This document shows, one piece after another, positions 1-5,102 of a stretch of 5,102 bases of DNA (positions are counted from its first letter, which is position 1; each line of letters opens with the position of its first letter). Position numbers and translations under genes: made by a program. The notes beneath the pieces are model-generated. The model worked only from the letters and a program-made list of their open reading frames with translations, did no database searches and was not told the origin of the DNA. Source of the DNA: a virus. Lineage: Duplodnaviria > Heunggongvirae > Uroviricota > Caudoviricetes. Location of the stretch: IMG/VR virus record IMGVR_UViG_2547132272_000019; one strand, given 5' to 3'.

Positions 1-106
1 TCGCAATGACGAGATTTATCGCCGTCAGCGACAGATGAAGGACGTGCTGGATAGCCTTAATAATCTTGCCGACATCCGCGCTTTTCAGGCTGGAGAGTCA
101 GAATGA
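1..106 (+). CDS. 3' end of an upstream gene (C-terminal 34 codons, ...RNDEIYRRQRQMKDVLDSLNNLADIRAFQAGESE*); start lies outside the window; product unknown
   Basis: Open frame from position 2 to a TGA stop at 104-106. The stop overlaps the ATG at 103-105 of the next gene (ATGA), indicating translational coupling in one operon. Confidence 0.5.
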   Translation, partial: RNDEIYRRQRQMKDVLDSLNNLADIRAFQAGESE

Positions 107-816
107 AATGGGAAAAGGCAATTCTGCGCCCGTCAGCCATGAACATTAAATGCTCTGTGGTTTGCCTGCATCCATGGTCAGAAAATACCGGAAACATCAA
201 ACCATCGGGGCGTTATCTCAGCCCCGAAAATGCTGTATCTGCACTTTTACCCTATCTGAAAGAAAACACAGAAAAGGACATTGTGGCGCTGTTATTTTGC
301 GCTCCTTCTGCTGGCGAGTTTTTATCACTCGCCAGGCAATTTTCAGGCGCATTTCCGTTGCCGGAGGTGGGACGAATGTCCCGCATGATCTCCAGCCAGC
401 TTTCACTGGCCATCAGCAGAATGCAAATCCCCGCCAGACCGGCAACATCACTTCCGGAACCGATAATGCTGTCGACACAGACCACTCGCAGCATGTCGCT
501 GGCGGCAACCATTGCACAGGCAGCCACTCCTGCCGCCACATCACCGGAAACACTGTCATCATCACTGCATCAGTTCATGAATGCGAGAGATAAAGCTCTA
601 CAGGAAATCGCTGATCAGCAGGCTGCACTCCGGCAAAAATTTTGCCCGGTGTGGCGCTTTTGCTACAAGGGAGCCCTCAGCCAGGCCGCAGTGCTGATAC
701 AAAAAAACATCCCACACCCTGAGTGGGTTTTTACAGCTGTGATGCTGTTCGTCGGCGATGATCTCTCATCACTAAGGGAGGCACTACATGACCCAGATGA
801 TTGTCCTTGCGCTTGA
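103..816 (+). CDS. hypothetical protein, 237 aa, with a central Ser/Thr/Ala/Pro-rich low-complexity segment; possibly part of a phage-tail-like module
   Basis: ATG 103 overlaps the upstream stop (ATGA). GGAG at 92-95 sits 7 nt upstream. Same strand and coupled with the following genes. No family recognised from the sequence. Confidence 0.55.
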   Translation: MKWEKAILRPSAMNIKCSVVCLHPWSENTGNIKPSGRYLSPENAVSALLPYLKENTEKDIVALLFCAPSAGEFLSLARQFSGAFPLPEVGRMSRMISSQLSLAISRMQIPARPATSLPEPIMLSTQTTRSMSLAATIAQAATPAATSPETLSSSLHQFMNARDKALQEIADQQAALRQKFCPVWRFCYKGALSQAAVLIQKNIPHPEWVFTAVMLFVGDDLSSLREALHDPDDCPCA

Positions 817-1363
817 CGGGGAAGCCATTCTGCTGCGCAACATCACCGTCAGCGCCACCATGCAACTACCGGACAAAGATATGTCCGGACAGTCAACCAG
901 CACCACGAGCGCCCAGCAGGGAAGCAAGGCTAAAGAGCTGCGCGTGTCGGGGGTTATTGATTTTAACGATGAAGCTATTCTGACCCGTATTTTTCAGCTT
1001 GCGGAGGCAACAGAAAGCAATGGCGCGAAAAAAACATATCGCATTGCTAACGCTACCGCGAAGGCAATCAATATGCGACAGGGGGTATTTTCTGGTGGCA
1101 TTGATGCCACGGAACAACAGGGAAAAATGCACTGGCAGGTCACCTTTACTCTCAGGGAAAAATTAAGCGTGCCAGAGAAAGCGTCTGCACGTAGCGGTTC
1201 GCAGAAAACCATCGCCAGACAGCAGACCCAGAACGGTAGCGAACAGGCACCAGACAAAGGCATGAATACGCAAAGTTCGTTCTGGAAAAAAATCAATGAT
1301 GCCGTTGGCTCTGGTCTGGATGCTGTTGGTATCGGGAGCGTGAAAGAGGAAGGGAAAACATGA
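788..1363 (+). CDS. hypothetical protein, 191 aa; possibly part of a phage-tail-like module
   Basis: Strong Shine-Dalgarno AAGGGAGG at about 773-780, 7 nt before ATG 788. The TGA stop at 1361-1363 overlaps the ATG 1360 of the next gene (ATGA). The 29-nt overlap with the previous gene is consistent with an operon. Confidence 0.65.
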   Translation: MTQMIVLALDGEAILLRNITVSATMQLPDKDMSGQSTSTTSAQQGSKAKELRVSGVIDFNDEAILTRIFQLAEATESNGAKKTYRIANATAKAINMRQGVFSGGIDATEQQGKMHWQVTFTLREKLSVPEKASARSGSQKTIARQQTQNGSEQAPDKGMNTQSSFWKKINDAVGSGLDAVGIGSVKEEGKT

Positions 1364-3057
1364 AATTGATACAACGCTGCATGATTAATGGCGAACGGGT
1401 GGAAATTGCCGATATAAACCTTGTTCTTACCCTGAATGCTGCCGGTCGTGGCTTCATTTCTGTTAATAATCTGTCACCAGAAAAAAGCCTTGCCGGCGCA
1501 ATGGTACAAATTGATCTCGGCCGTGACGGTGAAGTCTGGCGCTATTTCTCCGGCTACGTTGAACGCGACCAACCCGCCGAAAATGGTTCGCGCCGCCTTT
1601 TTATCCGTGAAGCAGCTGCTGTGCTGGATTTTGATTTCCCCTGCTCCATGCAACACCCGACGTTGCGGGAGGTGTTAGATAATCTGGGACGACAAAGCGG
1701 CATCGTTTTTATCACCCCGGACGCGGATTATGTCAACACACCAACCCCCTACATCACCCACAGCGGCAGCGGAACGCAGCTACTCAGCCAGCTGGGGCGC
1801 GCATTCAGTATCAGCGATTACGTCTGGCACCCAATGCCGGACGGTTCTGTATTTGTGGGAAGCGCCGCTGATTCACGATTTGCCAGTATTACGATGCCGG
1901 ATATTCCGCAACAGTACGCTCTCGGGCAAAGCGGCGGAAACAGCATCGACATCATGTTCATGGAAACTGTGCGACCGGGCGTGAATCTTCCCGCCGGGCG
2001 TATTACCCGCGTAGCCCTCAACAACGAGAAAATGACTCTGACGTGGGAGCGCCTTACCGTCACGGGCAGCCCTGTCTCCAAATCACCATTACGCAGACAG
2101 ATGGAAACACAGTTCCCGGAACTGGCCAGCGGCACACTACACACCAGGCTGGCGCGCGTCATTGCACCAACGGAATCCGCCACCCTGGGCGATGTGGCCG
2201 ACAGCTTCCGTCCACGCTACGCCGTGGACGTGCAACTGCTCGATGAGGACGGCAACGATAAAAGCGATACGCCTGTTTACCCGGCAGTCCCACTCCCCGT
2301 CCCGATGGCTGGTAGCGAGGCGGGATGTTTTGCCTACCCGCCGGCAGGCACCATCGTGGAAATATCTAACATTGAAGGGCGCCCGGATAAACCTGTTATC
2401 AGGCAAATCTTACCCGCTGGCCATAACCTGCCTGATGTAAAGCCCGGCGAACAACTGCAGCAACAGCGCGCAGAAGTGTTTCAGCGCGTCACGACTGACG
2501 GAAGCTGGCACAGAGAAACAGACCAGCAAATCAGGGAGCAGTCAGCCACCCGCACAATCAACAGTGATGCAGAAGAGCGCACCACAACAACCAGAACAAC
2601 CACAGTACGGGCAAACGACATAACCAGTGTTCTGGGAACCAGCAAGCTGGCGGCAGGACAAATAGAGCACCTTACTACCGGCCATTACGCGATCGCAGCC
2701 AGCGAGCATATCCAGATGGTAGCGCAGGATTTGCTGACTAAACTCAAAGGAGCAATATCCACGATTGAGCAGGACCTGACTGAAAACGTGGGAGGCCGCA
2801 GAATATGCCGGGCGGACGGCGGTCTGAAGTTTACAGCCCCGACAGTATTTATTGGTCGCGGTGGCTCACGGGAAAAATCCGAACTTAATCTGCTGACGTT
2901 GTTGATTGATATTCTGGATCTGATTCAATTGCTGGCCACGCACACAGCAAACCACACCCACAGCAACACTGGCGCACCAATGAACAGCGGCGAACTTGCC
3001 GCAGATGCCCTGCAGGCTACGAGCCTGCGCGAAAAATACGGCGACCTTATCGCCTGA
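1360..3057 (+). CDS. 565-aa protein, putative phage tail / baseplate-hub (P2 gpD 'late control D'-like) protein; family assignment tentative
   Basis: Long ORF with SD GAGGAAGGG upstream and an ATGA overlap with the preceding gene. The N-terminal segment INGERVEIADINLVLTLNAAGRGF matches, from memory, the I-x-GE-x-V-x-I-...-L-x-L-...-RGF pattern of gpD-type tail proteins. Contains a TTTTRTTTV low-complexity stretch and a His-rich C-terminus (HTANHTHSNTG). Followed by an intrinsic terminator. Confidence 0.5.
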   Translation: MKLIQRCMINGERVEIADINLVLTLNAAGRGFISVNNLSPEKSLAGAMVQIDLGRDGEVWRYFSGYVERDQPAENGSRRLFIREAAAVLDFDFPCSMQHPTLREVLDNLGRQSGIVFITPDADYVNTPTPYITHSGSGTQLLSQLGRAFSISDYVWHPMPDGSVFVGSAADSRFASITMPDIPQQYALGQSGGNSIDIMFMETVRPGVNLPAGRITRVALNNEKMTLTWERLTVTGSPVSKSPLRRQMETQFPELASGTLHTRLARVIAPTESATLGDVADSFRPRYAVDVQLLDEDGNDKSDTPVYPAVPLPVPMAGSEAGCFAYPPAGTIVEISNIEGRPDKPVIRQILPAGHNLPDVKPGEQLQQQRAEVFQRVTTDGSWHRETDQQIREQSATRTINSDAEERTTTTRTTTVRANDITSVLGTSKLAAGQIEHLTTGHYAIAASEHIQMVAQDLLTKLKGAISTIEQDLTENVGGRRICRADGGLKFTAPTVFIGRGGSREKSELNLLTLLIDILDLIQLLATHTANHTHSNTGAPMNSGELAADALQATSLREKYGDLIA

Positions 3058-3095
3058 TCACCTGGACATAAAAGCCACATAAACGCCCATCACAC

Positions 3096-3123
3096 AACGC
3101 ACGGCTTCGGCCGTGCGTTTTCA
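3096..3123 (+). terminator. Rho-independent terminator of the + strand operon
   Basis: Perfect 10-bp inverted repeat aacgcacggc (3096-3105) / gccgtgcgtt (3110-3119) with a TTCG tetraloop, followed by a T-run; lies 39 nt after the stop at 3057. Confidence 0.7.
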
Positions 3124-3188
3124 TATCTGCCACCTGATTAATGCGTTCTGCGCGCCATTCTGGCGCTGTATGCGCACACCGCGTAAAC

Positions 3189-3218
3189 GGTGTGACGTAA
3201 AGCGTGAGGTGACGTAAA
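3189..3218. repeat. tandem direct repeat GGTG(T)GACGTAAA, two copies about 19 bp apart; possible protein-binding sites
   Basis: ggtgtgacgtaaa at 3189-3201 and ggtgacgtaaa at 3208-3218; a further CGTAAA at 3182-3187 sits in the loop of a 7-bp hairpin (cacaccg/cggtgtg, 3175-3194). Confidence 0.4.
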
Positions 3219-3324
3219 CCGCGCTACCCCCTCCAACCCGCGGGTTTTGTGTCGAAACACTTTTTCAGTTTTCTGCCGTGCAAAAATGACCGCCAGCCCG
3301 CGCAGCGACTGAGGGAAAAGCGAA

Positions 3325-3583
3325 GATCTGAAATTTCACGCTTTGAAATTTTTTGCAGTTTTCAGCGAGTTTTTTACGATCTCATAAATGGCAGGAGCAA
3401 TGAAACCGCATGATATTAAAAGAGTTTTCATACTTTACGCGAGACAAAAAAACGATCACGAAAGGATCGCATCAAACAACCATCAAACAGCGAAGTCAGA
3501 CGCGGCGCGGCCTGCGTAAAATTGAGAGTCAAAATTAAACTGAAAAAAGGATCAATACCGCGCCTCGATCGCGCATGACGATC
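3325..3583. repeat. GATC-dense, AT-rich block (7 Dam sites in about 260 bp) with short direct repeats
   Basis: GATC at 3325, 3378, 3454, 3465, 3550, 3567 and 3580, versus about 8 in the remaining ~4.8 kb. Includes catcaaaca x2 (3469-3491), an imperfect repeat ttttt(g)cagttttc (3262-3282 vs 3350-3370), and an A7 run plus 5-bp hairpin at 3446-3469. Confidence 0.5.
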
Positions 3584-3600
3584 TATGCAGCAACAGGACG

Positions 3601-3623
3601 AAAAAAACCGGCGCGAACGCCGG
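3601..3623 (-). terminator. Rho-independent terminator on the - strand
   Basis: GC-rich 6-bp stem ccggcg (3608-3613) / cgccgg (3618-3623) with a CGAA loop. On the - strand it is followed by U7 (the + strand A-run at 3601-3607); on the + strand there is no U-tail. Confidence 0.55.
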
Positions 3624-3664
3624 CGGAAGCATGTATCAAATGCGTGACTGAATAATGTCTGCGG
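3601..3664 (-). ncRNA. candidate ~60-nt small RNA, divergent from the hok promoter; function unknown
   Basis: A - strand promoter-like pair lies about 7 nt upstream of the predicted start, and the strong - strand terminator at 3601-3623 lies about 60 nt downstream. No ORF with an RBS in between. Confidence 0.35.
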
Positions 3665-3670
3665 TCGGGA

Positions 3671-3700
3671 ATTTTACATCAGAAGGCTGATAAGTCTCAA
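3671..3700 (-). promoter_or_regulatory. sigma70-like promoter for the candidate sRNA
   Basis: Read on the - strand: -35 TTGAGA (+ strand 3695-3700), 18-bp spacer, -10 TAAAAT (+ strand 3671-3676). Back-to-back with the hok promoter. Confidence 0.35.
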
Positions 3701-3704
3701 CGGA

Positions 3705-3734
3705 TTGAAACAAGGGAAAAAACCAGGCTAGAAT
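3705..3734 (+). promoter_or_regulatory. putative hok mRNA promoter
   Basis: -35 TTGAAA (3705-3710), 18-bp spacer, -10 TAGAAT (3729-3734). Predicted start near 3741 coincides with the 5' element that pairs with the mRNA 3' end. Confidence 0.4.
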
Positions 3735-3784
3735 TCGCGCGGGTGCCTTTCGGCTGATGGCTGGAGGGAATACCCGAAGGCCGA

Positions 3785-3970
3785 ATGTGGAAAGGCCCCG
3801 AGTCAACTTTAACGTTAACCCGAGGCCCTAGCCATACAACCTTCGCAAGTCGTAGGTTAGCGCCTCCCCGAAAAAGGAGCAAGCGCTATGTCGCAAAAAT
3901 CGCTTACGGCCATTACGTTCTGCGTAACGGCAATCCTCATCATCTGGATGCTACACGGTTCACTGTGTGA
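3785..3970 (+). CDS. mok-like overlapping reading frame (61 codons) for translational coupling to hok
   Basis: ATG 3785 preceded by GAAGG (3776-3780). The frame overlaps the hok start and ends inside hok in a different frame, matching hok/mok architecture. No independent homology recognised. Confidence 0.35.
   Translation: MWKGPESTLTLTRGPSHTTFASRRLAPPRKRSKRYVAKIAYGHYVLRNGNPHHLDATRFTV
3786..3847 (-). ncRNA. Sok-like cis-antisense antitoxin RNA (about 60 nt); boundaries approximate
   Basis: Expected by hok/sok architecture. A - strand promoter candidate overlaps the hok SD. The extended hairpin at 3794-3827 is fully paired only on the - strand transcript (G-U wobbles there are C/A mismatches on the + strand) and is followed by UUU on the - strand. 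Confidence 0.3.
3854..3882 (-). promoter_or_regulatory. candidate Sok promoter
   Basis: Read on the - strand: -35 TTGCTC (+ strand 3877-3882), 17-bp spacer, -10 TAACCT (+ strand 3854-3859). It overlaps the hok SD region. An alternative pair is -35 TTGTAT (3834-3839) with -10 TAACGT (3812-3817). Confidence 0.25.
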
Positions 3971-4028
3971 GATACGGATGAGCTTCTGGGGAGCGGAGTT
4001 TGCGGCGTTCTTACAATGTAGACAGTAA
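3888..4028 (+). CDS. hok: Hok/Gef-family type I toxin, 46 aa (MSQKSLTAITFCVTAILIIWMLHGSLCEIRMSFWGAEFAAFLQCRQ); specific paralog not determined
   Basis: AAGGAG at 3874-3879, 8 nt before ATG 3888. N-terminal hydrophobic transmembrane stretch, then the Hok hallmark SLCEIR and a C-terminal E-x-AAF-L motif (compare Hok ...[22 protein letters not shown]). The ORF is below the size cut-off of the supplied track. Confidence 0.75.
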   Translation: MSQKSLTAITFCVTAILIIWMLHGSLCEIRMSFWGAEFAAFLQCRQ

Positions 4029-4114
4029 GAAAACCGCGACGGGGAAGGCAACTTCCCCGTCAATCGGTTGCCAGGGTAAGGCCGATAAGGCACCCTATAC
4101 ACATCCCAAAGCAG

Positions 4115-4151
4115 AAACCCGCAGCGTAAAACTGCGGGTTTTCTTTTTCTT
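4115..4151. terminator. bidirectional intrinsic terminator shared by the hok mRNA (+) and the convergent yidD-like operon (-)
   Basis: 10-bp stem aaacccgcag (4115-4124) / ctgcgggttt (4132-4141) with loop CGTAAAA. On the + strand it is followed by TCTTTTTCTT; on the - strand by CUGCUUUG. It lies 7 nt from the yidD-like stop at 4158. Confidence 0.65.
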
Positions 4152-4157
4152 ACGCGC

Positions 4158-4391
4158 TCACGATTTGCGACATTTACAAATATGAGGAGGGTAATCTGCA
4201 CCACCATTAGGCGGACGACAGCGATAAATCCGGCTCAATCCTAATCGCCAGCCTTCAAAAAAGCCATAGCGCCTTATTGACACCAAAGTGTAAGCCGAAC
4301 AGCTTGGAGTATAACGACATCTGTTACGAATGCTGGCTGGCGCATGAGCACGATAATAAAGAATCAGACGTATACTAAGCCATTTAAGCAT
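4158..4391 (-). CDS. YidD-family protein (PF01809, putative membrane protein insertion efficiency factor paralog), 77 aa
   Basis: Translation contains the YidD signature ...RCRYTPSCSAY...GW.L...RI.RC.P...GG.D.P and aligns well with E. coli YidD as recalled from memory. Its start overlaps the stop of the upstream 80-aa gene by 8 nt. Confidence 0.7.
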   Translation of the reverse strand: MLKWLSIRLILYYRAHAPASIRNRCRYTPSCSAYTLVSIRRYGFFEGWRLGLSRIYRCRPPNGGADYPPHICKCRKS

Positions 4392-4626
4392 CTGATACTT
4401 TTTTTCTAAAAGTAATCACATAGTATTGAAAAAACTGCGCCTTTCCGCCACCGAAACACCCCGGCTGCTCTTCTATACCAATCGTATCAACCCGTTGAAA
4501 TTCCCAGCCATCCGCCGCCTGTTCATTAACAACATTCTGAAGATATGCAGCAGCTACCCCCGCTTTATTATCTTTTGCCTTTACAGAAATATTCGGCGGC
4601 ACCTGAATCATTTTATAGGTATACAT
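4384..4626 (-). CDS. small conserved hypothetical protein, 80 aa (possibly DUF4177-like)
   Basis: Strong SD AAGGAG 8 nt upstream of ATG 4626. Translationally coupled to the yidD-like gene. Compact globular-looking sequence with a GWE motif; the family call is from memory only. Confidence 0.55.
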   Translation of the reverse strand: MYTYKMIQVPPNISVKAKDNKAGVAAAYLQNVVNEQAADGWEFQRVDTIGIEEQPGCFGGGKAQFFQYYVITFRKKVSDA

Positions 4627-4772
4627 TACCTGAGCTCCTTTAATAAAAAAGACAGTAATAAACGCCCTAAAACAGCCCGCACCTCACGATGCGAGCATTA
4701 GATCACTATGGCAATATGTGGACAACGCGAAAAATAATCCATTATTTTTCATTGCATTACAGCAGTTTTCGT

Positions 4773-4788
4773 GCCACCCGAAGGTGGC
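4773..4788. other. GC-rich stem-loop in the ytfP / downstream-gene intergenic region
   Basis: gccacc (4773-4778) / ggtggc (4783-4788) with a CGAA loop, just after the ytfP stop. No U-tail on the - strand, so it is not a canonical ytfP terminator; it may be an RNA-stability or attenuator element. Confidence 0.3.
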
Positions 4789-4797
4789 GTGTTTATA

Positions 4798-5102
4798 TTA
4801 TGACTTATCCCTGTCTAACCAGTCGCCGCTTTCAATCAGCGTTAATCCATCGACGGGTCGTTGATAAACGTACATCCATGCACTCCCGTACGGCGTCTGA
4901 ATCAACTGGCGCGCGTATTCACCGCCCCTGGTGCGCAAGGCATCAAGTTCGGCCAGCGTGGCGTTGTCAATACGATAAACTTCACCGTGTACCGTTCCGT
5001 TTCCCGGAACTGCGCCTGGATAGTGGCCCAGGCTATACAACTGGTAGTTATCGATACTGAAATCGCCCAGCAACTGGGCATTGGTCATCCAGTGGCTGGG
5101 GG
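4798..5102 (-). CDS. ytfP: gamma-glutamylcyclotransferase-family (AIG2/GGCT-like) protein YtfP, 3' portion; start lies beyond the window end
   Basis: Translation ...SHWMTNAQLLGDFSIDNYQLYSLGHYPGAVPGNGTVHGEVYRIDNATLAELDALRTRGGEYARQLIQTPYGSAWMYVYQRPVDGLTLIESGDWLDRDKS* matches E. coli YtfP as recalled from memory. The frame stays open to the window edge upstream of the track's Met at 5088. Confidence 0.8.
   Translation of the reverse strand, partial: PSHWMTNAQLLGDFSIDNYQLYSLGHYPGAVPGNGTVHGEVYRIDNATLAELDALRTRGGEYARQLIQTPYGSAWMYVYQRPVDGLTLIESGDWLDRDKS

Follow-up and report, generated by a model that had tools for sequence, protein, structure and literature searches.

The DNA analysed here (the window, a whole contig of 5102 bp) is very probably the right-hand end of a prophage, a temperate myovirus of the P2/HP1 family (Peduoviridae) that carries HP1-type tail genes and lies beside ytfP. 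Its coding block is the tail-tip block of an ordinary prophage of this family and not a new system: one ordinary prophage end accounts for what the initial annotation had singled out, from the gene coupling and the over-long "gpD" with its His-rich tail to the stretch without ORFs and the toxin-antitoxin (TA) locus. The coupling itself was borne out, with successive ATGA, 29-nt and ATGA overlaps between plus-strand genes and a strong terminator behind them. What had been counted as a four-gene operon is instead a gene fragment followed by three complete genes, and the same-strand run extends upstream through at least nine further tail genes in a longer, 100% identical contig. The fragment (positions 2-106, + strand) comprises the last 34 codons of a DUF4376 gene, in a frame that is open from the window start to a TGA at 104-106 and is cut by the contig end; the full gene encodes a tail-fibre-associated protein of 191 aa and is annotated as DUF4376 both in Escherichia coli AJ1 and in the longer contig (L016). 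The three complete genes, all on the + strand, encode homologues of HP1 orf33 (gene 1, 103-816, 237 aa), orf34 (gene 2, 788-1363, 191 aa) and orf35 (gene 3, 1360-3057, 565 aa). The ATG of gene 1 (103-105) overlaps the DUF4376 stop as ATGA; gene 2 begins within gene 1 (29-nt overlap), with AAGGGAGG at 774-781, six nt 5' of its ATG; and gene 3 starts inside the second ATGA overlap (1360-1363). All three are intact, with dN/dS values of 0.03-0.23, which indicates that they are functional. The block is closed by a predicted Rho-independent terminator of the late (tail) operon (3096-3119, + strand), a 10-bp stem with a UUCG loop followed by UUUU; its folding energy is -18.7 kcal/mol (z = -6.9; none of 200 shuffles was equally stable). 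This hairpin is missing from the list returned by a simple consensus scan, and K139 has an annotated terminator (T39) at the equivalent place.

The phage-tail origin of the module, suspected from the start, is supported by its homology to HP1 orf33-orf35 together with the tail genes that precede it in L016, a metagenomic contig 100% identical to window positions 1-5098. Upstream of the window, L016 encodes DUF6890, a tape measure protein, DUF2590, Baseplate_J, fibres, Caudo_TAP and DUF4376; with HP1 homology and tail-family matches both found, the proteins do not belong to some family unrelated to phage tails. The head and early genes are documented by a second copy, 96.9% identical, which in E. 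coli AJ1 forms an entire prophage of 34 kb, with integrase at one end and hok at the other; portal, terminase, scaffold, capsid, lysis, integrase, repressor, Cox, replication, sheath and tube genes are present in that copy, and the upstream evidence in the identical contig L016 consists of tail genes. The element is carried by 22 of 5426 complete E. coli genomes, at different loci, and is thus not part of a universally conserved core genome.

The window itself holds tail-tip genes only, as would the end of a headless tail cluster, whether left by a defective prophage or domesticated as a tailocin (a tail-only bacteriocin particle), and a decayed P2-like remnant lies at the same ytfP site in strain CFSAN051542. 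We nevertheless regard this reading as improbable, and the remnant status proposed initially is not upheld. The AJ1 copy has portal, terminase, scaffold, capsid and integrase genes and is no tailocin; L016 has about 30.3 kb ahead of the window start, in agreement with the 30.2 kb that separate the integrase gene from the equivalent point in AJ1, and includes a full tail module; a cos-like site is kept; and the three genes are intact and under purifying selection (dN/dS 0.23 or less).

The identity of gene 3 is central to this reading. Its product is assigned to PHROG 2258 ("baseplate protein", 4.8e-232) and matches HP1 orf35 in BLASTP (7e-129, 37% identity); homologues are present in 75 phage records, and identity to any isolated phage is at most 47-50%. 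With the model of the full-length protein, Foldseek retrieved the spikes of AlgoCIS, PVC (Pvc8), Afp (Afp8) and T6SS VgrG (E 5.6e-16 to 1.5e-13), and with its N-terminal part the hub proteins Mu gp44 (2e-9), the MuSo2 tail protein (3e-9), the pyocin R2 hub (7e-5) and T4 gp27 (8e-5). It is from the full-length matches to VgrG, Pvc8 and Afp8 that the protein, as modelled, is read as a gpD-like hub fused to a gpV-like spike, and not as an oversized gpD. Its approximate predicted domains are a gp27/gpD-like hub (aa 1-250), an OB fold of the gp5/gpV/VgrG kind (aa 262-350), a Thr-rich and presumably trimeric beta-helix (aa 350-440), a lineage-variable segment (aa 440-505) and an apex (aa 511-560) with an invariant H532-x-H534. 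The AF2 monomer model has a mean pLDDT of 66.7, with most of the N-terminal 250 residues at 74-94 and residues 353-451 below 50; an intertwined trimer is expected, and the geometry of beta-helix and apex in a monomer model is only tentative. The resemblance to gpD noted earlier at the N-terminus thus holds at the level of the fold, in the Foldseek matches to hubs, and fails by sequence: Phage_GPD gave no match at E<=1, and hhalign paired the gene 3 family profile with P2 gpD at a probability of 0.3%. Sequence searches of the PDB with each of the three proteins gave nothing meaningful, and the gene 3 family profile produced only weak PDB matches in the OB region, to VgrG1 and Pvc8. The OB fold is covered by TIGR01646 (aa 264-364) and weakly by Pfam Phage_base_V (aa 310-347, E 0.02, below the cut-off). 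In the AJ1 prophage no separate gpV-like gene is annotated; hub and spike parts lie in one 565-aa chain.

The extra length and unusual segments, first viewed as an oddity, correspond to the fused spike, with its OB fold, beta-helix region and HxH apex. The composition runs are genuine (TTTTRTTTV at aa 408-416, THTANHTHSN at aa 526-535), and the second contains the two apex histidines, H532 and H534, which do not vary among 33 homologues (48-95% identity) and correspond to HTH of HP1 orf35 in the alignment. In P2 gpV, H197 and H199 form an iron cage, and HxH is said to be diagnostic of spike apex domains (bioRxiv 10.1101/2023.02.25.529910). By its sequence, the "His-rich" segment of gene 3 is a putative HxH iron histidine-cage motif as in P2 gpV. 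The surrounding apex is predicted to form a hairpin of helix, HxH loop and helix, whereas the gpV apex is small and beta-rich.

Given that VgrG, Pvc8 and Afp8 are the best structural matches of gene 3, and that PGAP names the AJ1 orthologue "type VI secretion system Vgr family protein", the 565-aa protein could be taken for an orphan T6SS VgrG or eCIS spike, with the small upstream genes as adaptor or effector partners. This is very improbable: scores against the VgrG models fall far under their cut-offs (TIGR03361, 17.3 bits against 186; TIGR01646, 20.3 bits against 122). T6SS or eCIS neighbours (Hcp, TssBC, TssK and others) are absent, and phage tail genes, hok and ytfP-tamB stand in their place, with gene 3 in a phage late operon between fibre genes and cos. 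In 75 sequenced phages an orthologue closes the late genes, and an HxH apex occupies the position where VgrG typically has a PAAR-binding blunt end. Reading gene 3 as the hub-spike of a phage tail also corrects two misleading database names of this protein, "T6SS Vgr family protein" and "head completion protein".

The two proteins encoded upstream of gene 3 had been described as having no recognisable family, which proved incorrect for both. Gene 2 belongs to Pfam PF25759 (HP1_ORF34, 8.3e-54) and PHROG 1398 (5.9e-65), and matches HP1 orf34 in BLASTP (3e-38, 46% identity); its dN/dS is 0.03-0.09, and it goes by the name "baseplate complex protein". Because it adjoins the hub gene immediately on the 5' side, its position suggests a gpU-like tube-initiator role. 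In hhalign the gene 2 family and P2 gpU were paired at a probability of 0.1%, and seven homologues of gene 2, scanned against Pfam at E<=10, gave PF25759 alone, with no GpU match; overall, these proteins showed no sequence-level link to P2 gpD, gpV or gpU. Gene 1 falls into PHROGs 1677 and 31292 and matches HP1 orf33 (BLASTP 4e-19, 26% identity); its identity to any isolated phage is only 20-30%, and its model found no fold match in PDB or BFVD. It is conserved among HP1-like phages and presumably a baseplate or tail-assembly component, and it alone of the three proteins has been given neither a fold nor a role. Both it and the orf34-like protein are baseplate candidates.

Beyond the terminator the window reads as the end of a phage genome followed by the prophage-chromosome boundary. 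A cos (packaging and cleavage) region is predicted at 3207-3262, where a MAFFT alignment to phage genome ends matches the final 30-45 nt before the linear ends of K139, phiO18P (annotated cosR), ESSI-2 and HP1. This block lies about 185 nt past the gene 3 stop, compared with 174-215 nt in those HP1-like phages, and cleavage is predicted to fall between 3225 and 3250. In HP1-like phages cos adjoins attP (PMC2771037). The short conserved block was revealed by the MAFFT alignment alone: BLAST of 3058-3720 against the P2 cos region and the end-leading regions of HP1, K139, phiO18P and ESSI-2 gave nothing significant, and 3058-3712 had no match in the phage collection. Non-coding prophage backbone follows (3263-3553), common to a sibling prophage (L017) that matches the window at 99.2% identity as far as 3553 and is unrelated beyond. 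The "ORF-free region" that the operon was said to face holds the predicted cos site, and 3263-3553 contains no convincing ORFs.

Between the backbone and the chromosome lies a cargo slot (3554-4148, + strand) with a hok/sok type I toxin-antitoxin, recognised by HOK_GEF and by the Rfam sok family; the TA locus reported near the end of the operon is thus present. It consists of sok (3741-3901; Rfam 36.7 bits, E 9e-6, below the gathering score of 59), a mok-like ORF (3785-3970) and hok (3888-4028; Pfam HOK_GEF 30 bits against a cut-off of 22), and shares 82-89% identity with hok/mok loci annotated in P88-like and Stx phages. The slot also contains a terminator-like hairpin (3607-3624) and further hairpins at 4037-4062 and 4114-4142; an Rfam scan of the window found no family besides sok. 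The right prophage-chromosome junction is placed at about 4142-4148, the point beyond which prophage copies from other chromosomal sites are no longer homologous, in agreement with the earlier proposal that a prophage end abuts the ytfP region. Past it, ytfP is present (Pfam GGACT), with ytfP-tamB as the neighbours. No tRNA was found at the right junction. Neither attL nor an att core could be located: the two prophage ends share no direct repeat of more than 9 nt, and a candidate core at the 4114-4142 hairpin was rejected, since the attL side of the AJ1 prophage lacks it. In strain CFSAN051542, the decayed remnant at this ytfP site comprises sheath, tube, a truncated gpD, ogr and hok.

Cargo in the slot between cos and attR can be exchanged: the sibling prophage carries a defence-candidate ATPase (HEC-04) there instead, with an unchanged tail block. 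That the block adjoins such a slot, with a toxin-antitoxin here and a defence candidate in the sibling, and that gene 1 has no known fold or function, are what could be said for a new non-structural system, for example a defence or conflict module made from tail parts and linked to hok/sok. We consider this scarcely credible, and the initial suggestions of an "uncharacterised system" or a "repurposed tail-like module" give way to a block of HP1-family late tail genes. The cargo changes and the block stays constant; late genes of HP1-like phages that look essential correspond to the block in both sequence and order, and in these phages the cargo is different or lacking; and no other hub or spike gene occurs in the prophage (AJ1), therefore the block must supply both.

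Taking the window as a prophage end, we propose the following arrangement of the tail tip. The genes at 103-3057 are the last three of a long late operon ordered as tape measure, gpW-like, gpJ, gpI, two fibre sets, DUF4376 and the orf33-, orf34- and orf35-like genes. The gene 3 product, probably a trimer, would form the baseplate centre: its N-terminal gp27/gpD-like hub would dock on the tube, the OB fold and beta-helical region would make up a rigid spike, and the C-terminal apex would hold a His cage of three HxH motifs, probably iron-loaded. This apex would be the tip driven through the host outer membrane upon sheath contraction, one gene 3 chain doing the job of P2 gpD plus gpV. The orf34-like protein would be a baseplate component, by its position most likely a gpU-like link between tube and hub, and the orf33-like protein a conserved partner. 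Translational coupling may hold the three products in proportion, and the terminator would end the late transcript ahead of cos, the hok/sok cargo slot and attR. More speculatively, the HP1-type baseplate centre might differ from that of P2 in two ways at once, (i), a helical-hairpin HxH apex, and (ii), a novel orf33-like component; as a joint claim this is possible but doubtful. If true, the gene 3 trimer would end in a six-helix bundle with metal at its tip rather than in a small beta-rich gpV apex, the orf33-like protein would stand in for missing gpX and gpU functions, and, among phages, the HP1-type lineage would come closest to the fused VgrG of secretion systems.

The closest known systems are the HP1-like phages, in which the equivalent genes are HP1 orf33-orf35, those of HP2, K139 orf37-39, phiO18P 44-46 and ESSI-2 gp05/gp03/gp01. 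As in HP1, K139, phiO18P and ESSI-2, the order is fibre, fibre assembly, orf33-, orf34- and orf35-like genes, terminator and genome end, and as in the HP1 group the gene starts overlap and the block closes the late operon, followed by the terminator and the cos end. Unlike in HP1, the block is here joined to P2-type early and head genes, two fibre sets and a DUF4376 gene, and hok/sok cargo lies between cos and attR. The P2 baseplate contains 3 gpD, 6 gpU, 6 gpX and a gpV trimer (bioRxiv 10.64898/2026.09.14.750843). The likeness to gpD and gpV lies in a gp27-like hub fold, an OB fold, a spike and an HxH apex, and a small gene sits immediately 5' of the hub gene and overlaps it, in the place of U before D. 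There are nonetheless clear differences: one polypeptide (565 aa) replaces two (387 and 211 aa), the hub-spike gene follows the fibre genes and not the tape measure gene, and 31 residues follow HxH as against 12 in gpV, in a larger apex that is predicted to be helical. Mu shares the simple myovirus type of baseplate, and its gp44 hub is matched in fold (1wru, 9ki1), but gp44 and the gp45 spike are separate proteins in another gene order. T6SS VgrG and the eCIS proteins Pvc8 and Afp8, the best structural matches, share the same fused layout of hub, OB fold and beta-helix; gene 3 differs from VgrG in being phage-encoded and in having its own HxH apex rather than a separate PAAR tip protein. HP1-like phages thus carry hub and spike as one VgrG-like chain.

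The coupled genes at the left of the window are homologues of phage late genes. A DUF4376 gene, inside which the window starts, enters at the left edge on the + strand and stops at 104-106, in an ATGA overlap with the start of gene 1 (103-816, +, 237 aa; orf33-like). Gene 2 (788-1363, +, 191 aa; orf34-like) overlaps gene 1 by 29 nt and has AAGGGAGG six nt 5' of its ATG, and another ATGA joins its end to the start of gene 3 (1360-3057, +, 565 aa; orf35-like); a + strand terminator hairpin follows (3096-3119; 10-bp stem, UUCG loop, then UUUU; -18.7 kcal/mol, z = -6.9 against shuffles). The initial annotation had located and described these overlaps, the motif upstream of gene 2 and the terminator accurately, but it saw no recognisable family in the two upstream proteins. 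Gene 2 is in fact included in Pfam PF25759, "HP1 ORF34 baseplate complex protein" (8e-54), and matches PHROG 1398, while gene 1 matches PHROGs 31292 and 1677, all three with function-less annotations; gene 3 matches PHROG 2258, "baseplate protein" (5e-232). Against HP1 itself, gene 1 aligns with orf33 over its full length (E 4e-19, 26% identity), gene 2 with orf34 (E 3e-38, 46%) and gene 3 with orf35 (E 7e-129, 37%). By tblastn, 75 phage records match gene 3, all of them P2/HP1-family myoviruses, with hosts in Haemophilus, Pasteurella, Vibrio, Aeromonas, Pseudomonas, Cronobacter, Salmonella, Yersinia and Escherichia. HP1, ESSI-2, K139 and phiO18P share the order of the window (fibre, fibre assembly, orf33-like, orf34-like, orf35-like, terminator), so the supposed operon of four genes is really the conserved distal part of the late operon of a phage. 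The tail-tip module is an ordinary prophage module; its proteins are no more than ~50% identical to those of any isolated phage, and RefSeq genomes already carry and annotate it.

The window is one entire short assembly contig (5102 bp; AEJW01000251.1, GCA_000208465.2) that ends inside ytfP. A 53-kb metagenome contig is 100% identical to window 1-5098; bases 5099-5102 have no match in this otherwise identical sequence. Upstream, on the same strand, it carries DUF6890, tape measure, DUF2590 (gpW-like), Baseplate_J and a gpI-sized gene, as well as fibre, Caudo_TAP, second fibre and DUF4376 genes; downstream lie ytfP, tamB, tamA and msrA. The copy in E. coli AJ1 (96.9% identical) forms the right end of a complete ~34-kb prophage with (i) integrase, repressor, Cox, replication endonuclease and ogr, (ii) portal, terminase, scaffold, P2-family capsid and head completion genes, and (iii) sheath (DUF2586), tube, holin, endolysin, the same tail genes as the 53-kb contig, and hok. 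The AJ1 prophage also encodes ParM and a partition/stability protein beside its P2-type integrase and replication endonuclease (L004 15189-16467), plasmid-type segregation machinery in an integrating phage.

The initial annotation was right in what it observed and partly right in its interpretation: the phage-tail module stands, and its suggestion that the element is a tailocin or a decayed remnant seems very improbable. Everything readable argues against this suggestion, since ~30.3 kb lies left of the window start in the 53-kb contig, matching the 30.2 kb from the AJ1 integrase gene to the same point, and the genes are intact and selected: dN/dS against the E. albertii (91.6% identical) and AJ1 copies is 0.13-0.23 for gene 1, 0.03-0.09 for gene 2 and 0.08-0.10 for gene 3, values which indicate that selection maintains all three. 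Nor is the operon universally conserved core genome; the element is mobile: of 5426 complete E. coli genomes only 22 carry it, and in these it occupies several chromosomal positions. A new non-structural system is likewise not supported, the genes being homologues of phage late genes.

Past the terminator, window 3207-3262 contains GTGACGTAAA twice, then CCGCGCTACCCCCTCCAACCCGCGGGTTTTG, and can be aligned to the last 30-45 nt leading up to the genome ends of K139, phiO18P (annotated cosR), ESSI-2 and HP1. The block lies ~185 nt past the gene 3 stop, a distance shared with these four phages, whose linear genomes end 174-215 nt past the last late gene. In HP1-like phages cos adjoins attP, not the portal gene (PMC2771037). 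Taken together, alignment, distance and position make 3207-3262 the probable prophage cos site. The ~290 bp that follow (3263-3553) belong to the conserved prophage sequence (92% identity to both the AJ1 and the E. albertii copy) and contain no convincing ORF; neither Rfam nor the phage collection gave a match. In an identical contig, a minus-strand gene spanning 3336-3632 was called by one gene finder. A sibling prophage (L017), inserted at another chromosomal site near raiA/bamD/rluD/clpB, is 99.2% identical to the window until 3553 and then carries different cargo (L017 3639-7232: a YafO-like toxin, a PADLOC HEC-04 ATPase (6e-204) and a methyltransferase fragment), where the window carries hok/sok. 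Judged from these sequences, the cos-to-attR segment 3554-4148 behaves as a swappable cargo slot. Predicted cos and slot explain in part the region that had been noted as ORF-free, and the toxin-antitoxin locus and ytfP reported to its right are present (HOK_GEF in Pfam, sok in Rfam, GGACT for ytfP); sok scores E 9e-6, under the gathering score, and P88-like and Stx phages have hok/sok loci 82-89% identical to this one.

Homology with prophage copies at other sites stops at 4142-4148, at a terminator-like hairpin, which marks the right prophage-chromosome junction. No att core was identified at the prophage ends and no tRNA at this junction. YidD-like (77 aa) and DUF4177 (80 aa) genes (4158-4626, - strand) adjoin ytfP; only 20 of the 5426 complete E. 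coli genomes have them, with 91% identity. In strain CFSAN051542 this position beside ytfP is taken by the decayed remains of a P2-like element (sheath, tube, truncated gpD, ogr), after which comes the same Hok protein; P2-family prophages thus appear to insert next to ytfP recurrently.

The P2 baseplate centre comprises 3 gpD, 6 gpU (tube initiator), 6 gpX (LysM glue) and a gpV trimer (bioRxiv 10.64898/2026.09.14.750843). No gpU or gpX is recognisable in the HP1-type prophage. In P2, U precedes D, and gene 2 likewise lies immediately before the hub gene and overlaps it; by analogy, we infer that it may be a gpU-like tube-to-hub link. Comparison of gene 2 with gpU found no sequence support. 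Gene 1 evolves faster than genes 2 and 3 (dN/dS up to 0.23) and shares 20-30% identity with homologues in isolated HP1-like phages; neither PDB nor BFVD contains a significant structural neighbour of its moderately confident AF2 model (pTM 0.67), and on this model the orf33-like protein is a fold orphan.

Homologues of gene 3 are named inconsistently: 'type VI secretion system Vgr family protein' (E. coli AJ1), 'head completion protein' (phage SW5), 'baseplate protein', 'cell puncturing device' (ACA1), 'phage baseplate assembly protein V' and, most commonly, 'hypothetical protein'. The orphan T6SS VgrG implied by the PGAP name in AJ1 was rejected: VgrG models score far under cut-offs, there is no T6SS context and orthologues lie in phage genomes. 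An AF2 model made from 33 homologues (mean pLDDT 66.7; residues 1-250 confident, the rest moderate) gave full-length Foldseek matches in PDB to hub-spike proteins of contractile injection systems: AlgoCIS spike (5.6e-16), PVC central spike (7.7e-16), Salmonella VgrS (3e-15), Anabaena CIS (4.9e-15), P. aeruginosa VgrG1 (1.5e-14) and Afp baseplate (1.5e-13). The N-terminus also matches stand-alone phage hubs (Mu gp44, MuSo2 43-kDa protein, E217, pyocin R2 hub, T4 gp27), and the gpD-like N-terminus proposed initially thus holds at the level of fold; by sequence it fails, with no match to Pfam Phage_GPD or, by hhalign, to P2 gpD. A gp5/VgrG OB fold lies at ~aa 262-350 (weak sequence signals), followed by a Thr-rich segment, where the model is unreliable (pLDDT below 50, 353-451), in the position occupied in VgrG and gpV by the intertwined beta-helix. 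Further on, within the His-rich segment, H532-T-H534 is invariant in 33/33 homologues and aligns with the HTH of HP1 orf35. In P2 gpV, which ends LHTHKHPGD..., an iron ion sits in an octahedral cage built from three copies of H197-x-H199, and spike apex domains are recognised by an HxH close to the C-terminus (bioRxiv 10.1101/2023.02.25.529910).

The modelled gene 3 product is best described as the fusion of a gpD-like hub with a gpV-like spike. The low-complexity and His-rich segments noticed initially are real (Thr-rich run, THTANHTHSN); rather than oddities of an oversized gpD, they and the length are explained by this fusion. The AJ1 prophage annotation contains no hub or spike gene besides the gene 3 orthologue, so gene 3 must supply both. 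Around the invariant HxH, aa 511-560 are predicted as a helix, loop, helix hairpin (pLDDT mostly 62-82), whereas the gpV apex is small and beta-rich; the helical apex could be an artefact of monomer modelling or a different apex architecture. P2 keeps hub and spike as separate proteins of 387 and 211 aa, whereas gene 3 encodes one 565-aa chain.

Follow-up and report, generated by a model that had tools for sequence, protein, structure and literature searches.

The window, as we call the whole stretch of 5,102 nucleotides analyzed here, consists entirely of prophage DNA from position 1 to position 4772, and this DNA is the attR-proximal (right-hand) end of the prophage. We are confident that the element is a Peduoviridae (P2/HP1-like) prophage that was integrated by a tyrosine integrase at the ytfP gene of the host, in its transcription terminator. 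This gene (GGACT/gamma-glutamylcyclotransferase family; PF06094, 7.8e-22) occupies positions 4798-5102 on the minus strand, with its 5′ part beyond the window, and its nucleotide identity to the ytfP genes of all complete E. coli genomes was 96-97%.

A preliminary description of this DNA had placed a yidD-like/DUF pair, a hok-type locus and a tail-like operon next to ytfP, and profile searches of the ORFs of the window found each of them where it had been claimed. Moving left from ytfP, one meets first the DUF4177-like/YidD-like pair, then a hok/mok/sok-type locus that looks intact, and then the baseplate genes of the phage. The hok locus and the tail operon had been thought to be accessory, which agrees with their presence in 22 of 5426 complete E. 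coli genomes, always elsewhere on the chromosome. A check for an ancestral order found the exact gene order of the window in none of the 5426.

At the left edge, positions 1-106 (plus strand) hold the 3′ end of a DUF4376 gene of the tail fiber region, which runs off the window and aligns to the end of the corresponding CDS of the AJ1 prophage (locus L001, 11531-12106). On the same strand follow a late-operon gene for a 237-aa phage protein (103-816; PHROG 31292, 3.6e-74, and PHROG 1677, with no family found in a Pfam search), a gene for a 191-aa HP1 ORF34-like baseplate complex protein (788-1363; HP1_ORF34, PF25759, 8.3e-54, 182 bits; PHROG 1398), and the last late gene of the prophage, which encodes a 565-aa baseplate protein (1360-3057; PHROG 2258 baseplate, 772 bits). 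The 565-aa protein showed about 47% amino acid identity to counterparts in Salmonella SW5/SI7, Cronobacter ESSI-2 and Yersinia 324, and it also matched Vibrio, Haemophilus and Pasteurella phages, that is, the HP1-like branch; NCBIfam VgrG models scored far under their cut-offs on this protein. The matches to PF25759 and PHROG 2258 and the HP1-like relatives identify these as P2/HP1-family structural genes, as in Peduoviridae, and the AJ1 and E7-1N7 relatives of the prophage have P2-family capsid, portal, terminase, Cox, C and gpA genes.

The late genes are followed by a conserved spacer of about 650 nt (3058-3704), which was present in only 51 of 5426 genomes and was never annotated with a gene. 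Across four prophages, the alignment showed no variation in its positions 3154-3259. The late operon probably ends in a terminator formed by a GC-rich inverted repeat (3097-3118) with TTTT behind it; this repeat was read from the sequence and is absent from the list produced by the promoter/terminator scan. The spacer also contains a candidate minus-strand RNA of 60 nt at about 3664-3600. The spacer had no Rfam match, and inspection by eye revealed neither a P2/186-type cos sequence nor a TGT-N12-ACA late-promoter motif in it.

A hok/mok/sok-type type I toxin-antitoxin module was located at 3705-4152 on the plus strand by Pfam, PHROG, fold prediction and the promoter/terminator scan. It consists of a promoter-like site (3705-3734), the 5′ end of the hok mRNA (at about 3741), a 61-aa mok-like ORF (3785-3970) that overlaps the start of hok in another frame, the Hok/Gef ORF (3888-4028; PF01848 at 30 bits, above the cut-off of 22; PHROG 251 at 4e-22), a 3′ fold-back element (4080-4095) complementary to 3741-3755, and a terminator hairpin with a T-run (4114-4142). 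Both the MFE and the centroid structure predicted for the RNA have 3741-3755 base-paired with 4080-4095 (-173.5 kcal/mol, z -7.2). The toxin ORF, the overlapping mok frame and the 5′-3′ fold-back pairing of hok/sok loci were thus all found. The NCBIfam HokA and Hok models gave 33 and 21 bits, under their cut-offs, and the Rfam sok model RF01794 matched 3741-3901 with 36.7 bits (E 9e-6), under the gathering score of 59. Neither the scan nor inspection by eye gave a convincing minus-strand promoter-like site for Sok within 3741-3900. The module is common to P88-type prophages (from 3717) and Stx phages (3713-4095), and as a putative addiction/exclusion module it would penalize loss of the prophage.

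The attachment core is the 14-bp sequence GCCACCCGAAGGTG at 4773-4786, inside the ytfP terminator hairpin (4770-4791), and the phage arm of attR lies at 4627-4772, within a shared block (3717-4772) that matches the end of the record of phage P88. The core was the only 14-mer common to attL and attR of the lysogen CFSAN051542, occurs at either end of the N50 prophage, and opens the record of P88 as its initial 14 bases; the last base of this record is equivalent to position 4772 of the window. The same 14-mer has been reported as the attP of the induced P2-like phage P88 (PMC5285337). Host homology began exactly at 4773 in all 5426 complete E. coli genomes, and the boundary of the prophage is thereby set to the base.

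The window contains the attR core, whereas attL and the integrase were found only in related lysogens, outside the window; a search for an att site and an integrase beyond the window, as had been suggested, was therefore successful in these relatives. A phage integrase was joined to the ppa-side flank in 33 complete E. coli genomes. In the mechanism that we favor, site-specific recombination by a tyrosine integrase, with crossover at the core, placed a P2/HP1-like prophage into the ytfP terminator. The source genome would have an integrase of the P88 type and, to the left at a distance of about 35-40 kb, another copy of the core beside ppa. Integration would strip the U-tract from the ytfP terminator, and a hairpin with a T-run found by the scan at 4696-4675, in the phage arm and on the ytfP strand, may substitute for it. 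The completeness of the prophage and the type of its integrase are taken from relatives, as the window holds neither integrase nor attL. That the att site and integrase are shared with P88, which has a P2-like tail where the window is HP1-like, rests on the arm and cargo, which are 88-97% identical, and on E7-1N7, the baseplate protein of which shows no more than 70% identity.

The earlier statement that the K-12 neighborhood contains chpS-chpB was right, because the annotated K-12 record has the order tamB-ytfP-chpS-chpB-ppa. The window contained no ChpS or ChpB ORF in the ORF list or by Pfam. Among the 5426 complete E. coli genomes, chpSB was present in 3086 (57%), roughly 2100 (~39%) had a filler allele that is shorter by about 510 bp, and larger inserts between ppa and ytfP, such as esiB, a bgl-like PTS operon and prophages, were present in roughly 225 (~4%). 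The ppa-ytfP gap is therefore genuinely variable in E. coli, and to this extent the idea of a hotspot stood. Its other part, that addiction modules such as chpSB and hok, among others, replace one another as alleles at one position by general recombination downstream of ytfP, is highly improbable. Although the several states of the gap are what such a process would leave, the hok locus lies inside a prophage that is bounded by a defined att core and that integrates site-specifically at this core, whereas chpSB is situated some 180 bp from this core, in the direction of ppa. Furthermore, the breakpoint between the chpSB and filler alleles (ATAAATAAAC ... GTTTTACCCC) differs from the phage crossover point. 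Both chpSB and a hok-bearing prophage were present in 7 complete genomes, and therefore they are not alternative alleles; in E7-1N7, the order is ppa-chpB-chpS-int-...-HP1-like tail-YafO-hok-yidD-DUF4177-ytfP, with chpSB, a YafO-type module and hok all at one locus. The chpSB cassette, which is present in some genomes and absent from others, is a polymorphism of its own and is located on that side of the core which faces ppa.

Between the hok module and the phage arm is a convergent cargo operon of two overlapping minus-strand genes (overlap of 8 nt), the first encoding an 80-aa DUF4177-like protein (4384-4626; PHROG 12383 at 1.7e-40) and the second a 77-aa YidD-family paralogue (4158-4391; PF01809, 8e-18, 64 bits against a cut-off of 27; TIGR00278, 67 bits against a cut-off of 40). 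On the DUF4177-like protein, PF13783 scored 22.1 bits over residues 2-45 only and did not reach the gathering cut-off of 25, and RefSeq labels its homologues "DUF4177 domain-containing". No sequence relative of this protein was found in the PDB; an AlphaFold model predicted from the single sequence (pLDDT 77.8, beta-alpha-beta-beta) had no Foldseek PDB match better than E 0.019, with only generic dodecin-like/S6-like folds. To judge from titles and abstracts, none of the papers found to have DUF4177 in their full text is on this gene pair. The cargo operon is co-oriented with ytfP, and therefore read-through from ytfP is possible. The housekeeping yidD gene, which encodes a membrane protein insertion efficiency factor, sits in the rnpA-yidD-yidC operon. 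In contrast, the gene in the window, which does match the YidD profiles, follows a DUF4177-like gene inside a prophage; it belongs to the cargo of the phage and is not a housekeeping gene that has been displaced.

In other genera, yidD was directly downstream of a DUF4177-like gene in 11 of 13 loci, and the two genes of the operon are kept side by side in 10 genera or more; a scan of genome contigs found the pair only in other genera, where it is flanked by ordinary chromosomal genes. This context is what would be expected if the pair were a small chromosomal islet and the phage ended at the hairpin 4114-4142 as its real attachment site, and it was also found by BLAST that the homology of AJ1-type prophages ends at 4142 and that of YafO-type prophages begins at 4114. 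Such an arrangement is nevertheless barely credible. Unoccupied E. coli sites rejoin at 4773, not at 4148, and in none of the 5426 genomes was ytfP-DUF4177-yidD directly followed by chpS or ppa. The pair was found beside ytfP in 20 complete E. coli genomes, and all 20 are among the 33 with a phage integrase at the ppa-side flank. The pair is also part of the record of the induced phage P88, and the hairpin junction precedes different cargo in prophages at pdxB|flk and raiA, within those prophages. The DUF4177-like gene is the terminal gene of 9 predicted IMG/VR prophages of 31-35 kb, and the exact protein was indexed in 1303 blocks of a collection of public assemblies. We conclude that the yidD-like and DUF4177-like genes are phage cargo inside attR and not, as had been proposed, the occupants of the position of chpSB or a chromosomal counterpart of it.

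Because the window spans only the last 4.8 kb of the prophage, and degraded P2-like remnants are common (ETEC1732 and ETEC1734 have truncated integrases, and locus L007 is a phage fragment), the element might be a decayed remnant that keeps only its right end rather than a complete, inducible prophage. This is unlikely, as every ORF in the window is intact, the gene sets of E7-1N7 and AJ1 are complete, and the closest relative, locus L011, reproduces the window at 98.6% identity and has, beyond it, intact tail genes over 10 kb or more. The L011 ytfP gene was only 97.1% identical, and therefore L011 represents the same phage type in another host lineage. The same phage end was also found away from ytfP at loci L005 and L007, which we attribute, tentatively, to rearrangements. 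A Mu-like transposable phage was considered for the occurrence of the tail and hok block at many chromosomal positions and was rejected, as a P2-type integrase together with C and Cox was present in every copy, and every copy occupies a defined intergenic site.

Comparison of the Peduoviridae prophages by BLAST revealed homology boundaries at two points in the right end, one at the promoter of hok, at about 3717, and the other at the hairpin (4114-4142) that separates hok from yidD. The block before the hairpin contains hok, a YafO-type module or both, and the block after it contains the yidD pair, a 93-aa ORF, DUF4875, Com with a methyltransferase, or nothing; this second block remains coupled to the att arm and also, via the junction in the circular phage form, to the type of integrase. 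At pdxB|flk, raiA and serS, the same tail and hok block was found again, there with different cargo at its end. The att-proximal prophage end is, on these alignments, itself a swap slot, and the prophage of the window is a mosaic whose right end is modular: hok, YafO-type modules and other small cassettes are exchanged among tails of the P2-like and HP1-like kinds, and also among different integrase and att types. It is conceivable, but rather doubtful, that the interval from the last late gene to attP is a further exchange hotspot for addiction/exclusion cargo in Escherichia Peduoviridae and that the DUF4177-like/YidD-like operon is an inner-membrane module for lysogenic conversion or phage exclusion.

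Taken together, the apparent toxin-antitoxin hotspot consists of two independent and well-understood processes side by side, the integration of P2-family phages at the ytfP terminator and the chpSB polymorphism. The mechanism of integration is already known, and this is ordinary biology.

P2-like phages have been described as swapping unrelated cargo at fixed positions in conserved genomes, and such hotspots have been named at gpA-portal, downstream of gpL, at integrase-att and at integrase-primase (Rousset et al. 2022, PMC9122126; bioRxiv 10.64898/2026.02.27.708500). The slot described here differs in lying between the last late gene and att, on the non-integrase side, and it is not among the hotspots named in the excerpts of this literature available to us. 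Its contents also differ in being without a PADLOC match: PADLOC-DB 2.0 gave no matches for the YidD-like, DUF4177-like and Hok proteins, nor for the 565-aa and 237-aa proteins.

The hok loci of plasmid R1 and of Stx phages (933W and others) have the same Hok/Gef ORF, overlapping mok-like ORF, fold-back and terminal hairpin as the window, and the nucleotide identity to the Stx-phage loci was 82% over 3713-4095. In contrast to these loci, the hok locus of the window is at the att-proximal end of a Peduoviridae prophage, its leader/sok-target part (3801-3900) is strongly diverged, its Rfam sok score is under the threshold, and its function is a predicted one. The chpSB (chpBIK) pair of K-12 occupies the same ppa-ytfP gap as the prophage, but it is a MazEF-like type II system of an unrelated family, lies across the att core from the window, and is not mutually exclusive with the prophage.

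The closest known phage is P88 (Peduoviridae, Xuanwuvirus), an inducible P2-like phage of E. coli K88, which has the same 14-bp core and the lysogens of which hold the same ppa-ytfP site; only for P88 have excision and virion production been demonstrated by experiment (PMC5285337). Over window positions 3717-4772, which comprise hok, the yidD-like and DUF4177-like genes and the att arm, identity to the final 1056 bases of P88 was 87-88%; in P88, a frameshift splits the yidD-like gene. The tail genes of P88 are of the P2 type, with gpD and ogr beside hok, whereas the prophage of the window has an HP1-like baseplate module and, in place of ogr, the 650-nt conserved spacer.

Host homology of window positions 4096-5102 began only at 4773 when this part was compared by megablast with complete E. 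coli genomes, all of which matched (5426/5426). In the E. coli lysogen CFSAN051542, ppa and ytfP are separated by a full P2-like prophage, and GCCACCCGAAGGTG is the sole 14-mer common to its ppa-side and ytfP-side junctions. This 14-mer bounds the N50 prophage at either end, occurs as a single copy in the window (4773-4786), and opens the record of the inducible P2-like phage P88 as bases 1-14, with the final base of that record corresponding to window position 4772. It has been published as the attP of induced phage P88 (PMC5285337). Because of the start of host homology, the position of the att core, and the ends of the P88 record, the prophage/chromosome boundary is placed at 4772/4773, with 1-4772 being prophage DNA and the sequence from 4773 onward chromosome. 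The att site and integrase for which the preliminary description proposed a search were both found in related lysogens, the former as the core GCCACCCGAAGGTG and the latter joined to the ppa-side flank.

The att core is located inside the ytfP terminator hairpin (4770-4791). Integration would replace the U-tract of this terminator, the ytfP strand being GGTGGCGTTGTTTTTTGCG in K-12 and GGTGGCACGAAAACTGC in the window (4760-4791), and the phage arm carries a further hairpin and T-run on the ytfP strand (4675-4696). Because the cargo operon and ytfP are co-oriented, read-through from ytfP into the cargo operon would be possible.

An ORF list and profile searches showed that every element named in the preliminary description is present at the locus. 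The plus strand contains phage baseplate genes (103-3057; HP1_ORF34, 8e-54; PHROG 2258, 772 bits) and a 46-aa Hok/Gef ORF (3888-4028; profile matches, and a leader with a sub-threshold Rfam sok match). The minus strand contains a YidD-family ORF (4158-4391; PF01809, 8e-18; TIGR00278, 67 bits relative to a cut-off of 40), an overlapping 80-aa DUF4177-like ORF (4384-4626; 22.1 bits, just under the Pfam cut-off of 25; PHROG 12383, 1.7e-40), and ytfP (4798-5102; GGACT family, 7.8e-22). The AJ1 copy of the 565-aa baseplate protein (L001 13360-15057, equivalent to window 1360-3057) is named 'type VI secretion system Vgr family protein' by RefSeq, which is misleading: NCBIfam VgrG models gave 17-20 bits against cut-offs of 122-186, and the PHROG baseplate family gave 772 bits.

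The yidD-like/DUF pair, which the preliminary description placed at the position corresponding to chpSB, is not the chromosomal counterpart of chpSB: the pair adjoins ytfP in 20 complete genomes, and 20/20 of these are among the 33 in which a phage integrase is joined to the ppa-side flank. The P88 record holds hok, the DUF4177-like gene, and a frameshifted yidD-like gene, and nine prophages predicted in IMG/VR (31-35 kb) have the DUF4177-like gene as their exact end. In the assembly collection, 1303 blocks are indexed as having the identical 80-aa protein, and in 10 of 10 places among the matches listed it borders a phage right end, with ogr and gpD in nine and HP1-like baseplate genes in L011, the locus closest to the window. 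The yidD-like pair and hok therefore belong to the phage cargo.

The split yidD-like gene of P88 (L015, NC_026014.1, 35210-35432) is unannotated, and is either a pseudogene or a sequencing error in the record. This phage right end (DUF4177/yidD, YafO or hok, and ogr) was found away from ytfP at L005 and L007, in L007 facing another ogr and a UDG remnant; this placement is probably due to an inversion or to a tandem or rearranged prophage. Adjacency and gene order of the pair are conserved across at least 10 genera (Dryocola, Enterobacter, Lonsdalea, Ewingella, Pantoea, Halomonas, Vibrio, Cellvibrio, Alteromonas, and Methyloligella; L019-L030), which range from Enterobacterales to Vibrio, Halomonas, and an alphaproteobacterial MAG and in which its neighbours are mostly chromosomal and phage linkage is found only in Dryocola (integrase) and Ewingella (HP1-like tail). 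For this pair, PADLOC gave no match, a PDB search gave no relative, and a fold search was uninformative.

The K-12 neighbourhood given in the preliminary description, with chpS-chpB between ytfP and ppa, agrees with the annotated K-12 record, which has tamB-ytfP-chpS-chpB-ppa. The order ppa-chpB-chpS-ytfP is present in 3086 of the 5426 genomes, a short filler replaces chpSB in about 2100 (an allele ~510 bp shorter), and ppa and ytfP are further apart in about 225. Occupants of the large gaps include an esiB pseudogene (SSGNw2, L018), a prophage together with a bgl-like PTS operon (N50, L017), and prophages alone; esiB encodes a secretory IgA-binding protein, and the N50 operon is of the PTS/GH1/LicT type. 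Integrases of only 75-79% nucleotide identity are also found at the ytfP attB (H244-H248). The chpSB/filler breakpoints lie after ATAAATAAAC and before GTTTTACCCC, ~150 bp or more from the att core in the direction of ppa, and chpS-chpB is directly beside the integrase in seven lysogens. Therefore, the gap varies by two independent routes, and hok is not an allele of chpSB. The hotspot proposal holds insofar as the ppa-ytfP gap is truly variable, but not in treating hok and chpSB as alternative modules at the same position, given those seven lysogens.

BLAST boundaries delimited two blocks at the prophage right end. Block A comprises the hok module, runs from 3717 to about 4147, and is common to P88-type prophages; other prophages have a YafO toxin and a 208-aa partner in this position, and E7-1N7 has both YafO and hok. 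Block B extends from 4112 or 4114 to the att core and contains the yidD pair in the window (97% identity to YafO-type prophages, ~90% to CFSAN051542), a 93-aa ORF in N50, DUF4875 in AJ1, Com and a DNA methyltransferase in MB07081, and nothing in STEC316. The junction of the blocks is the hairpin at 4114-4142, between the convergent hok and yidD, which was also scored as a terminator after hok. The content of the late-end/att slot is exchanged as blocks, a hok or YafO module followed by variable cargo up to the core. In YafO-type P2 prophages, the interval from ogr to the 208-aa gene retains 100 in-frame codons of the 565-aa HP1-like baseplate gene (L005, L006, L008, L013, and L014 at ~11612-11913, equivalent to window 2254-2553; aa 299-398, 85-86% identity), a scar left by past recombination of the P2-type with the HP1-like tail.

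No sequenced phage has a close relative of the tail module: the highest-scoring matches are in the HP1-like branch, at ~47% amino acid identity. In contrast to these, 22 E. coli genomes hold the same tail module and hok at 91-97.5% identity. In strain AJ1, this module is part of a prophage located between pdxB and flk. The prophage further encodes a P2-type integrase, C, Cox, gpA, ParM, and a P2-family capsid, and its ogr is next to the portal gene. At the ytfP site, a complete analogue is found in E. coli E7-1N7, with the order ppa-chpB-chpS-int-C-cox-...-HP1-like tail-ORF34 baseplate-581 aa-(259 aa + YafO toxin)-hok-yidD-DUF4177-ytfP. This locus (L034, NZ_CP134805.1) has three TA-type modules (chromosomal chpSB, prophage YafO, and prophage hok); a gene for a ParE-like protein is present in this prophage as well, and the 259-aa YafO partner is named 'SufA' by PGAP, probably a misnomer. 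L011 is 98.6% identical to the window and its ytfP alone only 97.1%, and therefore the same phage type resides in different host lineages.

The hok locus looks intact. A scan found a promoter-like site at 3705-3734 (10/12), setting the mRNA 5′ end near 3741, and a mok-like ORF (3785-3970) overlaps the start of hok; an antisense (Sok) promoter was not located at this locus. The predicted mRNA fold pairs 3741-3755 with 4080-4095 (-173.5 kcal/mol, z -7.2), which is the known fold-back pattern of hok mRNAs. The leader at 3801-3900, presumed to include the Sok target, has 41 variable columns and varies more than any other 100-nt stretch of the 4.1 kb that the window has in common with three related prophages, which fits diversification of antisense specificity.

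The spacer that separates hok from the last tail gene (3058-3704, ~650 nt) has a gene annotated in none of the 51 E. coli genomes holding it, and an Rfam search of it gave no match. When four prophages differing at 11% of columns are aligned, the longest stretch free of variation (3154-3259, 106 nt) falls in this spacer, which also has CGTAAA three times (3182, 3196, and 3213), the palindrome ACACCG-N6-CGGTGT (3176-3193), and the hairpin AACCCGCGGGTT followed by TT (3235-3248). A promoter-like site on the minus strand (3700-3671, 10/12) precedes a terminator-like hairpin (3624-3607), and this region could produce a ~60-nt candidate RNA divergent from hok; the hairpin is kept among relatives, and the -10 element is not kept in MB07081.

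The att site, phage P88, and hok loci carried by phages have been documented before, and the mechanism is an ordinary one, the site-specific integration of a prophage whose cargo is modular. What is new is the mosaic of an HP1-like tail with a P88-type att block, which has no representative among sequenced phages. P2 hotspots are named, in the portions of the literature available, at positions other than the late-end/att slot, and this slot may merit a census. The hok module of Stx phages is alike over 3713-4095 of the window. In P88 and P88-type prophages, hok follows ogr, whereas in the window it follows the HP1-like tail and the spacer.

Follow-up and report, generated by a model that had tools for sequence, protein, structure and literature searches.

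A helically phased GATC array in the predicted cos arm of an HP1/ESSI-2-type prophage

We analysed a 5,102-bp stretch of viral DNA (hereafter the window) in which seven GATC sites crowd into a noncoding block at positions 3325-3583. Comparison with related phages gives good support to the placement of this block in one arm of the site (cos) from which an HP1/P2-family prophage is packaged. A sequence-only reading of the same DNA could not reveal this right-arm position and had suggested a remnant replication origin or regulatory region of a mobile element, or a Dam-sensitive control region. Our best reading is that the block is a cos-flanking arm on which terminase may assemble and which carries a GATC array that Dam and SeqA could read, by analogy with the packaging site (pac) of phage P1. 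We consider it reasonably probable that such an arm couples packaging to the Dam methylation state of the DNA. A bolder proposal is more tentative: in HP1-type phages of the Dam/SeqA clade, the helically phased array beside the cohesive-end segment (cosN) might act as a methylation-state sensor that is read by SeqA, is written by host or phage Dam, and times when the DNA becomes a packaging substrate. The location of cos is ordinary but useful; the phased, GATC-specific array, met so far only in phages of Dam-clade hosts, was unexpected.

The window contains 15 GATC sites, seven of them (starting at 3325, 3378, 3454, 3465, 3550, 3567 and 3580) within the 259 bp of the block and eight in the remaining 4,843 bp. 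Base composition predicts about 0.9 sites for the block, which has a GC content of 41% versus 51.5% for the window, and at least seven were obtained in only 2 of 5,000 order-1 Markov simulations of 3325-3583. The clustering noted by the sequence-only reading is thus real and non-random, but the block is about 16 times as dense in GATC as the remainder of the window; the 6-fold figure given earlier approximates the ratio to 1/256. When the whole window was simulated, a 259-bp span with at least seven sites appeared somewhere in 5 of 1,500 runs. Since the GATC count alone is only moderately improbable for a genome scan, the weight must rest on the comparison with relatives. Counted from the start of the predicted cos, the array (to which no strand is assigned) has its sites at +102, +155, +231, +242, +327, +344 and +357. 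Two close groups stand out, an 11-bp pair (3454/3465) and a triplet with 17- and 13-bp spacing (3550/3567/3580), and these show the phased GATC pairs no more than 31 bp apart that mark SeqA-bound origins. Because the flanks differ from site to site (aGATCt, cGATCt, cGATCa, gGATCg, gGATCa, cGATCg and cGATCt), only the 4-bp core is common to the window sites.

The window region is the late end of an HP1/ESSI-2-type P2-family (Peduoviridae) prophage. The last late gene (1360-3057, plus strand), which serves as the positional landmark for cos, encodes an HP1 orf35-type baseplate protein (phrog_2258, E=5e-232) whose product showed 41% identity to orf35 of HP1 and HP2 and 47% to that of ESSI-2 by tblastn; none of the phage records is closer than 47% protein identity to the window lineage. 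The preceding gene (788-1363) matches PF25759, HP1_ORF34. To the right of the spacer lie a hok/sok-type locus, a yidD-like gene and a DUF4177 gene, and the prophage ends near 4772, about 1.2 kb from the block, beside a host gene that we take to be ytfP. The context is that described by the sequence-only reading, the phage tail/baseplate operon lying to the left and the toxin-antitoxin locus to the right, and its idea of a cis-acting site of a mobile element holds as well, the element being a prophage. The same tail-spacer-hok arrangement is found in about 40 complete E. coli genomes at 92-97% identity. In STEC316 the region forms the right end of a complete prophage with the order int, C, cox, replication gene A, ParM, ogr, portal, terminase, head/tail genes, orf34, orf35, about 830 bp without annotation, and hok. 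It is in this relative that the linkage of cos to P2-family terminase, portal and capsid genes is seen: the STEC316 prophage carries a GPO scaffold, a P2-family capsid, gpM, a large terminase and a portal, none of which lies in the 5.1-kb window.

The neighbouring hok module can be separated from the block. P88, a true P2-type phage, shares window positions 3729-4772 at the end of its record, and homology to it begins only at 3729; P88 therefore has the hok module from this point onward without the GATC block, and the block has no tie to the toxin-antitoxin locus. A sub-threshold Rfam sok match is located at 3741-3901 and a hok promoter-like site at 3705. We also considered the block as a part of the hok mRNA/Sok RNA unit and rejected this, since the sok match starts at 3741 and the segment shared with P88 comes without the block. 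The gap in P88 equivalent to the spacer, considered in its turn for a cos, contains an ogr-like unannotated ORF and gave no cos match.

The position of cos was predicted from phages with known ends. Cos follows the orf35-type gene at a distance of 192 bp in HP1, 200 bp in phiO18P and about 198 bp in ESSI-2; the HP1 record annotates cosL at 1-9, attP at 251-694 and int from 698, the phiO18P record annotates a 16-nt cosL and cosR, and the ESSI-2 record has a 15-nt segment repeated at both ends. A blastn "distant" search of 3058-3740 against 50,697 phage records returned no match, and homology to the phage termini became visible only after anchoring on orf35, followed by alignment by eye and with an HMM. 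The predicted core of the window lies in noncoding DNA 167 nt after the orf35 stop (3057), in keeping with the distance of about 150-300 bp between an HP1-type cos region and the orf35-type gene closing the late operon. The predicted cohesive-end segment CTACCCCCTCCAACCCGC (cosN, 3224-3241, no strand) was aligned to the phiO18P and ESSI-2 termini, and its boundaries are uncertain by about 3 nt. This core is a new allele of the known HP1-type cos, the corresponding sequences being the annotated 16-nt cos of phiO18P (CTCATCCGCTCCCGCC), the ESSI-2 type (CTACACCGCACCCGCC) and that of HP1 (TCCTTCCCCACC).

An HMM built from the termini of phages with annotated or duplicated ends was then applied to 76 prophage loci of Enterobacterales and Pasteurellaceae. 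It found a single site downstream of orf35 in 67 of them, at an orf35-to-cos distance that was mostly 155-300 bp; it matched a locus near-identical to the window (L034) with E=6e-32, and on the complete STEC316 prophage it detected the homologous site only. Both alignment and HMM reveal in the window a C-rich core homologous to the termini, CACG(G/T)AAA repeats and TTTTTCAG at +40. The likeness to HP1, phiO18P and ESSI-2 extends further: cos lies about 170-200 bp after an orf35-type gene, has a C-rich core of 15-18 nt and three CACG(G/T)AAA repeats on its left, and is followed by TTTTTCAGTT at +40, a GC box at +75 and an inverted TTTACGTG at +215. The cos of the ESSI-2 and K139 types differs in having a GGATC at +28 that the window lineage lacks, and the window lineage has the largest GATC array (seven sites) compared with other HP1-type cos sites. 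A search for contigs terminating at the predicted cos gave 18 loci on viral contigs, all of them internal, and 74 matches on metagenome contigs, of which only seven were true homologs and none of these ended there.

Conservation delimits the arm. The conserved noncoding block spans about 3181-3583, and relatives (loci L021 and L028) diverge directly after 3583, the end of the last GATC. The arm to the right of the cut measures about 350 bp, and its modules are common to phages from Haemophilus/Pasteurellaceae to Escherichia. A literature search found no description of a conserved right arm or of a GATC cluster at an HP1/P2-type cos. The comparison thus places a predicted cos site for a widespread Escherichia/Edwardsiella prophage group in which annotation is blank over about 830 bp, and the conserved, modular arm should help in the prediction of termini and in the construction of cosmids or transducing particles for HP1/ESSI-2-type phages.

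The elements of this region can be followed from left to right. At 3097-3122 on the plus strand, a hairpin ACGCACGGC-TTCG-GCCGTGCGT is followed by TTTT; it was read from the sequence, is conserved in close relatives and was not flagged by a strict terminator scan. It is probably the late-operon terminator and the left insulator of the cos block, and the annotation of K139 has a terminator at the equivalent place after orf39. Just left of cos (3181-3221, plus strand) stand three direct repeats, CGTAAAC, GTGACGTAAAG and GTGACGTAAAC (repeat family D4), which in the alignment of termini correspond to the three CACGGAA(A) copies of HP1, PV94 and phiO18P and are candidate terminase-binding sites. 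Following the core and a TGC.. segment, the family-wide "+40" element TTTTTCAGTTTTCTGC (3261-3276, plus strand; family D1), with the TTTTTCAGTT form at 3261-3271, is present in HP1, ESSI-2, PV94 and even P2. A conserved GC box CCGCCAGCCCGCGCAG (3290-3306, plus strand) is found in ESSI-2, phiO18P, Edwardsiella and Enterobacterales prophages, and a second TTTT(T/G)CAGTTTTC copy (TTTTGCAGTTTTCAGC, 3351-3366, plus strand; D1) is conserved in loci L028 and L035. The two D1 copies are the ttttt-cagttttc repeats that had been noticed within the block; the repeat exists, but its first copy lies upstream of the 3325-3583 span.

Further to the right, the conserved element ATGATATTAAAAGAG (3410-3424, plus strand) has its counterparts in "attaaaagag" of ESSI-2 and "gtaaaagag" of HP1 and is also seen in Xenorhabdus loci. 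On the minus strand at 3433-3441, CTTTACGCG is an inverted copy (I3) of the CACGTAAA repeat left of cos; it occurs at about +215 in nearly all lineages and precedes a GATC by 3-20 bp. The catcaaaca-type direct repeat of the sequence-only reading is borne out as two copies of CATCAAACA, 11 bp apart (3470-3478 and 3481-3489, plus strand; D6), which are lineage-specific and weakly conserved. Of the A-run plus hairpin units that it described, one is found at 3446-3470 (A7, then CGATC-N7-GATCG), but the second, at 3601-3624, is a minus-strand terminator beyond the span. A second conserved GC box, GGCGCGGCCTGCG, is followed by another CGTAAA (3504-3520, plus strand; D3). At 3537-3547 on the minus strand, AAACTGAAAAA is a perfect inverted copy (I2) of the +40 element at a distance of 265 nt from it, and lineages in which the +40 element reads TTTTGCAAAA carry TTTTGCAAAA at the site equivalent to 3537-3547 too. 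The right boundary, or insulator, of the block is the strong minus-strand terminator of 3601-3624 (GCCGGCGTTCGCGCCGG, then a T run), which the terminator scan placed at 3624-3607.

By the following tests the block is neither an RNA nor a protein-coding region. A promoter scan found no sigma-70-like site in 3060-3670, Rfam at E<=1 gave nothing in 3058-3730, and RNA folding of both strands was no stabler than shuffles (z-scores +1.27 and -0.50). The ORFs at 3249-3413, 3388-3519 and 3410-3538 had no family matches and are broken by indels in relatives, 1-2 nt indels in close relatives falling inside ORFs of 42-43 aa. Because promoter, Rfam match, unusual RNA stability and conserved ORF are all missing, we regard the block as a DNA-level site, namely the cos region.

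Six lines of evidence from sequence comparison indicate that the GATCs themselves have been selected. All seven positions are kept in relatives at 90-95% identity and six of the seven in locus L025, with 72% noncoding identity, while Edwardsiella-type relatives at about 60% identity have six GATCs, five of them in place and site 2 displaced by about 11 nt. In diverged relatives, GATC tetramers survived more often than tetramers drawn at random from the block (permutation test, P=0.02 and 0.011). A metagenome variant (L170) has lost the site at +343 and gained one at +302, its count staying at seven. Beyond the window lineage, where the positions are kept, enrichment is family-wide. Anchored on cos, GATC density in the 67 loci was 6.7/kb at -100 to 0, rose to 8.4, 13.4 and 11.0/kb in the intervals 0-100, 100-200 and 200-300, and fell to 4.7/kb at +300 to +400 and 1.1-1.6/kb at +400 to +600, compared with a background of 2.8/kb in 411 kb of late genes. 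Within +1 to +400, at least three GATCs are present in 57 of the 67 loci, and their positions follow six or more different patterns. Not every locus has the cluster: 10 of the 67 contain two sites or fewer and HP1 has two, an observation that speaks against methylation gating.

The enrichment is specific for GATC. In 17 representative arms (6.8 kb) we counted 73 sites versus 20.7 expected from the phage background or 14.4 from their own Markov-1 composition. GATC was the second most enriched of the 256 tetramers in these arms, after TTTT, and the sole enriched one among the palindromes with one of each base, the seven others occurring at 0.44-1.6 times expectation. The sites are also in helical register, with spacings of 10-11 and 21-23 bp throughout the family: 18 of 24 short spacings were 10-12 or 21-23 bp (binomial P=3e-9) and the Rayleigh statistic peaked at a 10.7-bp period (P=5e-7, and P=0.004 in a 10-lineage subset), P values that are optimistic because the lineages are phylogenetically related.

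GATC clusters beside cos occur in phages of Enterobacterales, Vibrio (six sites in PV94, five in K139), Aeromonas (four), Pseudoalteromonas (four, in a phage genome with a GATC density of only 1.8/kb) and Pasteurellaceae (two to four; those of HP1 are at +112 and +163). These are the groups of hosts whose orders possess Dam, SeqA and MutH. Three relatives from Pseudomonas keep the homologous cos core CACTTATCCCCCTCCCGCC and the GC box and have 6-7 GATC/kb in their genomes, and their +1 to +400 intervals contain 1, 1 and 0 sites where about 2.6 would be expected, a Dam-negative control that is small, these three phages coming from two lineages.

The same data bear on the strongest alternative, which we think unlikely, though it deserves consideration. 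It accepts the cos arm and takes the GATCs as a part of the motif recognised by some DNA-binding protein of phage or host (half-sites of the small terminase, of the form WGGATC, would be one example), so that methylation would be irrelevant. Among 245 distinct contexts from all lineages, 69% have a G at -1, and the 5' flanks are A/T-rich; this G, which goes back largely to a few ancestral sites, could in some lineages belong to a longer motif read by a protein. Conserved repeats such as TTTACGTG have GATCs next to them, helical phasing would also result from a protein array on wrapped DNA, and P2 needs no GATC. However, the sites of the window lineage share the 4-bp core alone, they shift by about 11 nt or are swapped with their number kept, and their positions vary among lineages while the enrichment persists. 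The Pseudomonas relatives lack clusters despite their cos core and GC box. Finally, the proteins known to read a bare GATC are Dam, SeqA and MutH.

The remaining alternatives fare less well. A Dam-sensitive transcriptional switch of the pap, agn43, opvAB or gtr type for a neighbour, such as hok or a small transcript, is very improbable. Such switches typically have GATC clusters flanked by A/T-rich DNA, and a promoter-like site is present on the minus strand at 3700-3671; however, the scan found no promoter-like site in 3060-3670, and the hairpin with its T run and the minus-strand terminator bracket the block and face it from both sides, which removes the Dam-regulated promoter switch of the sequence-only reading. 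The block is, besides, conserved beside different neighbours (attP/int in HP1, phiO18P and K139, other cargo in locus L021), and P88 has the hok module without it.

Still less probable are arm-type Int/IHF binding sites of attP. In HP1, attP starts only 250 bp from cos, and the block has AT-rich DNA and short direct repeats, but the GATCs of HP1 fall outside the annotated attP, the prophage end in the window is about 1.2 kb away with the hok, yidD-like and DUF4177 genes between, the IHF consensus was not found in the block, and the block remains linked to the late module in elements that differ in integrase and att site. Least probable of all is a replication origin, or its remnant, under SeqA sequestration: for all its oriC-like GATC density, AT-richness and three GATCT sites as in the oriC 13-mers, the spacer has no TTATNCACA DnaA box with <=1 mismatch in 3058-3730, for which reason we do not regard the block as an origin, and no Rep-type iteron family, its repeats matching cos-flank modules of phages, and it travels with the late/packaging module and not with the replication module. 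The origin of P2-family phages lies in the rep/A gene; P2/HP1-family replication starts from an A/Rep nick inside rep, which the records annotate with "nicking at origin of replication". The SeqA-bound clusters of oriC and P1 oriR do resemble the block in their GATCs one or two helical turns apart and in their hosts of the Dam/SeqA/MutH clade, but differ from it in that the block lacks DnaA boxes and is linked to packaging genes.

A cos-flanking arm with a Dam/SeqA-readable GATC array is thus the reading with which we continue, and the Dam/SeqA link made by the sequence-only reading is retained as the most economical one, in view of the shared bare core, the helical phasing of the sites and the way in which the clusters follow the Dam/SeqA/MutH clade of hosts. 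Binding by SeqA requires hemimethylated GATC pairs separated by one to three turns of the helix. We propose methylation gating since the readers of bare GATC are Dam, SeqA and MutH, since the geometry required by SeqA matches that of the array, and since P1 pac offers a precedent. In the proposed sequence of events, terminase would cut the two strands of the C-rich core (about 3224-3241) at staggered positions, and the GATC-dense, AT-rich arm of about 350 bp to the right of the cut would become the left end of the virion DNA. The repeats in both orientations (TTTTTCAGTTT and CACGTAAA) most likely organise a nucleoprotein complex of terminase and host factors, as in lambda cosB, and this analogy suggests that the small terminase and host factors could wrap or loop the DNA around the nicking site, with the GATC array sitting on one helix face of the arm. 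Freshly replicated, hemimethylated DNA would then be bound by SeqA and/or be a poor terminase substrate, and fully methylated copies would be competent for packaging. The comparison itself shows where the block lies, its homology to mapped cos ends and its conservation, together with the specific enrichment, phasing and host distribution of GATC; the effect of methylation on packaging and the assignment of proteins to repeats are inferred.

The closest functional parallel is P1 pac, to our knowledge the only characterised packaging site with such an array, a 161-bp site with seven TGATCA/G, packaging from which requires Dam methylation (PMC10028697; PMC12707154, citing Sternberg and Coulby 1990). 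The likeness lies in the size of the packaging site, about 160-350 bp, in its seven GATCs, in a phage group that usually has its own Dam-type methylase, and in the logic by which methylation state would gate cleavage, which for the window is a proposal. The differences are equally clear. P1 is a headful pac phage with PacA/PacB, whereas the prophage group of the window has a P2-type cos terminase, as found in relatives; the TGATCA/G hexamers of P1 are arranged 4+3 around the cut and inside a gene, whereas the window sites have variable flanks (a/c/g-GATC-t/a/g, never TGATCA/G) and stand on one side in noncoding DNA. Because P1 hexamers on both sides of the cut and a pacase are both missing, the block is not a pac site, although it may work like P1 pac. 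All GATCs of the window lineage are at least 100 bp from the predicted cut, on one side of it, whereas those of P1 flank the cut, and this too speaks against gating. Should gating prove true, Dam-controlled packaging would extend from P1 pac to cos-type phages as a recurrent strategy.

Two other packaging sites help to place the arm. The lambda cosQ-cosN-cosB region is alike in that its nicking site is flanked by repeated small-terminase sites within a bent nucleoprotein complex (PMC7617512), but it has no sequence relation to the window and no GATC array, and the window block has no IHF consensus. P2 cos (Ziermann and Calendar 1990, as cited in PMC7617512) belongs with the window in its terminase family and in the right flank TGCGCGC...TTTTTTCAG at +20 to +50. 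It differs in abutting portal gene Q, in a right arm of about 160 bp and in having no GATC within -393 to +262. P2 packages in a Dam+ host with this GATC-free interval around its cos, an observation that goes against gating. We know of no methyltransferase gene in P2.

A DNA methyltransferase gene is carried by HP1, F108, K139, PV94, ESSI-2, phiO18P and C5a. What these enzymes, phage Dam among them, do during the phage cycle is poorly understood according to the literature (PMC7556043; PMC8537503), and gating, if true, would provide a function for the dam genes of HP1, K139, PV94, F108 and ESSI-2-like phages. A Dam-type gene is annotated neither in STEC316 nor in the other relatives of the window, which likewise weighs against gating. 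In one relative, K_EC180, a Com-linked gene for a putative beta-class N6_N4 methyltransferase, absent from the window, is located beyond hok.

The 16-mer CTACACCGCACCCGCC, the ESSI-2-type cos core, shows hardly any variation among over 50 prophages (loci among L034-L113), whose hosts include Xenorhabdus, Photorhabdus, Providencia, Serratia, Yersinia, Erwinia and Enterobacter, among others. In several of the Xenorhabdus and Photorhabdus loci the gap between orf35, the last late gene, and cos holds approximately 1 kb of additional DNA. A locus from Serratia quinivorans (L039) carries a second, separate GATC cluster, with eight sites within 260 bp, lying on the right side of cos at a distance of about 650 bp. 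The GenBank record of Vibrio phage K139 (L118, NC_003313) both starts and ends within the GGATC that follows the cos core 28 nt to its right, and its termini do not lie at the cohesive ends; base 1 of this record is therefore not a virion end.

Two MAG contigs (L065 and L103) are labelled Bacillales/Bacillota yet contain an enterobacterial-type prophage tail module, and L065 has the cos block as well. These host labels probably reflect mis-binning or contamination.

The closest complete-genome relative is a prophage of E. coli K_EC180 (L212), which has lost the head genes and much of the tail module and has retained the cos block; its annotation lacks genes for the portal, terminase, capsid, sheath and tape measure. 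Its cargo past hok (37055-38489) differs from that of the window, and comprises genes for a TM2-domain protein, a zinc-ribbon regulator of the Com family and a predicted beta-class N6_N4 DNA methyltransferase (PF01555).

The window contains a type I toxin-antitoxin locus of the hok/sok type at 3741-4028, comprising the hok CDS (3888-4028, PF01848) and an overlapping mok-like ORF (3785-3970), with an Rfam sok match that falls below the gathering score (36.7 versus 59 bits). This module is common to phage P88 and many Stx phages. To its left, on the minus strand, there is a sigma-70-like promoter at 3700-3671 (TTGAGA and TAAAAT separated by 18 nt), arranged back-to-back with a promoter-like site for hok at 3705-3734 and followed about 45 nt downstream by a strong terminator (3624-3607). 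The predicted promoter and terminator could produce a ~60-nt small RNA; alternatively, the 3600-3700 region may simply hold a divergent promoter/terminator pair. No match in Rfam was obtained for this region.

Further right, the phage cargo comprises a yidD-like gene (4158-4391) and a DUF4177 gene (4384-4626), both on the minus strand, a pair also found at the right end of P88. The prophage/host boundary lies at approximately 4772 and adjoins a minus-strand host gene (4798-5088), which we take to be ytfP. In the complete relative prophage of E. coli STEC316 (L001/L003), the flanking genes are pdxB at the int side and serS at the hok side. These two genes are not known to be adjacent in K-12, which points to rearrangement or inter-prophage recombination. 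In P88 (L002), the gap separating the tail gene D homologue from hok contains an unannotated ogr/Delta-like zinc-finger ORF (34476-34700, MFRCPLCGASARIRTSR...).

Follow-up and report, generated by a model that had tools for sequence, protein, structure and literature searches.

Three type I toxin-antitoxin systems, IstR-1/tisB, OhsC/shoB and OrzO/zorO, have an RNA gene with its own promoter and intrinsic terminator that points away from the promoter of a small hydrophobic toxin gene, and the RNAs IstR-1, OhsC and OrzO have about 18-21 nt of complementarity to the 5' UTR of the toxin mRNA. In the hok/sok system, the Sok RNA of about 60-65 nt has a single-stranded 5' tail and a 3' hairpin, and it overlaps the hok leader. 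Other small RNAs are carried by prophages: PasA-D, Esr41, AgvB/AsxR, DicF and IpeX occupy accessory (moron) positions, have their own promoter and end in a stem-loop with poly-U, and the orphan Hfq-type sRNAs of E. coli prophages have in common a patchy strain distribution. Phage morons also have their own promoter and terminator and are placed between backbone genes; classical morons encode proteins. The Pas sRNAs are found in lambdoid (Stx-like) prophages, where their neighbours are Q, RusA or lysis genes, and more than 1,000 E. coli genomes contain them (bioRxiv 10.64898/2026.05.13.724894).

Here we analysed a window of 5,102 nucleotides from the right arm of a P2/HP1-like prophage, in which an earlier note had proposed a divergent sRNA gene of about 60 nt directly upstream of a hok promoter. 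An independent consensus scan of 3000-4450 returned the proposed TTGAGA-18-TAAAAT promoter at the same coordinates: on the - strand, the -35 hexamer TTGAGA (3700-3695) and the -10 hexamer TAAAAT (3676-3671) are separated by a spacer of 18 bp and match 10 of the 12 consensus positions. Scanning and folding also confirmed the terminator, which had been described as a 6-bp GC stem followed by U7. The hairpin GCCGGCG-UUCG-CGCCGGU (3624-3607, - strand) has a UUCG loop and a stem of 7 pairs, six G-C and one G.U, and is followed by a T7 tract (3606-3600, - strand) that ranges from T5 to T8 in an alignment of the relatives. The site therefore has the GC-rich hairpin and the U-tract (U5-U8) of a rho-independent terminator. 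The unit was correctly placed back-to-back with the hok promoter, the two -35 hexamers being 4 bp apart on opposite strands, and it lies adjacent to and divergent from the toxin gene, as is characteristic of type I antitoxin genes of the IstR-1 kind.

Chance was estimated with first-order Markov sequences of the window's composition. In these sequences, a promoter match of at least 10/12 falls within 121 nt upstream of a given terminator with a probability of 0.0054, which rises to 0.042 when a match of 9/12 is enough. Terminator-like sites are enriched in the region (8, versus 2.3 expected), and 6 of the 8 are on the - strand. Even given these 8 sites, the value of 0.0054 indicates that the promoter-terminator pair is beyond chance.

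Judged by the position of the -10 hexamer, transcription would start at A3665 and yield an RNA of about 62-66 nt. The predicted 5' body of about 41 nt (3665-3625, - strand) ends in AUGCUUCC directly 5' of the hairpin. The RNA folds with a minimum free energy of -17.1 kcal/mol (z = -1.8), to which the hairpin contributes most; the 5' 40 nt or so are predicted to be essentially unstructured, and the fold is essentially the terminator alone. A 3' hairpin, six or more U residues and a single-stranded upstream region make up the layout of an Hfq-type RNA, and the candidate has this layout, with only U5 in two variants. The only ORFs that touch the unit are two of 26 aa each, at 3632-3552 on the - strand and at 3575-3655 on the + strand. 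Both cross the T/A run, and neither has a Pfam match. Because the T-run varies between 5 and 8 nt among the relatives and thereby frameshifts both ORFs, the unit is non-coding and a small protein from either ORF is ruled out; the claim of the earlier note that no ORF lies between promoter and terminator thus holds.

The genetic setting was established from the complete element of A36, which runs from int through C/cox-like regulators, a replication endonuclease, parM/R and ogr to portal/terminase, scaffold/capsid/gpM/gpL, tail, baseplate J and tail fibre genes. The full prophage has the P2-type Q/P/O/N/M/L genes together with an HP1 ORF34-like baseplate gene. A Mu-like phage, which a com gene with a methyltransferase gene and the varied insertion sites had suggested, was ruled out by int, gpA, ogr and the P2-type genes. 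The three window ORFs come after the tail fibre genes; they are co-oriented (103-3057) and encode 237, 191 and 565 aa. The 191-aa ORF is the only one that falls in a family, matching the Pfam HP1 ORF34 baseplate family (E 8e-54). The 565-aa protein has no Pfam match and is called 'Vgr family' in one RefSeq record, and some relatives have a short - strand ORF in place of the 237-aa ORF. Past the stop of the last ORF at 3057 follow a + strand terminator, a non-coding block (3130-3590), the candidate unit, the hok cassette and the prophage/host junction at about 4148, so that the hok/sok cassette adjoins attR. The host flank differs among lysogens, being ytfP/yidD-like in the window and serS or raiA elsewhere. 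In the window it comprises, on the - strand at 4158-5088, a YidD-like gene (77 aa), a DUF4177 gene (80 aa) and a fragment of a ytfP-like gamma-glutamylcyclotransferase gene. STEC316 has two copies of the prophage arm.

Escherichia and Edwardsiella prophages both conserve the non-coding block of about 450 nt that follows the last baseplate gene, and at 3180-3340 its diversity is as low as 0-0.04. Three GACGTAAA repeats (3176-3220) lie in this block, as do T-rich TTTTCAG repeats, and by analogy with the genome map of HP1 the block could be the cos/packaging region. In the 271 nt of 3320-3590 there are seven GATC (Dam) sites (at 3325, 3378, 3454, 3465, 3550, 3567 and 3580), where about 0.9 would be expected and none of 5,000 simulations reached 7. 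Five of the seven are retained in Edwardsiella prophages at only about 70% identity. The cluster suggests a Dam/SeqA-sensitive DNA element; the pac site of phage P1 is likewise GATC-rich. The consensus scan also found a second terminator-like hairpin on the - strand at 3470-3452, GCGATCC-UUUCG-UGAUCGU followed by T7. It lies 150 nt to the left of the candidate terminator, has a GATC in each arm and is conserved in Edwardsiella prophages.

On the other side of the unit, the consensus scan placed the hok promoter TTGAAA(3705)-18-TAGAAT(3734) at 3705-3734 and the hok terminator at 4114-4142, both on the + strand. The ORF list gave a mok-like ORF (3785-3970) and the hok coding sequence (3888-4028; Pfam HOK_GEF, E 4e-7) on the same strand. 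Hok in the window has only 46 aa (MSQKSL...FLQCRQ). An Rfam 15 covariance-model scan of the whole window at E<=1 gave a single match nearby, RF01794 at 3741-3901 on the + strand (E 9e-6), aligned from model position 1. Since model position 1 falls at 3741, the +1 of the hok mRNA is set at 3741 and the mRNA spans 3741-4142. RF01794 is named 'sok antitoxin' and matches the hok sense strand from +1, and the model therefore describes the hok leader and not Sok itself. The match scores 36.7 bits, below the gathering score of 59, which indicates that this hok allele is divergent.

By analogy with hok/sok of R1, the hok leader contains a predicted canonical Sok, and the region so predicted lies within the RF01794 match. 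The putative Sok promoter TTGCTC(3882-3877)-17-TAACCT(3859-3854) is on the - strand at 3882-3854, the predicted antisense RNA is at 3847-3788, and its hairpin, followed by a weak UUU tract, is at 3828-3794. The hexamer TTGAGA lies on the left edge of the hok cassette and forms the palindrome TCAA-N4-TTGA with hok's own -35. Three different hok cassettes have at their left edge a - strand TTGA(G/C)(A/T) 4 bp from the hok -35 (window 3694-3710; L002 8135-8150; L026 1497-1514), and the palindrome may serve as a site for a regulator or as a boundary of recombination.

The earlier note had found no convincing complementarity between the candidate RNA and the hok mRNA, and our comparison bears this out. 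Against the hok mRNA, the 5' part of the RNA has a longest Watson-Crick match of 6 nt (8 nt when G-U pairs are allowed), compared with a shuffle mean of 6.6, and 472 of 500 shuffles did as well or better. The longest match to the predicted Sok is 5 nt, at or below the shuffle mean, and the duplex energies with the hok mRNA and with Sok are inside the shuffle distributions. Both the complementary runs and the energies thus argue against antisense action on either RNA. In the 36.7-kb prophage of A36, the longest perfect complement is 10 nt, which equals the shuffle median, and a target inside the prophage was rejected on this ground. Thus, unlike IstR-1, OhsC and OrzO, the candidate has no extended match to the toxin mRNA, and its neighbouring toxin gene already has a predicted cis-antisense Sok. 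The candidate resembles Sok in length, in its single-stranded 5' part and 3' hairpin, and in lying at the same locus and on the same strand. It differs from Sok in being wholly upstream of the hok +1, whereas the predicted Sok overlaps the leader, and the two RNAs have neither sequence similarity nor complementarity.

A search of 5,426 complete E. coli genomes located the stretch 3560-3740 in 41, on chromosomes only. The unit is also present in E. albertii, in 17 IMG/VR contigs and in 5 metagenome contigs; the IMG/VR and metagenome scans returned only near-identical copies of the Escherichia type, and the phage collection gave no match. In the plasmid collection, homology to the window begins only at 3697 or, for IncI1 plasmids, at 3694-3697, and upstream of this homology the IncI1 hok loci have no -10, no body and no terminator. 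Related hok cassettes are found in 1,754 E. coli genomes. All but the 41 (about 1,700) match the window only from 3717 or further right, that is, from within the hok promoter, and have no candidate unit. In a typical P2-like prophage, the hok cassette directly follows ogr without a leftward unit; this ogr-hok locus (L032) adjoins serS. Edwardsiella prophages, which are 60% identical, share the non-coding block up to about 3575 and lack the unit. E. ictaluri has hok/sok at the same prophage position (Rfam sok 63.6 bits, above the gathering score), and the 130 nt between the shared block and hok are unrelated to the window and contain no leftward promoter or terminator. This E. ictaluri locus (L006 4882-5176, at the att-proximal end) encodes a classic Hok of 50 aa; E. 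anguillarum (L007) is without a hok/sok locus. The E. ictaluri locus and the ogr-hok locus indicate that hok cassettes are found repeatedly at the att-proximal end of P2-family prophages. The unit is therefore not co-inherited with the toxin, and its absence from the other hok loci makes it specific to one Escherichia prophage lineage and not a component of the hok locus.

Together with the window, 27 related loci gave 16 distinct RNA sequences, in 13 of which the hairpin is unchanged. In L028, a G-C pair has become G-U and the outer G.U pair has become A-U, and both changes preserve pairing; L002 has only the outermost G.U pair broken, and L011 has lost the outermost C-G pair. The 34 nt of the body at 3625-3658 have 2 variable sites among the 16 sequences. 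Diversity (pi) is 0.045 at 3600-3629 and 0.016 at 3630-3659, compared with 0.09-0.16 in variable non-coding sequence (3360-3539) and about 0.05 in the neighbouring coding sequence, and it reaches 0.16 in 3660-3719. By these values the RNA body and hairpin appear as a conserved island of low diversity; low diversity continues to the left of the terminator, at 3540-3599, outside the RNA. A covariation analysis gave a term of -0.08 kcal/mol and no double-sided changes among 12 distinct sequences, which vary too little to test the structure. The elements of the unit exist, and they are non-random, conserved and non-coding.

The relatives fall into two right-arm alleles that diverge from about 3664 on, exactly at the predicted RNA start. 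Of the 22 distinct sequences in one alignment, 17 are of allele A, as are 5 of 5 metagenome loci and 33 of the 41 E. coli genomes. This allele comprises at least 8 promoter haplotypes, in which the -10 is always TAAAAT or TAGAAT and the -35 is TTGAGA or TTGAGG except in L024 (TTGGGG); the spacer is constantly 18 bp though about 8 of its positions vary. Such kept hexamers and spacing around a varying spacer sequence would be expected of a promoter in use. In allele B, the body and terminator are present, the -35 is TTGACT, and there is no -10 (best 2/6 positions); a promoter scan of this allele returned no promoter. The -35-like hexamer is constant at the edge of the hok cassette, as TTGAGA, TTGACT or, in an IncI1 plasmid, TTGACA. 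Since it is kept in hok cassettes without the unit, its conservation is no evidence for a leftward promoter. Because allele B keeps the body without the -10, conservation of the body is independent of this promoter; since the backbones of the two alleles hardly differ, however, the retention may only reflect a recent exchange of the arm. The right arm of allele B has a different hok allele, then a Com-family zinc-finger gene that overlaps a DNA methyltransferase gene (L002 9157-10105; L003 8723-9671). Allele A has hok alone, without com and the methyltransferase gene. The entire right arm, between about 3664 and attR, is exchanged as one module. The earlier note had made its proposal depend on a promoter and terminator conserved in homologous loci: they are absent from most hok homologues and conserved inside the allele-A prophage lineage.

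The Rfam scan, which the earlier note had suggested, gave no match overlapping 3600-3700, RF01794 in the hok leader being the only family nearby. A full-text search of the literature with a 15-mer of the RNA body, in DNA and RNA spelling, found no match. The Pas sRNAs are the nearest lead in the literature, since Sok matches are frequent in the flanks of PasA. Judged by the published description of the Pas sRNAs, the candidate is not one of them, since it differs in context (P2/HP1-like) and in distribution (41 genomes). With the prophage RNAs described above, the candidate has in common the accessory position, its own promoter, the stem-loop with poly-U and a patchy strain distribution. With phage morons it shares a promoter and terminator of its own between backbone genes: the candidate and hok lie between the last tail/baseplate gene, the non-coding block and attR, on an arm that can be exchanged. 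Unlike a classical moron, it would carry an RNA as its cargo, and its promoter lies across the boundary of the module.

What the unit does may be read in several ways. The main rival to the reading favoured below, a serious if still doubtful possibility, is that only the terminator is functional, as an insulator of the prophage backbone, and that the allele-A promoter is incidental. Together with the hairpin at 3470-3452, the terminator would stop leftward transcription from hok/sok (Sok read-through) or from host genes past attR; it would protect the packaging-like non-coding block and prevent antisense transcription into the late tail operon. On this view, the promoter would have come about as a by-product where a TTGAC-like cassette edge met an AT-rich junction, and the short RNA would be incidental. 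An insulator is consistent with the weak U-tract of Sok itself, only UUU in allele A, with the excess of terminator-like sites, mostly on the - strand, with the lack of an RNA target in the hok mRNA, Sok or the prophage, and with a -35-like hexamer that is constant in hok cassettes devoid of the unit. The alleles also argue for it: body and terminator are kept in allele B without a -10, and the allele break at about 3664 coincides with the predicted start and assigns the terminator to the backbone and the promoter to the cassette. It leaves unexplained, however, why non-coding variation is lowest in the 34 nt that lie 5' of the hairpin and why the -10 and the 18-bp spacing persist in at least 8 allele-A haplotypes. 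A 10/12 promoter this near to the terminator would occur by chance with a probability of about 0.005, and the E. ictaluri relative has hok at the same place without such a terminator.

The remaining readings connect the unit to hok or to the DNA itself. That the RNA is a type I antitoxin encoded in trans, or a second hok regulator, and pairs with the hok mRNA or Sok is suggested by the back-to-back position at a type I toxin promoter and by the fact that in Escherichia the unit is always accompanied by a hok cassette. Against it stand matches of 6 nt and 5 nt with energies at the shuffle level, the canonical Sok promoter and hairpin already predicted in the leader, the lack of the unit in some 1,700 E. 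coli genomes that have related hok cassettes, in IncI1 plasmids, in a P2-like ogr-hok locus and in E. ictaluri, and the missing -10 of allele B. We consider antisense-pairing antitoxin action largely refuted, and a regulator of this kind extremely improbable. An effect at the level of the promoters is unlikely: the leftward promoter would compete or cooperate with the hok promoter and so tune hok in allele A, with a disposable RNA. The two -35 hexamers are 4 bp apart, the UP region of each promoter overlaps the core of the other, and TCAA-N4-TTGA is conserved at the edge of three hok cassettes, but the conservation of the RNA body would be unexplained, and most hok cassettes function without a leftward promoter. 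It is also quite unlikely that the unit is a third component of this hok locus by a route other than antisense pairing, which could be coupled or competing promoters or an RNA acting on a host factor for hok processing or Sok turnover. A DNA-level site (for packaging, Dam/SeqA or a recombination protein) or a small protein gene is very unlikely. Low diversity does run from the unit into 3540-3599, with three GATC sites, and conservation of that part extends as far as Edwardsiella; it stops there at about 3575, however, which leaves the hairpin and the body outside, and the small ORFs, as noted above, are frameshifted and match no Pfam family.

We favour, with a probability of roughly 0.45, the reading that the unit is an orphan, moron-type prophage sRNA gene. 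The joint occurrence of promoter and terminator, with its chance of about 0.005 per terminator, and the pair-preserving terminator variant of L028 count for this reading, while the narrow spread (41 of 5,426 E. coli genomes), the absence from the Edwardsiella relatives and the lack of a target in the hok mRNA, Sok or the 37-kb prophage count against it. The P2/HP1-like prophages of one Escherichia lineage would thus carry it as an independent, small non-coding transcription unit. Its sigma-70 promoter would fire leftward in lysogens of allele A, from about A3665. This promoter would be composite, with the -35 provided by the edge of the hok cassette and the -10 by the junction sequence. The UUCG-looped hairpin with its U5-8 tract would halt transcription at about 62-66 nt, and the RNA would be expressed from the prophage accessory (moron) position. 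With a conserved and unstructured 5' part of 40 nt followed by a hairpin and poly-U, the RNA would be laid out like an sRNA that base-pairs in trans and probably binds Hfq. We infer from these features that the promoter fires, that the RNA has the predicted size, and that it acts in trans and depends on Hfq; the target would presumably be a host or competitor mRNA and not hok, Sok or another prophage transcript. Thus, the compact, ORF-free divergent unit proposed in the earlier note stands, with a conserved body, and the suggested role as a second regulator of hok in the manner of IstR or OhsC does not, given chance-level pairing and the absence of the unit from most related hok cassettes.

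The unit is linked to hok by position only. Since the pairing test and the test of co-inheritance with the toxin both failed, an IstR/OhsC-type function is unsupported, and the unit should not be annotated as a type I antitoxin. This negative result matters because it places the unit outside the hok/sok system, related cassettes being found near attR in P2-like and HP1-like prophages and on IncI1 plasmids without it. If the unit were nevertheless a third component of this locus, the prophage would have added an extra layer of control to the classical hok/sok module. If its transcript is confirmed, the alleles with and without the -10 would offer a ready natural comparison for finding the target, and an sRNA of P2/HP1-like prophages would be added to a catalogue of E. 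coli and E. albertii prophage sRNAs that is dominated by those of lambdoid phages.

Follow-up and report, generated by a model that had tools for sequence, protein, structure and literature searches.

An apparently intact hok/sok-type cassette on a P88/P2-like prophage retains predicted RNA elements of the plasmid R1 type and lacks a conserved mok frame

The analyzed DNA, below called the window, is a stretch of 5,102 nt, and it contains a self-contained hok/sok cassette at about positions 3705-4148. The cassette is carried by a P88/P2-like (Peduoviridae) prophage beside ytfP on an Escherichia chromosome, and its neighbours are late tail and baseplate genes. The toxin gene and its predicted transcription unit consist of the following features:

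3705-3734, plus strand: hok promoter, with -35 box TTGAAA (3705-3710), an 18-nt spacer and -10 box TAGAAT (3729-3734)
3741-4148, plus strand: predicted full-length hok mRNA of about 408 nt, from promoter to terminator
3888-4028, plus strand: hok toxin gene, encoding 46 amino acids (MSQKSLTAITFCVTAILIIWMLHGSLCEIRMSFWGAEFAAFLQCRQ)
4114-4148, plus strand: intrinsic terminator marking the 3' edge of the cassette, an 11-pair hairpin (4114-4142) followed by a U-run

A sequence-only reading of the window had proposed that the open reading frame at 3888-4028 has the hallmarks of the Hok/Gef family, and this was borne out. The 46-aa peptide contains SLCEIR and E-F-AAF, and its hydrophobic stretch is LTAITFCVTAILIIWML. 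The profile search against Pfam PF01848, which had been suggested as a check, gave 30.0 bits (gathering score 22, E 4.1e-7), and the match spans residues 7-44 of the peptide and positions 5-42 of the 42 profile positions. PHROG 251, named "MokW-like host killing", matched the peptide over its full length (E 4.2e-22). Among the NCBIfam models HokA ranked first with 32.9 bits, under its cut-off of 89, and the Hok subfamily model gave 21.3 bits versus a cut-off of 73. The identity with R1 Hok is 39% over 31 residues. Seven Hok residues have been published as more than 80% conserved (M1, C16, T18, L30, C31, E32 and E41), and all seven have counterparts with equal spacing in the window peptide (M1, C12, T14, L26, C27, E28 and E37). 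The proposed Shine-Dalgarno sequence was also found, namely GGAG at 3876-3879, with the hok ATG 8 nt downstream.

The ORF is intact, with a length of 45-47 aa, in all 79 unique relatives. Its variability is highest at the third codon position, followed by the first and the second (0.33, 0.18 and 0.10 bits, respectively), a pattern that points to a protein under selection. The gene was absent from the ORF list of the window for the sole reason that it is shorter than the 60-aa cut-off of that list. The NCBI pipeline does annotate it, and the exact peptide is present in NCBI as "Hok/Gef family protein" on 251 contigs. The locus is, thus, of an already known kind, and a variant that differs in one residue belongs to a catalogued Hok cluster, cluster 72, that was tested for toxicity (bioRxiv 10.1101/2025.08.07.668861).

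The hok promoter is sigma-70-like, reached 10 of 12 positions in a consensus scan, and places the predicted start at G3741. In relatives with unrelated upstream DNA a -10-like TAGATT or TAAATT is kept 6 nt before an invariant GGGTGCC. The fold of 3741-4148 has a free energy of -173.5 kcal/mol (z = -7.2). With the Rfam model RF01794 (sok/hok leader), 3741-3901 scored 36.7 bits (E 9e-6) and did not reach the gathering score of 59. At the 3' end, the strong terminator that had been claimed was confirmed as a terminator-like hairpin with a U-run. Two further Rfam matches were dismissed: Thr_leader at 4082-4148 (E 0.16), which reflects the terminator hairpin only, and RsmY at 706-847 (E 0.39), the score of which is at chance level.

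Within the predicted mRNA, five elements were found that resemble those of the hok mRNA of plasmid R1:

3741-3755, plus strand: tac-like 5' element GGGUGCCUUUCGGCU, near-invariant in relatives (entropy 0.13 bits)
3790-3799, plus strand: ucb-like box GAAAGGCCCC, an alternative partner of the 5' end (entropy 0.04 bits)
3860-3886, plus strand: hairpin sequestering the hok Shine-Dalgarno sequence, with CUCC (3864-3867) paired to GGAG (3876-3879) and GCGC (3860-3863) to GCGC (3883-3886)
4038-4061, plus strand: 3' stem-loop GACGGGGAAG-GCAA-CUUCCCCGUC, with the stem 4038-4047/4052-4061
4080-4095, plus strand: fbi-like 3' element GGCCGAUAAGGCACCC, the partner of 3741-3755

The conservation of pairing was quantified by counting over the named pairs in 74 relatives. 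The fold-back pairing had been proposed for 3741-3753 with 4082-4095; it is real and longer than claimed, i.e., a helix of 15 bp between 3741-3755 and 4080-4095 with U4086 bulged, which is predicted by the MFE as well as the centroid structure of 3741-4148. In the relatives 95.2% of the cells are paired, versus 43-56% when the partners are slid against each other. The variation consists mainly of exchanges between G-C and G-U and between U-A and U-G, i.e., of one-sided changes, plus a single compensatory cell. Because the 5' side does not vary, true covariation is minimal, and a shuffle control is uninformative for the same reason. The fold-back helix was missing from the RNAalifold result for the 74-sequence alignment, possibly owing to the alignment flanks and a gap block. 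A perfect complement of 9 bp is by itself no rarity in a stretch of about 450 nt (roughly 0.4 expected by our estimate); however, that the helix involves the predicted 5' end and is kept in 74 relatives (95% of the cells) is not due to chance.

The ucb-like box is complementary to 3741-3751 with U3744 bulged, and 98.4% of the cells are paired. For an RNA ending at 4064 the predicted MFE partner of the 5' end is 3790-3799, and for an RNA ending at 4075 the 5' end is predicted to pair instead with 3759-3775. According to these folds the 5' end would have three alternative partners, which is the scheme of R1. The 3' stem-loop has compensatory changes at two pairs (45 GC and 29 AU at one, 52 AU, 15 CG and 5 GC at the other), and both partners of the pair are exchanged in 29 and 21 of the 74 sequences, respectively. 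By analogy with the R1 model (PMC9841398), the processed, active mRNA probably ends with this stem-loop. Both the MFE and the centroid structure contain the hairpin around the hok Shine-Dalgarno sequence, and 95.4% of the hairpin cells are paired, with G-C/G-U exchanges. The predicted accessibility of the Shine-Dalgarno sequence is nearly equal in the full-length (0.21) and in the truncated RNA (0.18).

On the opposite strand, a Sok-like antisense RNA and its promoter were predicted:

3790-3846, minus strand: predicted Sok-like antisense RNA of about 57 nt, with a 5' tail (3846 to 3828), a hairpin (3827 to 3794) and a U-run; we infer the ends
3828-3846, plus strand: target of the Sok 5' tail, a hypervariable recognition region
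3854-3882, minus strand: predicted Sok promoter, with -35 box TTGCTC (3882 to 3877), a 17-nt spacer and -10 box TAACCT (3859 to 3854)

The fold of the Sok region is more stable for the minus strand (-29.8 kcal/mol, z -4.6) than for the plus strand (-14.8 kcal/mol). Likewise, the pairs of the Sok hairpin are kept in 94.5% of the cells for the minus strand versus 81.8% for the plus strand in 74 relatives, because G-U pairs of the minus strand correspond to C-A mismatches of the plus strand. The target of the 5' tail has the highest entropy of the whole module, 0.72 bits versus 0.33 bits at the third codon positions of hok, and for the region between the hairpins (about 3828-3853) 25 variants occur among the 74 relatives. 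The Sok promoter is a weak consensus match (3+3 of 12 positions) and is absent from the list of the promoter scan. Its -10 box is invariant among the relatives (entropy 0.017); TTGCTC-17-TAACCT is found in 61 of 79 and TTGACTC-17-TAACCT in 6 of 79. The promoter-less mutant of sokW alters the homologous GGTTAG, and the homologous -10 box was shown by mutation to drive sokW (PMC8621323). For another candidate minus-strand RNA of about 65 nt (3664 to 3598), the fold was unremarkable.

Thus, all features proposed in the sequence-only reading were found at the proposed positions or at most 2 bases away, and its claim of an intact locus agrees with a transcript of the hok/sok type that has fold-back pairing, a terminator and the predicted promoter of an antisense RNA. 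At a probability of about 85%, we interpret the locus as an intact type I toxin-antitoxin cassette of the hok/sok type that the P88/P2-like prophage carries as an autonomous "moron", and the cassette is probably functional. The elements are visible in the sequence, and the functional steps follow from homology with hok/sok of plasmid R1. The plus strand promoter would give rise to the mRNA of about 408 nt. Pairing of 3741-3755 with 4080-4095 would keep this mRNA closed and inert, and the Shine-Dalgarno sequence would in addition be held in its local hairpin. Slow trimming from the 3' end back to the stem-loop 4038-4061 would remove the 3' partner, and the 5' end would then pair with 3790-3799, so that the hairpin 3794-3827 would open and expose the region complementary to Sok. 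The unstable antisense RNA of about 57 nt, transcribed from the minus strand promoter (3882 to 3854), would bind there via its variable 5' tail, and the Sok-mRNA duplex would be destroyed, as by RNase III in R1 and in hokW-sokW. When the supply of Sok stops, be it by loss of the element or by prophage induction, the processed mRNA would be translated, and the 46-aa Hok would enter the inner membrane and cause its collapse.

The cassette, which as a self-contained unit covers 3717-4148, was found in various genomic contexts. It is located after ogr in P2-like prophages, it occurs in P88 and other Xuanwuvirus phages, it is located after lom in Stx phages, and it is present on IncI1, IncC and IncF plasmids. 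The homology with the loci at the serS site and in P2-like prophages ends at 4148, and that of several other loci at about 4095-4098, directly after the fbi-like element. The edges coincide with the promoter on one side and with fbi or the terminator on the other, and the alignments indicate that the cassette moves as a unit. A query containing the cassette matched 1,541 of 5,426 complete E. coli genomes, with no more than five places in any one genome. A search of species-representative genomes with an alignment of the cluster members revealed only six loci, including loci in Salmonella and E. albertii. Three of the six are in records with non-enteric names (a Planococcaceae MAG, Vagococcus and Xanthomonas), which are probably contaminant contigs. 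The assumption of a resident chromosomal hok locus like hokA-E was, therefore, not upheld; the window locus is prophage cargo, and the cassette is common to Stx phages and plasmids.

This location raises the possibility that the same machinery serves another purpose than addiction or post-segregational killing, namely that it aids lysis and phage release after induction or excludes superinfecting phages. The prophage location with the adjoining late genes would be in line with this, prophages show an about four-fold enrichment of hok genes, and for one prophage locus a role in lysis has been described: hokW-sokW speeds lysis, its deletion halves the amount of released Sp5 phage, and the sokW RNA vanishes after addition of mitomycin C (PMC8621323). 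However, HokW is a different Hok of 51 aa (MKQQKAM...) and not of the 46-aa type, and the cassette is also found on conjugative plasmids, for which stabilization is the usual role. The sequence itself gives nothing to tell the roles apart, and we regard a role in lysis or exclusion as a real, albeit rather doubtful, alternative.

One further element had been proposed for the locus, a mok-like frame that overlaps with hok:

3785-3970, plus strand: mok-like ORF of 61 codons overlapping hok, present in the window

The frame indeed exists in the window, but it did not prove to be a conserved element. Among the 79 unique relatives, the ORF starting at ATG 3785 reaches into hok in 13; in 62 it terminates ahead of hok, after 1-29 codons. 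Even in a relative with 97.8% identity to the window it ends before hok, at a TGA located 19 nt upstream of hok. In 44 of the 79 unique relatives the open part of the mok frame contains none of the codons ATG, GTG, TTG, CTG, ATT, ATC and ATA, and no start codon, near-cognate codons included, is conserved in the 79 relatives at the site that corresponds to the R1 mok start. In the window no AUG follows the GAGG that is homologous to the R1 mok Shine-Dalgarno sequence, and the R1 mok AUG corresponds to a site 41 nt downstream of ATG 3785. The mok-like ORF is, thus, probably fortuitous, as judged from these comparisons. The RNA elements retained without mok are tac, ucb, fbi, the Sok target with its GAGG, and the Shine-Dalgarno hairpin.

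Translation of hok in the window is probably independent of an overlapping mok frame, in contrast to R1, in which translation of mok up to the hok Shine-Dalgarno sequence is needed for the synthesis of Hok (PMC9841398). Our tentative proposal, to which we give somewhat less than even odds, is that the 46-aa hok loci of cluster 72, including that of the window, work without mok. They would have lost the R1 mok start and kept the RNA elements, Sok would act only via mRNA decay or a direct structural effect, the freed GAGG might be a ribosome standby site, and the hypervariable target of the Sok tail might insulate several copies that share a genome from each other. The opposite view is a canonical three-gene locus of the R1 type, in which the ORF 3785-3970 is translated, the ribosomes open the Shine-Dalgarno hairpin, and Sok blocks the translation of mok. 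It could draw on the R1 precedent and on the fact that the window ORF runs without a stop from ATG 3785 through the Shine-Dalgarno sequence and the start of hok and has the same frame relative to hok as R1 mok. Furthermore, the Shine-Dalgarno sequence is predicted to be sequestered in both RNA forms and, therefore, would have to be unwound by some mechanism. Most relatives keep the ATG and an upstream GAAGG, but this ATG abuts the ucb box, and its conservation is explained by the RNA pairing of that box. Also, Sok would not cover ATG 3785, because it lies outside the predicted complementary region 3790-3846. Together with the early stops, the many relatives without any start-like codon, and the distance to the R1 mok start, this makes the three-gene organization unlikely.

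Several chromosomal hok copies of K-12 are thought to be silent relics, in the sense that the ORF is intact and the toxin is never made in meaningful amounts. That this holds also for the window locus is very improbable: it would agree with the lack of a conserved counterpart of the essential R1 mok (PMC9841398) and with the prediction that the Shine-Dalgarno sequence is mostly paired, but the ORF, the -10 regions of both promoters, tac, ucb and the Shine-Dalgarno hairpin are kept in 74-79 diverged copies whose phage and plasmid carriers are unrelated, the codon positions vary as in a selected protein, cluster 72 peptides are reported to be toxic (bioRxiv 10.1101/2025.08.07.668861), and the cassette appears to be mobile as a unit with its edges at the promoter and at fbi or the terminator.

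As the discovery of a gene the result carries little weight, given that the peptide is named in RefSeq, its cluster is catalogued and reported as toxic, and the prophage enrichment of hok is known. What is described here for cluster 72 are mok, Sok and the mRNA structure, i.e., aspects outside of the published catalogue. The widespread cassette appears to be a complete unit of promoter, RNA switch, antisense gene and terminator, which moves among plasmids and phages of the P2-like, P88-like and Stx kinds. Cluster 72 would have the whole RNA architecture of R1 minus the mok frame that is essential in R1, and, if this is true, it offers a natural test case for how translation of Hok is activated and repressed without a leader peptide.

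The closest known loci are those of cluster 72 itself, from which the window locus does not differ in substance; the window copy is the one in a P88-like prophage at ytfP. The window peptide has R45 and the representative 72_1621 has K45, which is the only differing residue. In the catalogue of Escalera-Maurer et al. (2025-26), 42 of 45 tested peptides were toxic; the representatives 72_1621 and 72_1589 were cloned and among the 45 tested, none of the three non-toxic peptides is from cluster 72, and mok, Sok and mRNA structure were left out on purpose (bioRxiv 10.1101/2025.08.07.668861). Cluster 72 corresponds to PHROG 251 "MokW-like host killing" and to the RefSeq "Hok/Gef family protein" entries (e.g., WP_000078916.1).

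The "MokW-like" records suggested identity with HokW of Sp5, which was rejected, as HokW is a different peptide; the phage label is a family name and does not denote identity. The hokW-sokW locus of Sakai prophage 5 has been verified experimentally as an RNase III-dependent type I toxin-antitoxin system (Takada et al. 2021, PMC8621323). It is also a prophage-borne hok/sok locus, its mRNA also starts with GGGUGC..., and AGGTTAG likewise represents the sok -10 region. However, HokW is HokD-like, and the 46-aa gene of the window represents a separate locus type, the Stx-phage homologue of which is located after lom. The chromosomal hokA-E genes of K-12 belong to the same Pfam family, and HokA is the top NCBIfam match, but the window peptide scores far under all equivalog cut-offs and does not belong to the core-genome paralogues, and the window hok is not interrupted by insertion sequences.

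In R1, the Sok-mRNA duplex is cut by RNase III, the antitoxin is unstable and the toxin mRNA is stable (PMC9841398). The window locus differs from R1 hok/sok/mok in its location on a prophage instead of a plasmid, in a peptide of 46 instead of 52 aa without the longer C-terminal tail, in the lack of an AUG after the mok-SD-like GAGG, and in the lack of a conserved overlapping mok frame. Both have in common a small Hok with the conserved core, a homologous leader as indicated by the RF01794 match, and, as predicted for the window, a 5' end with the three alternative partners fbi, ucb and a local hairpin, a protective 3' stem-loop, a hairpin that sequesters the Shine-Dalgarno sequence, and the -10 box of a putative antisense promoter at the homologous site.

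Judged from its sequence, the region is an intact, prophage-borne hok/sok-type type I toxin-antitoxin cassette. Its features and neighbours are the following:

3705-3734, + strand: sigma-70-like promoter TTGAAA-18-TAGAAT, from a promoter scan
3785-3970, + strand: mok-like frame of 61 codons
3882->3854, - strand: predicted Sok promoter TTGCTC-17-TAACCT, at the site homologous to the antisense promoters of R1 and sokW
3876-3879, + strand: hok Shine-Dalgarno sequence GGAG, 8 nt upstream of the ATG
3888-4028, + strand: hok ORF, product MSQKSLTAITFCVTAILIIWMLHGSLCEIRMSFWGAEFAAFLQCRQ
4114-4142, + strand: terminator-like hairpin followed by a U-run, from a scan
4158-4391, - strand: YidD-like ORF of 77 aa, annotated as yidD in a related E. 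coli prophage
4384-4626, - strand: 80-aa ORF (phrog_12383) between hok and ytfP

The sequence-only reading had proposed a 46-codon Hok/Gef ORF with a strong Shine-Dalgarno sequence and a terminator, and all three are present. The only reason why the ORF track misses the ORF is its length of under 60 aa. Pfam HOK_GEF scores 30 bits for the peptide, above the curated threshold of 22, and PHROG 251 matches its full length (E 4e-22). The top NCBIfam match is HokA, far under every equivalog cut-off. The identity to R1 Hok is 39% over the conserved core. All seven residues with a published conservation above 80% in 1,264 Hok peptides have equally spaced counterparts. The comparison drew on 79 unique cassettes (genomes, phages, plasmids and IMG/VR), of which 74 were aligned. 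An intact hok ORF of 45-47 aa is found in 79/79, and the entropies at codon positions 1, 2 and 3 (0.18, 0.10 and 0.33 bits, 74 relatives) are as would be expected for a protein under selection.

The proposed complementarity of the mRNA ends is real and longer than claimed: 3741-3755 (tac-like) pairs with 4080-4095 (fbi-like) over 15 bp, with a bulged U at 4086. The transcript 3741-4148 folds with -173.5 kcal/mol, compared with -130 +/- 6 for shuffled sequences (z -7.2), and the tac/fbi helix closes the minimum-energy as well as the centroid fold. In the alignment of 74 relatives, 95.2% of its cells are paired, versus 43-56% with the partners slid by 1-3 columns. The changes on the fbi side mainly preserve pairing (G-C/G-U 40:32 and 64:9; U-A/U-G 57:16); the 5' side does not vary, so the pattern amounts to conserved complementarity and not true covariation. 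The S. diarizonae copy carries a compensatory exchange, CGGC/GCCG to CGAU/AUCG. Clear compensatory changes are also seen in the 3' stem-loop 4038-4061 (GC:45/AU:29 and AU:52/CG:15/GC:5), and the hok Shine-Dalgarno hairpin 3860-3886 is preserved in 95% of cells. Upon removal of the 3' end in silico the 5' end re-pairs with 3790-3799, with U3744 bulged, and in a slightly longer 3'-truncated RNA it pairs with 3759-3775. These predicted alternative pairings match two elements of the R1 model, the tac/ucb stem and the metastable hairpin (PMC9841398).

The predicted Sok transcript would start near G3846 and end after the hairpin 3827->3794, giving about 57 nt. Its promoter matches the consensus weakly and was not listed by the consensus scan of the window. 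No hexamer of the cassette is better conserved than the -10 (0.017 bits), and the promoter-less mutant of hokW-sokW alters exactly the homologous GGTTAG (PMC8621323). A search with a strict pattern picked up the motif in 61 + 6 of the 79 sequences; the remaining 12 lie outside the pattern, and rows with GGAGGCAAG or GGAGACAAG would give a -35 of TTGCCT or TTGTCT. The hairpin is twice as stable on the - strand as on the + strand (-29.8 vs -14.8 kcal/mol), its pairing is kept in 94.5% vs 81.8% of cells, and at three positions a G-U pair of the - strand corresponds to C-A on the + strand. Variability peaks at 3828-3846 (0.72 bits), the segment opposite the predicted Sok 5' tail, and the wider region from hairpin to -10 exists in 25 variants. 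This variability fits a fast-evolving recognition region. In the 74 relatives the segment is about twice as variable as the third codon positions of hok, and the neighbouring -10 and ucb boxes hardly vary. Some genomes have up to five matches to a query that contains the cassette, and the pattern suggests a possible diversification to avoid cross-talk among copies.

The proposed mok-like frame does exist, but it is not conserved. ATG 3785 is retained, which is explained by its position next to the ucb box GAAAGGCCCC, a pairing partner of the 5' end; the ORF starting there enters hok in only 13/79 sequences and ends after 1-29 codons in 62/79, and the ATG is missing in 4/79. One copy with 97.8% identity to the window carries a TGA 19 nt upstream of hok. 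The open part of the frame contains no start-like codon, near-cognate codons included, in 44/79. No AUG follows the GAGG corresponding to the R1 mok Shine-Dalgarno sequence. In 45/79 the nearest in-frame stop is located downstream of this GAGG. The frame of the window is thus probably fortuitous. In R1, Hok synthesis needs mok translation up to the hok Shine-Dalgarno sequence (PMC9841398); therefore, cluster 72, to which the peptide belongs, would open the hairpin otherwise or translate hok directly at a low level. The predicted accessibility of the hok Shine-Dalgarno sequence is unchanged between the RNA forms folded in silico. Independence of the cluster from mok is a possibility of moderate probability.

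By its gene content, the window represents the right arm of a prophage of the P88/P2-like (Peduoviridae) type. The ORFs 103-816, 788-1363 and 1360-3057 match phage families, the last one being a baseplate protein. P88 homology runs beyond hok as far as 4772, so the ORFs 4158-4391 and 4384-4626 are phage genes. The stretch 4640-5102, with ytfP, has a match in all complete E. coli genomes, with 95-99% identity in nearly all of them. The block common to other elements is 3717-4148; in some it stops at about 4095-4098, directly behind the 3' pairing element. In P2-like prophages and phage-plasmids the block follows ogr, in Stx phages it follows lom, and it also occurs on IncI1, IncC and IncF plasmids. 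It is therefore a mobile, self-contained cassette and not a resident chromosomal hok paralogue. A query with 3300-4400, which contains the cassette, matches 1,541 of 5,426 complete E. coli genomes, in at most five places each.

Several observations concern the surroundings. In two Stx phage loci (L011 1872-2273, Shigella phage 75/02 Stx, and the equivalent in L023) homology stops right after fbi and an annotated 133-aa gene begins at about this point, so these copies are without the window-type terminator and may read through past fbi. In the P2-like loci L001-L004 and L007 the 38-bp hok terminator (window 4111-4148) is repeated about 1.2 kb downstream, at ~11465-11502; between the two copies are a 208-aa gene and a gene for a YafO-family toxin, an arrangement that looks like a second cassette which entered at the terminator or was duplicated together with it. 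No ORF above 54 aa is present in 3058-3704, the ~650 nt that separate the baseplate-like gene from the hok promoter. On the - strand of this stretch, TTGAGA-18-TAAAAT (3700->3671) resembles a promoter, and 3624->3607 is a terminator-like hairpin with U7; together they would frame an RNA of ~65 nt divergent from hok. This RNA has no Rfam match and, except for the terminator, folds unremarkably (z -1.5). The adjacency of a phage-borne copy of the membrane-insertion factor YidD and a membrane toxin is a curious pairing. Near-identical copies are also filed under unrelated taxa (L012, Planococcaceae MAG; L013, Vagococcus sp.; L016, Xanthomonas pisi). Two of these sit on short contigs (857 and 4,211 bases), and the copies are most likely contaminating Escherichia or phage DNA.

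The cassette belongs to a cluster that is already known, catalogued and annotated. The exact peptide is entered in NCBI as "MULTISPECIES: Hok/Gef family protein [Enterobacteriaceae]" and occurs on 251 contigs, the encoding-contig index lists it in 354 blocks, and RefSeq annotates the gene in E. coli genomes. A 2025-26 preprint (bioRxiv 10.1101/2025.08.07.668861) describes the type as the high-abundance cluster 72 and leaves mok and Sok explicitly out of its analysis. Its representatives 72_1621, which has K45 where the window peptide has R45, and 72_1589, the Stx-phage type, were cloned; 42/45 peptides tested were toxic, the three named exceptions lying outside cluster 72. The candidate roles are stabilisation of the prophage or plasmid, help with lysis as for hokW-sokW (PMC8621323), or phage exclusion, among which sequence alone cannot choose. 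HokW of prophage Sp5, which has been studied experimentally, is another peptide, 51 aa long (PMC8621323). According to the predicted folds, the R1 scheme is followed in every RNA element examinable in silico, with the mok frame as the exception.

Follow-up and report, generated by a model that had tools for sequence, protein, structure and literature searches.

Positions 3794-3827 of the window (the whole stretch of DNA that was analyzed, 5,102 nt of the viral sequence IMGVR_UViG_2547132272_000019) contain an inverted repeat whose two arms pair fully only when the minus strand is transcribed. A preliminary description of this DNA took the asymmetry as the result of selection on an antisense transcript, and predicted a Sok-like RNA of about 60 nt from it. 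The locus raises the question of which strand's RNA depends on the helix, and of what the direction of the asymmetry says about the function of each strand.

The Inverted Repeat Forms an Exceptionally Stable Hairpin on the Minus Strand

On the plus strand, the repeat reads GGCCCCGAGTCAAC/TTTAAC/GTTAACCCGAGGCC, with three C/A mismatches between its arms, namely: C3798/A3823, A3801/C3820 and C3804/A3817. On the minus strand each of these positions is a G·U pair, and thus the 8-bp outer and 6-bp inner stems originally described form a single continuous stem of 14 bp. RNAfold adds two further minus-strand pairs (3793/3828, a G·U, and 3792/3829, an A-U), which brings the stem to 16 bp without a break, four of the pairs being G·U. 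Both the full pairing on the minus strand only and the equivalence of plus-strand C/A mismatches with minus-strand wobbles were therefore correctly described.

The stability of the two strands was compared over 3790-3831 using RNAfold. The minus strand folds at -26.8 kcal/mol (z -6.95), a value equalled by none of 200 shuffled sequences, while the plus strand folds at -12.2 kcal/mol (z -3.05) with its stem split into 4+2+2+3 pairs. The folding of both strands, which had been proposed as a check, thus favours the minus strand by 14.6 kcal/mol. In a scan of all 5061 windows of 42 nt on both strands across the 5102 bases, the hairpin is the most stable 42-nt fold on either strand. It also has the strongest minus-strand bias of all the 42-nt windows, at -14.6 kcal/mol compared to a mean of -1.0 (sd 3.3). 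The hairpin is genuine and lies far beyond chance.

The Hairpin Lies in the Leader of a hok-type Toxin mRNA

The region surrounding the hairpin, 3705-4148, is best explained as a complete hok/sok-type type I toxin-antitoxin cassette, the features of which are listed in Table 1. The toxin ORF (3888-4028) matches PF01848 (HOK_GEF) with 30 bits against a cutoff of 22 (E 4e-7), as well as phrog_251 (E 4e-22), which carries the label ‘MokW-like host killing’. Its product is one residue (R45K) apart from 72_1621, which like 72_1589 belongs to Hok cluster 72 in the catalogue of Escalera-Maurer et al. (bioRxiv 10.1101/2025.08.07.668861). In that study, 72_1621 represents its cluster as a sequence of high abundance, the toxicity assays list a construct of it, and 3 of the 45 Hok homologues tested were non-toxic, none of them from cluster 72 (bioRxiv 10.1101/2025.08.07.668861).

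The hok promoter lies 7 nt upstream of the GGGTGCC that begins the mRNA, and this GGGTGCC aligns with position 1 of the Rfam model RF01794 (sok). RF01794 matches 3741-3901 on the plus strand with 36.7 bits (E 9e-6), below its gathering threshold of 59. Members of the subfamily score 31-48 bits, compared to 118 for hokC, 110 for hokB and 89 for the R1-type locus, all on the toxin strand. It should be noted that the model is oriented as the hok mRNA leader and, therefore, the Rfam match marks the leader and not the antisense transcript. Two other Rfam matches were set aside as weak: Thr_leader, which we read as the hok terminator, and RsmY, which we read as chance.

Table 1. Features of the hok/sok-type cassette, in order of their position in the window.
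Feature	Position	Strand	Remarks
hok mRNA promoter, sigma-70-like	3705-3734	+	TTGAAA, 18 nt, TAGAAT; 10/12 in consensus scan
hok-type toxin mRNA, full length (predicted ends)	3741-4148	+	start from RF01794 (3741), end from terminator (4114-4142)
tac-like 5′ element	3741-3751	+	pairs with fbi in full-length mRNA, or with 3787-3799 in leader alone
mok-frame ORF, 61 aa (status uncertain)	3785-3970	+	starts at conserved AUGUGG
Predicted Sok-like antisense RNA, ~62 nt	3785-3846	-	alignment with annotated K-12 sokC and sokB; ends placed by homology
Sok-like stem-loop	3792-3829	-	16 bp, 4 G·U, loop GUUAAA; outer-stem columns invariant in 43 distinct leaders
Sense copy of hairpin, weak mismatched closed stem-loop of hok mRNA	3794-3827	+	in minimum-energy full-length fold
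Target-type stem-loop, open mRNA form	3822-3866	+	GAGGC/GCCUC and CUAGCC/GGUUAG, CAAGU apical; 15 variant folds and alifold
Predicted single-stranded 5′ tail, recognition region	3830-3846	-	unpaired in fold; segment 3830-3845 variable
Candidate Sok promoter	3854-3882	-	-35 TTGCTC (3882-3877), 17-nt spacer, -10 TAACCT (3859-3854); read from sequence
hok toxin gene, 46 aa	3888-4028	+	SD AAGGAG at 3873-3878
GC-rich hairpin after hok stop	4038-4061	+	10-bp perfect inverted repeat
fbi-like 3′ element, AAGGCACCC	4087-4095	+	pairs with mRNA 5′ end in minimum-energy fold
hok mRNA intrinsic terminator	4114-4142	+	terminator scan

The 408-nt hok mRNA folds at -173.5 kcal/mol (z -7.2) with its 5′ and 3′ ends paired. 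GGGTGCCTT (3741-3749), at the 5′ end, is perfectly complementary (9/9) to the fbi-like element. The tac-like element, 9 of whose 11 columns are invariant, also contains GGTGCCTTTC, which matches GAAAGGCCCC at 3790-3799, and the alifold consensus of 42 leaders pairs 3741-3754 with 3787-3799. Two conformations are thus predicted: a closed one in the full-length fold, with the hairpin in the position of the SD/anti-SD (ucb) stem of R1 mok, and an open one in the alifold and single folds, with the tac/ucb and target stems. When the shortened mRNA, 3741-4070, is folded, the open form is not that of minimum energy and is seen only in the leader-only consensus. The GC-rich hairpin that follows the hok stop codon is the most stable plus-strand 42-mer (-26.3 kcal/mol) and, by analogy with R1 (PMC1635323), is likely to block 3′ trimming.

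A Sok-like Antisense RNA Is Predicted Opposite the Leader

The nearest annotated Sok RNAs are those of E. coli K-12, SokC (GUUCAGCAUAUAGGA-GGCCUCGGGUUGAUGGUAAAAUAUCACUCGGGGC-UUUUCUCUAU) and SokB (GCUAGGUUCAUUCGUU-GGCCUCGGUUGAUAGAAAUAUCGGUCGGGGCC-UUCGUCUUU), as given in RefSeq. The minus strand of the window reads GCGAAGGUUGUAUGGCUAG-GGCCUCGGGUUAACGUUAAAGUUGACUCGGGGCC-UUUCCACAU, and its arms, GGCCUCGGGUU...ACUCGGGGC, are identical to those of annotated SokC and nearly identical to those of SokB; the shared arms can be written as GGCCUCGG(G)UU / (A)CUCGGGGC. On the other hand, the 5′ tails are unrelated to that of the window, and the toxins belong to different Hok clusters. The Hok of the window is 40% identical to K-12 HokA.

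In the alignment with these RNAs, G3846 falls on the annotated 5′ G of sokB and one position off that of sokC, while the predicted 3′ end, near 3785, agrees with the annotated tails of SokB and SokC. The resulting length of about 62 nt, similar to the 57-59 nt of SokC and SokB, is close to the ~60 nt originally proposed. The predicted RNA, 3846-3785, folds into a 12-nt free 5′ tail and the hairpin (-30.1 kcal/mol, z -4.5). The same architecture is found in R1 Sok, which is 64 nt long and has a stable stem-loop preceded by 11 unpaired nt at the 5′ end, with which it attacks a loop in the refolded mRNA (PMC1635323). Within the hok mRNA leader, no segment varies more among homologues than 3830-3845 (0.62 bits per column), which encodes the predicted tail; this variable tail would parallel the 11-nt tail of R1 Sok (PMC1635323).

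A minus-strand promoter-like element over the hok Shine-Dalgarno sequence, as claimed in the preliminary description, can be read where it was placed. Its layout is that of sokB, where TTGCCG, 17 nt, TAAGAT, 7 nt and the annotated 5′ G follow one another: in the window, 7 nt likewise lie between the candidate -10 and G3846, and the candidate -35 overlaps the hok Shine-Dalgarno sequence, as it does in sokB. The element agrees with the consensus at 6 of 12 positions, and our consensus scan called neither this promoter nor any Sok terminator at the hairpin. Among the 43 distinct leaders described below, the candidate -10 is invariant and the -35 nearly so. The invariance of the -10 alone is no proof of promoter function, since its complement, GGUUAG, is paired in the mRNA target stem. 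The conservation of both hexamers can also be explained by roles on the sense strand: GGUUAG as part of that stem, and GGAG as the hok Shine-Dalgarno sequence.

This bears on whether the repeat might serve the sense strand only, as the closed stem-loop of the hok mRNA, with a decayed Sok promoter, no functional antisense RNA and a G·U pattern inherited from a Sok-bearing ancestor. The promoter with its 6 of 12 positions, uncalled by the scan, and the poor U-tract would be compatible with such a history, as would the plus-strand hairpin in the full-length mRNA fold, the functional sense-strand mismatches revealed by R1 mutagenesis (see below), and the description of K-12-type chromosomal hok loci as inactive (bioRxiv 10.1101/2025.08.07.668861). 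We nevertheless consider it highly improbable. The -10 hexamer is not only invariant in the 43 distinct leaders but placed exactly as in sokB, and the sequence upstream of R1 Sok (TTGCGC/TATCCT, in our reading) is no better by consensus, yet R1 Sok is described as having a strong promoter. Independent variants with another inner stem and loop keep full minus-strand pairing by means of G·U, and never the reverse. Furthermore, the rest of the cassette is intact, a near-identical Hok is among the constructs of a cluster reported to be toxic, and without repression such a toxin would be difficult to keep.

The 3′ end of the predicted antisense RNA is uncertain, because the tail after the hairpin, UUUCCACAU, is poor in U and has too few of them for the terminator scan. 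An antisense RNA could then be made for which the hairpin, failing the terminator criteria, is no terminator at all. It would run on for about 170 nt to 3624-3607, where GCCGGCGTTCGCGCCGG followed by TTTTTTT on the minus strand passes these criteria, and would be about 240 nt long, possibly processed to a shorter form. We judge such read-through to be improbable: annotated SokB and SokC end 9-10 nt past the homologous hairpin, and most homologues have an unrelated sequence, compared to the window, upstream of the hok promoter. Since most homologues are without that flank, the terminator at 3624-3607 is not part of the cassette. Instead, the hairpin would stabilize the Sok-like RNA and probably end it near 3785.

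At the level of sequence and structure, the features of a cis-antisense Sok gene are all found here, namely: a candidate promoter of its own, a predicted free 5′ tail and a stable stem-loop. The hairpin can be regarded with near certainty as the stem-loop of a small Sok-type antitoxin RNA, antisense to the leader, within the hok/sok cassette, and it is very likely, judging from the sequence, that a Sok-like antisense RNA gene containing it is encoded here.

The Direction of the Wobbles Follows the Strand That Needs the Helix

In order to follow the repeat through related loci, homologues were retrieved with an alignment of 14 Hok proteins. This yielded 87 loci, which reduce to 43 distinct leaders and 15 distinct hairpins; the latter differ in inner stem, loop and length (GAGUCAAC...GUUAACCC, GGAAAACA...UGUUUAACC and others). 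The 15 hairpins of the subfamily, K-12 SokC, K-12 SokB and the R1-type Sok were each folded as single sequences (n = 18). The minus strands fold at -19.6 to -26.6 kcal/mol with 2-6 G·U pairs each, and the plus strands at -8.3 to -15.3 kcal/mol with no G·U pair in any of them. The minus-strand pairing is thus kept in all 18, as expected if homologous loci conserve the helix first noticed in the window.

The individual pairs were then counted in an alignment of 30 distinct sequences, realigned with a covariance model built for the minus strand. This alignment replaced a plain MAFFT alignment of the minus strands, in which the inner stems of two variants were one column off and R1 was misplaced, and an earlier model alignment with weak reverse-strand matches was discarded in its favour. 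Because the R1-type row is badly placed in the final alignment too, inflating the cells mismatched on both strands, the single-sequence folds are the cleaner evidence. The matches of the model to sokB, sokC and the R1-type locus are not independent evidence, since all of them are in its seed.

Among a total of 449 pair cells, 312 are Watson-Crick, 82 are G·U on the minus strand and mismatched on the plus strand, and none shows the reverse pattern. The other 55 are unpaired on both strands, and stem mostly from the internal loop of one variant and from the R1-type row. Canonical cells make up 87.8% on the minus strand and 69.5% on the plus strand. The 82 G·U cells are spread over 10 of the 15 pairs but, as the sequences are closely related, do not amount to 82 independent events. 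C3798/A3823 is G·U on the minus strand in 28 of the 30. The covariation that had been suggested as a further check is present at a modest level: the score is 0.157, which none of 500 shuffles attained (shuffled mean 0.106), and in four pairs both partners change. Its modest size results from the close relationship of the sequences and from an outer stem that never varies.

The stems of the hok mRNA itself provide an internal control. The tac/ucb stem (3741-3754 with 3787-3799) and the target stem (3822-3833 with 3855-3866) have their wobbles on the plus strand, e.g. G3831·U3857 in the window, and for the 5′ hairpin of the mRNA (3739-3780) the plus strand is favoured by 13 kcal/mol. As the mRNA stems wobble on the plus strand and the Sok hairpin on the minus strand, the direction of the bias follows the strand that needs the helix.

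This directionality also bears on whether the repeat could be a palindrome acting at the DNA level, where it would bind a protein or serve recombination, or could have arisen by chance, in either case without a function as RNA. Its position some 320 nt from the prophage-chromosome junction is what such a site might lead one to expect. However, a DNA palindrome should show no strand preference of G·U, and 82 to 0 were counted; its fold ranks first in the window, with a z of -6.95; and it lies inside a leader that matches RF01794 and is homologous to annotated Sok RNAs. This possibility can be virtually dismissed.

Conservation is unevenly distributed over the region. The outer stem, the next four bases, the candidate -10 and the CAAGT at the predicted start site are invariant in the 43 leaders, while the inner stem and loop vary (0.51 bits per column). 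Together with the variable segment opposite the predicted 5′ tail, this pattern fits a diversifying recognition region on a fixed scaffold.

Both Strands Constrain the Repeat

The homologous stem-loop of R1 forms the ‘closed’ conformation, in which the mok Shine-Dalgarno sequence (GAGG) is sequestered by the anti-SD, ucb (PMC9841398). A saturation screen of R1 found seven single substitutions that add pairs in the closed stem and abolish toxicity. Two of these, A106G and C74T, lie opposite each other and close a C/A mismatch, abolishing Hok translation (PMC9841398). When the two loci are aligned on GCCCCG...CGAGGC, C74/A106 of R1 correspond to C3798/A3823 of the window. The R1 leader used for this purpose is 100% identical to more than 2600 plasmids, and its numbering agrees with the positions given in PMC9841398.

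Since closing a sense-strand mismatch abolishes Hok translation in R1, the asymmetry does not come from antisense selection alone. The initial interpretation is supported, every computational check proposed for it having turned out favourably and the wobbles counting 82 to 0 for the minus strand, but has to be widened, the sense-strand mismatches being functional in R1. Both strands constrain the repeat: the sense helix must melt and the antisense helix must be stable, and the mismatches of the former are tolerated as wobbles in the latter. The best explanation is that one hairpin serves the RNAs of both strands, as the stem-loop of the antisense RNA and as a weak closed hairpin of the hok mRNA.

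The similarity to R1 hok/sok (parB) extends to other parts of the cassette. The two have in common a cis-antisense RNA, a predicted one in the window, opposite the hok leader, with its promoter over the hok ribosome-binding region; a free 5′ tail followed by a long hairpin that contains G·U pairs; the core GCCCCG...CGAGGC, including the C/A mismatch on the mRNA strand; and the tac/fbi pairing of the ends, the GC hairpin after hok and the terminator. They differ in their Hok proteins, which share about 39% identity over 31 residues, in the inner stem and loop, which are not related, and in the U-tract, which is weaker in the window.

Based on these comparisons, the following mechanism can be proposed. 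In the full-length hok mRNA, tac-fbi pairing would keep the weak, C/A-mismatched hairpin closed, and the mRNA is predicted to be inactive, giving no toxin. By homology with R1, 3′ trimming back to the GC hairpin at 4038-4061 would remove fbi, upon which the 5′ end of the mRNA is predicted to capture the left arm of the hairpin (3787-3799), and the GAGGC of the right arm to pair with GCCUC at 3862-3866, giving an exposed stem-loop. This order of refolding is the one that we infer. On the minus strand, transcription would start from near G3846, at a promoter overlapping the hok ribosome-binding site, and would give a Sok-like RNA of about 62 nt, with a free 5′ tail of 12-17 nt and then the stabilizing 16-bp G·U hairpin, ending near 3785. 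Its 5′ tail would attack the exposed stem-loop and proceed to a full duplex, in which translation would be blocked and which would be degraded, by homology with the known systems. The direction of the wobbles would then reflect two requirements at once: the antisense hairpin has to be stable, and the sense hairpin has to be able to melt. The transcription of the predicted RNA, its exact ends and its repression of Hok are likewise put forward here by homology.

The mok Reading Frame Differs from That of R1

According to the preliminary description, the antisense RNA covers the mok 5′ region, as in hok/sok, and this holds only loosely. The mok start codon of R1, hokB and hokC lies 7-8 nt downstream of GAGG, where the 5′ end of Sok covers it; in K-12, mokC and mokB overlap the 5′ end of their own Sok by 9-11 nt. 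The window has no AUG or other start codon in this position: no ATG, GTG or TTG is found in the mok frame downstream of GAGG (3822-3825), and the members of the subfamily have no conserved canonical mok start after GAGG. A mok-frame ATG does exist at 3785, preceded by GAAGG at 3776-3780, but it lies upstream of the hairpin, under the predicted 3′ end of Sok. The ORF that it opens is in the R1-type mok frame relative to hok and has no Pfam match.

Where the hairpin is one base shorter, it is the overlapping GUG of AUGUGG that falls into the mok frame. In this way, 63 of 88 homologous loci have a mok frame that begins with AUG or GUG and continues beyond the hok AUG. The remaining 25, among them phage P88 and the Sp5 homologue, have both ORFs ending 19-81 nt short of hok, so that the ORF is not kept throughout.

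A different wiring is therefore conceivable for the prophage Hok of cluster 72, although we consider it rather unlikely. Here, Sok would mainly trigger degradation of the duplex, or its 3′ end would occlude the start of the leader ORF, and the hypervariable tail would set non-cross-reacting types among co-resident cassettes.

Annotation and Prophage Context

The locus is an unannotated member of a thoroughly known system, in a divergent subfamily that scores below threshold, and neither the kind of element nor the mechanism is new. In RefSeq, the homologous locus carries only a ‘Hok/Gef family protein’ CDS and no RNA gene, and the Hok catalogue covers the Hok coding sequence only, with the Sok and Mok of the homologues not delineated (bioRxiv 10.1101/2025.08.07.668861). 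With RefSeq giving the toxin alone and Rfam below threshold, annotations miss the antitoxin part of a prophage hok cassette that is very common, and coordinates together with a covariance model for this Sok subfamily would mend the gap. The locus also shows clearly how a single inverted repeat can be subject to contrary requirements on the two strands: which strand's RNA needs a stable helix can be told from the direction of G·U/C·A substitution, and the adjacent mRNA stems serve as a built-in control.

The cassette is best explained as the last feature of a P2/HP1-like E. coli prophage. Phage baseplate genes lie upstream, in 1-3057, and a search for relatives of the non-coding 3060-3720 among phages found none. 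In a few E. coli genomes, 1-4148 has matches of 94-97.5% within prophage regions, with the homology to E. coli ending at 4148 or at 4095-4098. All 5426 of 5426 complete E. coli genomes match some part of the window; on attributing this universal match to 4149-5102, the cassette becomes the last element before the prophage-chromosome junction. The cassette itself matches 1536 of the 5426, and is found in phage P88, other Xuanwuvirus phages, Stx phages and some plasmids as well. hok genes are reported to be enriched in prophages (bioRxiv 10.1101/2025.08.07.668861).

Another prophage-borne hok/sok pair, hokW-sokW of Sakai prophage 5, has a Sok RNA detected experimentally and a phenotype of its promoter mutant (Takada et al. 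2021, PMC8621323). We considered it as direct support and set it aside, since the primers identify it as another hok locus of the same phage: HokW begins with MKQQKAM and its leader with GCGGGTGCTTGAGGCT (PMC8621323 primers), both different from the window's locus. The homologue of the window's cassette in Sp5 is located between lom and orf66.

Leader of the hok mRNA and its mok-type frame

The Rfam family RF01794 ('sok antitoxin') matches the hok mRNA strand, both in the window and in three further loci (L090, L091 and L093). It spans 157 nt of the toxin leader and not an antisense RNA of ~60 nt. Since the family covers the leader on the hok mRNA strand, the strand of its match is opposite to that of the annotated sokB and sokC genes. 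A strong local hairpin lies at the 5′ end of the hok mRNA, with a folding energy of -22.1 kcal/mol on the + strand vs. -9.1 kcal/mol on the - strand. When the 3′ end of the mRNA is removed, this hairpin is the minimum-energy structure of the predicted fold. It resembles the metastable 5′ hairpin of nascent hok mRNA in the plasmid R1 system.

The motif AUGUGG, preceded by GAAGG, is conserved in the homologues and contains an AUG that overlaps a GUG, each in a different frame. The hairpin variants differ by 1 nt in length, and this difference decides which of the two is in the mok-type frame. This frame is open past the hok AUG in 63 of 88 loci and is not in the other 25.

Features of the window referred to in the text
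Feature	Position	Strand	Remark
Promoter-like site	3700-3671	-	TTGAGA, 18 nt, TAAAAT; 10/12 matches
Strong terminator-like hairpin and T7 run	3624-3607	-	Downstream of promoter-like site
Region of candidate small RNA	3598-3700	-
hok mRNA 5′ hairpin	3739-3780	+
RF01794 match	3741-3901	+
AUGUGG	3785-3790	+
YidD-like, DUF4177 and GGACT/AIG2-like ORFs	4149-5102	-

Related hok loci

Phage VT2-Sakai / Sp5 (L089, 620-915) has two hok loci. The homologue of the window's locus is located between lom and orf66; it is distinct from the published hokW-sokW, which encodes MKQQKAM... In the RefSeq records of P88 and Shigella phage 75/02 Stx, the window-type locus is labelled 'MokW-like host killing'; its product is a Hok-type peptide despite this label. 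Genome contigs entitled Planococcaceae MAG, Vagococcus sp. and Xanthomonas pisi (L002, L003 and L006) encode Hok proteins 72-96% identical to that of the window, and these loci most likely reflect enterobacterial contamination of the assemblies.

Regions flanking the hok cassette

The baseplate gene and hok are separated by 640 nt of non-coding sequence, in which the - strand promoter-like site and terminator-like hairpin could give rise to a small RNA of ~65 nt. Its fold is unremarkable (z -1.47), the candidate region has no Rfam match, and no match to region 3060-3720 was found among 50,697 phage records.

Downstream, the prophage-chromosome junction appears to lie at ~4148. Positions 1-4148 have matches in a few E. 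coli prophages only, while some part of the window is matched in all 5426 of the 5426 E. coli genomes, presumably the segment 4149-5102. In strain STEC316, the end of the related prophage adjoins serS instead, and thus the integration site differs from that of the window.

Just past the hok terminator, ACGATTTGCGACAT lies within the 3′ end of the YidD-like ORF. Here, 4164-4173 shows complementarity at 10 of 10 positions with the region of the hok start codon (3888-3897), and 4160-4170 at 10 of 11 with the predicted Sok start region (3843-3853). This complementarity may be due to chance.

Follow-up and report, generated by a model that had tools for sequence, protein, structure and literature searches.

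The window, by which we mean the whole stretch of 5,102 nucleotides that was analysed (IMG/VR record IMGVR_UViG_2547132272_000019), carries two small overlapping genes on its minus strand. Gene A (4384..4626) encodes an 80-aa DUF4177-like protein, as judged from the ORF list, from profiles and from its match to phrog_12383. Gene B (4158..4391) encodes a 77-aa short YidD-family protein, identified from the ORF list, PF01809 and TIGR00278. The start codon of gene B lies within the 3' end of gene A, in an overlap of 8 nt (ATGCTTAA, 4384..4391, minus strand). A Shine-Dalgarno sequence, AAAGGAG (4635..4641, minus strand), is located 8 nt 5' of the gene A ATG and is identical in phage P88 and in the loci L001 and L004. 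Because gene B lacks a Shine-Dalgarno sequence of its own, its translation probably depends on that of gene A, with the overlap serving as the point of translational coupling. On the opposite strand, a gene for a Hok/Gef-family toxin (3888..4028, plus strand, phrog_251) converges with the pair. An earlier sequence-only reading had described the YidD-like ORF as coupled to an 80-aa gene and convergent with hok, and both parts of that description held.

Two hairpins flank the pair. The first (4114..4142) begins 16 nt past the gene B stop codon and has T-runs on both strands; from its sequence it is likely a bidirectional terminator that closes both the A-B operon and hok. The second (4675..4696, minus strand) is GC-rich, is followed by TGTTTT and lies between the att junction described below and the gene A Shine-Dalgarno sequence. 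It is kept in P88, L001 and L004, and the base changes preserve pairing when the four sequences are compared by eye; it may act as a terminator or an attenuator, or form a structure in the 5' leader. No candidate 5' of gene A in this window passed a sigma-70 promoter scan. The window also gave no match in a tRNA scan or to Rfam at the gathering threshold. In Salmonella, Enterobacter and Pantoea copies (L143, L008, L009 and L013, read by eye), a promoter-like TTGAGY-17 nt-TACCAT arrangement stands about 40 nt 5' of the DUF4177-like start, set in otherwise variable sequence; this motif is missing from the upstream region of the window type.

Position of the pair in the prophage

The pair is the terminal cargo of an integrated prophage of the P2/HP1 family (Peduoviridae) that lies in the ytfP terminator. 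Similarity to K-12 in the window is confined to 4773-5098, where the identity is 96.6%, and this segment corresponds to ytfP and the first 28 nt past it. Prophage DNA ends at 4772 and K-12 similarity begins at 4773. The 14 bp at 4773..4786, GCCACCCGAAGGTG, constitute the att core (attR), which falls within the ytfP terminator hairpin, and the same 14 bp are present in the empty K-12 site. The GenBank record of phage P88 ends exactly at the position equivalent to window 4772 and begins with GCCACCCGAAGGTG. The 4772/4773 junction, together with the att core, places hok, gene B and gene A inside the prophage, with the gene A start about 146 bp from attR. The host gene ytfP (4798..5102, minus strand, GGACT family, 96.6% identical to K-12) is truncated at the end of the window; the 96-aa ytfP ORF of the ORF list begins at an internal ATG.

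At the other end of the window, the plus strand from 103 to 3057 is occupied by prophage tail and baseplate genes recognized by profiles and PHROGs. These include genes for a 237-aa protein (phrog_31292/1677), an HP1_ORF34 baseplate protein (788-1363) and a 565-aa baseplate protein (phrog_2258). No convincing ORF occurs in the roughly 830 bp that separate hok from the last of the baseplate genes (3058-3887), although promoter-like sites in divergent orientation (3671-3734) and a number of terminator-like hairpins are present. This stretch gave no Rfam match, and no Sok-like RNA family was detected in it. By analogy with HP1, the phage cos site could lie in this stretch. The cassette of about 1 kb that holds hok, B and A (3717-4772) recurs at 87-90% identity in P88 and in further E. 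coli prophages, and is found on differing prophage tail ends of either the gpD-ogr type or the HP1_ORF34 type.

The sequence-only reading had placed the pair downstream of ytfP as a stand-alone chromosomal locus. That ytfP adjoins the pair upstream is correct; the chromosomal, stand-alone status is not, since the pair lies inside the prophage. Given this location, and given that the pair is found at yecA, yeaE and raiA in other genomes, ytfP is an accidental neighbour. In K-12 the ytfP hairpin (L007, around 3237-3290) is followed by GTTGTTTTTTGCG, and in the lysogen phage DNA, ACGAAAACTGCTG, stands in place of the T-run. Because integration replaces the T-run of the terminator, read-through from ytfP is conceivable; judged from these sequences, integration may weaken ytfP termination and allow transcription to continue into the prophage cargo.

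The two proteins

Protein B passes the curated cut-offs of both relevant profiles, with 64.4 bits against PF01809 (cut-off 27) and 67.3 bits against the equivalog model TIGR00278 (cut-off 40), which confirms the earlier assignment of the 77-aa ORF to the YidD family. It contains the motifs CR[FY]xPSCSxY and RCxxPNGGxD, and the three cysteines, Cys25, Cys31 and Cys58, are invariant or nearly so in alignments of 94 and 110 sequences. The consensus of the relatives of B reads ...AP.R.R..CRFEPSCS.YA...KYGF..GW.....RI.RC..PNGG.DYP. The pI of the window protein is 10.4 and that of its relatives is about 10. Its C-terminal tail, HICKCRKS, is without counterpart in most relatives, which are 67-71 aa long. 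A search with the B profile returned 1192 proteins at E<=1e-10, and the names given to them by their sources include "uncharacterized 7.9 kDa protein in int-C1 intergenic region" and "hemolytic domain protein [Caudoviricetes]". No PHROG was assigned to B.

The proposed site of action of canonical YidD is the YidC/Sec insertion machinery, and the protein is described as peripherally membrane-associated through an amphipathic N-terminal helix. Reportedly, insertion that depends on YidC is more efficient with YidD, which touches membrane proteins while they are nascent (Yu et al., 2011). YidD appears as a listed interactor of the Sec/YidC network, with in vitro transport and cross-linking data (Yu et al., 2011). 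Protein B shares with canonical YidD the curated family profiles, the core motifs with their three conserved cysteines, the small size and the basic character. Whereas canonical YidD has 85 aa, most relatives of B have 67-71 aa, and the two are only 35% identical; B also lacks the N- and C-terminal extensions of the canonical protein. The contexts differ as well. Canonical yidD lies in the order rpmH-rnpA-yidD-yidC, whereas B is never beside rnpA or yidC, travels on mobile elements and always follows a DUF4177-like gene. Of 5426 E. coli genomes, 5425 have a single copy of canonical yidD, and about 0.5% have B. The window copy lies outside the rnpA-yidD-yidC cluster, as had been pointed out from the sequence; it resides in a prophage near hok and att, with the canonical copy elsewhere. 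An HMM built for the subfamily gives its members a median score of 115 bits, against 65 bits for E. coli YidD. On these scores the relatives of B form a distinct subfamily, clearly apart from canonical YidD.

An AlphaFold2 model of B has four helices with a pLDDT of 76. The predicted N-terminal helix spans residues 2-16 (pLDDT about 80), and its hydrophobic moment is low (0.16). Foldseek comparison of this model with the PDB gave nothing significant, and the matches to VapC and other addiction-module proteins (E above 7) were dismissed as noise. Sequence-profile searches of the PDB turned up no solved structure in the family of A or in that of B.

Protein A scores 22.1 bits against DUF4177 (PF13783), just under the gathering score of 25. 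A profile assignment of both proteins had been proposed as a check, and it was obtained for B above the PF01809 cut-off and fell short of the threshold for A itself. DUF4177 is matched at E<=0.01 by 66 of the 67 close relatives of A, the best at 3e-6, and the RefSeq name of the A orthologues is "DUF4177 domain-containing protein". The PHROG of A, phrog_12383, is a family of unknown function. The AlphaFold2 model of A shows a beta-alpha-beta-beta fold with a pLDDT of 85, and the protein is predicted to be soluble. The top matches in a BFVD fold search were phage DUF4177 proteins at E of about 2e-3. Foldseek against the PDB gave nothing significant for A, the uL23- and Alba-like matches (TM 0.25-0.4) being noise, and neither profiles nor fold search matched A to a DNA-binding fold or a toxin-antitoxin (TA) family. 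Identity among A proteins exceeds 50% across phyla. Elsewhere, many metagenomic proteins combine the A domain with N-terminal zinc ribbons, with a C-terminal SH3 domain or with a membrane anchor. In a set of fusion proteins (P0198-P0300) the DUF4177-like domain is highly conserved, with the pattern YxYKMVQIPP...GWEFYRVD...YYVVTFRR, and the zinc-ribbon fusions have long low-complexity or coiled-coil linkers.

Distribution and linkage of the pair

Among 5426 complete E. coli genomes, at least 28 have the pair, which occupies no fewer than three different integration sites. In all four E. coli regions that were inspected the pair is the last cargo at the prophage end, and the sites are ytfP, yecA and yeaE; a Salmonella copy is located at raiA. 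Absence or pseudogenization in most relatives had been named beforehand as evidence against a meaningful pair. Absence from most E. coli genomes is literally what was found, while the copies that are present are mostly intact and under purifying selection, so that the rarity reflects accessory mobile-element status and not a non-gene. A protein search of 50,697 phage records found both proteins together only in P88 and HP1, which makes the pair accessory within the Peduoviridae.

The pair of coliphage P88 is 92% identical to that of the window at the protein level. In the P88 record (NC_026014.1) the B ORF (35210-35432) is without annotation and aligns in two pieces, so that a frameshift or a truncation is probable; gp53, the DUF4177-like gene upstream of it, is intact. 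In HP1, orf3 is 57% identical to A and orf2 is 47% identical to B. The HP1 genes run leftward in the tightly packed order cI-orf4-orf3-orf2-orf1-int behind the annotated PL promoter. By identity and gene order, A-B is judged orthologous to HP1 orf3-orf2, as two contiguous genes in the same order in a temperate Peduoviridae phage. A suggestion from single-linkage clustering that HP1 orf4 is a second DUF4177 copy was discarded, as BLASTP shows no similarity. The arrangements differ in one major respect. Whereas the HP1 pair lies between cI and int in the PL operon with orf1 next to it, the pair of the window and of P88 lies across attP from int, and in the prophage it is at the end opposite int and beside hok. 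The circular order of the P88 type is C-int-attP-A-B, with all genes co-directional, and integration therefore puts the pair at the far end of the prophage. The hok gene is missing from the yecA variant, the yeaE variant and HP1. In L004 (6216-7648) and L143 (6371-7374), additional cargo separates the pair from the tail end of the prophage, namely a gene for a YafO-family toxin and, upstream of it, a partner gene; the partner in L004 is labelled "SufA" by RefSeq, which looks like a misannotation. In a plasmid collection, six Klebsiella records (H86-H91) encode a protein 60% identical to A, and one of these records, at 5.37 Mb, is probably a chromosome.

Relatives of A were sought more widely by pattern scans followed by tblastn confirmation. 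There were 141 in species-representative genomes and a further 55 in IMG/VR contigs. The hosts include Enterobacterales, Pasteurellaceae, Pseudomonas, Paraburkholderia, Halomonas and Vibrio, as well as metagenome-assembled genomes of Acidobacteriota, Chloroflexota and Calditrichia. Among the 131 loci with enough downstream sequence, 113 have a short YidD gene directly 3' of A on the same strand. The reverse test with the B profile placed A directly 5' of B in every one of the 77 viral loci with room upstream. The coupled pair extends over Gamma-, Beta- and Deltaproteobacteria, Bdellovibrionota and Bacteroidota. The distance from A to B ranges from -7 to +42 nt by tblastn hit coordinates and from -29 to +3 nt once start codons are refined, the commonest junctions being -8, -4 and -1 nt. 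In comparisons with unsaturated dS, dN/dS is 0.03-0.10 for both genes, a range that indicates strong purifying selection on each. Given these dN/dS values and an adjacency that recurs in more than 110 loci of distant taxa, the sequence evidence identifies the pair as real genes and as more than a chance arrangement.

A few loci have a disrupted B next to an intact A (P88, L089, L043 and L075). Where A occurs without B, its partners are a 49-55-aa CxxCxGxG mini zinc-finger protein, a 75-95-aa protein, a 136-144-aa protein with a hydrophobic stretch, or a 207-aa protein that is TIR-like by the look of its sequence. Loci with A and no B include L057, L058, L061 and L142, and the Budvicia loci L017, L019 and L039.

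The neighbourhoods of the pair fall into several kinds. A P2-like prophage of Vreelandella has the order S24 repressor, 189-aa gene, A, B, 251-aa gene, and a lambdoid prophage of Alcaligenes has S24 repressor, A, B, 252-aa gene. Together with HP1, these make three phage backbones in which the pair follows an immunity repressor on the same strand. A conserved third member after the pair was considered and rejected, the downstream genes being mutually unrelated; in HP1 (orf1), Vreelandella, Alcaligenes and Marinobacter each of them has at least one predicted hydrophobic segment. Many genomic copies are two-gene islets surrounded by unrelated, ordinary genes of the chromosome, and phage genes are missing from the 6 kb around them. 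The idea that the pair is always phage-borne was accordingly dropped: P88 or HP1 proteins were matched at only 7 of 80 species-level loci, and in-house HMMs detected an integrase at 6/80 and an S24 repressor at 5/80. The 148 genes adjoining 16 of the loci, classified with Pfam, belong mostly to housekeeping families such as transporters and metabolic genes, and tRNA genes lie within 6 kb at only 9 of 60 loci. Frequent TA neighbours of the pair are hok, YafO, HigB/HTH and ParE-like genes.

Possible roles of the pair

From the comparisons above, we conclude with high confidence that temperate phages and other mobile DNA carry the pair as an accessory operon that is both conserved and translationally coupled. 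As to its role, we favour an accessory module that lysogens would express and that would work at the inner membrane in exclusion, defence or maintenance of the element, and we would put the probability of this reading at roughly 45%. A and B would be made together through translational coupling and would very probably act as a complex. Expression in the lysogen is suggested because of the position near repressor, att or int, the accessory spread, the exchange among phage backbones and the TA-rich surroundings. The target would be the inner membrane, possibly the YidC/Sec insertion machinery, because B belongs to the YidD family. The benefit to the element would lie in superinfection exclusion, anti-phage defence or maintenance rather than in housekeeping insertion of membrane proteins. 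The many copies among ordinary chromosomal genes imply that such a module is not strictly a phage function.

The lambda rexAB genes are exclusion cargo expressed in lysogeny from behind cI. The pair occupies the same positions as known exclusion and defence cargo (lambda rexAB, the P2 hotspots and the K139-like cI-int hotspot), either behind a repressor or beside att and int, and it resembles such cargo in its accessory distribution and its exchange among phage backbones. The cI-int interval of K139/HP1-like prophages is a hotspot of anti-phage systems (Rousset et al., 2022; PMC9122126). Unlike known defence cargo, the pair has no known defence domain, and PADLOC run on A, B, HP1 orf4 and HP1 orf1 gave no match. 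This PADLOC result weighs against the favoured reading, as does the fact that the PHROG family of A has no function attached to it. The failure to find a sigma-70 promoter 5' of A in the window, where a terminator-like hairpin stands instead, leaves expression in this particular lysogen without support from the scan, and the hydrophobic moment of the B N-terminal helix gives membrane association no support. In the P88-type arrangement, the pair might instead be expressed from the C-int promoter across attP, and then only in the circular, non-integrated state.

A more specific form of the favoured reading is that the DUF4177-like protein and the short YidD constitute a widespread, previously undescribed two-protein mobile-element system, in which a YidD-fold protein, retained or guided by its obligate partner, would target either the inner membrane itself or the YidC/Sec insertase and would thereby exclude or abort rival phages or enforce maintenance of the element. 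We offer this version tentatively, as a good deal less probable than the general module.

The chief alternative is a module of the TA type, serving addiction or abortive infection, in which the basic protein B perturbs the membrane and the upstream protein A neutralises it. The layout resembles that of type II TA modules, with two small co-directional overlapping genes, the putative neutraliser first, and one Shine-Dalgarno sequence and one terminator for both. As with type II modules and hok-sok, the spread is patchy, over prophages and isolated islets, and other TA genes (hok, YafO, HigB, ParE-like) are close by. The linkage is also asymmetric in the expected direction: B is never without A in the 77 viral loci, whereas A occurs alone or with other small partners, and the disrupted copies hit B while A stays intact. 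The families themselves point the other way. A is far more conserved than typical antitoxins, has neither a DNA-binding fold nor a TA family match, and its domain is also fused into many unrelated proteins. B matches no toxin or defence model in Pfam, NCBIfam or PADLOC, and canonical YidD is non-toxic in the cells that carry canonical yidD. On balance we regard a TA-like function as unlikely, if still a serious competitor.

An auxiliary insertion helper, in which a phage YidD-like factor and its partner aid YidC/Sec insertion of a holin, of Hok or of a variable downstream membrane protein, appears more doubtful. It would account for the passing score of B against the YidD equivalog model, for the variable genes with hydrophobic segments 3' of the pair in HP1, Vreelandella, Alcaligenes and Marinobacter, and for the adjacency of hok in the E. 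coli cassette. Against it, the host already has yidD, the downstream genes are mutually unrelated and missing in this window, phage membrane proteins are not encoded near the isolated copies in chromosomes, and the obligate DUF4177 partner is left unexplained.

A decaying hitch-hiker without current function would fit the disrupted copies and the failure to find a promoter in the window, and is very improbable in view of the dN/dS values and the retention of the coupled pair across classes of Proteobacteria, Bdellovibrionota and Bacteroidota. Equally hard to credit is a chromosomal YidD paralog tied in function to its ytfP/tamAB neighbours or to Hok sensitivity: the pair is co-directional with tamA-tamB-ytfP and the lost T-run makes read-through conceivable, but the empty-site comparison contradicts a chromosomal origin by placing the pair inside the prophage boundary, the host neighbours in other strains and species are unrelated, the ytfP-flank query matches every one of the 5398 E. 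coli genomes, out of 5426, in which the pair was not found, and the yecA and yeaE variants and HP1 have no hok.

YidD is nearly universal in bacteria and poorly understood; Yu et al. (2011) is the single functional study cited in the literature covered here. If the two-protein system set out above is real, the short YidD subfamily would be the first tractable genetic handle on the YidD fold, and a phenotype for the pair (phage exclusion, toxicity with rescue or altered YidC substrates, for instance) would provide a function for two uncharacterised families and for HP1 orf2 and orf3. A literature search (DUF4177; YidD with phage or prophage; HP1 orf2/orf3; P2 hotspots) found no paper on the pairing, the subfamily or its function; matches that combined "YIDD" with anti-phage refer to a reverse-transcriptase motif and not to the YidD protein. 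What is already known is that both proteins are annotated in RefSeq and that the HP1 genes are hypothetical proteins in GenBank. RefSeq names the prophage B genes "membrane protein insertion efficiency factor YidD", as it does the housekeeping gene, and in other records, that of P88 among them, the YidD-like ORF is often not called.
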